Shown here: in pieces, positions 1 to 64,000 of the stretch
Position numbering within the stretch: the stretch's first letter is position 1
Layout: every line of letters starts with the position of its first letter
DNA from: Ginglymostoma cirratum
Lineage: Eukaryota
DNA length: 64,000 nt
Assembly (NCBI GenBank): GCA_024137785.1
Contig: JAHRHZ010000029.1
Location: 11,825,812 to 11,889,811 of the forward strand
Direction: 5' to 3'
Made by a program: the position numbers and the translations under genes
Notes under the pieces: generated by a model
Told to the model about the DNA's origin: nothing
Seen by the model: only the letters and a program-made list of their open reading frames with translations
Database searches by the model: none

Positions 1-99
1 TTGGGTGAGTAAGCAATTGTAAGTTCAGTTCAATTCCTGTCAGAGGTAGGACAGGAGATTTCTCCTTAAATTGTAAATCGAATTGTTAAAATTTTAACA

Positions 100-860
100 T
101 CGTGCCTCACAAATGCCAAGCTATGACCAATCATAATAAGAAACAATCTCACCACCGTCCTTTGACATTCAATGGTGTTACCCATCACTGAATCCCTGAC
201 CGTCAACGTTCTGGGAGTTATCATTGACCAGAAACTCAACTATACTCACCACATAGACAAAGTGGCTACAAGAGCAGGTCAGCGTCTAGGAATACTGCAG
301 TGAGTAACTCACCTCCTGACTTCCCAAAGCCTGTCCACCATCTACAAGGTACAAGTCAGGATTATGATGGAATACTCCCCACTTGCGTGGATGAGTGCAT
401 CCCCAACAACCTCAAGGAGCTTGACACCATCCGGCATAAAGCAGCCCGCTTGCTTGGCACTACATCCACAAGCATCCACTCCCTCCACCACCAATGCTCA
501 GTAGCAGCAGTGTGTACTATCGACAAGATGCACTGCAGAAATTCACTGAATATCCCCAGACATCATCTTCCAAATCCACTACCACTTCCATCTAGAAGGA
601 TAAGGGCAGTAGATATATAGGAACATCACCTTCAAGTTACCCTCGAAGCCACTCACCATCCTGACTTGAAAATATATCGCAGTTCTTTCACTGTTGCTGG
701 GTCAAAATCCTGGAATTCCCTCTCTAATGGAATTGCGGGTCAACCCACAGCAGGTGGACTGCAGCAGTTCAAAAAGACAACACACCACTGCTTTCTCAAG
801 GGCAACTAAGGTCAGTGCAATAAATGCTGGCCAGCATCTGACAGATGAATAAATAAAAGT
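100..860 (+). mobile_element. 3' fragment of a CR1/L2-group non-LTR retrotransposon (RT C-terminus and tail)
   Basis: Disrupted frames read like NVLGVIIDQKL..HI..VATRAGQRLGIL..LSTIYK.QVR..MEYSPLAWMSA, typical post-RT LINE sequence; ends in gggcaac...aataaatgctggccagc...aataaataaaa. Confidence 0.8.
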
Positions 861-1403
861 AAACACTAAATTATACCTGCTTGCACTTCACATGGCTCAT
901 CTCAGGAATTAGCCAATAGACAAACTGTCACATTTTGCCTGTGGTGACATGTAGGAGCTTAGTTTGGAAAAAAAAATTCAGAATTAGTTCCCCAAACAAT
1001 TGGCTACAGGCAAATATACTATAATATCAGTTTCCAAAATTGAGAAAAAAAAAAGAAACTAACCTTATCTATATTGCATTATGTGATAGGGCCATTGACT
1101 TATTTGTTTGTATCAGTCACCAAAAATGTGCAGTGGAGACTGTTCAAGGTGTGGAAAGGGTTCTGTCATTCTCTACAAATAATGTGAGGTAGCTCTGACT
1201 TCTCTTCAGGAACATTGGTCCGTAATTTTGAAACATATGCAATGAGAACCTGGTACAAAATGTAACTGTTACAACTGCAAAGACTGGTTGGCTATCTTTG
1301 CTGATGACTCAGAGGACTGACTTGAAGGATTAGAATTCCAAAACACGGCAACATATTAACCTTCATTCCAGACACCTGAGTGCAATCTTTGTCGGCACTT
1401 AAA

Positions 1404-1437
1404 TTCAGTACCAATGGAGAGTTCAGTACCAATGGAG
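1404..1437. repeat. Short tandem duplication, 18-bp period
   Basis: ttcagtaccaatggag at 1404-1419 and 1422-1437. Confidence 0.85.
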
Positions 1438-1526
1438 TGTAGTACTGCCTTTCAGATTTGTTTTCATGATAGTCAGCAAAGGTACAATAAGACCACAGGA
1501 AATAGAAACAGGAGAAGGTCATTCAG

Positions 1527-1620
1527 TGATAACACAGTGTAGAGCTGGAGGAACACAGCAGGCCGGGCAGCATCAAAGGAACAGCAAAGCTGATGTTTCA
1601 GGTCAGGACCGTCCTTCATA
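1527..1620 (-). mobile_element. Penelope pLTR fragment (family A) with decayed hammerhead motif
   Basis: Reverse complement of the pLTR at 11189-11283 and 48481-48610. Confidence 0.75.
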
Positions 1621-2365
1621 GTCCCTTCCAAAAACATCACGCCATTCCAAACTTTTTACAATCATTAAAACAGTTTTGAAGCATCCTGGCATTTGTAGAA
1701 AATACAGGACCAAATTTGCACACAAGTTCCTTATGGAGGAGAGATGTTCTTACTTAAAAGTGACAACTGAAAACACTAAAATTTCCAGGTAAATAAAAAT
1801 ATAATTATTACCATTAATAATTAAACACAGACTTAAACAGCACCAACATTTTTTTAAACACAAGAATCCTCACATTTACAACATTGTGGTTGACTGATAC
1901 AGCCGTGTAAAATTCTGATTCGCTCTTGCAGCAAAGAATGTTTTGTTTTCACTATTCTTCTTTGTATTGATATTACCTGTTGGCCCTTTCATGTCTTTCA
2001 AGTCCCTTGTCAACAGCCTCAGTTTACACATCCTGATTGATCTGTCAATCAAATCGTACAAAACAATCCAAAGGCGTTTAAACAACCCTGTACATGTGCT
2101 GCACTGATATCACCGTAGACTAAATTGTATTTGAGAGATGTTACTTTCCAAGGTAGCCTGGGTGTATAGCTGTTTATATATTGATGCAAACACCTTCAAC
2201 TTCACAAACACATAAAATTGACTCGTCCAAATCAGTGTGAAGTTAAAAGATGAATTATTCAGCCAGCTGGTGTTTTTTTGGAATCCTCAACTTGCACCTG
2301 CAAAATTTGGGCTCTTGTCACAGGGTCTACCCATATTTTTTAAAAGCGATTTCGGTTCTAATTGA

Positions 2366-2487
2366 GAGATAAAAGGTACTGCAGATGCTGGAGAATCCGA
2401 GATAACAAGCATGGGGCTGGATGAGCACAGCAGGTCAAGCAGCATCATTGGAGCAGGAAAACTTGATGTTTCGGGCCTAAACCCTTC
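2366..2487 (-). mobile_element. Penelope pLTR-only insertion (family A) with 15-bp TSD
   Basis: ttcggttctaattga at 2351-2365 and 2488-2502; interior is the reverse complement of the family A pLTR. Confidence 0.85.
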
Positions 2488-2529
2488 TTCGGTTCTAATT
2501 GAACTCAGTTGAAATATTATGAGAAATCA

Positions 2530-2879
2530 CAGCATTGCCATTTGTCTAACTCTTCGCCAACAACCTCTGCAAACAGCAAAGGCTTGATAATCAGTTTTAA
2601 GGTAGTTAATTAGGAGATAATATTGGTTAAGTGCACAAGCGCACTTTCGAGAAAGACCATGATTGTCTTCAAAAATGGTGCGCTGAGATCATTTTTAACC
2701 GCCCGAGGACAGGGCTTCAGTTTAAAGTCTCATCTGAAAGCTGGCACATCTGACTGTGTGCAGCACTCACTCAATGCCATGTTGGATTGTCAGTGTAGAT
2801 TAGGTGGTCATGCCTGCGGGCAGGGAATTGAACCTACAATCTTTTGACTCAGAACTGACCACTGCTACCACTGAGCCAG
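2530..2879 (-). mobile_element. Deu-domain tRNA-derived SINE (SacSINE1/AmnSINE-like), decayed
   Basis: Minus strand starts tggctcagtggtagcag (A box), has ggttcaattccc (B box) and a core ctttcagatgagactttaaactgaagccc resembling the recalled Deu domain. Confidence 0.7.
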
Positions 2880-3739
2880 AGCACACCCCAAAAATGGCTG
2901 TCTTCCTTATTCTGTTGACCCTCTGATGTTCCAGGTTGGAGGAGATTTCGGAGATTTACTGGATGGCAGACAAAATACAGGTGCAGAAAGGTTAGGGGAG
3001 AGCGGGAAGGGAAGCCAGAAATACCCATGTGCTACTGCTGTGGAAATGCTGGGAAAGAATGGCATTTCTTCATTCACTGTTGGGTATGATGGCCCATGGA
3101 GGATAAGTAAATAAAAGACAGTGGAGTTTGGAGTGTTCAAAGTACAAGTAATCCAACCGTCAGTGTTAACTTCAGTCCCGCTTCTGATCGGTCAGCAAGG
3201 AATGTGCATGGTTCAAGTTCGACCTGTCGCAGAGATGTGTCATAACTTATCTGAACAAGTTCATTACAAAGTAAAGGTGACATCCGTCTCCCTGTCAGTA
3301 TTGGAAGACACAACCTCAGATCTACTCAGCATCTTGATTGAAAGCTGATTAAATTAATCTCTGCTATGGGCACATTTAAGGATTGACCAAACTTTGGATG
3401 CAAAGTGCTGACTTAGGAATTTTGATTGTTTAGCCGTTGGATTTCAGCTCAGTGGAAAATAAAAACATCTTTAAATGACTGTCAAGAATAGAGTAAAGGG
3501 AATTGTACTTTCGCTTTAGGATAGCTACTGAGCTTATGCAAAGGAGTTATATTGTGACACTTGATCACATGTAACTAGAGCTTGGGTCTACACGCCTCCA
3601 AGTAAGACACTCTCTGTTACCATCTGCTGTATGCAGTTATGTTCAATAAAGCCTGTTTCTTTTCGCTCAGTACAGTATACACATCACATTGCTAAATCAG
3701 GCTTAATTGCAGATTCCATTATGTGAGTTGATGCTAGAG

Positions 3740-4122
3740 TGCAAGGTGTAAAGAGACTTGAAGTGTAAAGAAGATTTACAGGAATGATACCCAATATGAG
3801 ATAGTACAAACTGATTACAATACGACTGATTTCTCCAAAAAACTAAAGTCTGAGAAGTGACCTATCAGAGATCTTTAAGATTGTGAAAGGCTTAATAAAA
3901 TAGATGTACGCCACTTGTGAGGGAATGCAAAATGAAGCATTATGGGTGCAATATATTCAGAAGTGAAAGAAGTAAGAGCAAGGTAGATAATTACACAAGA
4001 GAGAAAGGAATAGGAAAAAATTATAAAAGGTAGGGTGGGAGAAGAGTCTGGAGAACATAAACACTTCATATATCTTTCAAGCCAAATGGCCCATCTCTGT
4101 GCAGTAAAATTCTATGTAATGC
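3740..4122 (+). mobile_element. CR1 LINE 3' end, decayed
   Basis: V.RRFTGMIP..LRSDL.E.FKIVKG-like remnants and the CR1 tail gccaaatggcc...ttctatgtaat. Confidence 0.7.
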
Positions 4123-4134
4123 TTGGATCATGTG

Positions 4135-4203
4135 CCTAATATCTTGACATTTTGTTTTTGTTTCTTTTCCTTTCCTCACACAACTCTCTTCCAAAACATG
4201 CAG
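4135..4203 (+). promoter_or_regulatory. 3' splice region of CTNND2 exon 2 (branch-point candidates, polypyrimidine tract, AG)
   Basis: CTAAT 4136-4140 and CTCAC 4175-4179 fit YTNAY; T/C tract ~4150-4192; AG at 4202-4203. Confidence 0.7.
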
Positions 4204-4337
4204 GAGTGATGCCAGTTCCAGACCAGCCATCTGTATCGGACAAAAATAGCTTGCTAAGCCCCATGCTGACGGCTTCCAATGGAGATGGCTCTGAGCCAGA
4301 GACCACTTCTGCTATTCTGGCTTCAGTCAAAGAACAG
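4204..4337 (+). CDS. CTNND2: Internal coding exon (exon 2 equivalent) of delta-catenin / catenin delta-2
   Basis: Pyrimidine tract, then catgcAG acceptor (AG 4202-4203) and CAG|GTATGT donor (GT 4338-4339). Phase 1 in, phase 0 out. Translation (G)[44 protein letters not shown] closely matches the recalled human N-terminus [46 protein letters not shown], with the same boundary after KEQ. Confidence 0.93.
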
Positions 4338-4817
4338 GTATGTACCTATGTTTAATCATGCTTACTTGGAGGAGGGGAAGGAGAACACTGAGAATTCCAA
4401 ATTCAAAAGAATGCTTTCTGAAGCAACAACTCTTAAAGTATATCTATTTTCTGGTACTTAACATGGTTAGAGTTGCCAACACTTCAGGATTGCCTGATAG
4501 TCTCCAGGAATTATGAATTAATCTTCAGGACGCTGCATTGAGCAACAAGGAGAAAAATCATAGCAGGATTATCTTTATGCTTCATTTTCTTAGAACAGAT
4601 TGGTTTATTACTTACCTTGTTTGAAAGTATTGCAGATGAGGGAAAAGGCTGCTTAATTTGGTTAAAAAGAACTCAGTGACAGTTTCCAATTGACATGGAA
4701 AGGCTGGAATCACAGGGATTATGGATGACCAATGACAGGCACTTTGGGTGATGGGACAGTTGGAGAAAGAAGGTCTCCCACAATACTCAACCAGAATTGG
4801 CAACACTAAATACTGTA

Positions 4818-5702
4818 CGAGGTTGTAGACTTGCTCGCTGAGCCGGTGTGTTTAATTGCAGACGTTTCGTCACCCTGCTAGATAACATGATCAGTGAGCC
4901 TCTGGTGACACGTTGGTGTTCTATGCTGCTCCATTTACAGCATAGCAGAACTGGAACATTTATACAGAGTTTTGAAAAGGAATGGATACCCATAAAACAC
5001 AATCCACCATTACCTCTGGACAGACCACAACAAGAAGACACAACACGGCCAGACACACTAGTTACCCTACTGTATGTCAGAGACATATCAGAGATGACCA
5101 CAAGACTACTCCAACCCCTAGATATCAGGGTAGCCCACAAACCGACAACCACCCTGCGACAGCTACTGACGAACGCAAAGGATCCCATAGCCACAACCAA
5201 TAAAACCAACAAAATATACAAAATACCATGCAAGGACTGTGAGGAACACTACATAGGCCAAACTGGAAGAAAAATAACAATAAGGATACACAGACACCAA
5301 CTAGCCACCAAGAGACACGATCAATTCTCACTGGTCTCAATACACACAGACAAAGAAGGACACAAATTTGACTGGGACAACACATCCATAATACCACGAG
5401 CCAAACATATACATGCCAGGGAATTCCTGGAGGCCTGGCATTCCAACCAGAACTCCATCATCAAACATGCTGAACTGGACCTGATATACAAACCACTGAA
5501 AAACAGAACTGTAAATGATTCCAACCACCCCAGCAAACCGAGGCATATAAATAATAAGTGGGACAGAACACCAACGCTTCACCGGAGGCACGACCTATGA
5601 TGTTACCTAGCAGGGAGATGAAACATCTGCAATCAAACACACCGGCTCAGTGAGTAAGTCTACAACCTCATCCACAACCCGAGCTACAAATCTTCTGAAA
5701 AG
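4818..5702 (+). mobile_element. 5'-truncated Penelope-like element (GIY-YIG endonuclease) with inverted pLTR and 12-bp TSD (family D)
   Basis: ORF 4848-5600 contains KIYKIPCKDCEEHYIGQTGR..RIHRH..H..F.W..AREFLEAWH (PLE GIY-YIG). About 4819-4925 is the reverse complement of ~5563-5669. ctaaatactgta at 4806-4817 and 5703-5714. Confidence 0.92.
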
Positions 5703-6942
5703 CTAAATACTGTAGCTAAACATTTGAGGAAGAGAAATTTTTTGCAGTTGTTTCAAATTGTGACAGGGTGAAAAGCTGCTTGTTAGAATTTGAAGTTATT
5801 GGGGATTAGAAATGCTATAGTACAATGAAACAATTTAAACTGATAGAAGCATTTATATTGCAAAGCTTCAAACTGAATTGTTACTTTTGTTTTAAAATGG
5901 AATAAAACTTCCTGAGATTATCATATTCTTCTGGTACAAGATGACTTTGAAAAAGTTCGGTATTTAGCTCAGTTGAAATTTTTGAAAAAATAATGTTCTG
6001 ATTCATTATTATTTGTCTGAACGCAATTTTGTGCACTTAAGGGGCCTGTCCCTCTTTCCAAGTGTGGATGCTATTTTTATTTTCTACTTCGAGTTCACTT
6101 TGGTGTTGGTTTGTTGGAATTCTGAATAAACTGCATGTGATAGGAAGTGGATTAATTGATATTGTAAGATGTTGTTAAATTTTTCTTTTCAGGTTGGAAT
6201 TACAGATGCCTCAGGGTGAAACGTATGAGACACATTTTCCTTGTGTATTCATTTTCTTCCTCAAAAATCAATCAGATTAAAGTTTGCCATTGCATACTTG
6301 CAATACACCACTCAATGTTCTTCAATAAATGAAGCCATTTCTTTTTACCTTTTGTACCATTGTGTTCTATTACGATTTCTAAAACAAACTTCCTGTTATT
6401 TAGTTGATGAAGGTTGTGTTTTCTTTGAAATGATACAGCACCCAGCTATGTTTATCACTGCACTACAAATGAGAGTGAATTGTTTAATTGCATTCAATGT
6501 GTGGAAACCTAAAAGGAGTTGCTAGATAGTCACTGTGTTGGAATGATGATGTGCTGAATTCTGAGGGTAAGGACATGTAAGTGACAGTATCTGTAATTAC
6601 AGCACAGACAGACTGCAATAATATACAGTTCTATTGATTGGTTAAAAGGATGGCATACAGAGTACGGCAGCAGTTTAAGATGAAAGAAAAATAGCATAAC
6701 ATGGTGATGACTGTTGACAGGATCATTGCTGGATAAAGTTTCACTGGACTTTTATTCTTAGAGTTTTTGTCCCCACTTTTAGGAAGTGATCAGTGTAATC
6801 TTCATTAATAAAAAGGCCACAGCTGATTAAAGAGTGTCAAAATGTAGCAGACTGCTTCGTGAAAAATGGATTGCAACATAAATAGGATTCAAGATCACAG
6901 GCTCTTTGATAAGAGGTGTACTGCACCCAATTGGAAACTATG

Positions 6943-7560
6943 GGTGGAATCCTCTGCTGTCACTGATGGTGATTTTGGAGACAGAAAGATCAATTAATAA
7001 GGAGGGCCGGTGGCTTTCATGATCTCAGTCACTCTACTGCCTCTGCTGGAACTATATTCTAGGTGGGAAGACCCGTGGTTGACCCTAATGTCAATTGAGG
7101 CTTCTTAGTGTCCAGTTAATGAGAATTCAAGGGCCTCATCCAACTACTGCTGCTTTTAAAAGTTGAAATTCTCTGGCTAGCTTGTCACTGTGATCAAAGC
7201 GTCTGTTTGAGGGATTGGCCACTGAGAGCCAGTGCCCTTCTCTTCCTGCTGACCCCTCTACCCACTCTGTCCATGACCTGGAGGCGAAAGCCCTCCACCT
7301 TCCAACCTTACCTGTGGCATGGGTCATGCCATGATCCTTGGATTTCGGTGGGCGTTTTATCTGCGGCAGCCACGGCCTCTCCTACAGTGTTGCTGAGCAT
7401 AAGAGCCACCACTTCTTACTGGTTGGCAGCTTTCAGTAGGCGAGACTTCGGGATTTTGACACCAGAGGAAGAATCGACAGTAGGTGCACCATTGCTCGAG
7501 TACCTTGTGATTCAGTGGGCCTTCCTGAACACAGGCAGGAGAGGTCTCTCATTGGTAGGG
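6943..7560. mobile_element. Decayed non-autonomous DNA-transposon-like element (possibly Harbinger-derived MITE family)
   Basis: Starts gggtggaatc; shares caattgaggc / aagggcctc / taagtggcc-type motifs with ~26320-26530, 32210-32480 and 62043-62440. Confidence 0.4.
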
Positions 7561-9089
7561 GACGTCCCCATTACTTCAGCAAGATCCTGCCCCACGGGTA
7601 GTACTACAGCTACCAGCATGATGTAAATACAGAAGTAAATTTCACAAGGCACATGCCTGAGCCGCTTAAGGGTCCATCCTGGTGCTGGGTTCACTGAAAC
7701 ACACATGGTTCACCATATGGACACAATTTTAATTCATTTCATTCACAGTGGTAGAACAGGACTTGGGCACCACTTCTACTCTCCTGCTGGTTCCCACACT
7801 ATTACAATTAAAATTTAAAGTGTCAGCAATGTTCACAGGAGATGCATGTGATAACAAAGCAGATGAAGCTTTTCATTGGTGAAACCCAACATCAGCTGAC
7901 AATGTAGTAGCTACTGGTGGAAATCATGGCTCTTCATCATGGTACAACTTTCTTGTTCAACTCCAACACCATTAAGACTTATTCAGAGCCAAAGGTGGCA
8001 TAGGTGTTTTTAACAATTAAAGTTCACTTTAAATATTTCACATTATATTGGTTTCATTTCCTTCATGTCTGCATCATTGTTATTTGCTGAGGGTATTTGG
8101 GTCAGAGAACTAAATGTACTGGCACACCTCATGGTTGGCATACATTGATGGTTTTAGGGGAATATAGGGTTCTCTCTTTATTGTGAAAGAACTAATGTGT
8201 CTTTTTGTATTCACTCTTTATTGAATATTCATGTTAATGTCCAGTGCTGTCCTCGGTATTCTGTGTGACATGCTTGAATCTGGGAGTTCAACTGGCCTGC
8301 TTTTCAATGCATTCTAAGAGACATTGTTCAAGATCCTTTTCATTGAAGGTAATTGAACTGTTGTAGAAAACTGAAGACCTTGTAAGGAGTCTGCTGGCCA
8401 TCACTTTGAGATGGGCACACATGTGGACAATAACCACACTGCCCCATAGGTTCCTAATTTCCTTACCATGACTGAAAGTTCTCTCCACCTCCCACCCCGC
8501 ACAGAAAGCCACAGCCTTCCCTCTTCCCTTCATCGATGTGCACAATCATACCCCAACTCTACTTCACCACTGATCTCCACTTTCTGGTCACAAGTGTCCT
8601 TGCAAGCTGCCACCCTCTTGTTTTGACCCTTGTGCTGAGTAGTTAACAAGGAAAACTCTCACTGTTGCACACAGCAGCGTAAAGCTGACTGTTTTACATA
8701 AGTATGAAGTGCCACATCATTTTTGCTGCTAACAAATTTATCAAGAAGGTAGGATATAATTTCTTAAAAAAAGACATTGTAAGCTAATAAGTATTCATGC
8801 CAAACAAATGTATTACAATTGGAAATCCATTACAGAATAGTTTAAGACCTGAAACACCACAAATGTGCTGCTGACTTACTGTCCCCATCTTAACTCACTG
8901 TTTGGAAACCAAAATGTTGTCTCATAGTTAGCTCAGTCAACCTGCTCTGCAGGTTCTGACCCCTCTCCCATCATTGAGGCACACTAGGTTCATCTTAATA
9001 TTGACCCAGGCAAGATCCACATTATCATTGAAATGTACAAGATCCATCTTATGACAAGTCCATCGTAACACTGGGACAAGTGATGTCTA

Positions 9090-9620
9090 TGAGACTGTAA
9101 GACGCAGGAGCAGAAGTCAGCCACAAAGCCCATCAATTGTACTTCAACATTCAATGAGATCATGACTGATCTGATAATCCTCAACTCCACTTGCATCTCT
9201 TTGCCCATGGTCCTGAATTCCCTGAGATAACAAGGTGTAGAGCTGGATGAACACAGCAGGCCAAGCAGCATCAGAGGAGCAGGAAGGCTAATGTTTCAGG
9301 CCTAGACCCTTCTTCAGAAAGGTTTCTGAAAGGGTCTAGGCCCGAAACGTCAGCCTTCCTGCTCCTCTGATGCTGCTTGGCCTGCTGTGTTCATCCAGCT
9401 CGACACCTTGTTAACTGAGATTCTCCAGCATCTGCAGTTCCTACTAGCCCTAAATTTCCTCACTGATTTAAAAATCTATCTATTTCAACTTTGAATATAG
9501 TTAACAATCCAGCCTCGATAGCTTTCTGCATTAAAGAATTACACAATTCACTATCCTCTGAGAGAAATTCTGTGCTAACTGGGCAATCACTTATTCTGAG
9601 ATTATGGTCTCTACTTCCAT
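9090..9620 (-). mobile_element. CR1 LINE 3' end interrupted by a Penelope palindrome
   Basis: Minus-strand ORF 9460-9966 ends LTIFKVEIDRFL (CR1 ORF2 C-terminus); typical CR1 3' UTR at 9090-9220. Confidence 0.7.
9224..9445. mobile_element. Head-to-head palindromic Penelope pLTR unit (family A)
   Basis: Arms ~9228-9320 and 9323-9413 are near-perfect reverse complements around cagaaa-gg-tttctg; degenerate TSD tggtcctgaattccct / tagccctaaatttcct. Confidence 0.88.
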
Positions 9621-9652
9621 ACTTCCATACAGCAGAACACTTGCCTGAATTT

Positions 9653-9761
9653 AATCCTGTTCTGAAGAAGAGTCTCTGGACTCTAAATGGTGACTGTGCT
9701 TTCTCTCCACGGTCGGTGCTGCACCTGCTGAGTTTCTCCATCAATTTTCTGTTTTTGTTTG
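9653..9761 (+). mobile_element. Penelope-type pLTR insertion (family B) with 14-bp TSD
   Basis: acttgcctgaattt at 9639-9652 and 9762-9775; interior ctgaagaagagtctctggactc...cacctgctgagtttctcc. Confidence 0.75.
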
Positions 9762-10179
9762 ACTTGCCTGAATTTTTGTCTGGCAAAGCCTGAACGGATT
9801 GTTCCAATCTGCTTGGGTGGCAGTGACAGAGCTGTGCTGCGTGCTGCATCCTGATGATCCAAACTGACAGCCAACAGCTGTTGGTGTCACAGCAGCCATC
9901 ACCTTCAACACCTCTGTTTTCTTGTGGCGATGATGCACTGCCTTGCTGTGATGCAGGAGTGCACAATTCTTACACCCACCTCAGGAGAGCCGATTGTCAG
10001 CCCAGCTGTGAACCGTTGAATTGAGCCCTGATTCCCTGTCGCTTGCACTCTGGTTGCCTAAATTGCCTCCACACTGGGTCACATGTTACTTTTTCCTCGA
10101 GCCTTCACCTACTTCCTTTTGCCTTGCTGTGTTTTGGATGAGATTTTCTGTCTGCCACGTTAAAAAAATGCCCAGAACT

Positions 10180-10372
10180 ATGCTGCAGAAGTTCAGGGTT
10201 TATCCCCATTGCCCTGACCAATGTTTATCCATTAAACAACACTTGTGAAAGCAGATTATTTACTCATTATCACACTGCTGAGCAGAAACTAGCTGTTGTA
10301 TCATCTTTGTCACTTCAAAAGTTCTTCATTGGCTGTAAATCACTTTGGATTGTCCTGAGATATTCAAAGCTG
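10180..10372 (+). mobile_element. 3' half of a Deu-domain SINE
   Basis: gccctgaccaatgtttatcc...cattatcacactgctg...cattggctgtaaatcactttgga resembles the reverse complement of 50915-51130 and matches 56780-56960. Confidence 0.55.
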
Positions 10373-10374
10373 CT

Positions 10375-11283
10375 AAATCCAGGAGGGGAGTGTGGACCGT
10401 GACTCCCTTGTCCGCTCCACACTCCCCTCCAGCCCCACCACATCCGGCACTTTTCCCTGCAACCGCAGGAGGTGCTACACCTGCCCCTACGCCTCCCCCG
10501 TCACCCCCATCCCAGGCCCCAAGAAGACTTTCCACATCAAGCAGATGTTTACCCGCACGTCTGCTAATGTGGTATACTGCATCCACTGTTCCAGATGTGG
10601 CCTCCTCTACATCGGGGAAACCAAGCGGAGGCTTGGGGACCGCTTTGCAGAACACCTACGCTTGGTTCGCACTAAACAACTGCACCTCCCAGTCACGAAC
10701 CATTTCACCTTCCCCTCCCACTTCTTAGACGACATGTCCATCCTGGGCCTCCTGCAGTGCCACAACGATGCCACCAGAAGATTGCAGGAACAGCACCTCA
10801 TATTTTGCTTGGGAACCCTGCAGCCCAATGGTATCAATGTGGACTTCACAAGCTTCAAAATCTCCCCTCCCCCAACCACATCCCAAAACCAGCTCAGCTT
10901 GTCCCTGCCTCCCTAACCTGTCCTTCCTCCCACCTATCCCCTCCTCCCATCTCAAGCCCCGCCCCCATCTCCTACCTACTAACCTCATCCCGCCCCCTTG
11001 ACCTGTCCGTCCTCCCTGGACTGACCTATCCCCTCCCTAACTCCCCATCTACACTCACCTTTACTGGCTCCATCCCCGCCTCTTTGACCTGTCTGTCTCA
11101 TCTCCACCTATCTTCTCCTCTATCCATCTTCTGTCCGCTTCTCCCTCTCTCCCTATTTATTTCAGAACCCCCTTCCCCTCCCCCATTTCTGAAGAAGTGT
11201 CTAGGCCTGAAACGTCAGCCTTCCTGCTCCTCTGATGCTGCTTGGCCTGCTGTGTTCATCCAGTTCTACACCTTGTCATATCA
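10375..11283 (+). mobile_element. 5'-truncated Penelope-like element (family A): GIY-YIG ORF, C-rich 3' region and pLTR with hammerhead motif
   Basis: ORF 10392-10916: GTFPCNRRRCYTC..SANVVYCIHCSRCGLLYIGETKRRLGDRFAEH..EQHLIF.LGTLQPNGIN. CTGAAGA at 11189-11195 and GAAACGTC at 11209-11216. Confidence 0.92.
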
Positions 11284-12587
11284 AATATTCCCAGTGTTTT
11301 CTTTGTATCCCCTGTCCATCTGTTCTTACCTTGGTGGCAACTTTACCAGTGTAGTAGCTGACAACCCAATAGCTGTTGCCCATTTACATTATTGTTTGGA
11401 GTTCTTTTGAATTAAAAGACAGGGATGAATGTTTATTGGAACAAGTATTGATAGCTCCTGTGTTTAATCAGCTGCACTGGTGAATTCATATAAGGATTAC
11501 TGGAGACTGGAAAGGAAGTGTGAAAATTCCACAACCTAATGTACTGTGTTTACAATGGAAAGATTGTCAGTTCCTGGTCTTTGAGTACTCTGGGAAACAA
11601 TAGCACGCAGTCACCATTTGGAAGATGTGCTAGTCAGGAAATGTTACATTTCACCTCTCACATATTAATTCTGCCTATTCTTCTCACATTCCATTCTCTC
11701 CTGGAGATTGTGACTTCACACTGGGATTAATACTTGTTGAACTGGAATCCTTCACCGGTTGGTCATTATTTATATGCTGGAGGCTATACATTGGTCTGCC
11801 ACCTATTAAATAAATTTTGATTGGCTGTGTTTTTTTTATTTTTTTTAATTCGTGCTACATGTAGGGCCAGTGAGTGATTCTATTGACTAGGGCTGAACGA
11901 GGAAAACAAGGAGAATCTTTTGGTTTCATTTCCTGGTCATTGTTTTGGTGGAACATGTCACCCAACCTTATGTTGGATTTACATTCTATTGATCGTGAAG
12001 TATCTCTGATCTGCTTAACCAGATTGCGACATATTTTAGACCACCAGCTGAAGATGGATTGAGACTGGCTGAGAGAAAGATTATTTGTCCTTGAAACCAA
12101 TCACGTAAAGGGAGAGTTTGTGCATTGTCTACAGCCTTGAACAGCTCCTACATATCTGAGGCTGAGATGGGATGAATGGTTCTAATTTTAAAGTTGTGCT
12201 TCCTTCTTCTGGATTCCACAACCAGGAGAAAAAGATGTACTTCTTTCTATCTCCTCCATCAAACCATTTAATCACCTTAAATACCTCAATTAGATCATCC
12301 CTTAAATCATTTCATTTAAGGGAATTGAGGATGTGAAATCTCCTGTTAAGCTTTCACAGTGAAGACAAACATGTTCATCATTTGAAGCACTTGATAGGGT
12401 TTCAGCAGGCACCAAGATGATTGCTCGGGTCAATCAGCACTCAGAAGGTTCTGCTGCCAACAAGACAGGATACACAAGCCAACTGAGTTATGGATGAATT
12501 GATTGCTTGCAATTTCATCTGCTTGTATTTTCTCTGCCCCTCTGGTACGCACTTGCTTTTGAATTAGGCCACCCTGTTTTCTTATTT

Positions 12588-12932
12588 TTAATTCATTCGT
12601 GGGATGAAGGCGTTCGATGGCTAGGCAGCATTTATTACCCATCCCTACTTGCCCAGAGGGCAGCCACATTGCTGTGGGTCTGGAGTCACATGTAGGCCAG
12701 ACCAGTTAAGGATGGCAGCTTCCTTCCCTAAAGGACATTAGTGAACCAGATAGGTTTTTCCCGACAATCGGCAATGGATTCATGGTCATTGTTAGATTCT
12801 TAATTCCAGATTTTTTTTAAAATTCAAATTCCTCCATCCGCAGATGCAGGATTTGAACCTGGGTCCCCAGAATTTTATGTGGGTATCTGGATTAACCGTC
12901 CAACAATAATACCACTAGGCCATTGCCTCCCC
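12588..12932 (-). mobile_element. tRNA-derived SINE (MetaSINE/SlmI-like core) with LINE-derived tail
   Basis: Minus strand gggaggcaatggcctagtggt (A box), ggttcaaatcc (B box), core tggttcactaatgtcctttagggaaggaa. Homologous copies at 23375-23738, 25095-25470 and 60592-60965. Confidence 0.8.
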
Positions 12933-13129
12933 AACTAAATTTGGTTGAGCCAGGCATGACAATCCTGGGCAAACTCAAGATCTTTATGTGGAGTCTTTAG
13001 AGTGTCCTGTAGTGCTTCCCATGACCATCATGTGAGTGCACTGCAAACTCAAGCTGTCCACAGATAACTTGCTTTGAGTATGGGTTGCTCCCGGTTTGGT
13101 TAATCCATTTTCAGCTACTCACATTTCCT

Positions 13130-13415
13130 GTTAGCATCCATTCAACCTTTACATCTCTCCTGGCTTATTGTTAGCAATCCCTTTATCTTATTCTGCTTTG
13201 TTTTTCCTCTCTCTCTCTCTTTCTGGGCACTATTTCCATCTATTTGACTCACTGTTCCACTGACACCATCTCCTGTCATCAGCATAAATATCACCACTTT
13301 CTAGAGCTTTTGGTTCTGACAAAGGGCAACTGGACTCAAAACATTAACTCTCCCCACACAGACTGCCAGAGTTGCTGGTTTTCTACAGCAATTTCTGTTC
13401 TTGTTTCAGACTGTA
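13130..13415 (+). mobile_element. Decayed Penelope-type 3' region with family B pLTR
   Basis: ttctgacaaagggcaactggactcaaaacattaactc...ctgccagag...gcaatttctgttcttgtttcag resembles 9653-9761 and 22295-22388. Confidence 0.55.
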
Positions 13416-13459
13416 CAACGGTATGACTCTTAAGTTGATTTTAAAAATAGCTACAATTG

Positions 13460-13695
13460 GTGGCTGAGCCTTTTCTGCTTGAGCTTGAAGCTTTGGAGCT
13501 CCCTCTTTGTCTTTCTCCTTCACTTTCCTCCTTTCGGGCACTCATTGAATACCTTCCTTTTTGGCTGAGTTTGTCGTCATCTCACCCAATATCTCCTTAT
13601 AAGTTATTTTCATATTCTGTTTTGTCACATCCCTGTGAAGTGCCTTGTGATGATTTACTACATTAAAAGTGTTATATAAATGTAAGTAATTATTG
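13460..13695 (+). mobile_element. L2 LINE 3' end
   Basis: L2-type tail cctgtgaagtgccttg...tttactacattaaaagtgttatataaatgtaagt. Confidence 0.6.
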
Positions 13696-13943
13696 TAGAG
13701 AGATTTGCTGCATTCCTTAGCTTGGTGCTAATATGGTTTGGGAGTGTATGGCCAGGGAACTTTGCTTCCTGTGTTCTCCAGCGACCCATGGCATGGAACT
13801 GACAGCTGTATGTTTATCCATTCCTCTAGCTCATGAGGGAAAAAGTAATCAATGAAGCAGAGTAGAGAAGTGATCTGGAAGGTTAATGAAAATATTTAGT
13901 TCTTTTACATTCCTGTATTAATCTTAAGAAAAAGTAGGTGCTA

Positions 13944-14127
13944 TGGCTGTGCTAAATTGACCATAGTATCCAGGGATGTGCGGGTTAAGTGGATTGGCCA
14001 TGGGAAATGCAGGGGTACAGGAGGATGGGTCTGGATGGGGTGCTCTTTGGAGAGTTGGTATTGACTTGATGGGCCAAATGGCCTGCTTCCACACCGTAAG
14101 GATACTGTCATTCTATGAATCTATGAT
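13944..14127 (+). mobile_element. HE1-like V-SINE, 3' half
   Basis: gctaaattgaccatagt...ggattggccatgggaaatgcagg...gggccaaatggcctgcttccacac, matching the full copies. Confidence 0.75.
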
Positions 14128-15854
14128 ATCCAGCATCCACAGTTTTCTGATTTATTTTAGAAAATCCCTACACTGCTGAGGGTAGGCGTGTTAGCGGTTA
14201 CTCTCATCTGGATTTGCCCACCTGTCAAAGTGGTTTATAGGGATCGGCTACAGTCCTATGTTAACATTTACATGGAGTAACAGGCGGGAATTGGTTGAAA
14301 GTGAGGGCCAGTACAGCGAGATCCAAAGAGTAGAGAAGCCTACCTAAGTGAGGTGCTACCCTTTCCTTACACCATGACACCCTATGCTATGTGATACTTT
14401 ATCAAAGGACTTTAGCCTATCACAGTATTTTACATGTACTTATTAGGCTTATCTGATCTTTCTGATACTAATTTACATAGTTAATTAAAGTTGGTCAAGT
14501 GTGACCTCCTTGTGGAAATTGTGCAAACTGCTCCACAGGCCCCTGAACTTGTTCTACGTTCCATTTTAAATACATGGGTAACAATAGTTGTCAGTCAATC
14601 CTCTGGCACTATTCCTTACTCTGATGATTGTTAATGAACAGACGTCTATGTCTCTGCTATTTCTTCTATCTCTTCTTTATAATGAGTGTATGCTGGCTAC
14701 TTGCAGGGTTGGCAGCTTTGCAGTCGCAGGGTGCCACCACCAATGGTGCACTTGGAGCACCAGGTGATGGCAGGAGCACCTTGTTGCAGCTACCAGGGGC
14801 TCCTATGCTGACCAAAGAGTATCTAGTTGTGAAGGCACCTGCCCAAAGTCCACTTTAAAAATGCCAGGATGCCTTGCCAAAAGGCAGAGGGCCTGTCTGC
14901 TGTTGGTGGAAAAGCCAGTGGCAGTAGGAAGAGGTTCTTAATCGACCACTGAATTTGCTCAATTGACTTCTGTGCATGTGGGTTGTTCTTCAACTCTACA
15001 CTACAGTGTAATGGAATGGCTACCTTGAAGACATTGGTCACCTCACCCCTCTCCTTCCTTTACCACCTTATAAGCCACCTGACCAATTAGCTCATGCCCA
15101 CAGGGCTGGTAAAATCCAGGATAAGATTTTAAATGTGGCTGATATGTCAGAAGGACAAATTGGTTTAATGTATATTGAACAGTCAATACAAAGAAATCTA
15201 TTGAGTCAGGAGTTCAAGTGTTGAATTTAGTTGCGGGTAACACATTACTGGAGAAAAAAATCCAACAATGGAAATAAATGCAGTGAACGTTCACTCAAGT
15301 GAGACCTGGGAGAAGAGATTACAGACAGAAGGCAGATTTGAAAAATTTGAGACTTTCTCATGGGAACAAAGAATGTTAAAGCAAAAAGTCATTAACTTCA
15401 AAGATTGTGAAAGATATTGCAAAGATAAGTTGCTTTTTGAAAATTCAAAGTTTTTGATGCTGAAAAAGATTACTTTCTAACATAAATATAGTGGTTCAAA
15501 ACCAATTATTGGAAAAAAATGTACAAAACAACTTTGAATTAAGAATGGAGAATACTGAAGATTCTTTTCTAGGTTGACAAATTGTTAACAAGGGAGCCTA
15601 CATTTAAGATTGTCAATATTAAAATAAGGGGAAGGGTAAAGATTATTTGTCCAGACATGATGTTATTCAAACATAGAATACTTTATCATAAGTGGCTATT
15701 GAAACGGAGAGACTGGGCTGAACTTTACTTTTTTGGCCAAATCCATGTTGCATTGGGTCTTTTTGGAGAGCTTATCACCATGTGGCCTAGCGAATTCTCT
15801 TGACGTATCTTGAAATGTTATCCTTATCGTTATCCTTGGCAATCCTTATCAGAA

Positions 15855-16260
15855 GGATGTGAGACATTGCAGAGGAGATTCACCAAGATCTTGCCTGGGA
15901 TGAAAAGTCTCAGTTATGAGGTGGGGCTGGATAGTCTGGGTTTGTTTTCCTTGGAGCAGAGGAGGCTGAGAGGCATAGGCAGGGTAGATCGTGAAAACCC
16001 CCATGGCAGAGGATATAAATTTAAGGTGAGGAGTGAGGTTTAGAGAGAAATGGTAGAAGTCTGCGACATGGTACCTGAGAGGGTGGAGAAGGTAGGTACT
16101 GTGGCAACACTTAAGAAGCACTTAGACGAGTACTTAAAAACCAGGTCAAAGTGGGCAATGTTCCAATTGCAGGTTAGTATGATTAACATAGTTTGGTGTT
16201 TGTTGATTGGCATAGAGATGGTGGGCCAAAGAACCTGTTTCTATGCTATATGACTCTATC
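15855..16260 (+). mobile_element. CR1 LINE 3' end
   Basis: LQRRFTKILPGMKSLSYE..LGLFSLEQRRLRG (ORF 15810-16043), TLKKHLDEYL, and a ctatatgactctat tail. Confidence 0.85.
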
Positions 16261-16284
16261 ATTAATTCCCTACCCTGCCCCTGT

Positions 16285-16490
16285 GTCATCTCTCGTGGTT
16301 TGATTTGGGATTCATCTTACCACGCACCATTCCTTGCAATGCAGAGAGATGCAGGTTCAGTTTCCATACCACCTGAGGTTACCATGCAGGTCCTGCCTTC
16401 TCAACCTCATCCCTTGCCTTAGGTGTGTGACCCTCTGGTTAAACCATCACCAGTCACCCCTAATGAGAGAATGTGGTGACTTTACATTAC
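16285..16490 (+). mobile_element. tRNA-derived SINE of another family, decayed
   Basis: B-box-like ggttcagtttcc followed by ctgaggttaccatg...accctctggttaaaccatcaccagtc. Confidence 0.45.
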
Positions 16491-16619
16491 CCAGAACCAT
16501 CTTTTACTTAGTGGATGTCCTCGAATTAACTGTCGTCCTTTGTATGAACTCAATCTTTAAAAGTGCCCCCAGAAAAGCTTTGTCAGTCCAGAGCTGCTGT
16601 GCACAGTTCCTGGCATTTT

Positions 16620-16900
16620 CTTAGACATAGCAGACAGAGGGAAATTGACACCTTACTTTGCGAGCAGTGTCCTGGAGCTCCTGGTGGATCGGATGGTGCA
16701 GAGGTGAGACGGCCTCTTTCCCAAGAAGGTCACAACACCAAACCATGCCAGCCTGGTGCAAGGTTGCCACCGAGGTTAAAGCAGTCCCAGTCACCTGAAG
16801 GAATATACAGTGTTGTATGAAGATACATCAAGACAGGTGGTGGGCTGCCTGACATTCATCTCCTCACTCCTTATGAAGAGAGGATCCTGACTCTGACTGC
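16620..16900 (+). pseudogene. Fossil of a PIF/Harbinger Myb/SANT-like DNA-binding gene
   Basis: Frames read RGKLTPYFASSVLELLVDRMVQR*DGLFP..PAWCKVATEV and TGGGLPDIHLLTPYEERIL, typical of the Harbinger Myb-like protein; stops and frameshifts present. Confidence 0.6.
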
Positions 16901-17499
16901 TGCTAGTGGTTGAGTGACCATTTTCAAGACCATGGACTTCTAGCAAAGATTGCCCTTAACCTACGTACTGGGCCTCCCTGACCAAATGCTCTTCCCCTTC
17001 ACTTGACTGATGTCTCCTAACACCACGGCAAGCTCCTTCATGTCTACACTAAAAGCCAAGGAAATGCAGAGGTAATTTCAGCCAGGTATCGTTGGGTGAG
17101 GGTGCAAAATGCAAAAGGGGAAGGCCGTGCAATACACTGCAGGGATGCTGTGAGTATCCACATAGCTCAGAGAGAGTGAGCGCTATGACAGCACTCAAAG
17201 AGCCCAAGATGCAGCTAGATGCAGTCCGTGGGCTGAGTGCGTGTCTTTGAACTCACAAGATTCTTGCCTTGGCATTGCAGTAACAGCTGCTGGTACAGCC
17301 TGAGGTGCAGCACTGAAGCTGTCTGTAAATCGAACAGAGATTTTCCATGAGCGTTCTTAGAGGCTGGCACATGTTGGATGCCAGTGCCCATGGACATGTG
17401 GTGCTTGTGGTTGCTGCCAATGCAGCATGCCCTGAGATGTTGGTGCTAGGTGTCCAACATGGAGGTCTTTTGGAGCAAGCAACCAGTTGAAGTCATAGT

Positions 17500-17692
17500 C
17501 ATAGATTTGTAGAGTCATATGGCATAGAAACAGAACCTTTGGTCTGACCAGTCCATGCCAACCATAATCCCAAACTAAACTAATCCCTCCTGCCAGGGCT
17601 TGGCCCAAATCCTTCCTGCCAGGGCTTGGCCCAAATCCCTCCTGCCAGGGCTTGGCCCAAATCCATCCAAACATTTTTTATTCATATACTTA
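17500..17692 (-). mobile_element. CR1 3' tail containing a 3x26-bp tandem expansion
   Basis: agagtcatatggcatagaaacagaaccttt tail; cctgccagggcttggcccaaatcc at 17589, 17615 and 17641. Confidence 0.75.
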
Positions 17693-18613
17693 TTGTTATA
17701 AAGCAGAGGTTAACTCCCCTCTGAGAACTAACACCGAATCACCCAAAGCAAGCGCCTCACCCTATAAGCTGTTAAAAAGGAGTGTGAAAAGTGGTGTAAC
17801 CTGCCTCTCAGCAACTTCGAGTGATTAAATAAAATTAACCCCTGACACTCACTTATCAACAAGTAGCAATTTATTTATCTAGCTCTAACAGTGAGCAAAT
17901 TAACTAAATTATTAACAAACAAAATAAACCCCTTCTAACTACTAACTATTCCTGAACAAAACAAGACTCTAACGGTATGCTGTTCCAATAAATACAGGTC
18001 CCACTATATATTTAAAAAAGGCATAGAATTCAGTCTCTCAAAATTACAGCCAGGTTACTTGTCTTCCAGAATGTTCTGTACCTTCTCTATTGAATATTCT
18101 GGCAGGAACACCTTCTCCGTTGAAGGTTCCATCAGGAATATTAACTATTTTTGCCGTAGGTACCTTTGCTTCGTGCTTTCTCAAAGACAGAGGAATCTGT
18201 AAGAGCCAGCGATTCTCTCTTGAGAGCTGTTAACTCCAACAGATGGCAGTTTGCATTCCGGTCTTTGTCCAAGTGCCCCTTCTTTTCTCCCCTTGATGAC
18301 ATATCAATATTTCTTACAATAGGATTGGTCCTATATTGCCTGTACCATCAAATTTAAACATTTGGTTTTTGGAATCTAAGTGCCTGGTCAAATGAATTGG
18401 GTAAATTTAAAACTTGTCTTGATAACAAAACCAAACTGTTGCTTGGTCTGTGAACTGTACGGCCTTTTGACACAAATGTTTCAATTCAGATACTGTCTGT
18501 ACACCTGCAAACCCACAAGCTGCTGCCCACAGACATCCTTTTTGAATCTCTAAACATAGAAAAAGCACATCATCTTTTAAAGGGACTAGGCAGTGCTTTC
18601 CCCATTATGTACA
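17693..18613 (-). mobile_element. Probable solo LTR
   Basis: TG...CA ends (tgttata...tgtaca), AATAAA on the minus strand, and shared motifs (attggaacag, ttagtagtta) with the LTR-like unit at 46186-47798. No TSD seen. Confidence 0.4.
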
Positions 18614-18643
18614 TGGCATAATGAATTTCTTCATTTAGATAGA

Positions 18644-18724
18644 TGCTGACAGATCTGCTGAGCTTTTCCAGCAACTTTTGTTTTTGTTCCTGATTTACAG
18701 CATCCGCAGTTCTTTCGGTTTTAA
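18644..18724 (+). mobile_element. Family B pLTR 3' fragment with 9-bp TSD
   Basis: ttagataga at 18635-18643 and 18725-18733; interior matches 22345-22388. Confidence 0.75.
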
Positions 18725-21689
18725 TTAGATAGAAAACTGAATATTAATAAGGTGAGTTGGGCTGCCAACAAGTTGTTTAGCAAGCATTAAACCCCTCTAA
18801 TTGGCAACTCAGCATTGTCTGATTCTGTCACAAATGTTACCAGAATGCGCGTCACTCCCACTCCTATAAGACTCTGACCAATAATAGAATTTATAAGGAG
18901 TGGAATAAATACTTCCTAAACAATATTAAAAAGAGCAAGAGAGAGGAACAACAGAATTGGATTACATTAAATAGAACCACGTGAAAAAAACTGGCTTCAA
19001 AACAGATCTTGCTGTGAAATGCGTAATCTGCACCTTTTAAGTATTGTATTTCAATTTACTTTGCTGGATTATCTCTGCATTTTGCAACTAATCCTGGCCT
19101 TTTAAGAATTATTCAGCTCTGGTTTTCAAGTCATTGAGGTAACAGTGTGATGATACGGTTTGAGAGCAGTGAATATGGTAAGTTTGGATTCAATGTATGT
19201 ATGTTTTAGTGAGTTATCAATTAGTTCAATCCAAATTAGCGTCATGCAAGCGTATGCAAACTGCTGTCACAGCCGTCACCCCTTCCGATCATACAACCCC
19301 AAACCTGAAAGAAGTGCCTGTGTGAATAATTGGGTTCCCATTGTCTTTTCATTTACATTATGCTCGGTTGTGATATTGAATATATATTACATGCTACACT
19401 GCCAGATTCATTTGATAAATATGAAAAATGCCATTGTTCACAACCACGAGAGACTGAGTCATCATAAGTCATCTTCATAAGTGAAGCAGATTGAGGAATA
19501 CATCTCTGCCTGCGCATCACTCGTTACTATTCCACTATAAGTATAGATGGATAATCTTGTTTCATTGTTCTGTTAGTGCACTGTACAATGTGTTCAAGAA
19601 ATTTTAGGATATTTCTGTTGTTTGTATTCCATCATTCTTGTGGCAGTGTTGTGGATGTATACTGGTTTTTCAATTGACTTTGCAGTGGACTAGGGCCTCT
19701 GTAATTTTCATATCTATTATTATTATTGGTTACCCGGATGACCGACACGTGAAAATCCATCACAGTGCTTAAGAATCTCTGAATGAAACCATTGAGAAAC
19801 CCTGTAGATGTCCTATTTGGGGTATACTCCCACCACATAACTATAAATTAGCTCTAGTGCTCCAGGTTCCATTTTTGAGCCATATGCCTAGTTAGTTGTC
19901 AGCAGTACCTTGGAGTGTTGCAGCTTTTTGGTTGTGATATTAGATACTGTATCTGCCACAGAGTGTTAACATGGTCCTCTTGTTGCAGAACGAAACATGT
20001 GTCATTTTAGAATCAGCTTGATCCCAAAGAAACTCTGCTTTCCTCTTCATCGAGGGGAATGTTCACTGGCTGGTTTTTATAGGCAGCCTCATCTTTGCAG
20101 AGAATCATCACAGGTTTGTTGACAGCAAGTCCCAGGAAATTGAAACTGCGGGGCAGAAATCCCACAGTGAGATAATGCAGCCAATCTGCAAAATGTTACA
20201 GACTTCCGAGGAGTGTGTTGGCTTCAAGCTGACTTCCTTCTGGGGGCGGAGGCAGAGAGGGATGTTGATGAGCCAGGCACCCCCACAAAAATTTCTGAAG
20301 TCTAGAAAATCTCCACGAGCAATGCCAAAATTATTTTATCCCTTGTGAATGAGGTTTGAAATGTCTGTGCAAATCTATATCATGTTTCACCACCACCTTC
20401 ATGCCCCAAGTACTGATATCCATCAAGAATTGACTTCCAGTCAATACCTTAGAGACATCTTCCCAAGTCATGCAAAACCATGATGCTACATTTGGGAACA
20501 CTCACTTCATAGGGCATCCCACTGAGTCATCTATTGTTCAATATGATGGATGAGTCACAGATCCCCGAGTGCACCAGATAACAGCACAACAGCTTTTATG
20601 AAAAGGGACACTGCAAAGCTCTCAGAAATGAGTGGAGTAGATACTTGAGGTTTATTCCTTTGTTCCTTGTGATCACATATTGCTCACAAATGGGTCAGAT
20701 AGAATAGATAGGAGTGGACAGCTTGTTTCAATCATCTTGTGTCAATATGTTATGTATATGTTAATATTTGTAATGGAGCAACAGTAGCAGTTGACCTAAT
20801 AGTCTTTTCTGCATCTAAAAGCAATACATTGCATGTGAAACATTTAAATGCTTCTAATCAGATATTAATATAAATGCAAACTTTGTCTATCTTTTATATT
20901 TATGATGTTGCAGTGTAGGCCACACAATAACAGAATATAATACAAATGGGGATAACATAGAACAATGAATGCAAATGATTTTAGTTTGTTGGTATTCATA
21001 TCACTGATTCATAATCAGTACGAGGCTTTGAGGCATCAGGTTGAGAAGAGCAGTAAGAAGATGCAATGCTAGCAATGCAAAAAGTGGACAAAATATGTTC
21101 CCCAAACGCAACAGTAAAAGGCTTTGGTATACTGAAGAAGCAAACAGCTATATTGGACTATAACATTAATTTAAATTCAGTATTATCTAAAATTGCAGTT
21201 GGCTGTGAAAGGTCTACCACCAATATGAACAAAATGTGACATCATCTTCCAAATGTAATGCTATGCTTGGCTGGATTCCTGATTTAGCTGCAAAGATGTT
21301 TACTTCATAGATTGAAGATGTTGAATTATTTGGATTTTATCTTGCAGGATTACCTGGGGTAAATATGTAAGTGTTGCAGTGTAGCTTTAGGCTATTATCA
21401 CATCCAAATTCAAGAAAGTGCATTTACCATGATATTAGGAGTTATGGACAACTCTCATGTTTGTGAATTTCCTGCCATTTAGTAAGACCTAAAGGAGATA
21501 CATGTTACATTTGTCCCCATTTTTTATTCTGCTTGAAGCCAAACGTTGCAAATATTCAGCCTTGCAAAACACTTGGTTTGCATTCTTGTCATTGGCAGAT
21601 GCACAAGGGATAAATTTGGACATTACAGAATTACCTGTAAGTAAGCTATGTTTTCAAGCAAAGAAGTCCAATTATTTTCAGAATGAAAA

Positions 21690-23365
21690 CGTGTAACAAT
21701 TTTGGAGGAGCAAAGAGATGTACTCAAAATACTACAATCCAGTACACACAGACAAAAGGGCTGATGGAGTATTGGCAGTTATCCCAAAGCGATTCGATTG
21801 GAAAGGGGAGGAAATTGCACCAAAGGGATAAAGGTATAGCACACATATACAGAAAACTGCATTTTAAAAAAGGAGAGTTACATGTCAAGTAACTATGGAC
21901 CAGTCAGTTTAACACCAGTGGTAGGAAAAATAATAGTGTCCCTAATAAAGAAGAAAGTAGAAAATATATCCATAAACCAAAAATATAATAGTTGTTAGCC
22001 TGCATGGATTTCAAAAGGGAAACTCTTGCTTGACCAAGCTCGTTGCATTCTTTGTTGCAGTAATAGAGAGGGTCGGTAAGGGTAATGTAGAAAATGCGGT
22101 TTACCTAGATTTCGAAATAACCTATAATATGGTGTTACATAGTAGATTAATTAATAAAGCCACAGTATGTCAAATCAGGAGACAAGTCACAGAATGAATA
22201 ATTAATTAAAAGATGAAAGAACTGCAGATGCTGCTAATTAGGAACAAAAACAGAAGTTGCTAGAAAAGCTCAGCAGGTCTGGCAGCATCAGTTCCGAGCA
22301 AGGGTCACCAAAACCAAAATGTTATCTCTGATTTCTCTTCACAGATGCTGCCAGACCTGCTGAGCTTTTCCAGCAACTTCTGTTTTTGAAAATGAATATT
22401 TAGTTGGTTGCAGGACGAAAGGTTGCTGCTCAGTGGTAGAAGGTTAAAAAAAAAGTTCCATCGGGATCGGTGCTGGGTCTAGTGTTGTTTAAAAATTACA
22501 TCAAATATACAATATATGTATTTGCAAAAAAAACCTCCAAATTACTAAAAGGAAGTGGTGGGATTTATTTGAGGAAAACATCAGTGATTGACAAGAAAAT
22601 ATCAATAATCTTGTAGAATTGGCATATAATTGGTAAGTGAATTTCAACATATGTATGATGTGCTACATTTTGTTGAAAAATTATTTTTCCTCCTATATAA
22701 AATTAACTTTTCATCTACCAAGATCATCTGCAAAATACAGAATTCACATCAACAATTTCCATTACACATCACACATAAAAAGAACAAGAAGTTAAAAAAA
22801 AGTATTAAAAATGGTTGACAAACTTGTACAGAATGATGGATAGACCACATTTGGAGTCCTATGTTCATTTCTGGTCACCATATTATAAGAAGCATGTGAA
22901 GGCGACGGAATGAGTGCAAGAAAAAAATTACAAAGATAATATAAATTTCTGAGATTATCACAAACAGGAAAGGATAGTCAAGCTGGGTCTCTTTTCTCTG
23001 GTAAAGAGAAGGCTGATGGAGGACCTAAGACAGACAGACAGACAGAAGCACACACATGCATTCACCCTCACATACATGCACACCCACAAAGTGCCAGACT
23101 AGAAGCAACCAATTTAAAATTGTCAGCAAAAAATCAATTTGGGAATTCAGGAGAAACATCCTTACCTGGAGGGTGGTGGAATTTGCCACAGAGGTCAACA
23201 ATGTATGTGCATGTAAGGGAAGGTAAGATAAGGAAATGAAGAAGAGAATAGAGATATGTGCTGACAATTATGTAGGGAAGGGTGAGAGAAGTTTCATTGG
23301 AGAATACATGCCAGCATAGACTGGTTAGCCCAAATAGTCAGTTTCTATTCTCTCTGTTATATTCA
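21690..23365 (+). mobile_element. Highly decayed CR1 ORF2 (RT to 3' end)
   Basis: FKKGE..NYGPVSLTPVVGK, HGFQKGNSCLT, VYLDF, GSVLG and RPHLE..V.FWSPYYKK remnants with many stops. Confidence 0.8.
22208..22390. mobile_element. Palindromic family B pLTR unit nested in CR1
   Basis: aaaaacagaagttgctagaaaagctcagcaggtctggcagcatc is inverted against gatgctgccagacctgctgagcttttccagcaacttctgttttt; degenerate TSD aatgaataattaatt / aatgaatatttagtt. Confidence 0.8.
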
Positions 23366-23374
23366 ATTGTTCAA

Positions 23375-23738
23375 TGTGGGCATTATTAGCAATTAAGCAT
23401 TTGCTGTCCATTGCTAATTGCCCTTGAACTGAGTGGTTTTCTAGACTAATTAAGAGCCAGCCACACTGATGTAAGTCAGGTGTCACATGCAGGGCAGACC
23501 AGGAAAGGACAGTAGATTTCCTACGCCAAATGACAGCGGTGAACCAGATAGGTTTTTACAGCAACGACTGATAGCTTCATAGTCACCATTGTGGAGATTA
23601 GCTTATGATCTCAGATTTATTAATTGAATTAAGAGTCCACCAGGTCCTGTGGTGGAATTTGACCCATGCCTCCAGAGCATTAGCCTGAGCTCTGTGTTCC
23701 TTGTCCAGTGACGTTACCATAATGCTGCCATCTGCCCT
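23375..23738 (-). mobile_element. MetaSINE-like SINE, decayed
   Basis: Homologous to 12588-12932. Confidence 0.7.
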
Positions 23739-25094
23739 GTTATTTGTAAGTCAGTGTAGACTATTACTGCTAATGATGTGTTCCAAAGCAACATCATCTT
23801 AATTAGAACTGGCCCTTTGAGAAGTCAACTGAGGAAGCAATGTTTCTTCCAAAGGATACTAGAAATTTGGAATTCCTCAGCATGAAGGGTGTGGGTGTTA
23901 GATCAATTGATCAGAACTTTGAAGACCGGGATTAGTGGATTATTTTTAGGTTTGGACACAAAGGATGAGAAACAAAGGTCTGTAACAGAATTTGAGGTAC
24001 CAATCAGCCAATAGAATGACCAATATGCTGAAGGGAATGAATCTCCTCCTGTTCTTATGTCCCAAAAGGATCCTCCAGACTCGCTGTTACAATCAACAAT
24101 TACCAGATACGTTTTCTCCTGTGTACAAGGCCCAACAAGTGGAAAAGAACAGAGGAAGCTTTTACCTTGTACATTTGTGGCTATGGAAGGGATAATTTGT
24201 GTAATGGTTGTCAATTTTAAGTAACCATTAACCAATTTGAGGACACTGCATTACTCTATTAGACAGTAAATTGCAATGATATTAGTCTACCCAAAGTGCT
24301 GTTCAGAAAGGAAATAAAATTGTAACCTCTGTATGACTATGATTTTCTGGTTGGGCTCTCAGGCTTGTACATTTGGAAATTGCAACTCAACAGCAATTCA
24401 TTCATTCTAAAAAGAAACAAAGATTATAGGCTGGGACATCCAGTTTCCTGATGTGTTCTTGGATATGTGCCAAATGCCTATATCATAAAATATCAACTAA
24501 CATTCCATCAGAACGCACCATTACACATTTCCAAATGCTTCACCCTGGAACTAGTCCTTAAGTAAGTTCTTGAATTGAAATGGTGGTAAGTGTGTAGCGA
24601 ACTTGTTACTTTTAACTGAAGTGCAGTCGCATTACTTGATCACAACATCATGCCACTTATTGCTTTTTATTATAGACGTTTAAGTAGGGGCTCATAACTG
24701 ATTGGTTAAGACAGAGCATGACAGTTGTGTGCTTTCAACAACTGACTCATCACCAAAGAGAACATGATACCTTGTTGAGAGCTGAACTGCAGTGTGACAC
24801 TGTATTAGGTGGAATATCTGCCATTTTAGCCTTTTCATTACCTTGTTGGAGTAGAACAGCTTTTAAAAATAGTAACCTCTTCTCTCTTCCTGTGACAAGT
24901 AAGTTAAGCTCACTGTGCAAATTAAAGTAGGCTCTTCAAAAGTAAATGCCCTGGAAAAAACAAAAGTGAATATTCCTTTGCAAGAAGAATTAAATTAATT
25001 TAGTAGTTCTTGTCTTACCAGAAGCACTTTCTATTGTTAAAAAGTGCTCTGTTCTTGTACATCCTGTTGATTTAAATGAGAAAATTAGGAATGA

Positions 25095-25470
25095 GAATGT
25101 CATTGGAAAGGCTGTCATTTATTGCTTGTCCTTAGTTGCTCGAGATAGAAGTGATGAATTTGAACTGCTAGTTGTGGTTTGAAAAGCAGACTAGCTTGAT
25201 TGGCCACTTTGTAGTAGTCAATCATGAGTCACATTTGTATAAGATTGGAATCACACAAAATTCAAACCAGTTAAAGACAACTGGTTTCATTCTCTAAAAG
25301 ACACTAGTAAATCAGTTAGGTTGCTAATACAATCCAAGAAATTCATTCTCGCTTCTAATGAATTTATTTCCTGATTTTTTTTTCCCAAATACAGTTCAGA
25401 TTCTCAAGCAGCCATGGTAAAGTTTGAACTCTTGTTTTCTTGGTGAAGATTCTGCATTATTGTTCACTAA
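25095..25470 (-). mobile_element. MetaSINE-like SINE, highly decayed
   Basis: catttattgc..., tctctaaaagacactagtaaatcag correspond to 12588-12932. Confidence 0.5.
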
Positions 25471-25569
25471 CATAAATATTCACTAACATAAGTATTCATA
25501 TACAAAGATGGGACTGGGGAAACAATTCAACCTAAACCCATGTGTTTGTTTTTTGACATTCTGATATGA

Positions 25570-26020
25570 GAATTGTCTTATGAGGAAAGATCGAACAGAC
25601 CAGATTTATTTTCACTGGAGTTTGGAAGAGCAAGGGGTGACTTGATTTCACCTTATAAAATCCCGAATGGTCTTCACAAGGTGGATGTCAAAAGGATGTT
25701 TACTCTACTAGGTGAATCCAGAACTAGGGGACACAGCTTAAAAGTGAGGTATTGCCCTTCAGGAGAGAAATGAAAGGGAATTTTTTTCTCTGAGGGCTGT
25801 TGCAAAATTAGAATTCTGCCTGAGAAGGCAGAAGAAGTGGTGTCATTAAATATTTTTAAGGTGAAATGGATAGATCTGTGTGAGGCAAGATCTTCAAAGG
25901 TTGTCAGAGTTTGATGGGAGTCTGGATTTCGGAATACAAATAGACCTGCCAAATTCATCTTGAATGATAGAAAGGGCTTGAAAAGTCAATGGCCTCCTTC
26001 TGCCTCAAGTTTGTATATTC
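25570..26020 (+). mobile_element. CR1 LINE 3' end
   Basis: SYEER...LFSLEF.R.RGDLI..YKI..G...GESRTRGHSLK (ORF 25573-25773). Confidence 0.85.
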
Positions 26021-26090
26021 CTTTGAGAGTTGGAGAAAGGACAGCCTCCCCTGCAGACTCTTATGTCCATTGATATTGATTGCAGGGCCC

Positions 26091-26317
26091 TGAAATAACT
26101 GCATAGAGGCCAGTATCTCATCACCAAGTCACCCTTTATTTACTTGTGCACAGTACACTCACTGTGACCAGCCAGCTCAGAGTCAACCACCTGCACTGAG
26201 AAGATTCTAAATCTCCTGGTTATATTGGTCGGCTAGGGCTCTTCTGATTGGCCCATGTTGACAACCTCAATCAAGGATCCCGTAATGAACAAGATCCAGC
26301 TGGTTCCAATCACTGCA
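26091..26317 (-). mobile_element. Short solo LTR (227 bp)
   Basis: TG...CA ends with near-TSD ggccc/ggcct; the minus strand carries CCAAT, a TATA-like site and AATAAA in promoter-then-polyA order. Confidence 0.7.
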
Positions 26318-27009
26318 GGCCTCCACTCCTACCCGAGGAGAAAAGCTGGGGAGCTGCTGTCATCCATGCCACGTGAACTGGGGCTGAGATAAACTCACTA
26401 GCGACTGCCTGAGGCACTTACATGGTCAAAAATTAGCCACTTAAAGGCCTCAATTGACATCAGGCCATGACGGTCAACTATGTGTCTTCCCATTCAGAAC
26501 ACCTTGCCTCATTAAGTTCCCTTCCAGCCTTCAAGCATGTCATGACTAGGAGCAGAAGATTTGTTCCAGTGGCTGGTACAAGGATGGGAGAATTGCAAAG
26601 ACAGCTGTGCACCAGAATCAGGATGTACAACTTAAAACAGTCCAAATTATGGATCATTTTCCTGGATCCAGATTGTGTCTATCAAGCAGCTGAATATTTT
26701 TCTTGTTGAAATAACAGGCTGCTGTGAAAGTCTACTGAGATACCATTATTAGGAATGGATGAAATTGCAACCTAAAGTATTGGCAATTTTGTCACTCCAT
26801 TGAAGCTGAATGATTGAGGATAAGAAATGAACGTTGAATATCATGACTGAGCATCTGTAATATTTGGAGTAATCATTTAAAGGAAGAATTAACTCTTACT
26901 CTTTTATGTTCTTTTGGATCACTATCTGTGTGCAGAAAATTACCAGCAAAATAACATCCGATCACATTCCCAATATTATTAAGCAGGGTGCTTTAACATA
27001 ATACAATAC

Positions 27010-27415
27010 AATATATTTCAAGATAGCACAGGAATAGGCCCTTCAGCCCATCAAACCTGCGCCAATTCTAATCCCTGTTTAGACCTGCTTCTTATTGCCT
27101 GCACGCAGTATCAATCCCTCTGTTCGCCTCCCATTCACGTGTCTATCAAGATATGCCTTAAACTTTACGAATGTGCCTGTTTCCACCACCTCCACTGGCA
27201 GTGTGTTCCAGGCACCCACTGCCCTCTGTCTGAAAAATTTTCCCTGTTCTTCTCCCTTAAACTTTCCCCCCTCACCTTGAACCTACGCCGTCTTGTAGTT
27301 GATCTTTCAGGGAAAAAGCCTCTAACTGTTCACCCTATCAATGCCTGTCATAATTTTGCAGACCTCTATCAGGTTGCTCTTCAGCCTCCATCGTTCCAGT
27401 GAAAACAATCCGTGT
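27010..27415 (-). mobile_element. CR1 LINE 3' end
   Basis: Minus strand reads like SLERWRLKSNLIEVCKIM.GIDRV...WNTLP.EVVE. Confidence 0.8.
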
Positions 27416-27939
27416 TTAACATGGTGGGCAGACAGTCCTCAAAATGGGGAATCTGTCCACCGTATTCAAAGTGGTAATTAAAGAAGCTATGAAACTCACT
27501 ATAATTTCAACGGATTGGAATGAAACATCTGAAATAATGCAGCCAGTGGATGAGTAAAAGGCCAGTAGAGTAACTTGATTTTTAATGATTTTGTTTGTCA
27601 GGACAGATTTAAATGCAGCAGCTGGAATCAGTGACAGACCCTGGTCTTTCAGATGGTAGATGTCAGTAGTTCCGATTGGAGGTTTAGCATTTGTTTAAAC
27701 TTATGAGGATTAGATACCCGAACATTGCAGGTACATTGTGTAAATGGTGCCTCATCTGCACTGCAGCCCATGTGTTTGTAGAAAAATGAGGATGGAGACA
27801 ACTTCCAGTGAGGGAGAGGAGTGAGAGAATGAAAGGAGAGAACAAAGGGCGGAAGCTCAGGTACAAAACCCACCCAAAATGATAGCGGTTTCTCCAACTG
27901 CACAGGGTGAAGAAGCTGCAGAGAGCTGGACCCTCTCGG

Positions 27940-28800
27940 GTCTCAGAGGTGTTACATGACCAACCGAATTTACAGTTTCAGAATGACTTATATGTGAATA
28001 TCTGAGGCACAATGCAATAGGACTCTCAGGCTCTTTCGATCCATAGTAACATTGTTTTGTGCCACACTGACTGGGAAAGTAGTCTCCAACTGCATGGGTG
28101 AACATCCAGCACCAGTGGCTCTAAAGGTGACCATGGCCTTGATTTTTTTTATGCGCGCACATACAAGTGGTGGCCTATGGGAAATCATCCAGCCTGCAGC
28201 CCATCGTTACATTAACGGTTTTACAGATGCAATGTTCCAATCAGCTCAACAATATATAGAGCTTACAACAGACCCTAATGACCTATTGGAAACTGCCATT
28301 GGGTTTGTCACAGTAGCAGGCTTCCCAAGGATTTAGGTTATCATTGGCCAAATGCATGTCACCAGCAAGGCACCAGCTGGCGAGCCCTGCATAATCATCA
28401 GTAGAAATGGTGTCCATTTGTATGAGACAACCAGCAAATTCTGCAGGTATATGTCAAGTACATGGACAGGAGCCACAACTCATACGTCTTGAGGATCTGA
28501 CAGGTGCCAGGTAGATTTTCTGGACTTGATGCTTTGGAAAAATCTTTGTCAGGGCAAAGGTCTATCTCAAAAAAATGTCAGGGTACCTCGAACTGAAGCT
28601 AAGTAAAGGTGCAATGTCAGCCATGGTTCAATGTGCAGTACTATCAAACAGACTATGGGTCTGGTTTGGTGCTTTGGTGCAGAGGAGCTCTACAATATGC
28701 TCCAGCCAGCATACTCCTGCTGTAGTGTGTGCTGTGCTCTGTTGTTAAGAGGGGATGCCTTGGAGAAAGACCGGGTGCACAACAAGATTGAATCCTCTGA
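27940..28800 (+). pseudogene. PIF/Harbinger (HARBI1-like) DDE transposase fossil
   Basis: ORF 28052-28336 PVALKVTMALIFF..QPAAHRYI..TDAMF..GFVTVAGFPRI, continuing past a stop as VIIGQMHVTSKAP..SRNGVH..ILQVYVKY..SHNSYVLR: a degenerate GFP..G.IDGTH..NRKG.HS..GS.HD pattern. Confidence 0.78.
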
Positions 28801-30934
28801 TAAAGATCTCCACTGCGGACATGGACAGACCAGCTCATATAGGGAGGAATGCACTATCCTACAAGGGAGCTTCTTGCTGGTGGTGAGACTCACAAGCCAT
28901 TAATTATTTCAGAGGTTTCAATAGGATATACAGTGTATCACTCTCAGTAGCCTGCAATCAATGTTCAATCCTGCATTACATCTTCCCTGGAATATAATAC
29001 TACGATTGCTCATCATAATGTCATAGCCATCCATCACCCCGATTTCATCTTGATTCACCAACTCACAACAAACCTCATGGACATTATCTGCCTTCTCTTT
29101 ATCGAAATATAAATAAACTACTGAACCCTGTCAATAAAACAGATCAAGGTGAAGCATCAGCAGAGAATGAGCCAAGGACCACCTTTTGGGTGCAGAGTAT
29201 ATGCAATGAAATAAGACTAGCATTTTGCCTGCAGTGAGTTTCCTGGGCCTGTTCACAAGTCCACTGATTAGCTGGTTAGATAATGGGAAAGCGGGATGGT
29301 TGTGAAGAGGCCTCCCAAGTTTTAAATGGAGGCAGTAATATCAAGAAGGGTTATTTTTTAGAATGAGCCCTCGATTCTAGCTCCATATGAGCCAGTGCTC
29401 CTAATTGCGGAACCAAGAAAACCTCTTCTAATGTACATAATGGTATGGAAGAAAATAGACATCACCACTTTTTAACGACATGTGACAAGTTCTCTGACCT
29501 ACAAAGATGGGGGTACTGGGGACATGGTGCAGGCAATGCATGAACCTGACATGCACCAACCACCATTTGGTAAAGACCAGACAGTTGGAATCCAGCGTCT
29601 GTGCCTAAACTAAATGTAAAATCCTTTTGCATAAAAAAAACCAAACATCTGCTTGAAGTTCTTATGCAGTATTGTTTTAAGGCCGCAGTGCTGGTAGGAA
29701 CTGCATTTCAACACCTGTTGTGCATCACTACTAGGCTCAACTATCTAGACGTTCATAATCAACCTGTTCAGAAATGCTGTGAAGCACTTCCAGTGTGGGA
29801 TGGACTTGAATTCGGATCCCTGGCCCAAATTCCAGGGTGTTGTGTTCGATGTGCTCGATAGCAGATTATTTCTCTGCAAACTTGCCATGGAAGGTCGTCA
29901 TCCAGTGGGAGTGTCATCAATAATTAGTTCCATGAAGGACACTTGAGTTTTACAGTTTGCACACTTGAAAGCTTTAGAAGCAAACAACGTGCCCTGGTTA
30001 CACTAAAATAACTTAATACAGTGTTAAAAGTTGTGAATCTCTTAGAGGTTAAATTATTTACTACATTCTGAGTATCAACTTTGTCTGAACCTAGTGTGCA
30101 GAAAATAACACATTGTAATCACTCAGAGGAACAACAATTGATCTATAAAGTTTCTGAACTGCTCAACAATGCGCCATTGTCTTATAGTTGCTCCAAACTA
30201 GCTACTGGCTGCATTTTCAGTGGTAAGAAAAGGAATTGTCAATGCTGACTGTCTTTAATCCTCAGAAATCAGCAGGGATATCTGGAATCCACATGTATGC
30301 ACTTAAATGCAGAAATCCAAATCTTGCTGCCAATAATTCTGAGCTTCCCCATAAGATTTTCTGTTTTAGTCTGTAGACAAGTAACAATCGCTGAACGGAC
30401 CACAACTTTTTCTTTCAGTATGATATTACTGTTAAAATGCTGATCCTTCTTATTGAAGCGTAACTGAGTTTTTAAGGACCCCTCTGCCATAACTCTTCTG
30501 ATGAACCCCTCTGATTCCAGAATACCAATTTTATATTTGTGTAATGTTGATCAATTTCAGTTCCTGCTTGTTTTAAACATAATCTTTTATGTTTTTAATT
30601 TTGTTTATCATATTTGAGCTTCTGTGTATATGGCAGTCATTGATTGAGCTCTTTATAAAGTCTATTAAATAAAGGATAATCAGTACCTTTTCATTTCTGG
30701 ATTGCTGTCTATCAGAATACTTCAGTGTGGCTGGCTTTTGATGACATGACTGCATAGAGATCCCTTTGACTAAGTGCCAGATTCAAACTAATTTCCAGAA
30801 AGGTGAAAATTCAAACCCATATTGAAGAGATTGCTATGTTTGTGGGAGACTCATCAAGATCAGCACTGAGGGCCATTGCATCATCAGTAACTGTAAAATT
30901 CAAGTCTTTTTCCATCTAAATTCAGTCGCACTGA

Positions 30935-31268
30935 CGAGGGTGAACAGCCAAGGTCTTTTCCCCAGATTAGGGGAGTCCAAAACTAGAGGGCCCAGGTTTA
31001 AGATGAGAGGAATAAGATTTGAAAGGAACGAGGGGCAACTTTTTCACACAGAGTGTGGTGCGTATATGGAACAAGGTGCCAGAGGAAGTGGTAAAGGCGA
31101 GTACAATTACAGCATTCAAAAGACCATGGACAGGTACATGGATAGGAAAGATTTAGAGGGATATGGACCAAATGCAGGCAGTTGTGACCTGTTCAGTTTA
31201 GGAAACCTGGTCGTCCTGAACGAATTGAGCCAAAGTGTCTGTTTCCATGCTTTCTATGACTCTATTTG
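30935..31268 (+). mobile_element. CR1 LINE 3' end
   Basis: NSQGLFPRLGESKTRG..FK..DRYMDRKDLEGYGPNAG and a ctatgactctat tail. Confidence 0.85.
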
Positions 31269-31739
31269 ACCTGCTTGACCATTTTAAAATAGTTGTTTTT
31301 AGCCTTTGCAATGTGCATCACTATCCAGATGGATCAATGTTCTCGTGCATAGCCCTTTGGCGATATACAAGAGCAGCTAAGATTGACTTGCCATTGGATT
31401 TCATGTCTTTCTATTGCAGAATTATCCAGTCACTGTTCAGTACATCCACTGTAATCACTGGATAAGGCTTAGAACTCAAGAGTACATACCCATGTCCTCC
31501 TACTTTGAGGCTAGTGACACATCACTTCCTCTAGATGCAACATATATATATGTAGGTTCTTTGAAGCCTTTGCCTGGTTCAAAGTAAAAAGGTAGACGTA
31601 AATTTTGTTCGGCATGATCATTTTGGAAACAGCTTTCAAGGCCTATGCTGCAGCAGTTTTATTTTATTGTAATAAAACAAAGGGCTATATTTTACATTCC
31701 CTGCGCCAGCACACTTAAAGGCAGAGATGACATTTAAAT

Positions 31740-32210
31740 CCACATGAATTAGGAGCAGGAGCCCCTTAATACTGCTTCATCATTCAATAACATCATGGCC
31801 AATCTGCTTATTCCATCTTCCTGTCTTCTATTCCTGATAACCTCTTGCTTATCAATAATCTAATTATCTCTGCTTTAACAAAGACTTGGCTTTCATCATC
31901 TTTTGAGGAAGATGATTCCAATGACACTATATGTAAGATTAAAAACCCCTTTTTTTTAAAAAAATGAGTCCTAGCTCTGGATTCTTCCGCAGGAAGAAAA
32001 CGTCTTTTCCACATCCATCCTTTCAGGGCCCCTCAGGATCTTACATGTTCAATCAAGAATCCTCTTACCCTTCTAAACTTAGTGGATACAAGTCTAGATT
32101 GCCCAATATTTCTCCTTATGATAGCCACTCCACTCCAGTTATTCGTCTAAAAAATCTTCTCTGAATTGCTTTCGCTACATTTATATCCTCCCTTAAATAA
32201 GGTGAGCACT
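31740..32210 (-). mobile_element. CR1 LINE 3' end
   Basis: Minus strand SYHKEK..LDLYPL.FRRVRG...ESRAR...FVKAEIIRLL remnants. Confidence 0.7.
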
Positions 32211-32673
32211 GTTCAGGTGGATGGTCTGCTGCTCACCCCTGACCTGCCTGAAATTTTACAAAGAAAGGGGAGACACAATAATGCCTCACCTGTTCCTGGG
32301 TCTATTATTGGCTTTCTTTACTGTATGTAGAGAGAGGCCCATGCCAGGCTGGAAGCTAAGCAGCTTTAGCTGTCAGGCTGACGTTGGGCAAGGCATTGGG
32401 AAGGGTGGTGGAGGGGGGCCACTTTGCAGGGCTCCAGAACTCATTCAGTACCGCCCTCTGCATACCTCCACCCCCCCCCACCCCACCCATTGTTATCCCA
32501 CCTCTATGACCCACCCCTCTGACCTCTTAGATCTCATACCCATCTGCCTGGGAGCTATGATGGTAATACAATATGGGTAGGGTATATTGGGGATTCTTTG
32601 GATGGAGGGTGCCAAGGATCCCAGTGGTGGGGCTTTCATAGCTATAAAGAATGTAGGAGTTGTCAGAGATCTA

Positions 32674-32977
32674 GGGCAGCATGGTGGCTCAGTGGTTAGC
32701 ACTGCCTCAGGTGACTGTGTGGTGTTTGCATGTTCTCTCCATGTCTTCTTGGGTTTCCTGCAGGTGCTCTGGTTTCCTCCCACATTTCCAAAGATGTGCA
32801 GGTAAAGTTGATTGGCTGAGTTCAATTTCCCATAGTGTCCAGGGATGTGCAGGCTAGATTAGTCATGGGAATTGCAGGGTTATGGGGTCTGGGTCTGGGC
32901 GGGATGCTTTTTGAAGGGTCAGTGTGGAGTCGACGAGTGAATGGCCTGATTCCATACTGTAGGGATTCTATGATTCA
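32674..32977 (+). mobile_element. HE1-like V-SINE
   Basis: ggcagcatggtggctcagtggttagcactgcctc head, V-domain gggtttcct..ggtgctctggtttcctcccaca, CR1-type tail. Confidence 0.85.
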
Positions 32978-34574
32978 ATGGGGTTATAGCTGTTAGGGAT
33001 TGCTGGAGAGAATTGGAGATTGATACAGAGTTTCTGAGATCACTGGGTGGCAGGAATCAGAGATCATAGGAGAGACACTGTTGTTGAATTTTGCAAGATG
33101 TTTGTGTAAGTATAGATTGACCAAAAGAACTGGTGAACTCTCCTTTCATGTATCAACTGACATAAGTTACTGTTGTATTGTTGATGAATTTCAGAAAGGC
33201 ATGACTAGTAAATCCATTAGGACTCATCAGTTGTGGTAATGCAGCCATAATGTGTTCATTTTCAGATGCTGCAAAATGTAAGTGCCTTAAGCTCACAGAA
33301 GTACATGTAAGGAAAGTGCTGAGAATTTTTTTCCTTCAGTACCTTTCCCCTCATCCCCATAGCAATGAATTCGAATGAAAGATTGAAACTGCTGCTGCAC
33401 TGGTCATGGTGGTTAACAAATTGTTTGCTTCCAGCCCATGATCATGCATCCAAGACGGTGTTGTTTTGGGAAATGTGATTCCCACACATGGCTGGAGTGG
33501 CACAGTCAAATATTTACCCTCACATGTTAAGATGTTGTCTGAGAACCACCTGAAACACATTTAAGTTCTTTTTTAAAAATCCAGACGCAGAAATTTATAA
33601 TGAATGTCTTCCTGTTAGTGGGAAGATTCAGAAGATTTAGGAAGAGAGCTGAAGAGTTTGAGAAATAGTGGAACAATTTATTTTAATCATGCTGCACTTG
33701 AACTCTATCTTCTTACTCCAATAGTAGCTATTGCAAAAAACAGTGAAAGCAAGACATTGTTACATTGTTTATTATATAACCATTCTTTTAATTTTGTTTC
33801 TTCCTTTTTGCCTCTCTTTTGGTTATTCGTAAAGTTATCATATCAGCTGATATTTCCAAAAAGGGAATTATTGTTGGAATGGAAATAATGTTTGCTGAGA
33901 AGAGAAAGCTACCAGTTTTATTTCTTCTTCATTCATGTCAAAATTGCTAAATTTGTGATGGTATTCTGCTCATATTATTAAGAAATCCCTACACATGCAT
34001 TTTGGTAACCGGGTAGGAAGTACTGCTTTTGAGTTTCGCAATACTGGTAAGTGGATGCATTGATGGAATTTTCCAAGCCCTTGGAGGTGGTGAGGTTGGA
34101 AAAATGAGAAAAACAATCAGATGGGCCAACACTACTCTAGGTAATTACCTTCTTTTGCTGGGAGCTCGGGGTTCCTTTGTAGGTGCATTCATCTTGTCTC
34201 ATTGTATTGAACTGCTGTTTTGGCAGCAGAATTGATATTCAGTGTTTTCACCTCAATGCGATTGATATTATGATATTATACGTGTGTCATTCTGGAAGTC
34301 AACACAACCTGGTCACACAGCTTTCACTTGCCTCCTGTCCCTCACCCCCTCCCATGTTCTTTCCCATGGGGTGGTCTAGGTTTCATGCCAACAACACATT
34401 TATCCATGATAAGAAGTAAATTGAGTTAACTCTAGAATCAGTTAGTGGACATTTTTGAAAGGTGTTTCTGTCATAGAATCAGAGAGTCACACTCACTCAT
34501 TCATACAGGAGAGATCAGAATGGGAGGGAGGAGGACTCTAAGATTAATTTCCTTTGATAGTTTAATTTGAAAAA

Positions 34575-34670
34575 CAAAATTGCCAGAAGAAGTGGTGCAA
34601 TATTTAAAAGGTGTCTGGATGGGTATATGGAAAGGAAGGATTTAGAGGAATATGGGCTGAAAAAAGTCAT
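34575..34670 (+). mobile_element. Small CR1 3' fragment, tail-to-tail with the next CR1
   Basis: tttaaaaggtgtctggatgggtatatggaaaggaaggatttagaggaatatggg. Confidence 0.6.
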
Positions 34671-34684
34671 AGATAGATAGGTAG

Positions 34685-36983
34685 ATAGAATCACAGAATC
34701 ATACAGCACGGAAACAGATCCTTTAGTCCAACTCACTTATTCTGACCAAGTTTCCCAAACTTTACTAGTTCCACTTATGTGCATTTGGCCCATATCTCTC
34801 TCAACCTTTCCTATTCACGTAACTGTGCAAATATCTTTCAAATGTTGTAACTAGAACTGCATCTACCACTTCATCTGGCAGTTCACTCCACATATGTATC
34901 ACCCTCTGTAAGAAAATGTTACCCCTCAGATCTCTTTTAAATCTTTCTCATCTCTCGCCTTAAAAACATGCCCCCTAGCTTTGAATTCCCCCATCCTTGG
35001 GAAAAGGCCTTTGCTATTCACTTCGTCTATGCCTCTCATGATTTTATAAATCTCTGTAGGTTCACCCTGCAACCTACATTCCAGTGAAAAAGTCCCAGCC
35101 TCTCCTTATAATACAAGCCCTCCAGTCATGGCAACATCTTGGTAAATCTTTTCTGAACCTTCTCCAATTTAATAATATCCTTCCTATAGCAGGGAGACCA
35201 GAACTGTTCACAGTACTCCAAATGTTCCTGTATCATACCATCAAAATTTGCCTTACTCCAATTAAGGACTTTAACTTTTATACAAGGCTTATCCTTTTCC
35301 ATAAATTTTTTAAACTAATAGAATAATGATCACTGGTTCCAAAGTGCTTGCTCACTAACATTTCAGTCACTTATCCTGCCTTATTTCCAAAGGAAAGGTC
35401 AAATTTTGCTCCTTCTCTCATCGGTACACCTACATATTGATAAAGAAAATTTTCTTGAACACATTTAACAAATGCCTCACCATCTAACCCTTAACACTAT
35501 GGCAGTCCCCGTCCATGTTTGGAACGTTAACATCTCCTACTATTACAACTCTGTTATTCTTATATATATCTGAGATCTCTCTACATATTTGTTCCATAAT
35601 TTCCTCTGATTATTGAGGGGTATGTAGAACAATCCGTTGAGGTGATCGTCCCCTTTTTTTCTGAGTTCCACTCATATAGTTTCACTGGACGATCCCTCTG
35701 AAATATCCTCTCTGAGTACAGCAGTAATGCTTTCCTTAATCAAAAATGCCACTCTCCTTCCACTGTTGTCCCCCTTTGTATCCTTTCAAAGTGTCTATAC
35801 CCTAGAATATTAAGCTGCCAGTCCTGTCCCTCCCTCAGCCATGTTTCTGTTATAGCTATGATATCCCAGTCCCATGTTGCCATACATGCTCTGAGTTCAT
35901 CTACCTTACCTTTAAGACCCCTTGCATTGAAATAAATGCAGTTTAATTCTTCAGAGTTGCCTCATTCTTTGTCTTGCTCTTACCTGCCTTTTCTAGTTAA
36001 CTTGCTCTTTTTTAATTCAGAACCATCCTCACTCATCTTTCTACCCTCACTACTACTTAGGATCCCCTCACTCCCCCTCCCAATTAGTGTAAAAGCTCCG
36101 GAATAGCACTAGCAAATCCCCCTGCTATTAGTCTCCTTCCAATTCATGTAACAACCATCCCATTTGAACAGGTCTTTTCTGCCCCAGAAGAGATCCCAAT
36201 GACTCAAAAATCTGAATCCTCACTCACTGCACCATCTCCTCAGCCATTGATTTATCTGCCTTATCTTCTTATTACTACTGGCACATGGCACCAGAAGTAA
36301 TCCAAAGACCTTTGAGGTTCTGCTCTTTAACCTTCCACCTAACTTCCTATATTCACTCTGCAGAGCCTCAACCTTTTCCCTAATTATGCCATTCTTACCA
36401 ATGTGTACAATAACTTCCGGCTTCTCACCCTCCCCTTTGACAATATGCTGCAACCAGTTTGAGGCATCCCTGACCCTCGGACCAGCGAGGCAACATACCA
36501 TCTTGAATTCACAATCTCAGCTGCAGAATATCCTGTCTGTGCCCCTGACAGGAGAGCCCCCTATAACAATTACTCGTTTGAACCTTTACAAACCCCACTT
36601 AACATAAGATTTATTTTTGGTGCCCAAGATCAGGCTGCCACTCCTCTGAGAGACTATCCCCATCAACAGTAGCCAAAACAGTATATCTGTTTGAGAGAAG
36701 AAAAGCCACAGGAAACTCCTGAACTACCTTCCTGCCTCTCCTGACAGTCACTCAACAGTCTGACTGAACCTGTGGTGTAAAAGCCTCTCTAAACCAACAG
36801 CCATCACACACTGTGCCTCCCATCTGCTTCCTAGTGACACTAACCGCCTCTCCAGCCAATCAAATGGTCTGATATGCGACAGATCCAAACACACCTCCTG
36901 CAGACATAGTCTCCAGGGACAGTCAACTGTTCCCTAATCTGTCACATTCAACAGGAAGAGCATATCACTCCATTGGCTGCCAT
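34685..36983 (-). mobile_element. CR1 LINE with ORF1 (zinc finger + SGNH esterase), APE endonuclease and 3' end; RT core deleted
   Basis: ATG at 36983: MAANGVICSSC..DYVCRRC. Esterase VCCLAGPRVRD..GEGEKPEVIVHIG (36220-36501). APE CIYFNARGL.GK.DELR..WDWDIIAITETWL (~35800-35940). Then a jump at ~35230 to HLEYC.QFWSPCYRKD and the 3' tail. Confidence 0.88.
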
Positions 36984-38206
36984 AATTTCTTCTTAAAATT
37001 TGCTCACTTAGATTTGCCTAAAAAGACCCACACTTACCTCAAATCCAGTGTTTGTAGACTGAATTCTGCTGAGACCTATGCTGAGTGAAGTTAAAAACTG
37101 CATTCTATATTGAAAGGCCAGAAAGAAGATGCTCTTAAAAAAAATGAAAACAAACTACCCTTTCCTTACCTACAATTTTTAATTTTATGCATGCGAAAGA
37201 GAAAAAGAAGTAATATTTAAAATCTTAAAAATCCAGCACTTAGCTGAAACTCCCAGCAAACAAAAACAACCTCCTCCTCAAATCCTCTGTCAGTCAGCTC
37301 TCTAATCTCCGAATCCGAATAAAGGAATGTCAATCTCTGATCCCCAATTTTATTGAAACCGCTAACGTCAAAACCTCAACAAACACTTTGAAAAGATCAA
37401 TCTTCCGAGTTCCACACAAAGAAAAACATCTCTCTCTGGAGCCTTAGATACCTCAACGAACATGCGGACGGGCCTCTCTCACAAACTCTGTGTAATCCAA
37501 TGTCTCCTTCCTGACAGTGTTTTTGGATTATGAAAGTTCCAAAAATAATTTTAAACGAAAAAATTTCTGCTTCTGCTGTAGAAAAGCCAGAGGAAAATCA
37601 CAAGAAAAACCTCAAACTCAGCAGCAGTACAAGATCCATACTACTGTCCTTCCACCTTTTTGTTTGATGCTGGCAAATGGGACTGTATAACTCGCTGGTC
37701 ATTCTCAGCTCATCAGCATGCAAACACTTCCCTTTGACTGCCTGTCACCTGCAGACGGATCAACCTGGAAAGTGTTGAGTATGAGAAATCCGCTGTCATT
37801 CCCATCAGCAGTATAACACCTCCACTTTGTGCCACCCTGTCTTTCTCCATTCACCTCTGCAGCACACAGCAATCGCAGTGGGTCTGCTGGCCACCCTCCA
37901 GTTCCTTGGACAGCAGTCCCAGAGATGTTTTCTTAATGGGAAGATTGTCCCATTCCCCAACTTCACAACCTGGAAATCAGACTGAAGACTTGAGCAAAAA
38001 ATTTGAGCTTGCAACTTTCGAGTGACACAACTTATAATACAAGCAAGGTTTTTTTTGGTGATTAACTGAACATTAACTGTGTTTGAATCCTGTTAGAAGC
38101 ATATCAAGACTTCTTTTCCATGTCCTCATCTACCAGCTGTTCTGCTTTTCATATAAATAGTTTTGAATATCACAGTGTGATGTACAGTTATGTGTACCCT
38201 TGGCAG

Positions 38207-38260
38207 TGAAAAACAGTGTGTTTAAATATTCCTTGAAAAACAGTGTGTTTAAATATTCCT
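38207..38260. repeat. Perfect 27-bp tandem duplication
   Basis: tgaaaaacagtgtgtttaaatattcct at 38207-38233 and 38234-38260. Confidence 0.95.
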
Positions 38261-38299
38261 ATACATATGCACATAAGTTTGAAATTTAAATTCTTGTTT

Positions 38300-38590
38300 T
38301 CAGATCACACCATGGCCTTGTCCGAACCTATCTCTCCAGCTCTACAGCCCCCTGTGATCATTACAATCCTTCAATTGTAGCTTCTTCTTCATCTTTGATC
38401 TCTTTTACCACCCCACCATTGGCAGGCATATCTTCAGATGCCTCAAGCTATGCCCCCTCTATATCTCCAACCCTATTCATTTTTCTTTCCTCTTTTAGGA
38501 CACTGTTTAAACCTTGCCTTTGTGATGTAGCTAATATCCCCTTACATGGCTTGATGCCAAAATTAATTTGATAACCCTCCCAGAAAGTCT
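38300..38590 (+). mobile_element. L2 LINE 3' fragment
   Basis: tttaaattcttgttttcagatcac..catggccttg..cctatctc (FKI.VF...HGL.P.YL) L2-type C-terminus. Confidence 0.6.
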
Positions 38591-39129
38591 GATCCTGAGT
38601 GTTTACAGCAGAGAAACAGACGATTTGTTCCAGTGTTCATTTCAGTGTTTATGTTCTGCATAAATCGCCTCCCTGTCCTTCATCACCCTATCCTGCACAG
38701 TATATAGAACTATAGAATGGTTAGAGTGCAGAAAGAGGCCATTTGGCCCATCATGTCCACGCCAACTCTCCGTAAGAGCTACTCAGCTAGTCCACTCCTT
38801 TGATTTTTTTTAACAGTAGCATTGCATTTTTTCCCCTTTAGATCTATTTTACTGGGCCCTGATCTTTCATTTCAATCCATAAGGATTCTGTTTCTGTTAG
38901 TTCAGTGCCATTTTTTCAATTGGTGTTATAATATTACTAATAGCTTCTGCCACCCTCCCTTATTGTGTTGTAGGTATTTTCTAATGATCAGAGTGATGAT
39001 AATTCATACCTCTAAGGCAGATGGGACTTGAATCCAAGTCTTCTGGCTCAGTTAGGAACACCACCAGTGCACCACAAGAACCCCTGTTATTGTGTTACAT
39101 GGGATGCAGTGCTTGAGCTATCAAAAATG

Positions 39130-39530
39130 GCTAAACAGGTTAGAACTTTATTCATTAGAGTTTAGAAGTATGAACCATAGAAGATTCTGAAGGGGCTCGA
39201 CAGTGTAGATGTTGAGAAGATGTTTCTATGAGTGTTGGAATCTTGAACTAGGGAACATAGTTACAACATGAAAAAAATACTGAGATGTGAAGGAATTTCT
39301 TCTCCCTGAGGATACTGAATGCTTGGAGCCCAGTGAGTTGTGGAGGCTGGATCATTGGAAATATTTAAAGAGGAGTTTAGATAGCTGTTTGAAATATCAA
39401 GAAATTGAGGGCTATGACAAGCTGTTAAATAAAAGAACTTGAAGCCTTGCACTGGTCAACCGTGATCTTATCAAATGTGGGAGAGGTGTTAGGGGCTGAA
39501 TAAACCACACCAGCTTCTGTTTCTTGAATT
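39130..39530 (+). mobile_element. CR1 LINE 3' end
   Basis: LNRLELYSLEFR..KILKGLD.VD.EKMF..IFKEE.D remnants. Confidence 0.75.
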
Positions 39531-39639
39531 CTAAGCTTTTAGCTGCTGATCTTGTCCTTCCTGTAGGCATTCTCAATTGACCCTGTTGCCTCTTGGAATA
39601 TTTTACTTTGTTTAGGATAGGATAGAATAGAATACATAC

Positions 39640-39710
39640 ACACTTTTCATTGTATTTTATACTGAACACATATGACAATAAAGGATATTCCATTCTATTC
39701 TATTCTATTT
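39640..39710 (+). mobile_element. 3' tail of a non-LTR-derived element ending in (TATTC)n
   Basis: cttttcattgta...catatgacaataaaggatattccattctattctattctatt, similar to the reverse complement of 53790-53850. Confidence 0.5.
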
Positions 39711-40419
39711 GGTTAAAAGTACTTTATAAATGTATTCTGTTCTGGCTTTAAGTGAACTTCAACCATGAATCTGTTATTAAAAAATTAAAAACTGCAACTT
39801 TCAGGATTAGCTGCATGGCCAAACTGGGTTATCACATTGTATTTTCATCATCCATACTAGTGGATCACATGCCCTTGACAAACACTGAATTTTCTATTGC
39901 AGGAAATATTGCTGTTTGGTAAAATAAATGTAATAACTGCATTGTCTTTATTTTGGCATAAAATGTCTTTCTCACCCCTAATGCCTGGATGAATGCACTG
40001 TAGGTGACAGCTTTCCTGTTTGTTCATTGCAAGAGTTGAGATTTTACTCACCTCAATCATTCATGGAGGGCATGAACTCGTGCTACAAAAACTGGCATGA
40101 ATTCTACACAGATTGAGACAAAATTTACATTCTGGCTGAAAAATCAAGTTGCATTTAAGATGGAAAATAGAAAGAACAGACTAACTCCACATGAGTCAGT
40201 CTACTGAAGCAGTGACTTGTTCCATTAAAACGGTAGGAGATTTTAAAGATAAAGGATAAAATATCGGTCAGAATGTTACCTCCGGACCTGCAAATTCACT
40301 TGTAAGAAGAACAGTGCTGACTTCCAGCAGGCACGTTTTAACATAATATAATTGCACACTTCTGATGCTGTATGCAATTTATTTTTGTCTATGTTGGAGA
40401 CAAAGTATCTTCTCCAATT

Positions 40420-40980
40420 TGAGGATACCCTCCATTGCATTGCCACTATGCTGATTGAGATAGATTTTGAACAGATCTAGCAACTAAGGGCCTGAGATCC
40501 ATGAGGCACTGTGGTTCATCAGCAGCAGCAGAATCATTCTCCAACACAATCTGCAACCTCTTGGCCCAGCGTATCCTCCACTCTACCATTACCATCAAAT
40601 TAAGGCATTGACCCTAATTCAATAAGGAGTGCAAGAGGGCATGACAGGAGCAGCACCGGGTGTATCTAAAAATCAGGTGTCAACCTGGTGAAGCTACTGT
40701 ACAGGACTACTTGCATAAGCAGCATAAGCAATAAGTGATAGGGCTAAGCAAGTTCACGACCAACAGAATCAGATATAAGCACTGCAGGTCTTGTCACATC
40801 CGGTGGTGGTAGACAATTAGCCAACTCACTGAAGGAAGTACCTCCACAACCCAACACATCAGTACAAAAGATAAGGCTGAACTATTTGCAACAGCATTCA
40901 ACCTGAAATGCCATGTGAATGATTCATCCTGGCCTCTTCTGGAGGTTCTTAGCGTCAGCGATGCCAGTCTTCAGCCAGCT
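40420..40980 (+). mobile_element. Internal ORF2 fragment (EN-RT linker) of a CR1/L2-group LINE
   Basis: STITIK..P.FNKEC.RA.QEQH..YLK..CQPGEAT.QDYL..WW.TI.QL..KDKAELFA..F pattern. Confidence 0.65.
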
Positions 40981-41777
40981 ATCAAAGTAGCCAGTCCAGC
41001 AATGGACACCGCAATGACAAATCAAGCTGACAGAAAAAGATCATGATGTTGGGAACTATATGATAAGTAATTTCAAAAGATGTTGCCAACTTATGCTAAA
41101 CCATAGGTTATACATTCTTTCAAAGCAGAAAGTGCTGATGAGGCTTTATTTTTAAAATATAGGTAATCGTTAAATACTGTGGTTTCCAGGTTGTCTAGTT
41201 TTTGGCAAGTTGCCAAGAGACCTAACAGCATTTTGGAAGCAGAACATTTTTCAGACGCATTGTACAATAGTGAAGTGCAGAGATGATAATGTAAAGATGC
41301 TCATAACTTTGATTTATTTGTCCTGAGGTACAACTCAGCCATCTCTTCAGATATTGCACAGCTTTGAAGGATAGCCGTTGTCCATAGCCATAATGGATTT
41401 AGCTCATGAGTGTTTGTTGACACAGTTGTTCAATGGACTTTAGTTATTGTCTCAATAAGGTTGATTTTCAAACCTACTTATAAGTTGCACTGAGTTTATG
41501 GGTCTGTGTGTTAACTTATAATCAACAGTAAGGATTGTGTCTTCCTCCACTCTTCTATATGAGTGCAAATTGAAAAGGGTATTGAGCTTTAGAACTCTTC
41601 AAGAAGAATTACCTCACAAAGGTTTTATAGGTGCCCTCAATTTTAGGTACCAACACCCACTGGTCAAAGGCAAGTCGATTTAGTTATTTAAATTCCAGAT
41701 ATGTTTGTTCAGATCATTTCTTGAAGGTTTGGAACTTTTGTATGAGTGCCTCTGACGCTGATTGACATGTATTTAAG

Positions 41778-41892
41778 AGATAGTAGGAACTGCAGATGCT
41801 GGAGAATCTGAGATAACAAGGTGTAGAGCTGGATGAAACACAGCAGGCCAAGCAGCATCAGAGGAGCAGGAAAGCTGACGTTTCGGGCCTAG
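41778..41892 (-). mobile_element. Family A Penelope pLTR fragment
   Basis: Near-identical reverse complement of 48495-48610; truncated within hammerhead stem II. Confidence 0.85.
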
Positions 41893-42787
41893 GAGTGTTT
41901 CCTTTTGCTGCCTCGGTCAGTAGAATTCTCCTCAATTGATAATAAAATACTGATAATAACCAAACTGAATTGTATAAAAATAAAATTATAATAAAATAAA
42001 ATAATCATACAATAATTTTATGTGCTATCTGTGCCACTCTACTCTGTAGTGGCAATCTCCATGCTGGTCTGTCCACTTTAATTCCTGTGTTAACTTTACA
42101 TACGAGATAAACAAGGTGTCCACCTCTTTCTTATTACATTTAGGGATTCAGTGTGCAAACTTGACTACTTCAGCCTTTAAGAGTTAGGCATGGTTTCCTC
42201 ACCTCTACTCTGCCTTCTCAAATTGAGCTGATTCAATGTGACTTCCCTTCGACTTTCCATTGTTTAGAATTCTCTTTCTTGCCTTTCTCTGCTTCCCTGT
42301 CCTGTAATAATTTCTCCTTTGTTTTATACTGTTGGAATTCTATTTCACATGTCTTTTGCTCATGTTTGAATTTATCGGCTTCATCATCCTTATTTTCAAG
42401 CAATAATTATTTGGCAATTTCTGATTCCCGGCTATCAGGTGGAACTCTGCACTCAAGTGCCTACATAACCCAGTTAATTCTTTGAAATTTAAGACTTTTA
42501 GTTTTTCATAAGTTCATCCATGCTGTTCAGTGAAATAATTAGTAAGCATTGATAACTTAGCACTTAGTGCAACCTTTTTGAAATTTCTCTTTCTTTTAAT
42601 AAACAACTTTTTGAACAAACAGTGCTTTTCTTCCAATCAGATTTTGCTGTTCGCCTGAGGAAACATCCCAAACAACCCCATGTGAGGTGGAAGAACCTGC
42701 TCCCATCTTTACACCACCCCTCGATCGATGGTAGCAAACGTTTTCATTTTCTTTTTAGCACTCTGGTATCTCACTTTAATTAAATGC

Positions 42788-42952
42788 CACATGACCCCAG
42801 GTTATAGTCCAACAAGTTTATTTAAAATCTCAAGCTTTCAGAGCACTGCTCCTTCATCAGGTGACTTTTAAATAAACCCGTTGGACTATAACCTGGTGTC
42901 ATTTGACTTTTGATTTTGTCCACTCCAGTCCAACACTGGCATCTCCACATCA
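42788..42952. mobile_element. Palindromic Penelope-type pLTR unit (family C) with minus-strand hammerhead motif
   Basis: ccaggttatagtccaacaagtttatttaaaa (42797-42827) is inverted at 42866-42896; the minus strand reads CTGATGA-A-GGAGCAGTGCTCT-GAAA-GCTT. Confidence 0.75.
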
Positions 42953-45904
42953 AAATTAGAATGCAGTTAACTAACTCTCAATGAAGAAGCCAGTTCCAAG
43001 GTTTTCTTGAATGTAAGCAAGCGGAATTTTATTACTTATCAACCCCTCCAAAAAAAAAGGAACATCAAAAATACACATGAAACCAAGGAAGTTTAAAAAG
43101 AGGGGTGAGAGTATCCAGGTAAAGACAATTGCGGTTACAGTTGTTAAAGTCTTTGGGCTGTGAGAATGACCTGAGTCCCAATTCTTTAGCTGCCATCTTA
43201 TTTCTTTAATAGTAGTAAAGTTTAGACATATCCTTGAGATCATGGTGAATGGTTGTTTTTCAAAGTTGCTTTTCCACAGGGCCCTTTTTTATGTTAAGAG
43301 AGGCAGGGATTAAAAACTGTGCAATGTCTTTGCTGTTGTCAGTTCATATTTCTTCTCCATACCTTTGCTACTAAAAGCAACTGTTGATATTCCTGAGACA
43401 GCTCCATTGTCCTGCCAAGTTGATTAATTGCAGGCACCCTTTTGATTCCGAGTGTGTGCAATTTATGACAGTTGTATTTACTAAGCAGGAATTTTCTTAA
43501 CCCAGATTCAATTACCTATCTTCAGACTTAGGAAAGCATGGTAATCTCATTCCTGAGAGGCTTCAGATTAGTCCATATCGGTAAACAAGACTTGCTGCAT
43601 TCTGTGGTCAGGTGATCACAGCAGCCATTTTAGGCCTTTTGTGTTTGGTCTTTTTTAAAAACAAAGAATGTTTCGGGGACTAAAATCAGCTGACGGAAGT
43701 TGACTATTTGTATTTTATGCTTACTATTATCTTAACACTTTACATAGTAACAAAATAATCATGTACAAATGGGTTAAATGTTTATCCATTACCATTGCCA
43801 GTAGTTTCCAAACCAAAGTCTATCTTTTTTCATCCACTAGAATAAAGATTCCACTTGTAAACTGTAGTGCACCTTGGGTATGCAAAACAATTCTTAATGA
43901 TCAGTACCTGAATTAACATATATTTGAACAACTTATTGTACATTTAATTATCGCACTTCCAGTTTGGTAGTGGCTTGTTACATGTTGCTATAAGTGTAGT
44001 TTTAAGTTTTATTATTTTTAACCTACCATAAGTGGAATTCACGTCTGGTTGGTTAAAACAAATATACAGCTATGTCAGGAAAGGAGGGAAGGGTCAGGTC
44101 TGCTTTTCTAGTCCAGACTTTTTGTTAGAATTGGAATACGAGCAAACCTCATTCTTGGACAGAAAAAAAGTGGCAGGAGAGTTTGTAATAGTCCAAATTT
44201 TACAAGCCATTATCTATACTTACTTCATTAAAGTTTCTTTGATGACTCAGATGAAAATCCATTGACTCCCAAAAATACTTATAACCTACTTCTCCCAATT
44301 CCATCCATCTGCTTTCGTGACTTCAGCACTGGAATTCATTATTATACACTTAACATCTCTTCTTGCCTTATCCATTCCTCCTCCCTGTGCTGGTTTGATC
44401 CTTATCTTCCTACTTCCATTTCTGATTGTCTGCAGCTGAAATGTTCACTTACATTTTCTCTTTTCAGAACCTGACTCACCTGCTAAGTAGTTCCATCATG
44501 ATCTCCCCTTTCAATTTCCAGTAATCATATTTATTCCTTTTCACAGCTTCCTATCAAGCTGGTTATGATCATTTTCAGCTCTTTCTCTTGCAGAATTTGC
44601 TCTTTTCTTGAATCTGAGGCAGTGTAATTTTTGAGGAATACTTTTGTTTGAAAAATGTGCAGCCATAGTTACCCTAAATGGTTGATACATTGTATCCGGC
44701 TCAAAGTTTCATTAGGAGAGCAGTGGATTGACATAACAGTTCAGGTTTGATCTGATTACAAGAAGAAAATGGTATCTTAGAAATAAGCTAGAAGGGACCA
44801 CCTATTGTGATATGTCATATAATTATTTCCTTAAAACCTGTTTCCTTAACCAAGCTTTAGTTCACATGTCTTCCGACGCTGCTAAATACCACTGTGAATT
44901 GCCTCGGAGCATTAGGATTCATGTAAAAATGTTTGTTGTTTTTGCTGTTTGGCCCTTGATTGTAAGACAACTGGTTTTTGAACACAAGATCTGAATGTCA
45001 TTTGGAAATGTGCCTTCGTGTTATTGTTCTTCCTGTAAACTTCAGTCTAATCGAGAGATAGAGCAAAAATAAATTCCTGGAGTTAGACTTATTGACTTTG
45101 ACGGAAGAGATAATGTTATTGGTAAAGGATAACAGTGTGAACATGGCGCTTGCCATATGGATATAAATTGGAATCAATGGATCATGAGTAAAATGGTGCC
45201 TGTGCAGTTCAAAACTCTCCAGTTAAACTCACTGAGCACCAAGGGAGATTGAGATGTATCTTACATAGTACAGAATCAACAAGTTGCAAAGGCTCAGAAT
45301 CATGCATTCATCTACTGCATGCATTTAGTTAAGTATTTTGTTCATGGGATGTATATTTTTGGCTCCGTTAACTCAATTATGGTACACAGGGATTAGATGC
45401 AGCTACAAAAACAGCTGCACACACAAATAATACTTTCTTTTTGAAGGCCTGCTGGTTTGTCATCCAGCATAGGCTAAGCGAGAATTCAAATCACACCATT
45501 TAAGGATGAGTATGCTGTGTGATTTATTCAGATATGCACTTAATTGTCAGCTTTTTGAACTGAATTGTCAATTATGTAAATTTGCCCTGACTCCAGTTAC
45601 AGTAATCAGCTTCCTTCTTTTCAATACCTCAGAGTATATCTAAGCTTTCGCACAAAGAAGAGTATTCCAACAAACTTTGGAGTGATTCTATCAGAAACCT
45701 GGCCAGACTCTCCTGTAATTGGTAAGAATATAAAGGAAAACATTGTTTTTATAAATTAAATATATAACATATTGAACATATCCAATAAGCAAGAAATTAG
45801 TATTGTCCAAGATCCAACAGGTAACAATAGAAAGAATTATGGTACACTGAAGTGTATTTGACACATCATGTCATTGCTAGCTCTTTGTATAAACGATCAG
45901 TTTG

Positions 45905-46130
45905 TCTCAATTTGAACCTGGGCCTCCCAGACCAAGAGTTAGGACAAAGCTACTGAGCCACAAGAGGGCCATCTATCATATATTCAGTTTTTTAATTCTT
46001 TTACAATTTTTCCTCTAACAATTTTGTCTAATCAATCTGTCAGAGATGTTATTACACACCTCTGGAGCAGGTGGGACTTGCACCCAGGTCTCTCGGTCCA
46101 GGCATAGGGCCACTAACACTGCACCATCAG
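45905..46130 (-). repeat. Tandem tRNA-like (SINE-head) units
   Basis: Two units whose minus strand reads gtggctcagtag/ggtgcagtgttag (A box) ... ctgggttcaa/ctgggtgcaag (B box); more units at 47855-47953 and ~38990-39085. Confidence 0.6.
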
Positions 46131-46185
46131 ACAATACGATGGCTTTAAGTGGTGTACTTCGTCTTAGGTTTTTTTTTGAAGAGTA

Positions 46186-47798
46186 GTTTTATGCCATAGG
46201 TATTGAGCTGCCTGGTCCAAGCCAATAAAGTAAATAACTTGTGAGGCCTTCGGTTTATTTTTAAAGTTGGAACAATAGAAGTAGCCTGAATAGGTGGATT
46301 CAGGCACCCCCAGAACCAGGGTTTTAGTTTAGTTATCAGTAGTTGCTGGGTTTTTGAAGCTGGGTGTGGAAGCGGCTACATTTCTCTCGCTGTTACAGCG
46401 GAAAACTTAGGTCCCCATTGTGCTGCCAGAATCGAATGTGAGACAATCTGTTTTACAGTCTTTGCCTTTGCCAAGGGTGTGTTTATCGGATGTTACTAGA
46501 TTGGAACAGTTGCTGTTTAGTAGTTAAATAATCTGTTATTTTGTTGGGCTTTCCAATAGTGTTAAACTTACACCAATGCTTTTTTCCTTAGTTTGCATTT
46601 CAACTGGGCTAAGAATAAAGTATTCAGCCTGGAGCTCGGTGAGCAGTGGTGTTCCGCAGGGATCTGTTCTGGGACCTCTGCTGTTTGTGATCTTTATAAA
46701 TGACTTAGATGAGGAAGTGGAAGGGTGGGTTAGTAAGTTTGCCGATGACGTGAAGGTTGGTGGAGTTGTGGACAGCGTGAAGGGCTGTTGTAGGTTGCAA
46801 CGGGATATTGACAGGATGCAGAGCTGGGCAAAGAAGCAGCAGATGGAATTCAACCCAGAAAAGTGTGATGTTAGTCGTTTTGGAAAGCCGAATTTGAATG
46901 TAAGCTAATGGAGGATTCTCGACAGTGTGGAGGAACAGAGGGATCTTTGGGTCCACGTCCAGAGAACCTTCAAAGTCGCTACCCAAGTTGATAGGATTGT
47001 AAAAAATGCATATGGTACGTTGGCTTTCATTGGCAGGGGAATTGAGTTTAAGAGCCGCACTGTAAGGTTATGCTGCAGCTCTATAAAACTCTGGTTAGAC
47101 CACACTTGGAATATTGTGCTCAGTTCTGTTCATCTCATTATAGGAAAGATGTGGAAGCTTTAGCGAGGGTGCAGAGGAGATTTACCAGGATGCTGCCTGG
47201 ACTGGAGGGCAGGTCTTATGAGGGAAGGTTGAAGTGGCTAGGGTTTTTTTCATTGGAGTGAAGAAGAATAAGAGGTGACTTGGTAGAGGTTTACAAGATG
47301 ATGAGAGGCATAGATGGAGTGGATAGTCAGAAACTTTTCCCCAGGGCAGAAATGACTATTACAAGGGAGCATAATTTTTAGATGATTGGAGGAAGGTATA
47401 GGGGAGATGAGAGAGGTAGGTTCTTCACACAGAGAGTGGTGGGCGTGTGGAATGCGCTGCTGGCAGTGGTAGTGGAGTCAGATACTTTAGAGACTTTTAA
47501 GTGACTCTTGGACAGACACATGAAGGATAGTAAAATGTAGGGTATGCAGGGTAGATTGACCTTAGTAGGATAATAGGTCGGCACAACATTGTTGGCTGAA
47601 GGGCCTGTGCTGTGCTGTACTGTTCTATGTTCTATGTTCCATGTTCTAAAGTGTGTTTTGCTTAAAGTCGGGTTGTGTGACCAATGAAATTACGTTTAGA
47701 ACACAGTATTTTACACTTGCCTTTAAATAAGACAAAAGTTACAGACTTAGCTATCTCCTTGATATATTTGCAGGGGGAGGGTTGGTCTTGTCCACAGC
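46186..47798 (+). mobile_element. LTR-like element split by a CR1 insertion
   Basis: Left part ends gaataaagt and right part resumes taaagtgtgttttgc (taaagt duplicated); ends gtccacagca. Confidence 0.45.
46622..47646 (+). mobile_element. 5'-truncated, relatively young CR1 LINE (RT domains 4-7 to tail)
   Basis: SGVPQGSVLGPLLFVIFINDLD..SKFADD.K (ORF 46576-46908), LYKTLVRPHLEYC.QF..YRKDV, and a (TGTTCTA)n tail. Confidence 0.93.
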
Positions 47799-48130
47799 AA
47801 CCACATTAGGGCCCCTCTTCAATCATGTTTTTACCTATTTTTCTAATCACACTGTTCAGAGGTATTATTGTACACTTCTGAATTAGGTGGTTCTTGAACC
47901 TGGGTCTCCTAGCTTGAAGGCAGGGACGCTACTACTGCACCACAAGAACCCCTTCAAGCATGTTTTCATGTAGTGCGGTCTAAATCATAACACTTGGCTG
48001 AGTTAAAAAAGCTTCTTCTCTGCTCTCCTCTTGCCTTTTTTAAAAGTGTTTGAAAGTTTTCATAAATAAATGTAACTGGTATTATTTCTTTACATATTAA
48101 TTTATTGTTCAAACCTAAAACTAGTTAAAT

Positions 48131-48612
48131 GTGGATTTCACAAGCTTCAAAATCTCCCCTCCCCCAACCGCATCCCAAAACCAGCCCAGCTCATCTCCGC
48201 CTCCCTAACCTGTCCTTCCTCTCACCTATCCCCTCCTCCTACCTCGAGCCCCACCCCCATCTCCTATCTACTAACCTCATCCCGCCCCCTTGACCTGACC
48301 GTCCTCCCTGGACTGACCTATCTCCTCCCTACCCCCCCACCTACACTCACCTTTACTGGCTCCATCCCCGCCTCTTCGACTTGTCTGCCTCCTCTCCACC
48401 TATCCTCTCCTCTATCCATCTTCTATCTGCCTCCCCCTCTCTACCTATTTATTTCAGAACCCTCTTCCCCTCCCCCATTTCTGATGAAGGGTCGAGGCCC
48501 GAAACGTCAAGCTTTCCTGCTCCTATGATGCTGCTTGGCCTGCTGTGTTCATCCAGCTCCACACCTTGTTATCTCAGATTCTCCAGCATCTGCAGTACCT
48601 ATTATCTCTGAT
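48131..48612 (+). mobile_element. 5'-truncated family A Penelope element with 11-bp TSD
   Basis: Closely parallels 10838-11283; actagttaaat at 48120-48130 and 48613-48623. Confidence 0.92.
48478..48511 (+). ncRNA. Minimal type I hammerhead ribozyme motif within a Penelope pLTR
   Basis: ttt-CTGATGA-a-GGGT(cgag)GCCC-GAAA-C-GTC-aag: complete core, 4-bp stem II, palindromic ACGT stem III; predicted cleavage after C48508. Confidence 0.75.
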
Positions 48613-49284
48613 ACTAGTTAAATATGTACCATTTAGTCATCTGAAAAAAGAAGACTTTGACATGTATAGATCCTGTCACAGCTTCAGCCAATGAAGGGCT
48701 TGAGGCTTAATCATTGTTTCATTATTGTTAAAACAAGATAGCCATTGGTACACAGCCATGAGACAAATAACTAGATAATGTATTTTAAGTGTTGGTTGAG
48801 GATTAGATATTAAGAAGGATTTCAAAGATATCCAGGAAACAAAAAGTATGTAAATTAACCATAGCAAAGACCTTTTCTTTGTTCTCCTGGCTGTGCGCTT
48901 TAATTTACTTGGATCTTGGGAAAGTACACACACTGTCATTTATATAGGGAGTGAGGGGTCATCTTCTAAATGTAATCTGAAACACAGAAGCCAAATCAAA
49001 ATATAAAGTTAAAAAATGGTAAATTACACCAAAATGTATCAGCAAGAACAAAGTTAAGAATAATAGCTGCTTTTCAATAGCTCAAGGAACTGAGGGAAGA
49101 GACTGGAGTGATAGAACTGGGGTAAATGAAAGGGAAGAGTGAATGTACAAGGTATTTTGTAGGGGGTAACAATTAATTAGCTACTTATGCTGACCATTGT
49201 TCATGACAATGAACACTGCATAAGTTTTGTGTTTATTAATCAGTGGTCCAACAGAGCGTCCACCAGTATGCTCACAGCAATTAC

Positions 49285-50120
49285 TTGCATTCATACAGTA
49301 CTTTACTGTAAATAAAATATCCTAAAATGATTCACAGAAGAGTTATAAATCGAAAACGCCCATGTAAGGCAATATTGCGCCGATGACCAAATGCCTGCTC
49401 CTATGATGCTGCTTGACCTGCTGTGCTCATCCAGCCCCATGCTTGTTAGCTCAATAAAAGACCTAAGTTTAAAGTGGCATCTTACAGGAGGAAAGTGAGG
49501 TGAAGAAATGGAAAGATATATGGTGGTGATCCCACAATTTAAGGACTCGGCAGCTGGTGGCCTACCACCATTGGTGCAGAAACTAAAATCACGGTCATTC
49601 AAGAGACCAGAATGAGACGGATGCAGATATCTCAGAGAGTTGTGGAATTGCAAGGGAATACAGAGGGAAGAATGGGCTGGGGGATTGAAGAACAAAGATG
49701 GGTATTTTAAAATCAAGGTGCTATTTATACCCTCTAGTCTATGGAGATTATGAACACAGGGGCAAAAATACACAAATAACTACGGGTGCTGGAAGTCTGA
49801 AATAAAAACAGAAGTGGAAAGAGAGGAGAGTTAACATTTTGGATCCAGAGCTGAAGAACATTCTGAAGTTGGGGCATTGAACTCAAAACGTTAGTTTGCT
49901 TTCTCTTTCTGGATGCTGCCAGGGCTGCTGAGTTTCTACAGCAATGTTTGTCAATGAATACAGGGTTGACTGGTGAGTGTAATTTTGTGAGAGGTCATTG
50001 GTAAGTAATAGTGTTTTTGATTATCACAAAATGAGTAATAGAATGGGGAGGCCTGCACAGGAGCATGTTAAATTCTGTTTCATAAAAAGGCATGAGTGAG
50101 GGTTTCAGTAGCAGAAAAGT
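49285..50120 (-). mobile_element. L2 LINE fragment with nested pLTR pieces (family A ~49394-49447; palindromic family B ~49762-49953)
   Basis: L2-type tail and body on the minus strand; the family B unit is flanked by atgaacacaggg (49750-49761) and atgaatacaggg (49954-49965). Confidence 0.6.
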
Positions 50121-50914
50121 TAAGGCATTAATCGTAGATGAACAATGACAATAAACCTTGGAGTAATCATAAGAGTTATGGGGAAGATTGAGTGTGAAGT
50201 GACCCTAATAGTTAAAGGCAGCTGAAGATTCTTTTTAAAAATGACAAGGGACGTACATCTCTGAGAGATAAATCATTAAAAAAAATTAAGATTTACTGAC
50301 GGTGTTTAATCCTTGCCTGAGATACCATTTATCATGTTCTGCAAGACACTAGTACTTAATGTGAGCACCTTGACAGCAAGGACAAGTTAACAGTGTTAAG
50401 ATGGAGCCTCTAATTGTAGCATTGTTAACTTTGAGTTTGGATGCTTACTGATGATGGTACGAAATCAGAGAGTTTAAATCCCATCATAGAAGATTGTATC
50501 ATTGAAGTTAGAATAATCATCTAGTCGTGCACTGAAACCTTTACAGAAAAGAAACAAAAATGCCTTACTCATGTGCTGTCAGAAAAGGGACCTGACTAGG
50601 ATTTATGCCTCCAGTTGCACTGTCCTTTGCTAGTGATACATCCCAAGGTCAAATTAAGATAGAAGATGCATTGTTTCAACAAAGGTACCCAAGCATCAGG
50701 AAGCACTCAAGGAGAAAGATTATTCTGCTTGATCCCAATGATCTAATTCTTCAAAAGTTTCCTTTAGCACTGGACTCCCACTTTTTTGTGTTACCAACAT
50801 TGCTTAAGGCAAGTTGTGGGCTGATTCACTATTTAAGAGCAAGAAGCATATTATTGAGAGTAGGCAGCACTTGATTAGGAATAGAAACACTGCATTTTGA
50901 TTGGTATCAAATAT

Positions 50915-51372
50915 TAGTTAAAGAACAAAGAACTGCATTAAATTGATGCTTTTCACAACCTTAGGATGGGCCAAAGCGCTTTACTACCAATTAAAGTGTT
51001 GTCACTGTTGTAATAAAGAGAAAAACAAGTTTATTTGCACACAGCATGGCCACATAAGCAATAATGTAACAATGACCAAATGATTTGGGTTTTTTTTATT
51101 GACTTTGGTTGAGACGCAAATATTGGCAGGAATGAGGGGAGATTTCACTGCTGTTCTTTGAAATAGTGGCGTGGGATCTTTCATAATTCCTGAGAGACCA
51201 TGTGGAGCCAGGATTTAACATCGAATCTGCAGGATGGCAACTCCAGCAATGCAGTGCTCCCTCAGTACCACACTAGAATGTCACACTTGAACTTCTGATC
51301 AACTCTTTGGAATGGAACATAAAAGCATATTCGCACTTAGTGATGACAGTGCTATCCACTGAACTATGGTTG
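50915..51372 (-). mobile_element. Deu-domain SINE (SacSINE1-like), near full length
   Basis: Minus strand tactgagggagcactgcattgctggagttgccatcctgcagattcgatgttaaatcctggctcc...aaagatcccacgccactatttcaagaacagcag. Confidence 0.75.
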
Positions 51373-53789
51373 CTATGAAGTTTTTATCATCCTGGAACAA
51401 ATTTCCCAAAGTCTGTGATAAACTATCAGAGGTTCGGGGCAGAGCCTGCAATTTTCTGACCCTAGTGGGAGTGGCAGATTCGTAGAATCATAGCATGATG
51501 TTGCATGGATGGAAGCCATTTTGACTATTGTGCTTCTGCAAGCTCTTTAGTAGAACTACCCAATGAATTCCACCATCCCACATGCACTTTGCCAAACTTC
51601 CTGAATTATCTCCTTTTAAGTATAATCCAAGTTCCTTGTGAAAGTAGTCCCGCACCACCCTTTCATACAATGGATTCTATATTACACCAACTCATCTTTA
51701 AAAATTGTTATCTCAAGTTGGTTCTGATTGCTTTGCCAATCACCTGAAATCTGCATCCTCTTTGTACTGACCAAATGTGACCAGGGTTATTCTCCTAACC
51801 CTTCAATTGTACAATACTAATTCCATGTATTTTTTTCTTATTCCCTCCAATTAATTCTGATTGCGTTAAATTCTATCCTAATTATTGTGATATAATTTTC
51901 TTTAGGGAGTTTGTGTCAATGCCTTAGTGGCGCAAAAAAAAGGTCTTCTTATTATACTAGTTATCTTATATATGTCCTATTGACCAGTAACTGAATATGC
52001 TCTAAACACATTCTTCAATATACTCCATCATATATTTTCACATGTTAGTTATTTGACACATTTGTGAATGTCATTTGCCGAACCACAAATGCTTACTGAC
52101 ATTAGTATCTCAACATAACGTTTTCCTTTCTGGACTTTAGGTGATCTTATCAAAAGATCAAGGTATGCATACATATGTGATGGGGCTCTCTACCTGTATC
52201 ATCTTGCTTTCCTACCCCTGCATGGGACTGATACCTTGGATATCCACAGGAACATCAAATTATACTCTCTTAAAACAAAATAACAATGATACATTACCAA
52301 GAGAAAATTGAAAATTACGAATCTACTCAATTCCAACTTGCTCTAAAATGTATATGGATGTCAGATTACACACATGATGTTTAATCCTAATTTAGTATTG
52401 TATATTTTTCCTTAACTCTAACTCCTCTCCTCAAACACATTCGCCCATACAAGTTACACATTCCACTAATTAGTATCTGACCTCATTCAACAGCAATGAA
52501 TTAACTTTACTGTTCAACAATATTTACTTATTGGGGCCTGAACAGTGTGGGCACTCCTAAGAATTGTAATGAAATCTTACAAGAAGTCCTATCTCAATGT
52601 TGGGAGCAACTAACAAAGTTCCAGTTGTTGAGGCACACTTAACACTCAAGAACTGCAAGTTGTCTGTTAAAGGGAAGCATTGCTTGTTAATGACCTTATT
52701 AATGACACAACTCACCTCATGAATGTGCAGCTTCCTACATTAACACCCACTGCGAGCAAACTAGATTCTGAGCGTTCTTGACATGGATTTCAGAGTGGAC
52801 ATCAGGGACATTCATGCTGGATACTAGGCATGAGCCTCTCAGGACATGCATCATGGGCACCAACCACATGCACCTCATGTCCACTGACTTTGGCACCTGA
52901 CATGTGCCAGCCTCTAAGAACCCTCATAGCACATTTCCACTCCACTTACATGACGCTTCTGCACTTCAATGCTGCACCTTAGAGTGAAACAACAACAATC
53001 AACTGCAAGAGAGGACACTTTGTTCTTAGGAATGCAAATGTAGGCCATGGACTGGACCAGGCTACATCTCCAAGCTGTTGGCTTGCTTTCATTGTACACC
53101 CAGATAAGCTCAGTGTAAGTGAGCACGATGAGAGCAAGCAAAGAGCGCAGAACTGCAGCTTGGTCCAATCCATGAGCTGTGTGAATGTTCCTGAGTACAA
53201 GGTTCCTTGCTGCAGCATTGCAATGATAGTTGACAGTGCAGCATTGAACTGTAGAAGTGTCCTGTGAGTGAATTGAAGATATGCTACAAGGTTGTTTTAC
53301 ACATCAGATGCTTTGTATGTGGACGTGGGGTGCATGTGCCTGGTGCCTATGGAGAGTGCCCCAAAATTTTGGTACTGAGTTCCAGCATGGAAGTCCTTCA
53401 GAGGAAACAGTGAGCTGAATCTGCTGGGTACAGCCTCCAATTTCATGTCCTGTTTTCCTGATATCTAGTTGATCGGACAAGTTTTGTAAGGTCAGAACCT
53501 GAAACTGATAGGGCTATTTGATCAAGGAGCTTAACGGGAGTTAATTCCAGTTAGTTGGCAACATGCTGCTACCTGCTGGGGATAGTGCCAGGCTGTGTGA
53601 GAAAATCATGAAAGGTGAAGTGAGATGATCCCGATGTTGAGATGGGCCTTGCCAGACTTCTCCTCCAATTCTGTCACGCATCTCACAATAGCTGATGTTG
53701 CTTGGGTCCTTGTAAGATTCTGCCCCTCAGGCTGAGAGGTGGCCCTTGCCATCTAAGGAGGGAGGACTTTATCCCCGACATGTGTCTTG

Positions 53790-54935
53790 ACAGAAGAGAA
53801 CAGAATAGCCATTTTTGTCGCATATTCTCAATGATTAGAGTGAAAAGTTTTTACATCACCAATCACAGTGCCTGCTAGATACAAAAGTACGTAGGCACAA
53901 CTTTAGTTACAAGATCTTAGACAACAGAGAGATAAAACATCCAGCATTGCAGAAAAAGAAGTTCAGTACACTAGACCACGCTGGCATTAGGCTTCTGGTC
54001 TGCACCAGGCCCTGGGTCTACGTCAGGCTGGGAGGCCCCTATGGGAGGAAGTTACCACGTCACACCTGGAGGCCACTGCACTAGTCCATTGCCGGAGGGC
54101 CAGGAGTTGTCGCCGGAGGGCCGGGAGTCGTCGCCGGAGGGTTGGGAGTCATCAACGGAGGGCCGGGAGTCATCAACGGAGGGCCGTGAGTCATCACCGG
54201 AGGGTTGGGAATCATCGCCAGAGAGTCAGGAGTCATCGCCAGAGAGTCAGGAGTCATCGCCAGAGGGCCAGGAGTCATCACCAGAGGGTCGGGAATCATC
54301 ACCAGAGGACCGGGAGTCATCACCGGAGAGTCGGGAGTCATCAATGGAGGGTTGGGAGTCATCAATAGAGAGTCGGGAATCATCGCCGGAGGGCCGGGAG
54401 TCATCAATGGAGAGTCAGGAATCGTCACCGAAGGGCCAGGAGTTGTCACCGGAGGGTCGGGAATCATCGCTGGAGGGCTGAGAATCATCATTGGAGGGTC
54501 GGGAGTCATCAATAGAGAGTCGGGAATCATCGCTGGAGGGCTGGGAGTCATCATTGGAGGGTCAGGTATCGTCACCGAAGGGCCGGGAGTTGTCACCGGA
54601 GGGTCAGAAATCATCGCCAGAGGGCTGGGAGTCATCATTGGCGGGTCGGGAGTCATCATTGGAGGGTTGGGAGTCATCACCAGAGGGTAGGGAGTCGTTG
54701 CTCACCAGAGGCCAGGAACTGTTTCCAGAAGCTGGGTGTTGTCACTGTAGGATGGGAGTCGTTTCCAGAGGATAGGAGGGTCGGGAATCATCACCAGAGG
54801 CCAGGAATTGTCACCAGAGGCCGGGAGTCACCAGAGGCCGTGGGAGAAGAGAAAACCCAAGCACCGAGAGGGAAAAAAAGAGAAAAAGAAGAAGAACGGG
54901 CTGAGCAGATGAGCTCCGTCTGGAGTGCCTCCGAT
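53790..54935 (-). mobile_element. Non-coding retroposon-like element carrying an expanded minisatellite
   Basis: Minus strand: CpG-containing 5' block and pyrimidine tract, then the repeat array, then an AT-rich 3' block ending gacaaaaatggctattctgttctc similar to 39640-39710. Confidence 0.5.
54092..54840. repeat. 21-bp minisatellite (consensus ~GGAGTCATCACCGGAGGGCCG), >30 units, degenerating rightward
   Basis: Heptapeptide periodicity in ORFs on both strands (ESSPEGR, GVITGG, MMTPDPP); 147-bp higher-order duplication 54361-54507 / 54508-54654. Confidence 0.95.
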
Positions 54936-56232
54936 GCTTAAACCATCACCTCATTAACTCATGGCAGTCATTACTATTCTAACCGCCTCAGAGAGGAAAA
55001 TCATGCCTTTGTCTTGAAAGATAAATAGTAAACAAATTATAATGAATGAGCAGAATAAGTTAACACATTTACTCCTTTCTAAATAAGGCACAGCTTTCAA
55101 TCTGAATCATCATCACATTCTGAGCAATGTTCTTAAATTCTTGAAGCAGTTGAAATTGATTGCTGTCTGTAATCATGTCAGCCACCTATTCAGAGAAACA
55201 AAGGCCCATTTGGATTCACGCCAAATGAGTTAATTTAGTCTAGACATATTTGACAGTTTAGCAACTTAAAATATCATACCATCCAATGCAAAAAACTTGG
55301 CTCGGCAAACTAGATGTGCTGAACATAGCAGAAAGAGTTGACGCTGCTGGTTTGAAAAACAGGGGACCCTGACAACCACCAAATTCACTGTCCCCTGCTG
55401 AACTCCATTTCAATAGCACGCTGCTTTTTTGCAAATGTGGAATGCCCCTGTGTATGATCTCATCGGAATTCTATACAATGTTCCTGGAATTGGGCACAAT
55501 GCACGGTTGCAAATGATGCTGAATGTTAGCAGGCACTGGCTAAAGAAAGCCCAAGGATAAAGTATCACGTTTCTAAACCAATTGAAACCTTATTTTAGAA
55601 AAAAAGGTGGAGAATCCTTAAAAGACCTCCTGATTTTTCCTCCTTGTACAATGCAAGCTATTTAATCTGTTTCTCCAAATTCCTTTCACTTAAATTATTT
55701 TGTTTTTTCTTTGGTTGACACTTCTGAATTTAAAACGCCCAGACTGTTTCAGTCATAAACTTTGTAGGTTTCAGTGAATCCAGCTTTTAAAAATTCCATT
55801 TTCCTTTATGAGAATTGTGTCATGGATGAAATTCCCAAAGATTGATCATAATATGTGCTCAAACAGAGATTGTGGCCAGCAAACATAATTCAAGATTAAG
55901 TAATTTAAATTTATTTTGTTTAAAACTGCACTTCCTTTTCAGTCAAACCTACAATTCTCACTTAAACTTAAAATTTTGAAACTATTATTGCTACTGTTAA
56001 AAATCAATTATTTGCCATCACTGCCTACTTACTGTCCATTAGCCTAGCTTGTATTCAGATTGCTAATGTCCCTTGAAATATCAGTTTTGTTAATTACATT
56101 GTACTTCTTCACATTGCCTCCATGAGCACAAAGTGTCAGCTGGTATACAAATGCATAAGTTGACACTTCAGGGTAGGGCTGTGGGAGGTGCCATTCCTTG
56201 ATAAGGTGATTAATGGCCTCATCTGCTTTTTA

Positions 56233-56542
56233 AGAATCCCCTACAGTGTGGAAACAGGCCCTTTGGCCCAACAAGTCCACACTGAACCTCAGAGCATCCC
56301 ACCTAGACCCACCCCCCAAACCTACACCTCCCTGAACACTATGGGCACTTTAGCATGGCCAATCCACCTAACCTGCACATCTTTGGACTGTGGGAGGAAA
56401 CCAGAGCACCCAGAGGAAACCCACACAGACATGGGGAGAATGTGCAAACTCGACACACAGGCAGATGCCTGAGGCTGGAATTGAACCCAGGTCCCTGGTG
56501 CTGTGAGGCAGCAGTGCTAACCACTGAGCCACCGTGCCACCC
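56233..56542 (-). mobile_element. HE1-like V-SINE, well preserved
   Basis: Minus strand ggtggcacggtggctcagtggttagcactgctgcctcacagcaccagggacctgggttcaattcc, then V-domain and CR1-type tail. Confidence 0.92.
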
Positions 56543-56570
56543 AATGGTTAGATAACCATTTCAAAGGGGA

Positions 56571-56764
56571 AATAGCAAGAACTACAGATGCTGGAGTCAG
56601 CGATAACACGGTGTGGAGCTGGAGGAACATGGGAGGCCAGGCAGCATCAGAGGAGTAAGAAAGTTGACATTTCGGGTCAGGACCCTTCCTCGGAAATCTG
56701 AAGCCTGACCCGAAACGTCAACATTCCTGCTCCGCTGATGCTGCCTGGCCTGCTGTGTTTGTCT
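56571..56764. mobile_element. Palindromic family A pLTR unit with 13-bp TSD
   Basis: atttcaaagggga at 56558-56570 and 56765-56777; arms are inverted around ggaaatctgaag. Confidence 0.88.
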
Positions 56765-58155
56765 ATTTCAAAGGGGAGTTAGCCCTTGTGTCCTGGACCA
56801 ATAGTTACGCATCAATCTGCATCAGTTAAATGAAAAGTTATCTGACCATTATCACATCGCTGTTGCTAGAACTTGCTGCACACAGAATGGCTGCTGCATT
56901 TCCTTTATTTGAACAGTGACTACACTTATAAAAAGTTAATTGGACATGAAATGCTTTGGCATGTGTATATAATCCCTTCTGATCTTATTGTAATTATTAG
57001 CCCTATCCAAATATATGATGATGCATGTACTTTGGAGATTGATACCTTCAAATAGATTTGAAATAAGTTTTATTTGTAGCTGTAAACCCAAATTATAAAA
57101 GCTATACAAAAGATCTTTTTCTCCATTTCTGAGATCCTTTGTGATGTAATTTGGATCCTTTTTAAGTATTAAGTGTCATGCATATTTCTGAGGCATTTTT
57201 AATTTAGACTGATTTCAGAAACAGTTCGTGTAGCTCCAAAACTAATGAGTCTCTAATGAAACTGAAGAACAGAGATATTTGCACTCCTCATCTCATGAAG
57301 AGTGATAGATATGTGGAATAATTAATGTTGCTTTGACTGGCAATTTTTAATAATTGGGCATAGGCCTGATTGATAATAACAAAGATTATAAGAAAAACTA
57401 TAGTCCTTGATATTTTGATGACCAGACAGTCTGGCGCATTGAAACAGTTGAAATGCATTTGTCAAGCAAATGGTTCAGCCGGGAATATAAATGTTAGATT
57501 GATATCCTGGATTTTATTTTTCATTCTGGTACCTTCACCAGCCGAGGAATTTCATTTTTCATTGAAAGCTGGGCCTTTAATTAGAAGATTAAATAAGTTA
57601 ATGTGAATGTTTGAAAAGGCTTCTTTCCTTGTCTCTTTGGCCTCAATCTTGCACTTGCTCCTGCATCAAATGTGAAGTTGCCTATATGGCTGATGTACTT
57701 TAATACCAGATGCAGATGAAAAGTAACTTCCTGCAAAGTGGAACATACCGCTTGCGTCCGAAGATGTGAAGATCTCATAATTTAAACAGCCTGGACAAAT
57801 GCTTGTATCCTCTTACTTTTCTACATTTCAATCGAACACACTTATGGATCCCAGTTGTTAACTATATGAGAAGGGATTCTGGGTCAACCAGTTTAATTGG
57901 TTTGCGTTAGAGCAGCTGCTATCAGGTGAGTACAAATGTGTTGCAGGTGGCCAAATGTCACCTCAGAGAATATTCAGGTCAAGAAGAAACTCATTAGGGG
58001 TGAGAGATTTGATTTTTGTCAATGAAGCAGCTATTAGAAAGTTAGACATTTCATTATTTATTATTATTGTTAGAAGATATGCCAGTACTTTTAGTCAGTC
58101 ATTTTTCTCCTTGTCCTTTCAAAATCTATGTATTATTGTATTGGCTGATGGATGT

Positions 58156-58462
58156 GATGGCGTGGTGGCTCAGTGGTTAGCACTTCTGCCTCACAGCACC
58201 AGAAACCCATGTTTGATTCCAGCTTTGGGTGATTGTCTGTATGGAGTTTGCACATTCTTTCCATATCTGCGTAGGTTTCCTCCCACAATCAAAAGTTGTG
58301 TAGGTGAGGTGGATTGGCTATGCTAAAGTATCTGCAATGTGTAGGCTAGGTAGATTAGTCATGGTAAATGCAGGGTTAAGGGGTTAGTGTAGGGGTCTAT
58401 GTAGGATGCTCTTTGCAGATTTGATGGGCTGAATGGCCTTTTTTCTGCACTACGGGGTTTCA
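58156..58462 (+). mobile_element. HE1-like V-SINE, decayed
   Basis: gtggtggctcagtggttagcacttctgcctcacagcaccag head. Confidence 0.85.
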
Positions 58463-58469
58463 CTAATGT

Positions 58470-58750
58470 AGCAAGGTCAGCATTTATTGTGGATTCCTAA
58501 TTGCCCTTAAGGAAGTGAGAGAAAGCCAACTTCATAAACCACGTGCAGTCCTTCTGGTGTAGTACAGTGTGCTTCACATCAGGAGTTCCAGGATTTTGAG
58601 CACATGATGATGAAGGAATATGATTTCCTGTCAGGATGATTTGAAACTTGAAGGGGAACTGCAGGTAATGTTGTTTGCACACACCTACTGCCCTTTATCT
58701 TCCAGCCAGTGGAGATGGCATGTTTGGGAATTAATGCTGCTGAACCCTTG
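58470..58750 (-). mobile_element. 3' end of the same CR1/L2-group LINE as 100-860
   Basis: Reverse complement of ~570-835; a further copy at ~59275-59575. Confidence 0.7.
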
Positions 58751-60189
58751 GCATCCCCAACATCACTTGCCAAATCGGCATGGGTCAAGCTTGTAGACTT
58801 ATTTAGCCAGATTGGAATCTGACAGCCATAGTCAGAATCACTTCATTCACGCAGTTTGTTACCCTGCCGTGTGCAAGGAGTGTCACCAGTTTCTGGTCTC
58901 CCTTTCAGTAGGAGAAATGTTGTTATTTTCGCTTCATATATGCTGTTAGTTTATTTCTCTTGTTGTGATTCCAGACTCTGCCCAAGTCTACTCCAAACAA
59001 AATGCCAACACTTGAAAGAGCAAATTACCATTATATTTCAAGTATATTGGTATTCTTGCAGGAATGTAAACAGACATGTTAGATATAATTCTACTTAAGA
59101 GATGTTTGTGCAAATTTTGATCTTAAGGAGCATCTTGAAGGAAGGAAGAAAGACAGAGAAGCTTCAAAAGAGTGTTGTAAACCTTAAGAAAAAGGTAGCT
59201 GAAGGAATAGCCTCCATTGGTGAGATGAAGGAAATTGAGGCTCCCCAAGAGGTTAGAATTGAATGAATTTTATTTTATTTGTTCATGAATTGTGTCTGTT
59301 GCTGGCTATGCCAGCATTTATTACCCATCCTTAATGGAGTAGACAGTGATAGGCTGATTTCTCAAACCACTGCAGTCCCTCGGCTGTAGAAAAATCCACA
59401 TCTGGAAGGGAGTTCCAGGATTATGACCCAGAGACAGGGGAAGGACAATGATATAGTTCCAAGTCAGAATGCGATGTGACTCGGAGGGGAACATGGAGGT
59501 TGTGGTGTCCCATGCATCTGCTGCCCTTGTCTTTCTAAGTGGCAAATGTTTGGAAAGTGCAATCGAAGGAAAGATGACTCACAAGATGCAGAACATGGAA
59601 GATGACTTATCTCTGACAATGCTATCCGTCAGCCAGTTACCATGACGCACGTCAATGTATTCTGGTTTTGAGACTCCAGCAATATAGCCTCCTCTGCTCT
59701 GGGGCATAGACTCACGCTAAACTGGCTCTCATGACCTGACAATCCGACTGACATCTGCAGCTTCCTTTGTGAATTAAAGGTGTTGGCATTTTCACTCCAT
59801 AATCTAGCTGACATTTTTCTTGCCTTTGTGAGCAGATTATCTTGGTTATTGAGAAAACATTGAAAAATCACAATGTTGTAGGAATAGTAACAGAAATGGA
59901 ACCTTTGACTGATGCATCTATCCAACTCCAGCTGAAGTAATCTATTTTCTTTTCATGAATTTTTTGTTTAGGTAGCGCTGCCAGCCCTGTTTTTGACACT
60001 GGAATGACAAATTTAAGGTGTGGAACAGAGTTCTTATTCTTTACCAGGCAGATGACACAGTAAGCACACAAATAAGGACTTAAGAATGCTGTTAAAGACA
60101 TTAAAATCAGTCTTGCTATGCTGCTGATGTCAAGCTCAACTGGGTTTGTGGCTCTTCCATCAAGCAGGCATTTAAAATGCTCATGGAGC

Positions 60190-61345
60190 ATAAAAACATA
60201 AGAAACAGGAGCAGGAGTAGGCAAATTGGACCCTCAAGCCTACATTAGCATTCAGTAAGTTCATAGCTGATCCCACTCTCCAGAAGCCCCCATAAACCTT
60301 GACACCCTTGTTGGTCTTGTTTGTCTAACTCAACCTTGAAAGATCCAATCCCCATCACTGTCTCGGGTAGAGAATTCTGAAGATTAATAATCCTCAATGA
60401 AAAGAAATTCCTCCTCAACTCCAACTTCAATGGAAAACTCCTTAATTTGAAACTGTGCCCCCTCATTAGATTCTCTAATGCAGGAAAAATATTCTCACAG
60501 CATTTACCTTGTGAAGCTCCCCTTAGAATTTTACACGTTTTACTCAAGTCTCATTCTTCTGAATTCCAATATATCAAATTCATTTTTTTTTGGAGGTGGA
60601 GTGATATAGTAGCAATTTCAGTGTAATCCAGAGCCATCAGGGTAATGTTCTGGGGACATCAGGTAGAATCCACCACAACATTTGGTGAAATTTGAATCCA
60701 GTAAAATCTGGATTAAAAACTGGTCCGAAGACCATCATCTGCCAATTGTCATAGAAATCCATCTGGTTCGCTAATGCTTTTTAAGGAAGGAAATCTGCTG
60801 TCCTTACCTGATCTAGTCTACATGTAACTTGAACACACAGCAATGTAGTTGATTCTTAACTACCCTGGGAAATAACCCAAATGGCCAATCATTTCAAGGA
60901 CAATTAGGGATTGGCAACAAATGCCAGCACTGCCAATGATGCCAACATCCCATGCAAGACTAAAACAAACCTGCTCAACCTTTCCTCATAGGACATCGCC
61001 TTCAACCCAGGAATCCGTACAGTGAAGCTTCCAATGCAAGCTTCCCATCTTCATTAGAAGACCAACTGTACTCAACATGTGGCCCACCAACACCTACTCA
61101 GTTCTAGCAAGACTTTTATACTTCACCCTTCTTGAAATAAAGGCTAACATTCCATATGTCTTCCTAATTACTTGGAATATACTTCCATGTTGACTTTTTT
61201 TGGGATTCATGCACAAGGACACCCGGATTCCTCGTACTACAGTTTTTATGGTAACACTCCATTGACGTAATAATTTGTTTGACTATTCCTCTTGTCAAAA
61301 TGGGCAACTTCACCACATTATACTCCATCTGTCAACTTTTTAACC
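60190..61345 (-). mobile_element. CR1 LINE 3' portion interrupted by a SINE
   Basis: ORF 60245-60547 RGHSFKL..ELRRNFFSLR.INL.NSLP; continues beyond the SINE to ~61345. Confidence 0.8.
60592..60965 (+). mobile_element. MetaSINE-like SINE nested in CR1
   Basis: catctggttcgctaatgctttttaaggaaggaaatctgctgtccttacctgatctag core; tail gacaattagggattggcaacaaatgccagc. Confidence 0.8.
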
Positions 61346-61609
61346 ACTCACATGTTTAAAAACCCAATAGATCATCAGTTCTGTAGCTACTTACACAGTG
61401 TGTTGAGTGAAATAGTTTGAGCAGTGAATGCTGTCTCATGGTTTATATTTCACACATGGCAATGTTTGCAGATTGGAGCTGTTTAAGAAGATCATTAGGA
61501 CTTAGTTGGAAGTAACATTTGTACAGCCCCCTTCAGAATGTTCCAATGTGCTTTACAGCCAATTAAGTACTTCTGAAGCGCAGACACAGTGTAGTGTGTT
61601 GATGTGCAT

Positions 61610-62010
61610 GAAACATAAAAAGTTAGCACGTGGCTATAGCAGATAATTGAGAAGATAAGTTGAATTTTGGCCTTTATTCCTAGAAGTTGAAGTTTAAAAA
61701 TATGAAAGTCTTGATATAACTGTACAGGCTTTTGTTGAGGCTGCACCTAGAGAACTATGCACAGTGTTGATGCCTATATTTAAGAAAGGATGTACTGGTA
61801 TTGAATGTAGTGCAAAAGAGATTCATTAGGCTGATTCCTGGGATGAAGGGGTTGACTTATTAAGAATGGCCAAGCCAGTTAGATCTTTATTGATAGATTT
61901 TCAAAGAATAAGGGGTGACCTTTTTGGAACGTGTACAATTTTGAGGGGGCTGCCCAGGATAGAGGTTGAGAAACTGTTTCCACTAGTGGATGAAATTCAA
62001 GAGGGGCTTT
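61610..62010 (+). mobile_element. CR1 LINE ORF2 C-terminal fragment
   Basis: LYRLLLRLHLENYAQC..YLRKDVL.L..VQKRFIRLIPGMKGLTY. Confidence 0.75.
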
Positions 62011-62462
62011 CTCTTCACCAAAAAAAGGAGTAACTAAAACAGAGGGCAGAATATTCCACAGGTGCAAAGGGAGGTTATTTAGGTGAGATGGTGGTAGTTT
62101 AAAACACTGACACATTTGCACCTTTACTAAATTGACTTGTTGTTGGAAAAGCCCAAGAACCAATTTTCACCCTGCAGCCTATTAAGGCCCTTAAGTAGTC
62201 AATTAGTATCTACTTGAGCACCTCTATCAGCCTGGGCTGCACTGATTTTAGCTTCAGGCAAGAAGTTGGCCAATCTGATTGGTCCACCAGTGCAGGCAGG
62301 TGGTCAGTTGGTGGAGGATCCCTCAATCCACACTAATCTGATGGACTTGATCTAGGGAATAGCGTGGCTGCTGAATGCCAAAGACCTGCCCTCATTTCCC
62401 CAGAGTTTCCCACTTTCCATGCAACCTCCAGCCCCTGAGAACACCAAAGGTCTTGAGCCCTT

Positions 62463-62806
62463 AGTAGCATGGTGGTTAGCACTGTTGCCTCACAGCTGGG
62501 TTTGACTTCAGCTTTAGATAACTGTCTGCATGGAGTTTGTATGTTTTCACAATGTCTAATAGGTTTCCTCTGGGTGTTCCAGTTTCTACCCAGAGTCCAT
62601 AGATGTGCAGGTTAGGTGGATTGGCCATACTAAATTTCCCTGTAGCCTCCAATGAGGTGCAGGCTAGGTGGATTAGTCGGATTCCAGGGCTAAGTTGGTT
62701 GGGGAGGAGGGAATGGTGTCTGGGTAGTGTTGCCTTTTAAGGGTCAGGGCAGACTTGATGGGCCAAATGGCCTGTGTTTGTACTGTAGGAATTCAATGAA
62801 TCTATG
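62463..62806 (+). mobile_element. HE1-like V-SINE, decayed
   Basis: ggttagcactgttgcctcacagc...ggtttcctctgggtgttccagtttc...gggccaaatggcctg tail. Confidence 0.8.
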
Positions 62807-63639
62807 AACACCTCCCTCCTCCAATACTTATTTTTCCCATAACACTTCTTCAACCTTGGAATCCAAGTGGTGTTGTGCCGGCAGCAACCATGGCATTGCT
62901 GAGTTCTGGACCTGCTGCCTGCAGCCCCTGGCAGCTTGGACTTCGTCATCCTTGATGCTAATTCTGGTGGAATCCCTGCTGACATCCAATCAGCTGTTCG
63001 ATTGCCAGATGATCTGGCCTGCTTTCCATCTTTATAAGCCACGAGTTTGAAACTCTCCCTCTTTTCGGCTTTGTCCAGAAACAGGAAGGTGCCCCTTTGT
63101 GAGTCGGATCTCAGTGTGAATTGATGCTTCAGAGTAAAAACTCAGATTTATAGAAATAAATCTATTATTCCTGGTTTTTCTTAGTAGAAAAGATATTTTC
63201 AATGCTATTCATATTGCAAGCTCTTGTTTGACGTGTTTTAACCACAATAACTCTAAATTATATTTGCATATTTTGATGAAATACATGGTGCTTGCTATGT
63301 TAGTATTGTTGGTCTGAAATCTTAAATGCAGCCCAGAGCATGACAGGAGTAGTCAATCGTGATTACGTCAATCAAGCTGTAAACTAAAATGGTGCTGCTT
63401 TATTAATCGAATTTGAGTTTTTTTGGCATAATTCCTAACATGATGTCTCCCTGTTGACAAGCAAACAATTGCGCTAGATTTGACCCCGTTCATATCTGAT
63501 GGCTCTTTACTGTCTCACATTTTATTTTCTCTTTGCACTGTTATCGTGGTTAATTTCTGTAAAGTGGCTTTTTTTGCTACTTCATTGTCAGACAGACATC
63601 CATAGCTTGTAAGGATATCATTTTATTGCCAATCCTTTG

Positions 63640-63990
63640 TTGGCTTTGAGAAGATGTGAACATGTTTGAATGGTACAGCAGCACATCTTTTGGATGGCGT
63701 ACACGCTTCTACTGTGCCATGCAGTTGGAGGGAGTGAATGTTTAAGGTTTGGATGGGGTGCCAGCAAGGGGGCGCCATTGACCAAGTTGTCTTGAGTGTC
63801 ATTGGAGTTGTTCCCTCCAGATAAGTAGAGATACTCCATCACACTCATAGCTTGTGCTTTGTAGATGGCAAGAAAGCTTTGAGGAGCCAGGTGGTGAGTC
63901 ACTGACAACTGTTCATTCAGCGTGTCACCTTCCTTTGTAGCCATGGTATATATGAGATTAGCCCAGCAATGTTTCTGCCAACTTCGAGGT
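63640..63990 (-). mobile_element. RT C-terminal fragment of the same LINE family as 100-860
   Basis: ORF 63618-63944 VTHHLAPQSFLAIYKAQAMSVMEY parallels the translation of ~300-380. Confidence 0.75.
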
Positions 63991-64000
63991 ATGTGAAAGT

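Follow-up and report, generated by a model that had tools for sequence, protein, structure and literature searches.

A head-to-head pair of Neptune-type Penelope-like element ends in Ginglymostoma cirratum as a probable by-product of integration

Structure of the palindrome and of related pairs in the window

The window is the whole stretch of 64,000 nucleotides that was analysed. At 9224-9448 it contains an element of 225 bases in which two pLTR copies lie head to head (Table 1). The inverted repeat arms (9222-9311 and 9330-9419) have a length of 90 nt and are 93% complementary. An earlier note on this DNA had recognized a near-perfect palindrome with a 2-nt spacer, which is the GG at 9321-9322. 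For the palindrome RNA, a fold of -177.2 kcal/mol (z -22) is predicted, and 0 of 200 shuffles were equally good. The note had placed the element at 9224-9445; its palindrome is correct, but the one-sided tail of about 30 nt and the 12-bp target duplication were overlooked. The element is thus asymmetric, as the right arm alone is tailed.

The two hammerhead cores are 8 nt apart and both are damaged. The plus core at 9326 reads CTGAAAGGG with a 2-nt deletion, and the minus core has GAAACATT in place of GAAACGTC. The drift of both cores (2-nt deletion on plus, GTC to ATT on minus) had been described accurately. The hammerheads are passengers, and the copy, a decayed stump, shows no sign of function. 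Neither a reverse transcriptase (RT) nor a GIY-YIG domain is encoded by the palindrome itself. A microRNA precursor was rejected because no Rfam match reached the gathering score: the whole window gave five matches, all to miRNA families below that score and none to a hammerhead family.

In two runs of another organism, Logan contigs extend over 8700-9268 (with 37 differences) and over 9418-9623, and no single contig spans the whole element. Hence, both outer junctions exist outside the present assembly. Directly left of the insertion, 9120-9192 is a piece of another abundant repeat (higher depth, loose ends). At 9660-9760, there is a solo pLTR that resembles family B and has a hammerhead-type box.

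The same architecture had been proposed for four more sites. Head-to-head pairs with a one-sided tail (judged by eye) are indeed present there, but a hammerhead on each strand is found at 9224 only; at the other four sites, one arm is without a core or has its core deleted. The pair at 49762-49953 is too decayed to rank among the five inverted repeats detected in the window. For the family C pair at 42788-42952, no convincing flanking direct repeat or target duplication was found. Another inverted repeat, at 52922-53291 (56 nt, 79%, spacing 258 nt), was unmatched by five queries.

Table 1 Features of the palindrome at 9224-9448 and of related elements in the window
Feature	Position	Strand	Remarks
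Left target-site duplication	9212-9223		12 bp, 2 mismatches to the right copy; final 2 bases also match the arm end
Untailed pLTR arm	9224-9320	-	Probable RNA 5' end to about position 99
Minimal type I hammerhead remnant	9290-9317	-	GTC to ATT (stem III pair broken), one stem II change
Junction GG between arms	9321-9322		
Tailed pLTR arm	9323-9419	+	Portion common to both arms
Minimal hammerhead remnant	9326-9351	+	CUGANGA box with 2-nt deletion
One-sided PLE tail	9420-9448	+	About 30 nt at this site (family positions about 100-133)
Right target-site duplication	9449-9460		
Separate same-family insertion	10377-11286	+	GIY-YIG-like frame (10377-10913; weak Pfam match, E 0.0011), then body-attached untailed pLTR (11186-11286)
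Family B pair	22193-22405		15-bp flanking repeats (22193/22391); decayed core on plus only; left-arm tail (by eye)
Family C pair	42778-42952		Intact-looking core on minus only; right-arm tail (by eye)
Decayed family B pair	49750-49966		13-bp flanking repeats (49750/49954)
Older family A head-to-head pair	56558-56783		19-bp flanking repeats (56558/56765); tail left; right arm short, core deleted

Family identity and genome-wide census

By protein motifs and linker, the arms are assigned to the pLTR ends of a Neptune-type Penelope-like element (PLE). In the window, a GIY-YIG-like frame precedes the arm; a first look at the 4.36-Gb genome gave 138,936 candidates for this frame. The natural 525-aa frame of family copy L177 matched GIY-YIG with E 7.7e-05 (above cut-off) and RVT_1 with E 1.6e-04 (below cut-off); that of copy L176 matched GIY-YIG only, below cut-off. 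As read in the sequence, the family protein has an RT followed by a C-terminal GIY-YIG with CCHH, and its CX4CxxC linker is CNRRKCYTC. A CX2-5CxxC linker ahead of the endonuclease is a mark of Neptune/Nematis (PMC8557442, in part). The pLTR with its minimal hammerhead sits after the endonuclease frame and before further element sequence: together with its native upstream sequence, the arm is matched exactly 31,364 times in the genome, and 1,404 arms continue past the tail into further element sequence. The frame opened from the hammerhead ends by codon 47 in the copies read; hence, no ORF start is claimed. By eye, the family core has the PLE minimal hammerhead features of metazoan type I hammerheads, namely an unpaired base after the first box, the G10.1-C11.1 pair and a palindromic loopless stem III (PMC4209133, in part). 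Three young-subfamily copies (L247, L254, L272) have four T at their start, the probable RNA 5' end, and continue past the tail; they are candidate source-type 5' ends. A second frame in the window, at 4842-5600, has a weak GIY-YIG match (E 0.021) and is probably another PLE fragment.

A 26-letter two-sided pattern detected at least 3,573 head-to-head centres in the genome (control 0). For the young subfamily, a one-sided marker gave 3,114 matches, many of which are counted twice. Close duplicate centres border 400-N stretches in six of eight loci checked; these are probably assembly breaks at young hairpins, which distort the counts. Such stretches are flanked by a palindrome centre on each side at L306:657-1056, L308:684-1083, L309:595-994 and L310:646-1045, as well as in L278 and L299.

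Arms were also collected from sample blocks which were picked at round coordinates and are hence non-random; five of the first ten blocks were all N and were dropped. In 791,789 readable bases, window included, there are 106 arms at 80% identity or above, 16 of which adjoin N and were left out of the class counts. One tail is present in eight of nine close pairs and none in the ninth, and the 73 unpaired arms comprise 32 tailed, 34 untailed and 7 other. Arm 3' ends group at 97-99 and 131-133. Relative to the A that precedes the core, 40 of 63 non-body arms have their start at -2 to +10.

Among 63 gap-free copies examined, 48 have both arms intact; at a threshold of 75%, 38 of these have one tail, one has two and nine have none. 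If each arm chose its tail independently, about 12 of the 48 would be two-tailed, as against the one observed. A target duplication of at least 10 nt flanks 20 of 33 gap-free tailed copies, compared with 2.5% of 1,056 mismatched pairs. Four head-to-head insertions of 2-3 kb have duplications of 15-17 bp, overlapping arms and one tail each. Young copies are under-sampled in these comparisons: 21 of 30 with the commonest junction adjoin N stretches.

Junctions, arm kinship and the shared stop point

The first 50 centres listed contain 47 distinct junctions, and a wider, partly selected set contains 72 among 92. Both arms are complete in 24 of the 50 copies. In this set, divergence between the two arms within a copy is 6.5%, compared with 9.8% between copies of the same class and 11.1% overall. 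In these 24 copies, 14 rare variants are common to both arms, as against 0.7 in shuffles. Short arms are no closer to short than to long arms (p=0.69, 24 copies; p=0.14, 38 copies), and seven copies with the commonest junction do not form short-arm and long-arm lineages either (p=0.72). The earlier note had tied a by-product of integration to centres and arm lengths that vary per copy and to palindromes that do not cluster. The junctions do vary and the palindromes form no clades; the arm ends, unlike what had been set out, are fixed because they coincide with the two 3' end points of the element and its probable RNA 5' end.

Arms of different origin also occur in one copy. At an ATG/AAG site, 197 of 3,573 centres are mixed, and a neighbouring A-to-T control gave 43; inspection of 20 mixed copies suggested a single-site change in most. 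In L236 and L228, the two arms belong to different subfamilies. Taking these arms and the excess of mixed centres together, some pairs used two templates.

Junctions are occasionally shared. The commonest one, of 11 nt, has 169 exact matches and is enriched in the young subfamily; nine of 30 copies are gap-free, and of these, five are tailed on one side, three on the other and one has no tail. L329 and L330 (centres near 1500) are separated by 584 kb, and on the readable side their flanks are unrelated. They have the same 22-nt templated junction and a private 1-nt deletion, and L330 is without a tail on the side where L329 is tailed. Either the same snap-back occurred twice on RNA of one source, or the junction was inherited. 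Rare inheritance of junctions at the level of the unit is thus possible. Two further cases were noticed. The centres of L148 and L150 share, at the junction, a piece foreign to the family, GGAAGTGA, which may be the upstream flank of one source locus. L136 and L137 (212 kb apart) are alike in junction and right flank and unlike in their left arms (tailed versus untailed, different subfamily), a pattern of duplication, recombination or mis-assembly.

At 9224-9448, the start of either arm is no more than a few bases away from the A directly upstream of the hammerhead core. We take the sequence at this stop point, CCATTTC, to fit the initiator consensus. The length of its T-run depends on the type of copy. 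Of 31,416 body-attached copies, 52 have four T and 31,364 have three T. Among 7,803 copies cut off at the stop point, four T occur in 2,731 and three T in 5,072; the patterns used here exclude C at -1 and include some mutated body copies, and some of the four-T rows may owe one letter to the flank or junction. Where the junction has a spacer, the T-run is equally long in both arms in 18 of 27 cases (expected 8.0). The growth in cut-off copies together with the match between arms suggests that slippage took place at an RNA 5' end and that the arms have a common source. The match fits one molecule or one locus alike, and it could also result from a fixed run at the source locus or from later arm-to-arm conversion. 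The shared variants could likewise be explained by a source locus or by such conversion. At position -1, 65 of the first 100 cut-off rows listed were tallied by eye as 35 G, 23 A and 7 T after 35 body-attached or full-palindrome rows had been dropped; about 26% G is expected at 41% GC, and templated junction inserts confound the tally. The excess of G is suggestive of a cap-derived G at this position and is given no weight here.

Origin of the palindrome

The element at 9224-9448 is probably a single Neptune-type PLE insertion, with two 5'-cut-off pLTR copies head to head in a 12-bp target duplication, likely made afresh by both nicked strands priming on RNA of the same source. An endonuclease would make a staggered cut, and the two 3' ends would prime at the two internal start sites of the element, one each. 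One priming per start site would give one tailed and one untailed arm, which would explain the one-tail rule directly. Both cDNAs would run off at the probable RNA 5' end, the initiator-like CCATTTC, and their ends would be joined by microhomology end-joining with snap-back inserts. The joining presumably resembles repair by polymerase theta. We are highly confident that the palindrome is a by-product of integration formed de novo, and nearly as confident that both arms come from the same source locus. That they come from the very same RNA molecule is close to an even question, leaning slightly against. More tentatively still, each palindrome may be the footprint of one dimeric PLE complex, in which both target strands would be primed on a single RNA molecule, one subunit per start site. 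The slipped 5' U-run would then be a natural per-molecule barcode, arguing against antisense self-priming, and a minority of junctions would be passed on by RNAs whose start lies within a head-to-head junction of an earlier insertion.

In vitro, the PLE protein of Anolis cuts and extends both strands, and its two internal start sites bound the tail (PMC11167929, in part). The protein is a predicted dimer and requires RNA reaching 172 nt into the ORF; ribozyme cleavage is unnecessary, as ribozyme mutants still insert (PMC11167929, in part). This Anolis Poseidon element (PAc) thus resembles the present family in its start sites, the extension of both strands and its dispensable pLTR hammerhead, but it belongs to another clade, whereas the present family has the Neptune/Nematis linker motif. 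Head-to-head products are absent from the parts of PMC11167929 covered.

The priming of two ends has to be weighed against fold-back, in which the first arm to be made serves as the template for the second, by cDNA snap-back or by self-priming on antisense RNA, and the endonuclease trims one end to leave the tail. Self-priming on antisense RNA is the published proposal (PMC3846280, in part). Fold-back predicts shared variants and equal T-runs as well, and snap-back pieces do occur, as 19 of 32 long junctions hold at least 6 nt from the arm start (without a chance control). However, the arm with the tail is 5'-shorter than its partner in four of six uneven close pairs and in three of the four 2-3 kb inversions, a set selected for a long open frame and therefore biased in arm length. 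A copy of the untailed strand gains no tail and a copy of the short strand is no longer, so simple fold-back cannot yield short tailed arms. Arms of mixed subfamily (L236, L228) and unpaired arms that finish at both 3' sites about equally also speak against it, and sense RNA works in vitro (PMC11167929, in part). Hence, we regard fold-back as unlikely, its antisense version being weakened, and favour two primings over self-priming.

That a self-amplifying non-autonomous mini-element, retrozyme- or MITE-like, is transcribed and re-inserted whole is quite improbable. Its fixed arm ends, its own target duplications, the complex junction common to L329 and L330 and the 169 matches of the commonest junction would suit such a unit. 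Against this, junctions are diverse and arm lineages absent, the commonest junction has its tail on either side, and the tails of L329 and L330 disagree. No shared centre, clades, symmetric ends or fixed short target duplication were found, L329/L330 being the one exception. The arms have no editing-type A>G / T>C asymmetry (p=0.46, 38 copies), and the RNA stretch needed by the Anolis protein may lie beyond the stumps. Non-LTR retrozymes share the origin from PLE ends and the type I hammerheads (10.64898/2026.07.22.740005, in part). They need at least two tandem direct units with complete ribozymes, whereas the palindrome is an inverted pair with damaged cores and has no tandem units. In addition, the predicted read-through RNA hairpin, in which stem II has a pair probability of 0, would bury the ribozyme. 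The retrozyme-like unit mobilised on its own, one of two options in the earlier note, is therefore unsupported in view of the 47 junctions in 50, the lack of arm lineages, the opposite-strand hammerheads and the stem II probability; the other option, a recurrent product of Penelope inverted-5'-end integration, is supported by the variable junctions and the same lack of lineages.

Least probable of all is a stop point set by ribozyme structure or cleavage, or by a small hairpin upstream of the core, rather than by transcription start. The stop does adjoin the core, and body-attached copies have an inverted pair, TTCAGAA...TTCTGAA, upstream. Yet the cut site (after GTC) falls within the retained arm, the sequence runs on through the stop point in more than 31,000 copies, and T-run growth is nearly confined to cut-off copies. 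Ribozyme mutants that insert in vitro (PMC11167929, in part) and the internal promoter with initiator of D. virilis Penelope (PMC2377424, in part) also favour a transcription start.

The layout as such is known. PMC3846280 (in part) reports an adjacent inverted pLTR, a one-sided tail, a target duplication and palindromes at junctions, and PMC8557442 (in part) treats the layout as typical of PLEs and the origin of their inverted repeats and tails as an open question. The "under-described system" of the earlier note had thus already been published. Adineta Pen2a and EN+ PLEs (PMC3846280; scheme in PMC8557442; both in part) are alike in head-to-head pLTR, one-sided tail of 30-40 bp, target duplication and microhomology junctions. 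Compared with Pen2a, the shark stumps are without an ORF-bearing body, neither arm extends beyond the probable RNA 5' end, and there are thousands of copies. Schistosoma has opposite-strand hammerhead pairs about 100-700 bp apart (PMC4209133, in part), whereas the cores at 9224-9448 are separated by 8 nt, show damage on both strands and cannot dimerise in cis. A literature search, which took in few subscription papers, returned no title on ORF-less head-to-head stumps or T-run slippage; the supplements of PMC11167929, PMC4209133 and 10.64898/2026.07.22.740005 may cover both.

The palindrome is real and of an ordinary kind; its use lies in the evidence that it offers on mechanism. Thousands of minimal products set quantitative rules (one tail per pair, arms of one source, a shared stop point, matched T-runs), which are testable in the existing in vitro system. 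In annotation, the stumps could be mistaken for MITEs or microRNA hairpins; in the present assembly, they also coincide with 400-N breaks.

In L1 twin priming, two target ends are primed, the inversion lies inside one target duplication, and the arms copy different parts of the RNA. The palindrome is alike in the inversion within one target duplication and, on the favoured reading, in the two primed ends; L1-type twin priming was rejected for it because the arms at 9224-9448 copy the same stretch with full overlap. L180 and L187 are internal inversions of the element body, and L180 is the non-overlapping exception, which resembles L1 twin priming.

Follow-up and report, generated by a model that had tools for sequence, protein, structure and literature searches.

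If a mobile element carries a hammerhead ribozyme into an intron in the sense orientation, the ribozyme may either cut the host pre-mRNA or leave with the spliced intron. This question is raised by a motif at 48478-48511 in a 64,000-nt window (the whole stretch analysed) of Ginglymostoma cirratum DNA (GCA_024137785.1, contig JAHRHZ010000029.1:11,825,812-11,889,811, forward strand). An initial annotation had placed the motif in CTNND2 intron 2 and had proposed that three neighbouring copies could enable its co-transcriptional cleavage. The analyses reported here make it very probable that the motif is an intact-looking minimal hammerhead in a 482-bp Penelope end, which was inserted after the split from a relative, stays uncut and has no role in CTNND2.

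The host gene was identified from a coding exon of CTNND2 (delta-catenin) at 4204-4337 (+), upstream of the host intron. It matches Chiloscyllium catenin delta-2 at 98%, and catenin delta-2 is the name of most of its 23 matches; the gene identity is taken from this match, the ESM Atlas being uninformative with the 44-aa exon. The host intron begins at 4338 and extends to the next CTNND2 exon, 256 kb downstream on the + strand and beyond the window, and the remaining exons, spread across 716 kb, are on the + strand too. The hammerhead is 44 kb past one exon and 212 kb short of the next and, since the exons on either side are on the + strand, it is intronic and sense to CTNND2, as annotated. The number of the intron is less secure: "intron 2" is a presumed number based on homology, and tblastn detected no upstream first CTNND2 exon within 130 kb upstream.

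The letters at 48478-48511 form a minimal type I hammerhead motif on the + strand. The 5' strand of helix I (UUU, 48478-48480, also a hot spot for the starts of sister copies) is followed by the core CUGAUGA (48481-48487) and an unpaired A (48488) between positions 9 and 10.1, features described in PMC4209133. Next come helix II (48489-48500, GGGU/GCCC with the loop CGAG, the family majority being T at 48494), GAAA (48501-48504), the palindromic ACGU (48504-48507, ending in U16.1), C17 (48508) and the 3' strand of helix I (AAG, 48509-48511). The predicted cut site is between 48508 and 48509. Helix II consists of three G-C pairs and one U.G, with the G10.1-C11.1 pair present as G48489-C48500, and helix I has 3 bp (two A-U, one U.G), ended by a mismatch of C48512 with A48477. 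Helix III is possible only in a dimer, through the palindrome; the monomer has none. All core nucleotides, the 4-bp stem II and the self-complementary ACGT thus read as the initial annotation gave them, while helix I, although inside its coordinates, had gone undescribed.

The motif is not a chance occurrence, as the 34-mer hammerhead pattern has 19,431 matches in the genome and 0 when read backwards. The loose core pattern by itself gives 12 overlapping matches, at 5 sites, in the window; 7 of 100 shuffles reach this count, so that the pattern alone falls short of significance. A scan with hammerhead models, which the initial annotation had called for, returned no Rfam hammerhead match at E<=5; the window's 6 matches were weak and under the gathering threshold, and 5 of these were to miRNA models, on the palindromes. 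The features of a canonical, tertiary-stabilised hammerhead were likewise not found at 48478-48511, which is without loop 1, helix III or an Rfam hammerhead match.

The hammerhead belongs to a known kind, the Penelope minimal hammerheads (Cervera and de la Pena 2014). Like the published examples, it has the core boxes (CUGANGA...GAAA...UH), the unpaired 9/10.1 base, the G10.1-C11.1 pair and a palindrome at 15.2-16.2, is without helix III, and is located in a pLTR within a family of mostly solo truncated copies. Its helix I of 3 bp (one wobble) falls inside the 2-5 bp of the published examples, compared with 4-5 bp in Schistosoma and 2 in D. virilis, whereas its helix II has 4 bp compared with 7-8 in Schistosoma and 6 in D. 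virilis. According to PMC4209133, a single minimal hammerhead gives no cleavage and dimers and trimers give low cleavage, with which the annotated statement that such hammerheads are thought to work as dimers agrees; the same source reports thousands of solo copies in vertebrates. A literature search found nothing joining hammerhead ribozymes, elasmobranchs and Penelope, and nothing on Neptune Penelope-like hammerheads with truncated copies.

The element itself is a 5'-truncated Neptune-type Penelope-like element of which the 3' end only is present (48131-48612, +). It opens with the last codons and stop of the RT/GIY-YIG ORF (..VDFTSFKISPPPTASQNQPSSSPPP*, 48131-48208, +), recognised from the ORF of sister copies and from Pfam PF01541 in one of them, and continues with a pyrimidine-rich 3' UTR/pLTR (48209-48477, +). 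The hammerhead stands 273 nt after the ORF stop and before the Penelope "tail" (48577-48612, +), which was delimited from a histogram of 3' ends and from PMC11167929. Sister copies have two 3' endpoints, ~48573-76 or ~48608-12, consistent with an optional tail, and this copy kept the long end. In sister copy L051, a single ORF has a YIDD motif and, at its C terminus, a GIY-YIG domain (Pfam PF01541, E=2e-5, above cut-off); no RT family was matched in the Pfam search of this copy, and the YIDD motif was read directly. The Zn-finger linker CNRRKCYTC, before the endonuclease in sister copies, fits CX2-5CxxC, a linker common to Neptune and Nematis elements (PMC8557442). By this shared linker and the ORF features, the element is provisionally placed as a Neptune-type EN+ Penelope-like element. 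Additional Penelope traits are 5' truncation, inverted pLTRs, the optional 30-40 bp tail and a target-site duplication; inverted 5' copies are frequent in the family.

The target-site duplication is the 11-bp ACTAGTTAAAT, present at 48120-48130 (+) and again at 48613-48623 (+); the last 3 bases (AAT) of the left copy match the element too, as microhomology. In a related organism, single contigs (two runs from one study) join 48119 directly to 48613 and keep one duplication copy, with flanks ~95-96% alike (39 differing letters in ~877). This empty site confirms the target duplication, and with it the annotated TSD-flanked Penelope pLTR, and indicates that the insertion is lineage-specific. Two further features were noted near the hammerhead. 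A pyrimidine tract at 48445-48457, ending TTATTTCAG, is splice-acceptor-like, is located 23 nt before the hammerhead core in sense to CTNND2, and could be either the end of the element's own 5' UTR intron or a cryptic acceptor. Additionally, a short family fragment without a hammerhead is found 0.8 kb downstream of the element, at 49394-49453.

The genome contains 52,713 exact intact hammerhead motifs (12 per Mb), which fall into three types: AAGT (35,365 copies, with a helix I of 4 bp in those that retain the upstream A), AAGC (13,057 copies, 3-bp helix I, including the copy at 48478-48511) and AGC (4,291 copies, 2-bp helix I). In comparison, coelacanth has about 4,000 copies and Xenopus about 9,000 in a published survey of minimal hammerheads, against at least 52,713 intact copies in this Ginglymostoma family; the number is high but not a record, since axolotl is reported to carry 126,247 hammerhead motifs (PMC7229834). 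Within 1.19 Mb of contiguous sequence, divergence from the subfamily's own majority is 6.1% for AGC (n=46) and 2.7% for each of AAGT and AAGC (n=26 each; p about 0.005), and the 2-bp helix I subfamily is older than the other two. A stepwise lengthening of helix I (2, 3, 4 bp) with subfamily age holds only in part, as the 3-bp and 4-bp subfamilies are not orderable (p=0.85).

Frames of 760-800 aa or more without a stop survive in many sister copies (L084, L093, L095, L098, L099, L102 and others), so the family was active recently. Twenty loci were selected for their long open frames: in 6 of them a frame of 762-794 aa is free of stops, and in 18 AAGT is on the ORF strand; the most numerous subfamily, with the 4-bp helix I, also carries the long open frames. 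Neither these 20 loci nor 7 chosen by exact-match spacing yielded a full-length element carrying a direct 5' pLTR; some stretches of the loci read N.

Other Penelope families in the DNA analysed from this genome retain the architecture although the letters differ: helix I is AGUU/AACU, UCAC/GUGA or CAGUC/GACUG, the palindrome is ACGU or AGCU, and helix II has 4-6 bp, so that helices I, II and III covary among the families. The window contains one hammerhead of a different family, at 42832-42860 (-); it is antisense to CTNND2, its palindrome is AGCU and its helix II is not the same. Long copies of the present family have 1/290 changes in the core and 59/1586 downstream (p=8e-4). A first version of the core-conservation test was skewed by the ends of the alignments. 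Without the recurrent sites, the effect is left at p=0.009 among the 30 long copies and falls to p=0.14 in the larger set, and core conservation was rejected as evidence for the 48478-48511 locus. Intact core, helix covariation and lower core variation nevertheless count against the main reading of an uncut motif; together they argue that the hammerhead has a function at some stage of the element's cycle, and it is probably under selection at the family level.

Individual copies, by contrast with the family, are under no selection for the motif: each base of the CpG in ACGU is altered in 17 of 98 copies, as neutral decay predicts, and the motif is intact in 23 of the 74 copies that cover it. 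At 48481-48572 (excluding 48505-16), loop base 48494 is the one position where the copy in CTNND2 departs from the majority of its subfamily. Its perfect appearance would be explained by the youth of the copy and by source elements that kept the motif, and not by selection at the locus. Since the insertion is lineage-specific and the family has over 50,000 copies, there is no feature that sets this copy or CTNND2 apart.

Cleavage would be expected to leave a trace in the family. If cut RNAs were copied, the 5' ends of copies would cluster at 48509. The 5' ends were counted with four patterns that require foreign sequence ahead of a 12-base window, whose anchors admit somewhat different subfamilies and in which indels add some false matches. 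The raw matches were 12,957 (48473-84), 2,682 (48489-500), 1,817 (48505-16) and 2,090 (48521-32), or about 36,600, 9,600, 6,500 and 5,900, respectively, after correction for base composition. The cut-site window, 48505-16, thus has no excess over its neighbours. Within it, 4 of 30 loci start at 48509, and by eye 9-12 of the 100 matches listed do so, similar to adjacent positions. There is no cleavage footprint among the family copies. Strand bias was similarly absent from the CTNND2 gene body (660 kb, 22 kb masked), which has 37 sense and 39 antisense family copies, 9 sense and 10 antisense strict motifs, and 2 sense and 5 antisense motifs with helix I of at least 4 bp (p=0.45), in a comparison of low power in which inverted pairs are not independent.

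The preferred reading, that of an uncut passenger, accommodates these results through an ordinary life history. Target-primed reverse transcription, starting from the tail and ending prematurely, would have made the copy at 48131-48612. Its hammerhead would then be transcribed with the CTNND2 intron, unable to form helix III alone and with a helix I of 3 bp; the RNA is predicted to misfold with its flanks, would find no competent partner within 125 kb, and would leave the pre-mRNA along with the spliced intron.

Of the alternatives, protein-assisted cleavage in trans fares best, although it is very unlikely. Where intact family members are expressed, the Penelope protein would attach to this copy's tail in the CTNND2 pre-mRNA and bring the copy, alone or together with element RNA, into a cutting form, and few transcripts would be cut. 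The copy retains its tail, many sister copies have the long open frames given above (762-794 aa in 6 of the 20 selected loci), and the hammerhead of an anole Penelope-like element is reported to be protein-assisted (PMC11167929). In that work, the anole Poseidon hammerhead does not cut without the element's protein, which probably assists by binding near the start site of reverse transcription, and the hammerhead is dispensable for insertion in vitro. The likeness to the Anolis carolinensis element PAc (PMC11167929) extends to a hammerhead in the pLTR upstream of an optional 30-40 nt tail, an AT-rich target and copies made from uncut RNA; PAc differs in belonging to the Poseidon clade and in an ORF that starts in the hammerhead, whereas the Ginglymostoma family has a Neptune-type Zn-finger linker. 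However, the copy 5' ends carry no cutting footprint, CTNND2 has no strand bias, the 20 loci are devoid of full-length elements that have a direct 5' pLTR, and even in the anole no RNA-seq reads are reported to begin or end at the cut site (PMC11167929).

A broader form of this idea, in which tens of thousands of intact intronic Penelope hammerheads in the shark are latent switches, silent alone and cut when the element protein acts in trans, is decidedly improbable. If it were true, a surge of Penelope expression in brain or germline would leave host pre-mRNAs, that of CTNND2 among them, nicked at many sites simultaneously. The single locus matters little, being a young copy in a family of more than 50,000; the family is a large natural data set on the purpose of the Penelope hammerhead.

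Cleavage by pairs of hammerheads was what the initial annotation had in mind, and its partners were evaluated individually. Cutting at 48508 requires an intact core and helix II from the partner, and so the named copies fail. The first (11189-11216, +), 37 kb from the hammerhead and of the older subfamily, has intact core letters and a broken helix II (G.U closing pair, U-C mismatch) with 1 bp left. The second (9326-9351, +) is missing two core bases and is half of a head-to-head palindrome at 9222-9446, and the third (56698-56719, +) is missing about six bases of the core and the 5' arm of helix II and is half of another at 56581-56759; both are predicted to be locked with their inverted twins in hairpins of -102 and -53 kcal/mol, respectively. 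All three are present where they had been annotated, but none is intact, and co-transcriptional cleavage with them, for which modelled dimer energies are also unfavourable, is not supported. As a separate observation, the head-to-head palindromic Penelope stubs at 9222-9446, 56581-56759 and 42791-42903 are predicted to form long RNA hairpins in CTNND2 pre-mRNA and are possible editing or dsRNA substrates.

In a repaired version of the pairing model, a double hammerhead would form between two sense copies within one nascent intron and cut co-transcriptionally, the cut strand giving only ACGU-H and helix I's 3' arm and the partner giving the core and helix II. The core is intact, the ACGU is palindromic, and a second intact sense copy exists in the same CTNND2 intron, but this nearest family copy, the sole competent partner, is 125 kb downstream. 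The modelled active dimer with it, held by 4 + 3 + 4 bp, has -5.0 kcal/mol, compared with -3.5 for the homodimer, +8.6 with the copy at 11189 and -24 to -29 for the free monomers; active homodimers of four other CTNND2 hammerhead families are modelled at -19 to -29 kcal/mol. Nearest-neighbour energies penalise hammerhead junctions and were calculated without a known active dimer as positive control, and the ranking alone was used. In the monomer, the U48480-A48509 pair has a predicted probability of at most 0.0002 in all 5 contexts folded. Helix II is predicted at no more than 0.003 in the 3 contexts with native flanks that span at least 121 nt and at 0.997 in a 47-nt RNA starting at 48477; the last CCCU tracts of 48209-48477 are predicted to pair with the hammerhead AAGGG, hiding helix II in short constructs.

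Amphibian non-LTR retrozymes, for which a Penelope origin has been proposed, offer a precedent for such pairing, being type I with a palindromic helix III and in need of a dimer (PMC7229834; bioRxiv 10.64898/2026.07.22.740005). The preprint includes one chondrichthyan. Dimers raise cleavage in the amphibian tandem repeats, and it is only there that efficient dimer cleavage is described (PMC7229834). Retrozymes occur in tandem arrays, make loop 1-loop 2 contacts and give rise to circular RNAs in abundance, whereas 48131-48612 is a solo insertion without loop 1; tandem units with complete hammerheads, the mark of a non-LTR retrozyme, were not found here, the nearest intact sense copy being 125 kb off. 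With its three original partners defective and the free monomers far more stable in the model, cleavage by a pair of hammerheads is highly improbable.

Exaptation as a regulatory ribozyme of CTNND2 is barely credible: the sense orientation in the long intron of a neuronal gene recalls the CPEB3 ribozyme (PMC10919898) and amniote intronic hammerheads (PMC7229834), but those are conserved among species, and that of CPEB3 cuts fast as a monomer, whereas the shark hammerhead is lineage-specific, high-copy and unable to fold alone, has an empty orthologous site in the related organism, differs by one loop base from its subfamily majority in the region compared, lies 212 kb from the next exon and is one of at least 9 strict sense motifs in CTNND2.

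The 5' ends of copies nevertheless have one marked peak, at the front edge of helix I (equivalent to 48474-48481). In the 1.19 Mb, 40 of 124 copies, about a third and from all three subfamilies, start at 48470-81, and 14 of the 40 adjoin an inverted twin. The pile-up is ~5.6-fold over the cut-site window (~36,600 copies genome-wide by estimate), and a second Penelope family has unrelated flanks directly ahead of the helix I strand in about 15 copies. The peak may mark the start site of the element's RNA, a tentative reading that is rather doubtful at present. CCA(48477)TTTC is initiator-like. Inr-like motifs have been described in pLTRs (PMC3846280; PMC2377424), although D. virilis Penelope is reported to start upstream of an intron whose end falls at helix I (PMC4209133; PMC2377424). 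Possibly, the peak arises instead from stalling of reverse transcriptase at the C-rich tract, or else from joining by AT-rich microhomology; the anole enzyme is reported to cut ATT (PMC11167929). A narrow literature search found no earlier report of the pile-up. If the peak is the RNA start, then the hammerhead is transcribed first and the templates are uncut RNAs.

Sense minimal hammerheads of other families, with a helix I of 5-10 bp, were also observed in CTNND2 introns beyond the window (extended coordinates 108922, 381131 and 403571). Their modelled dimers are far stabler, and they would be better candidates for activity than the motif at 48478-48511.
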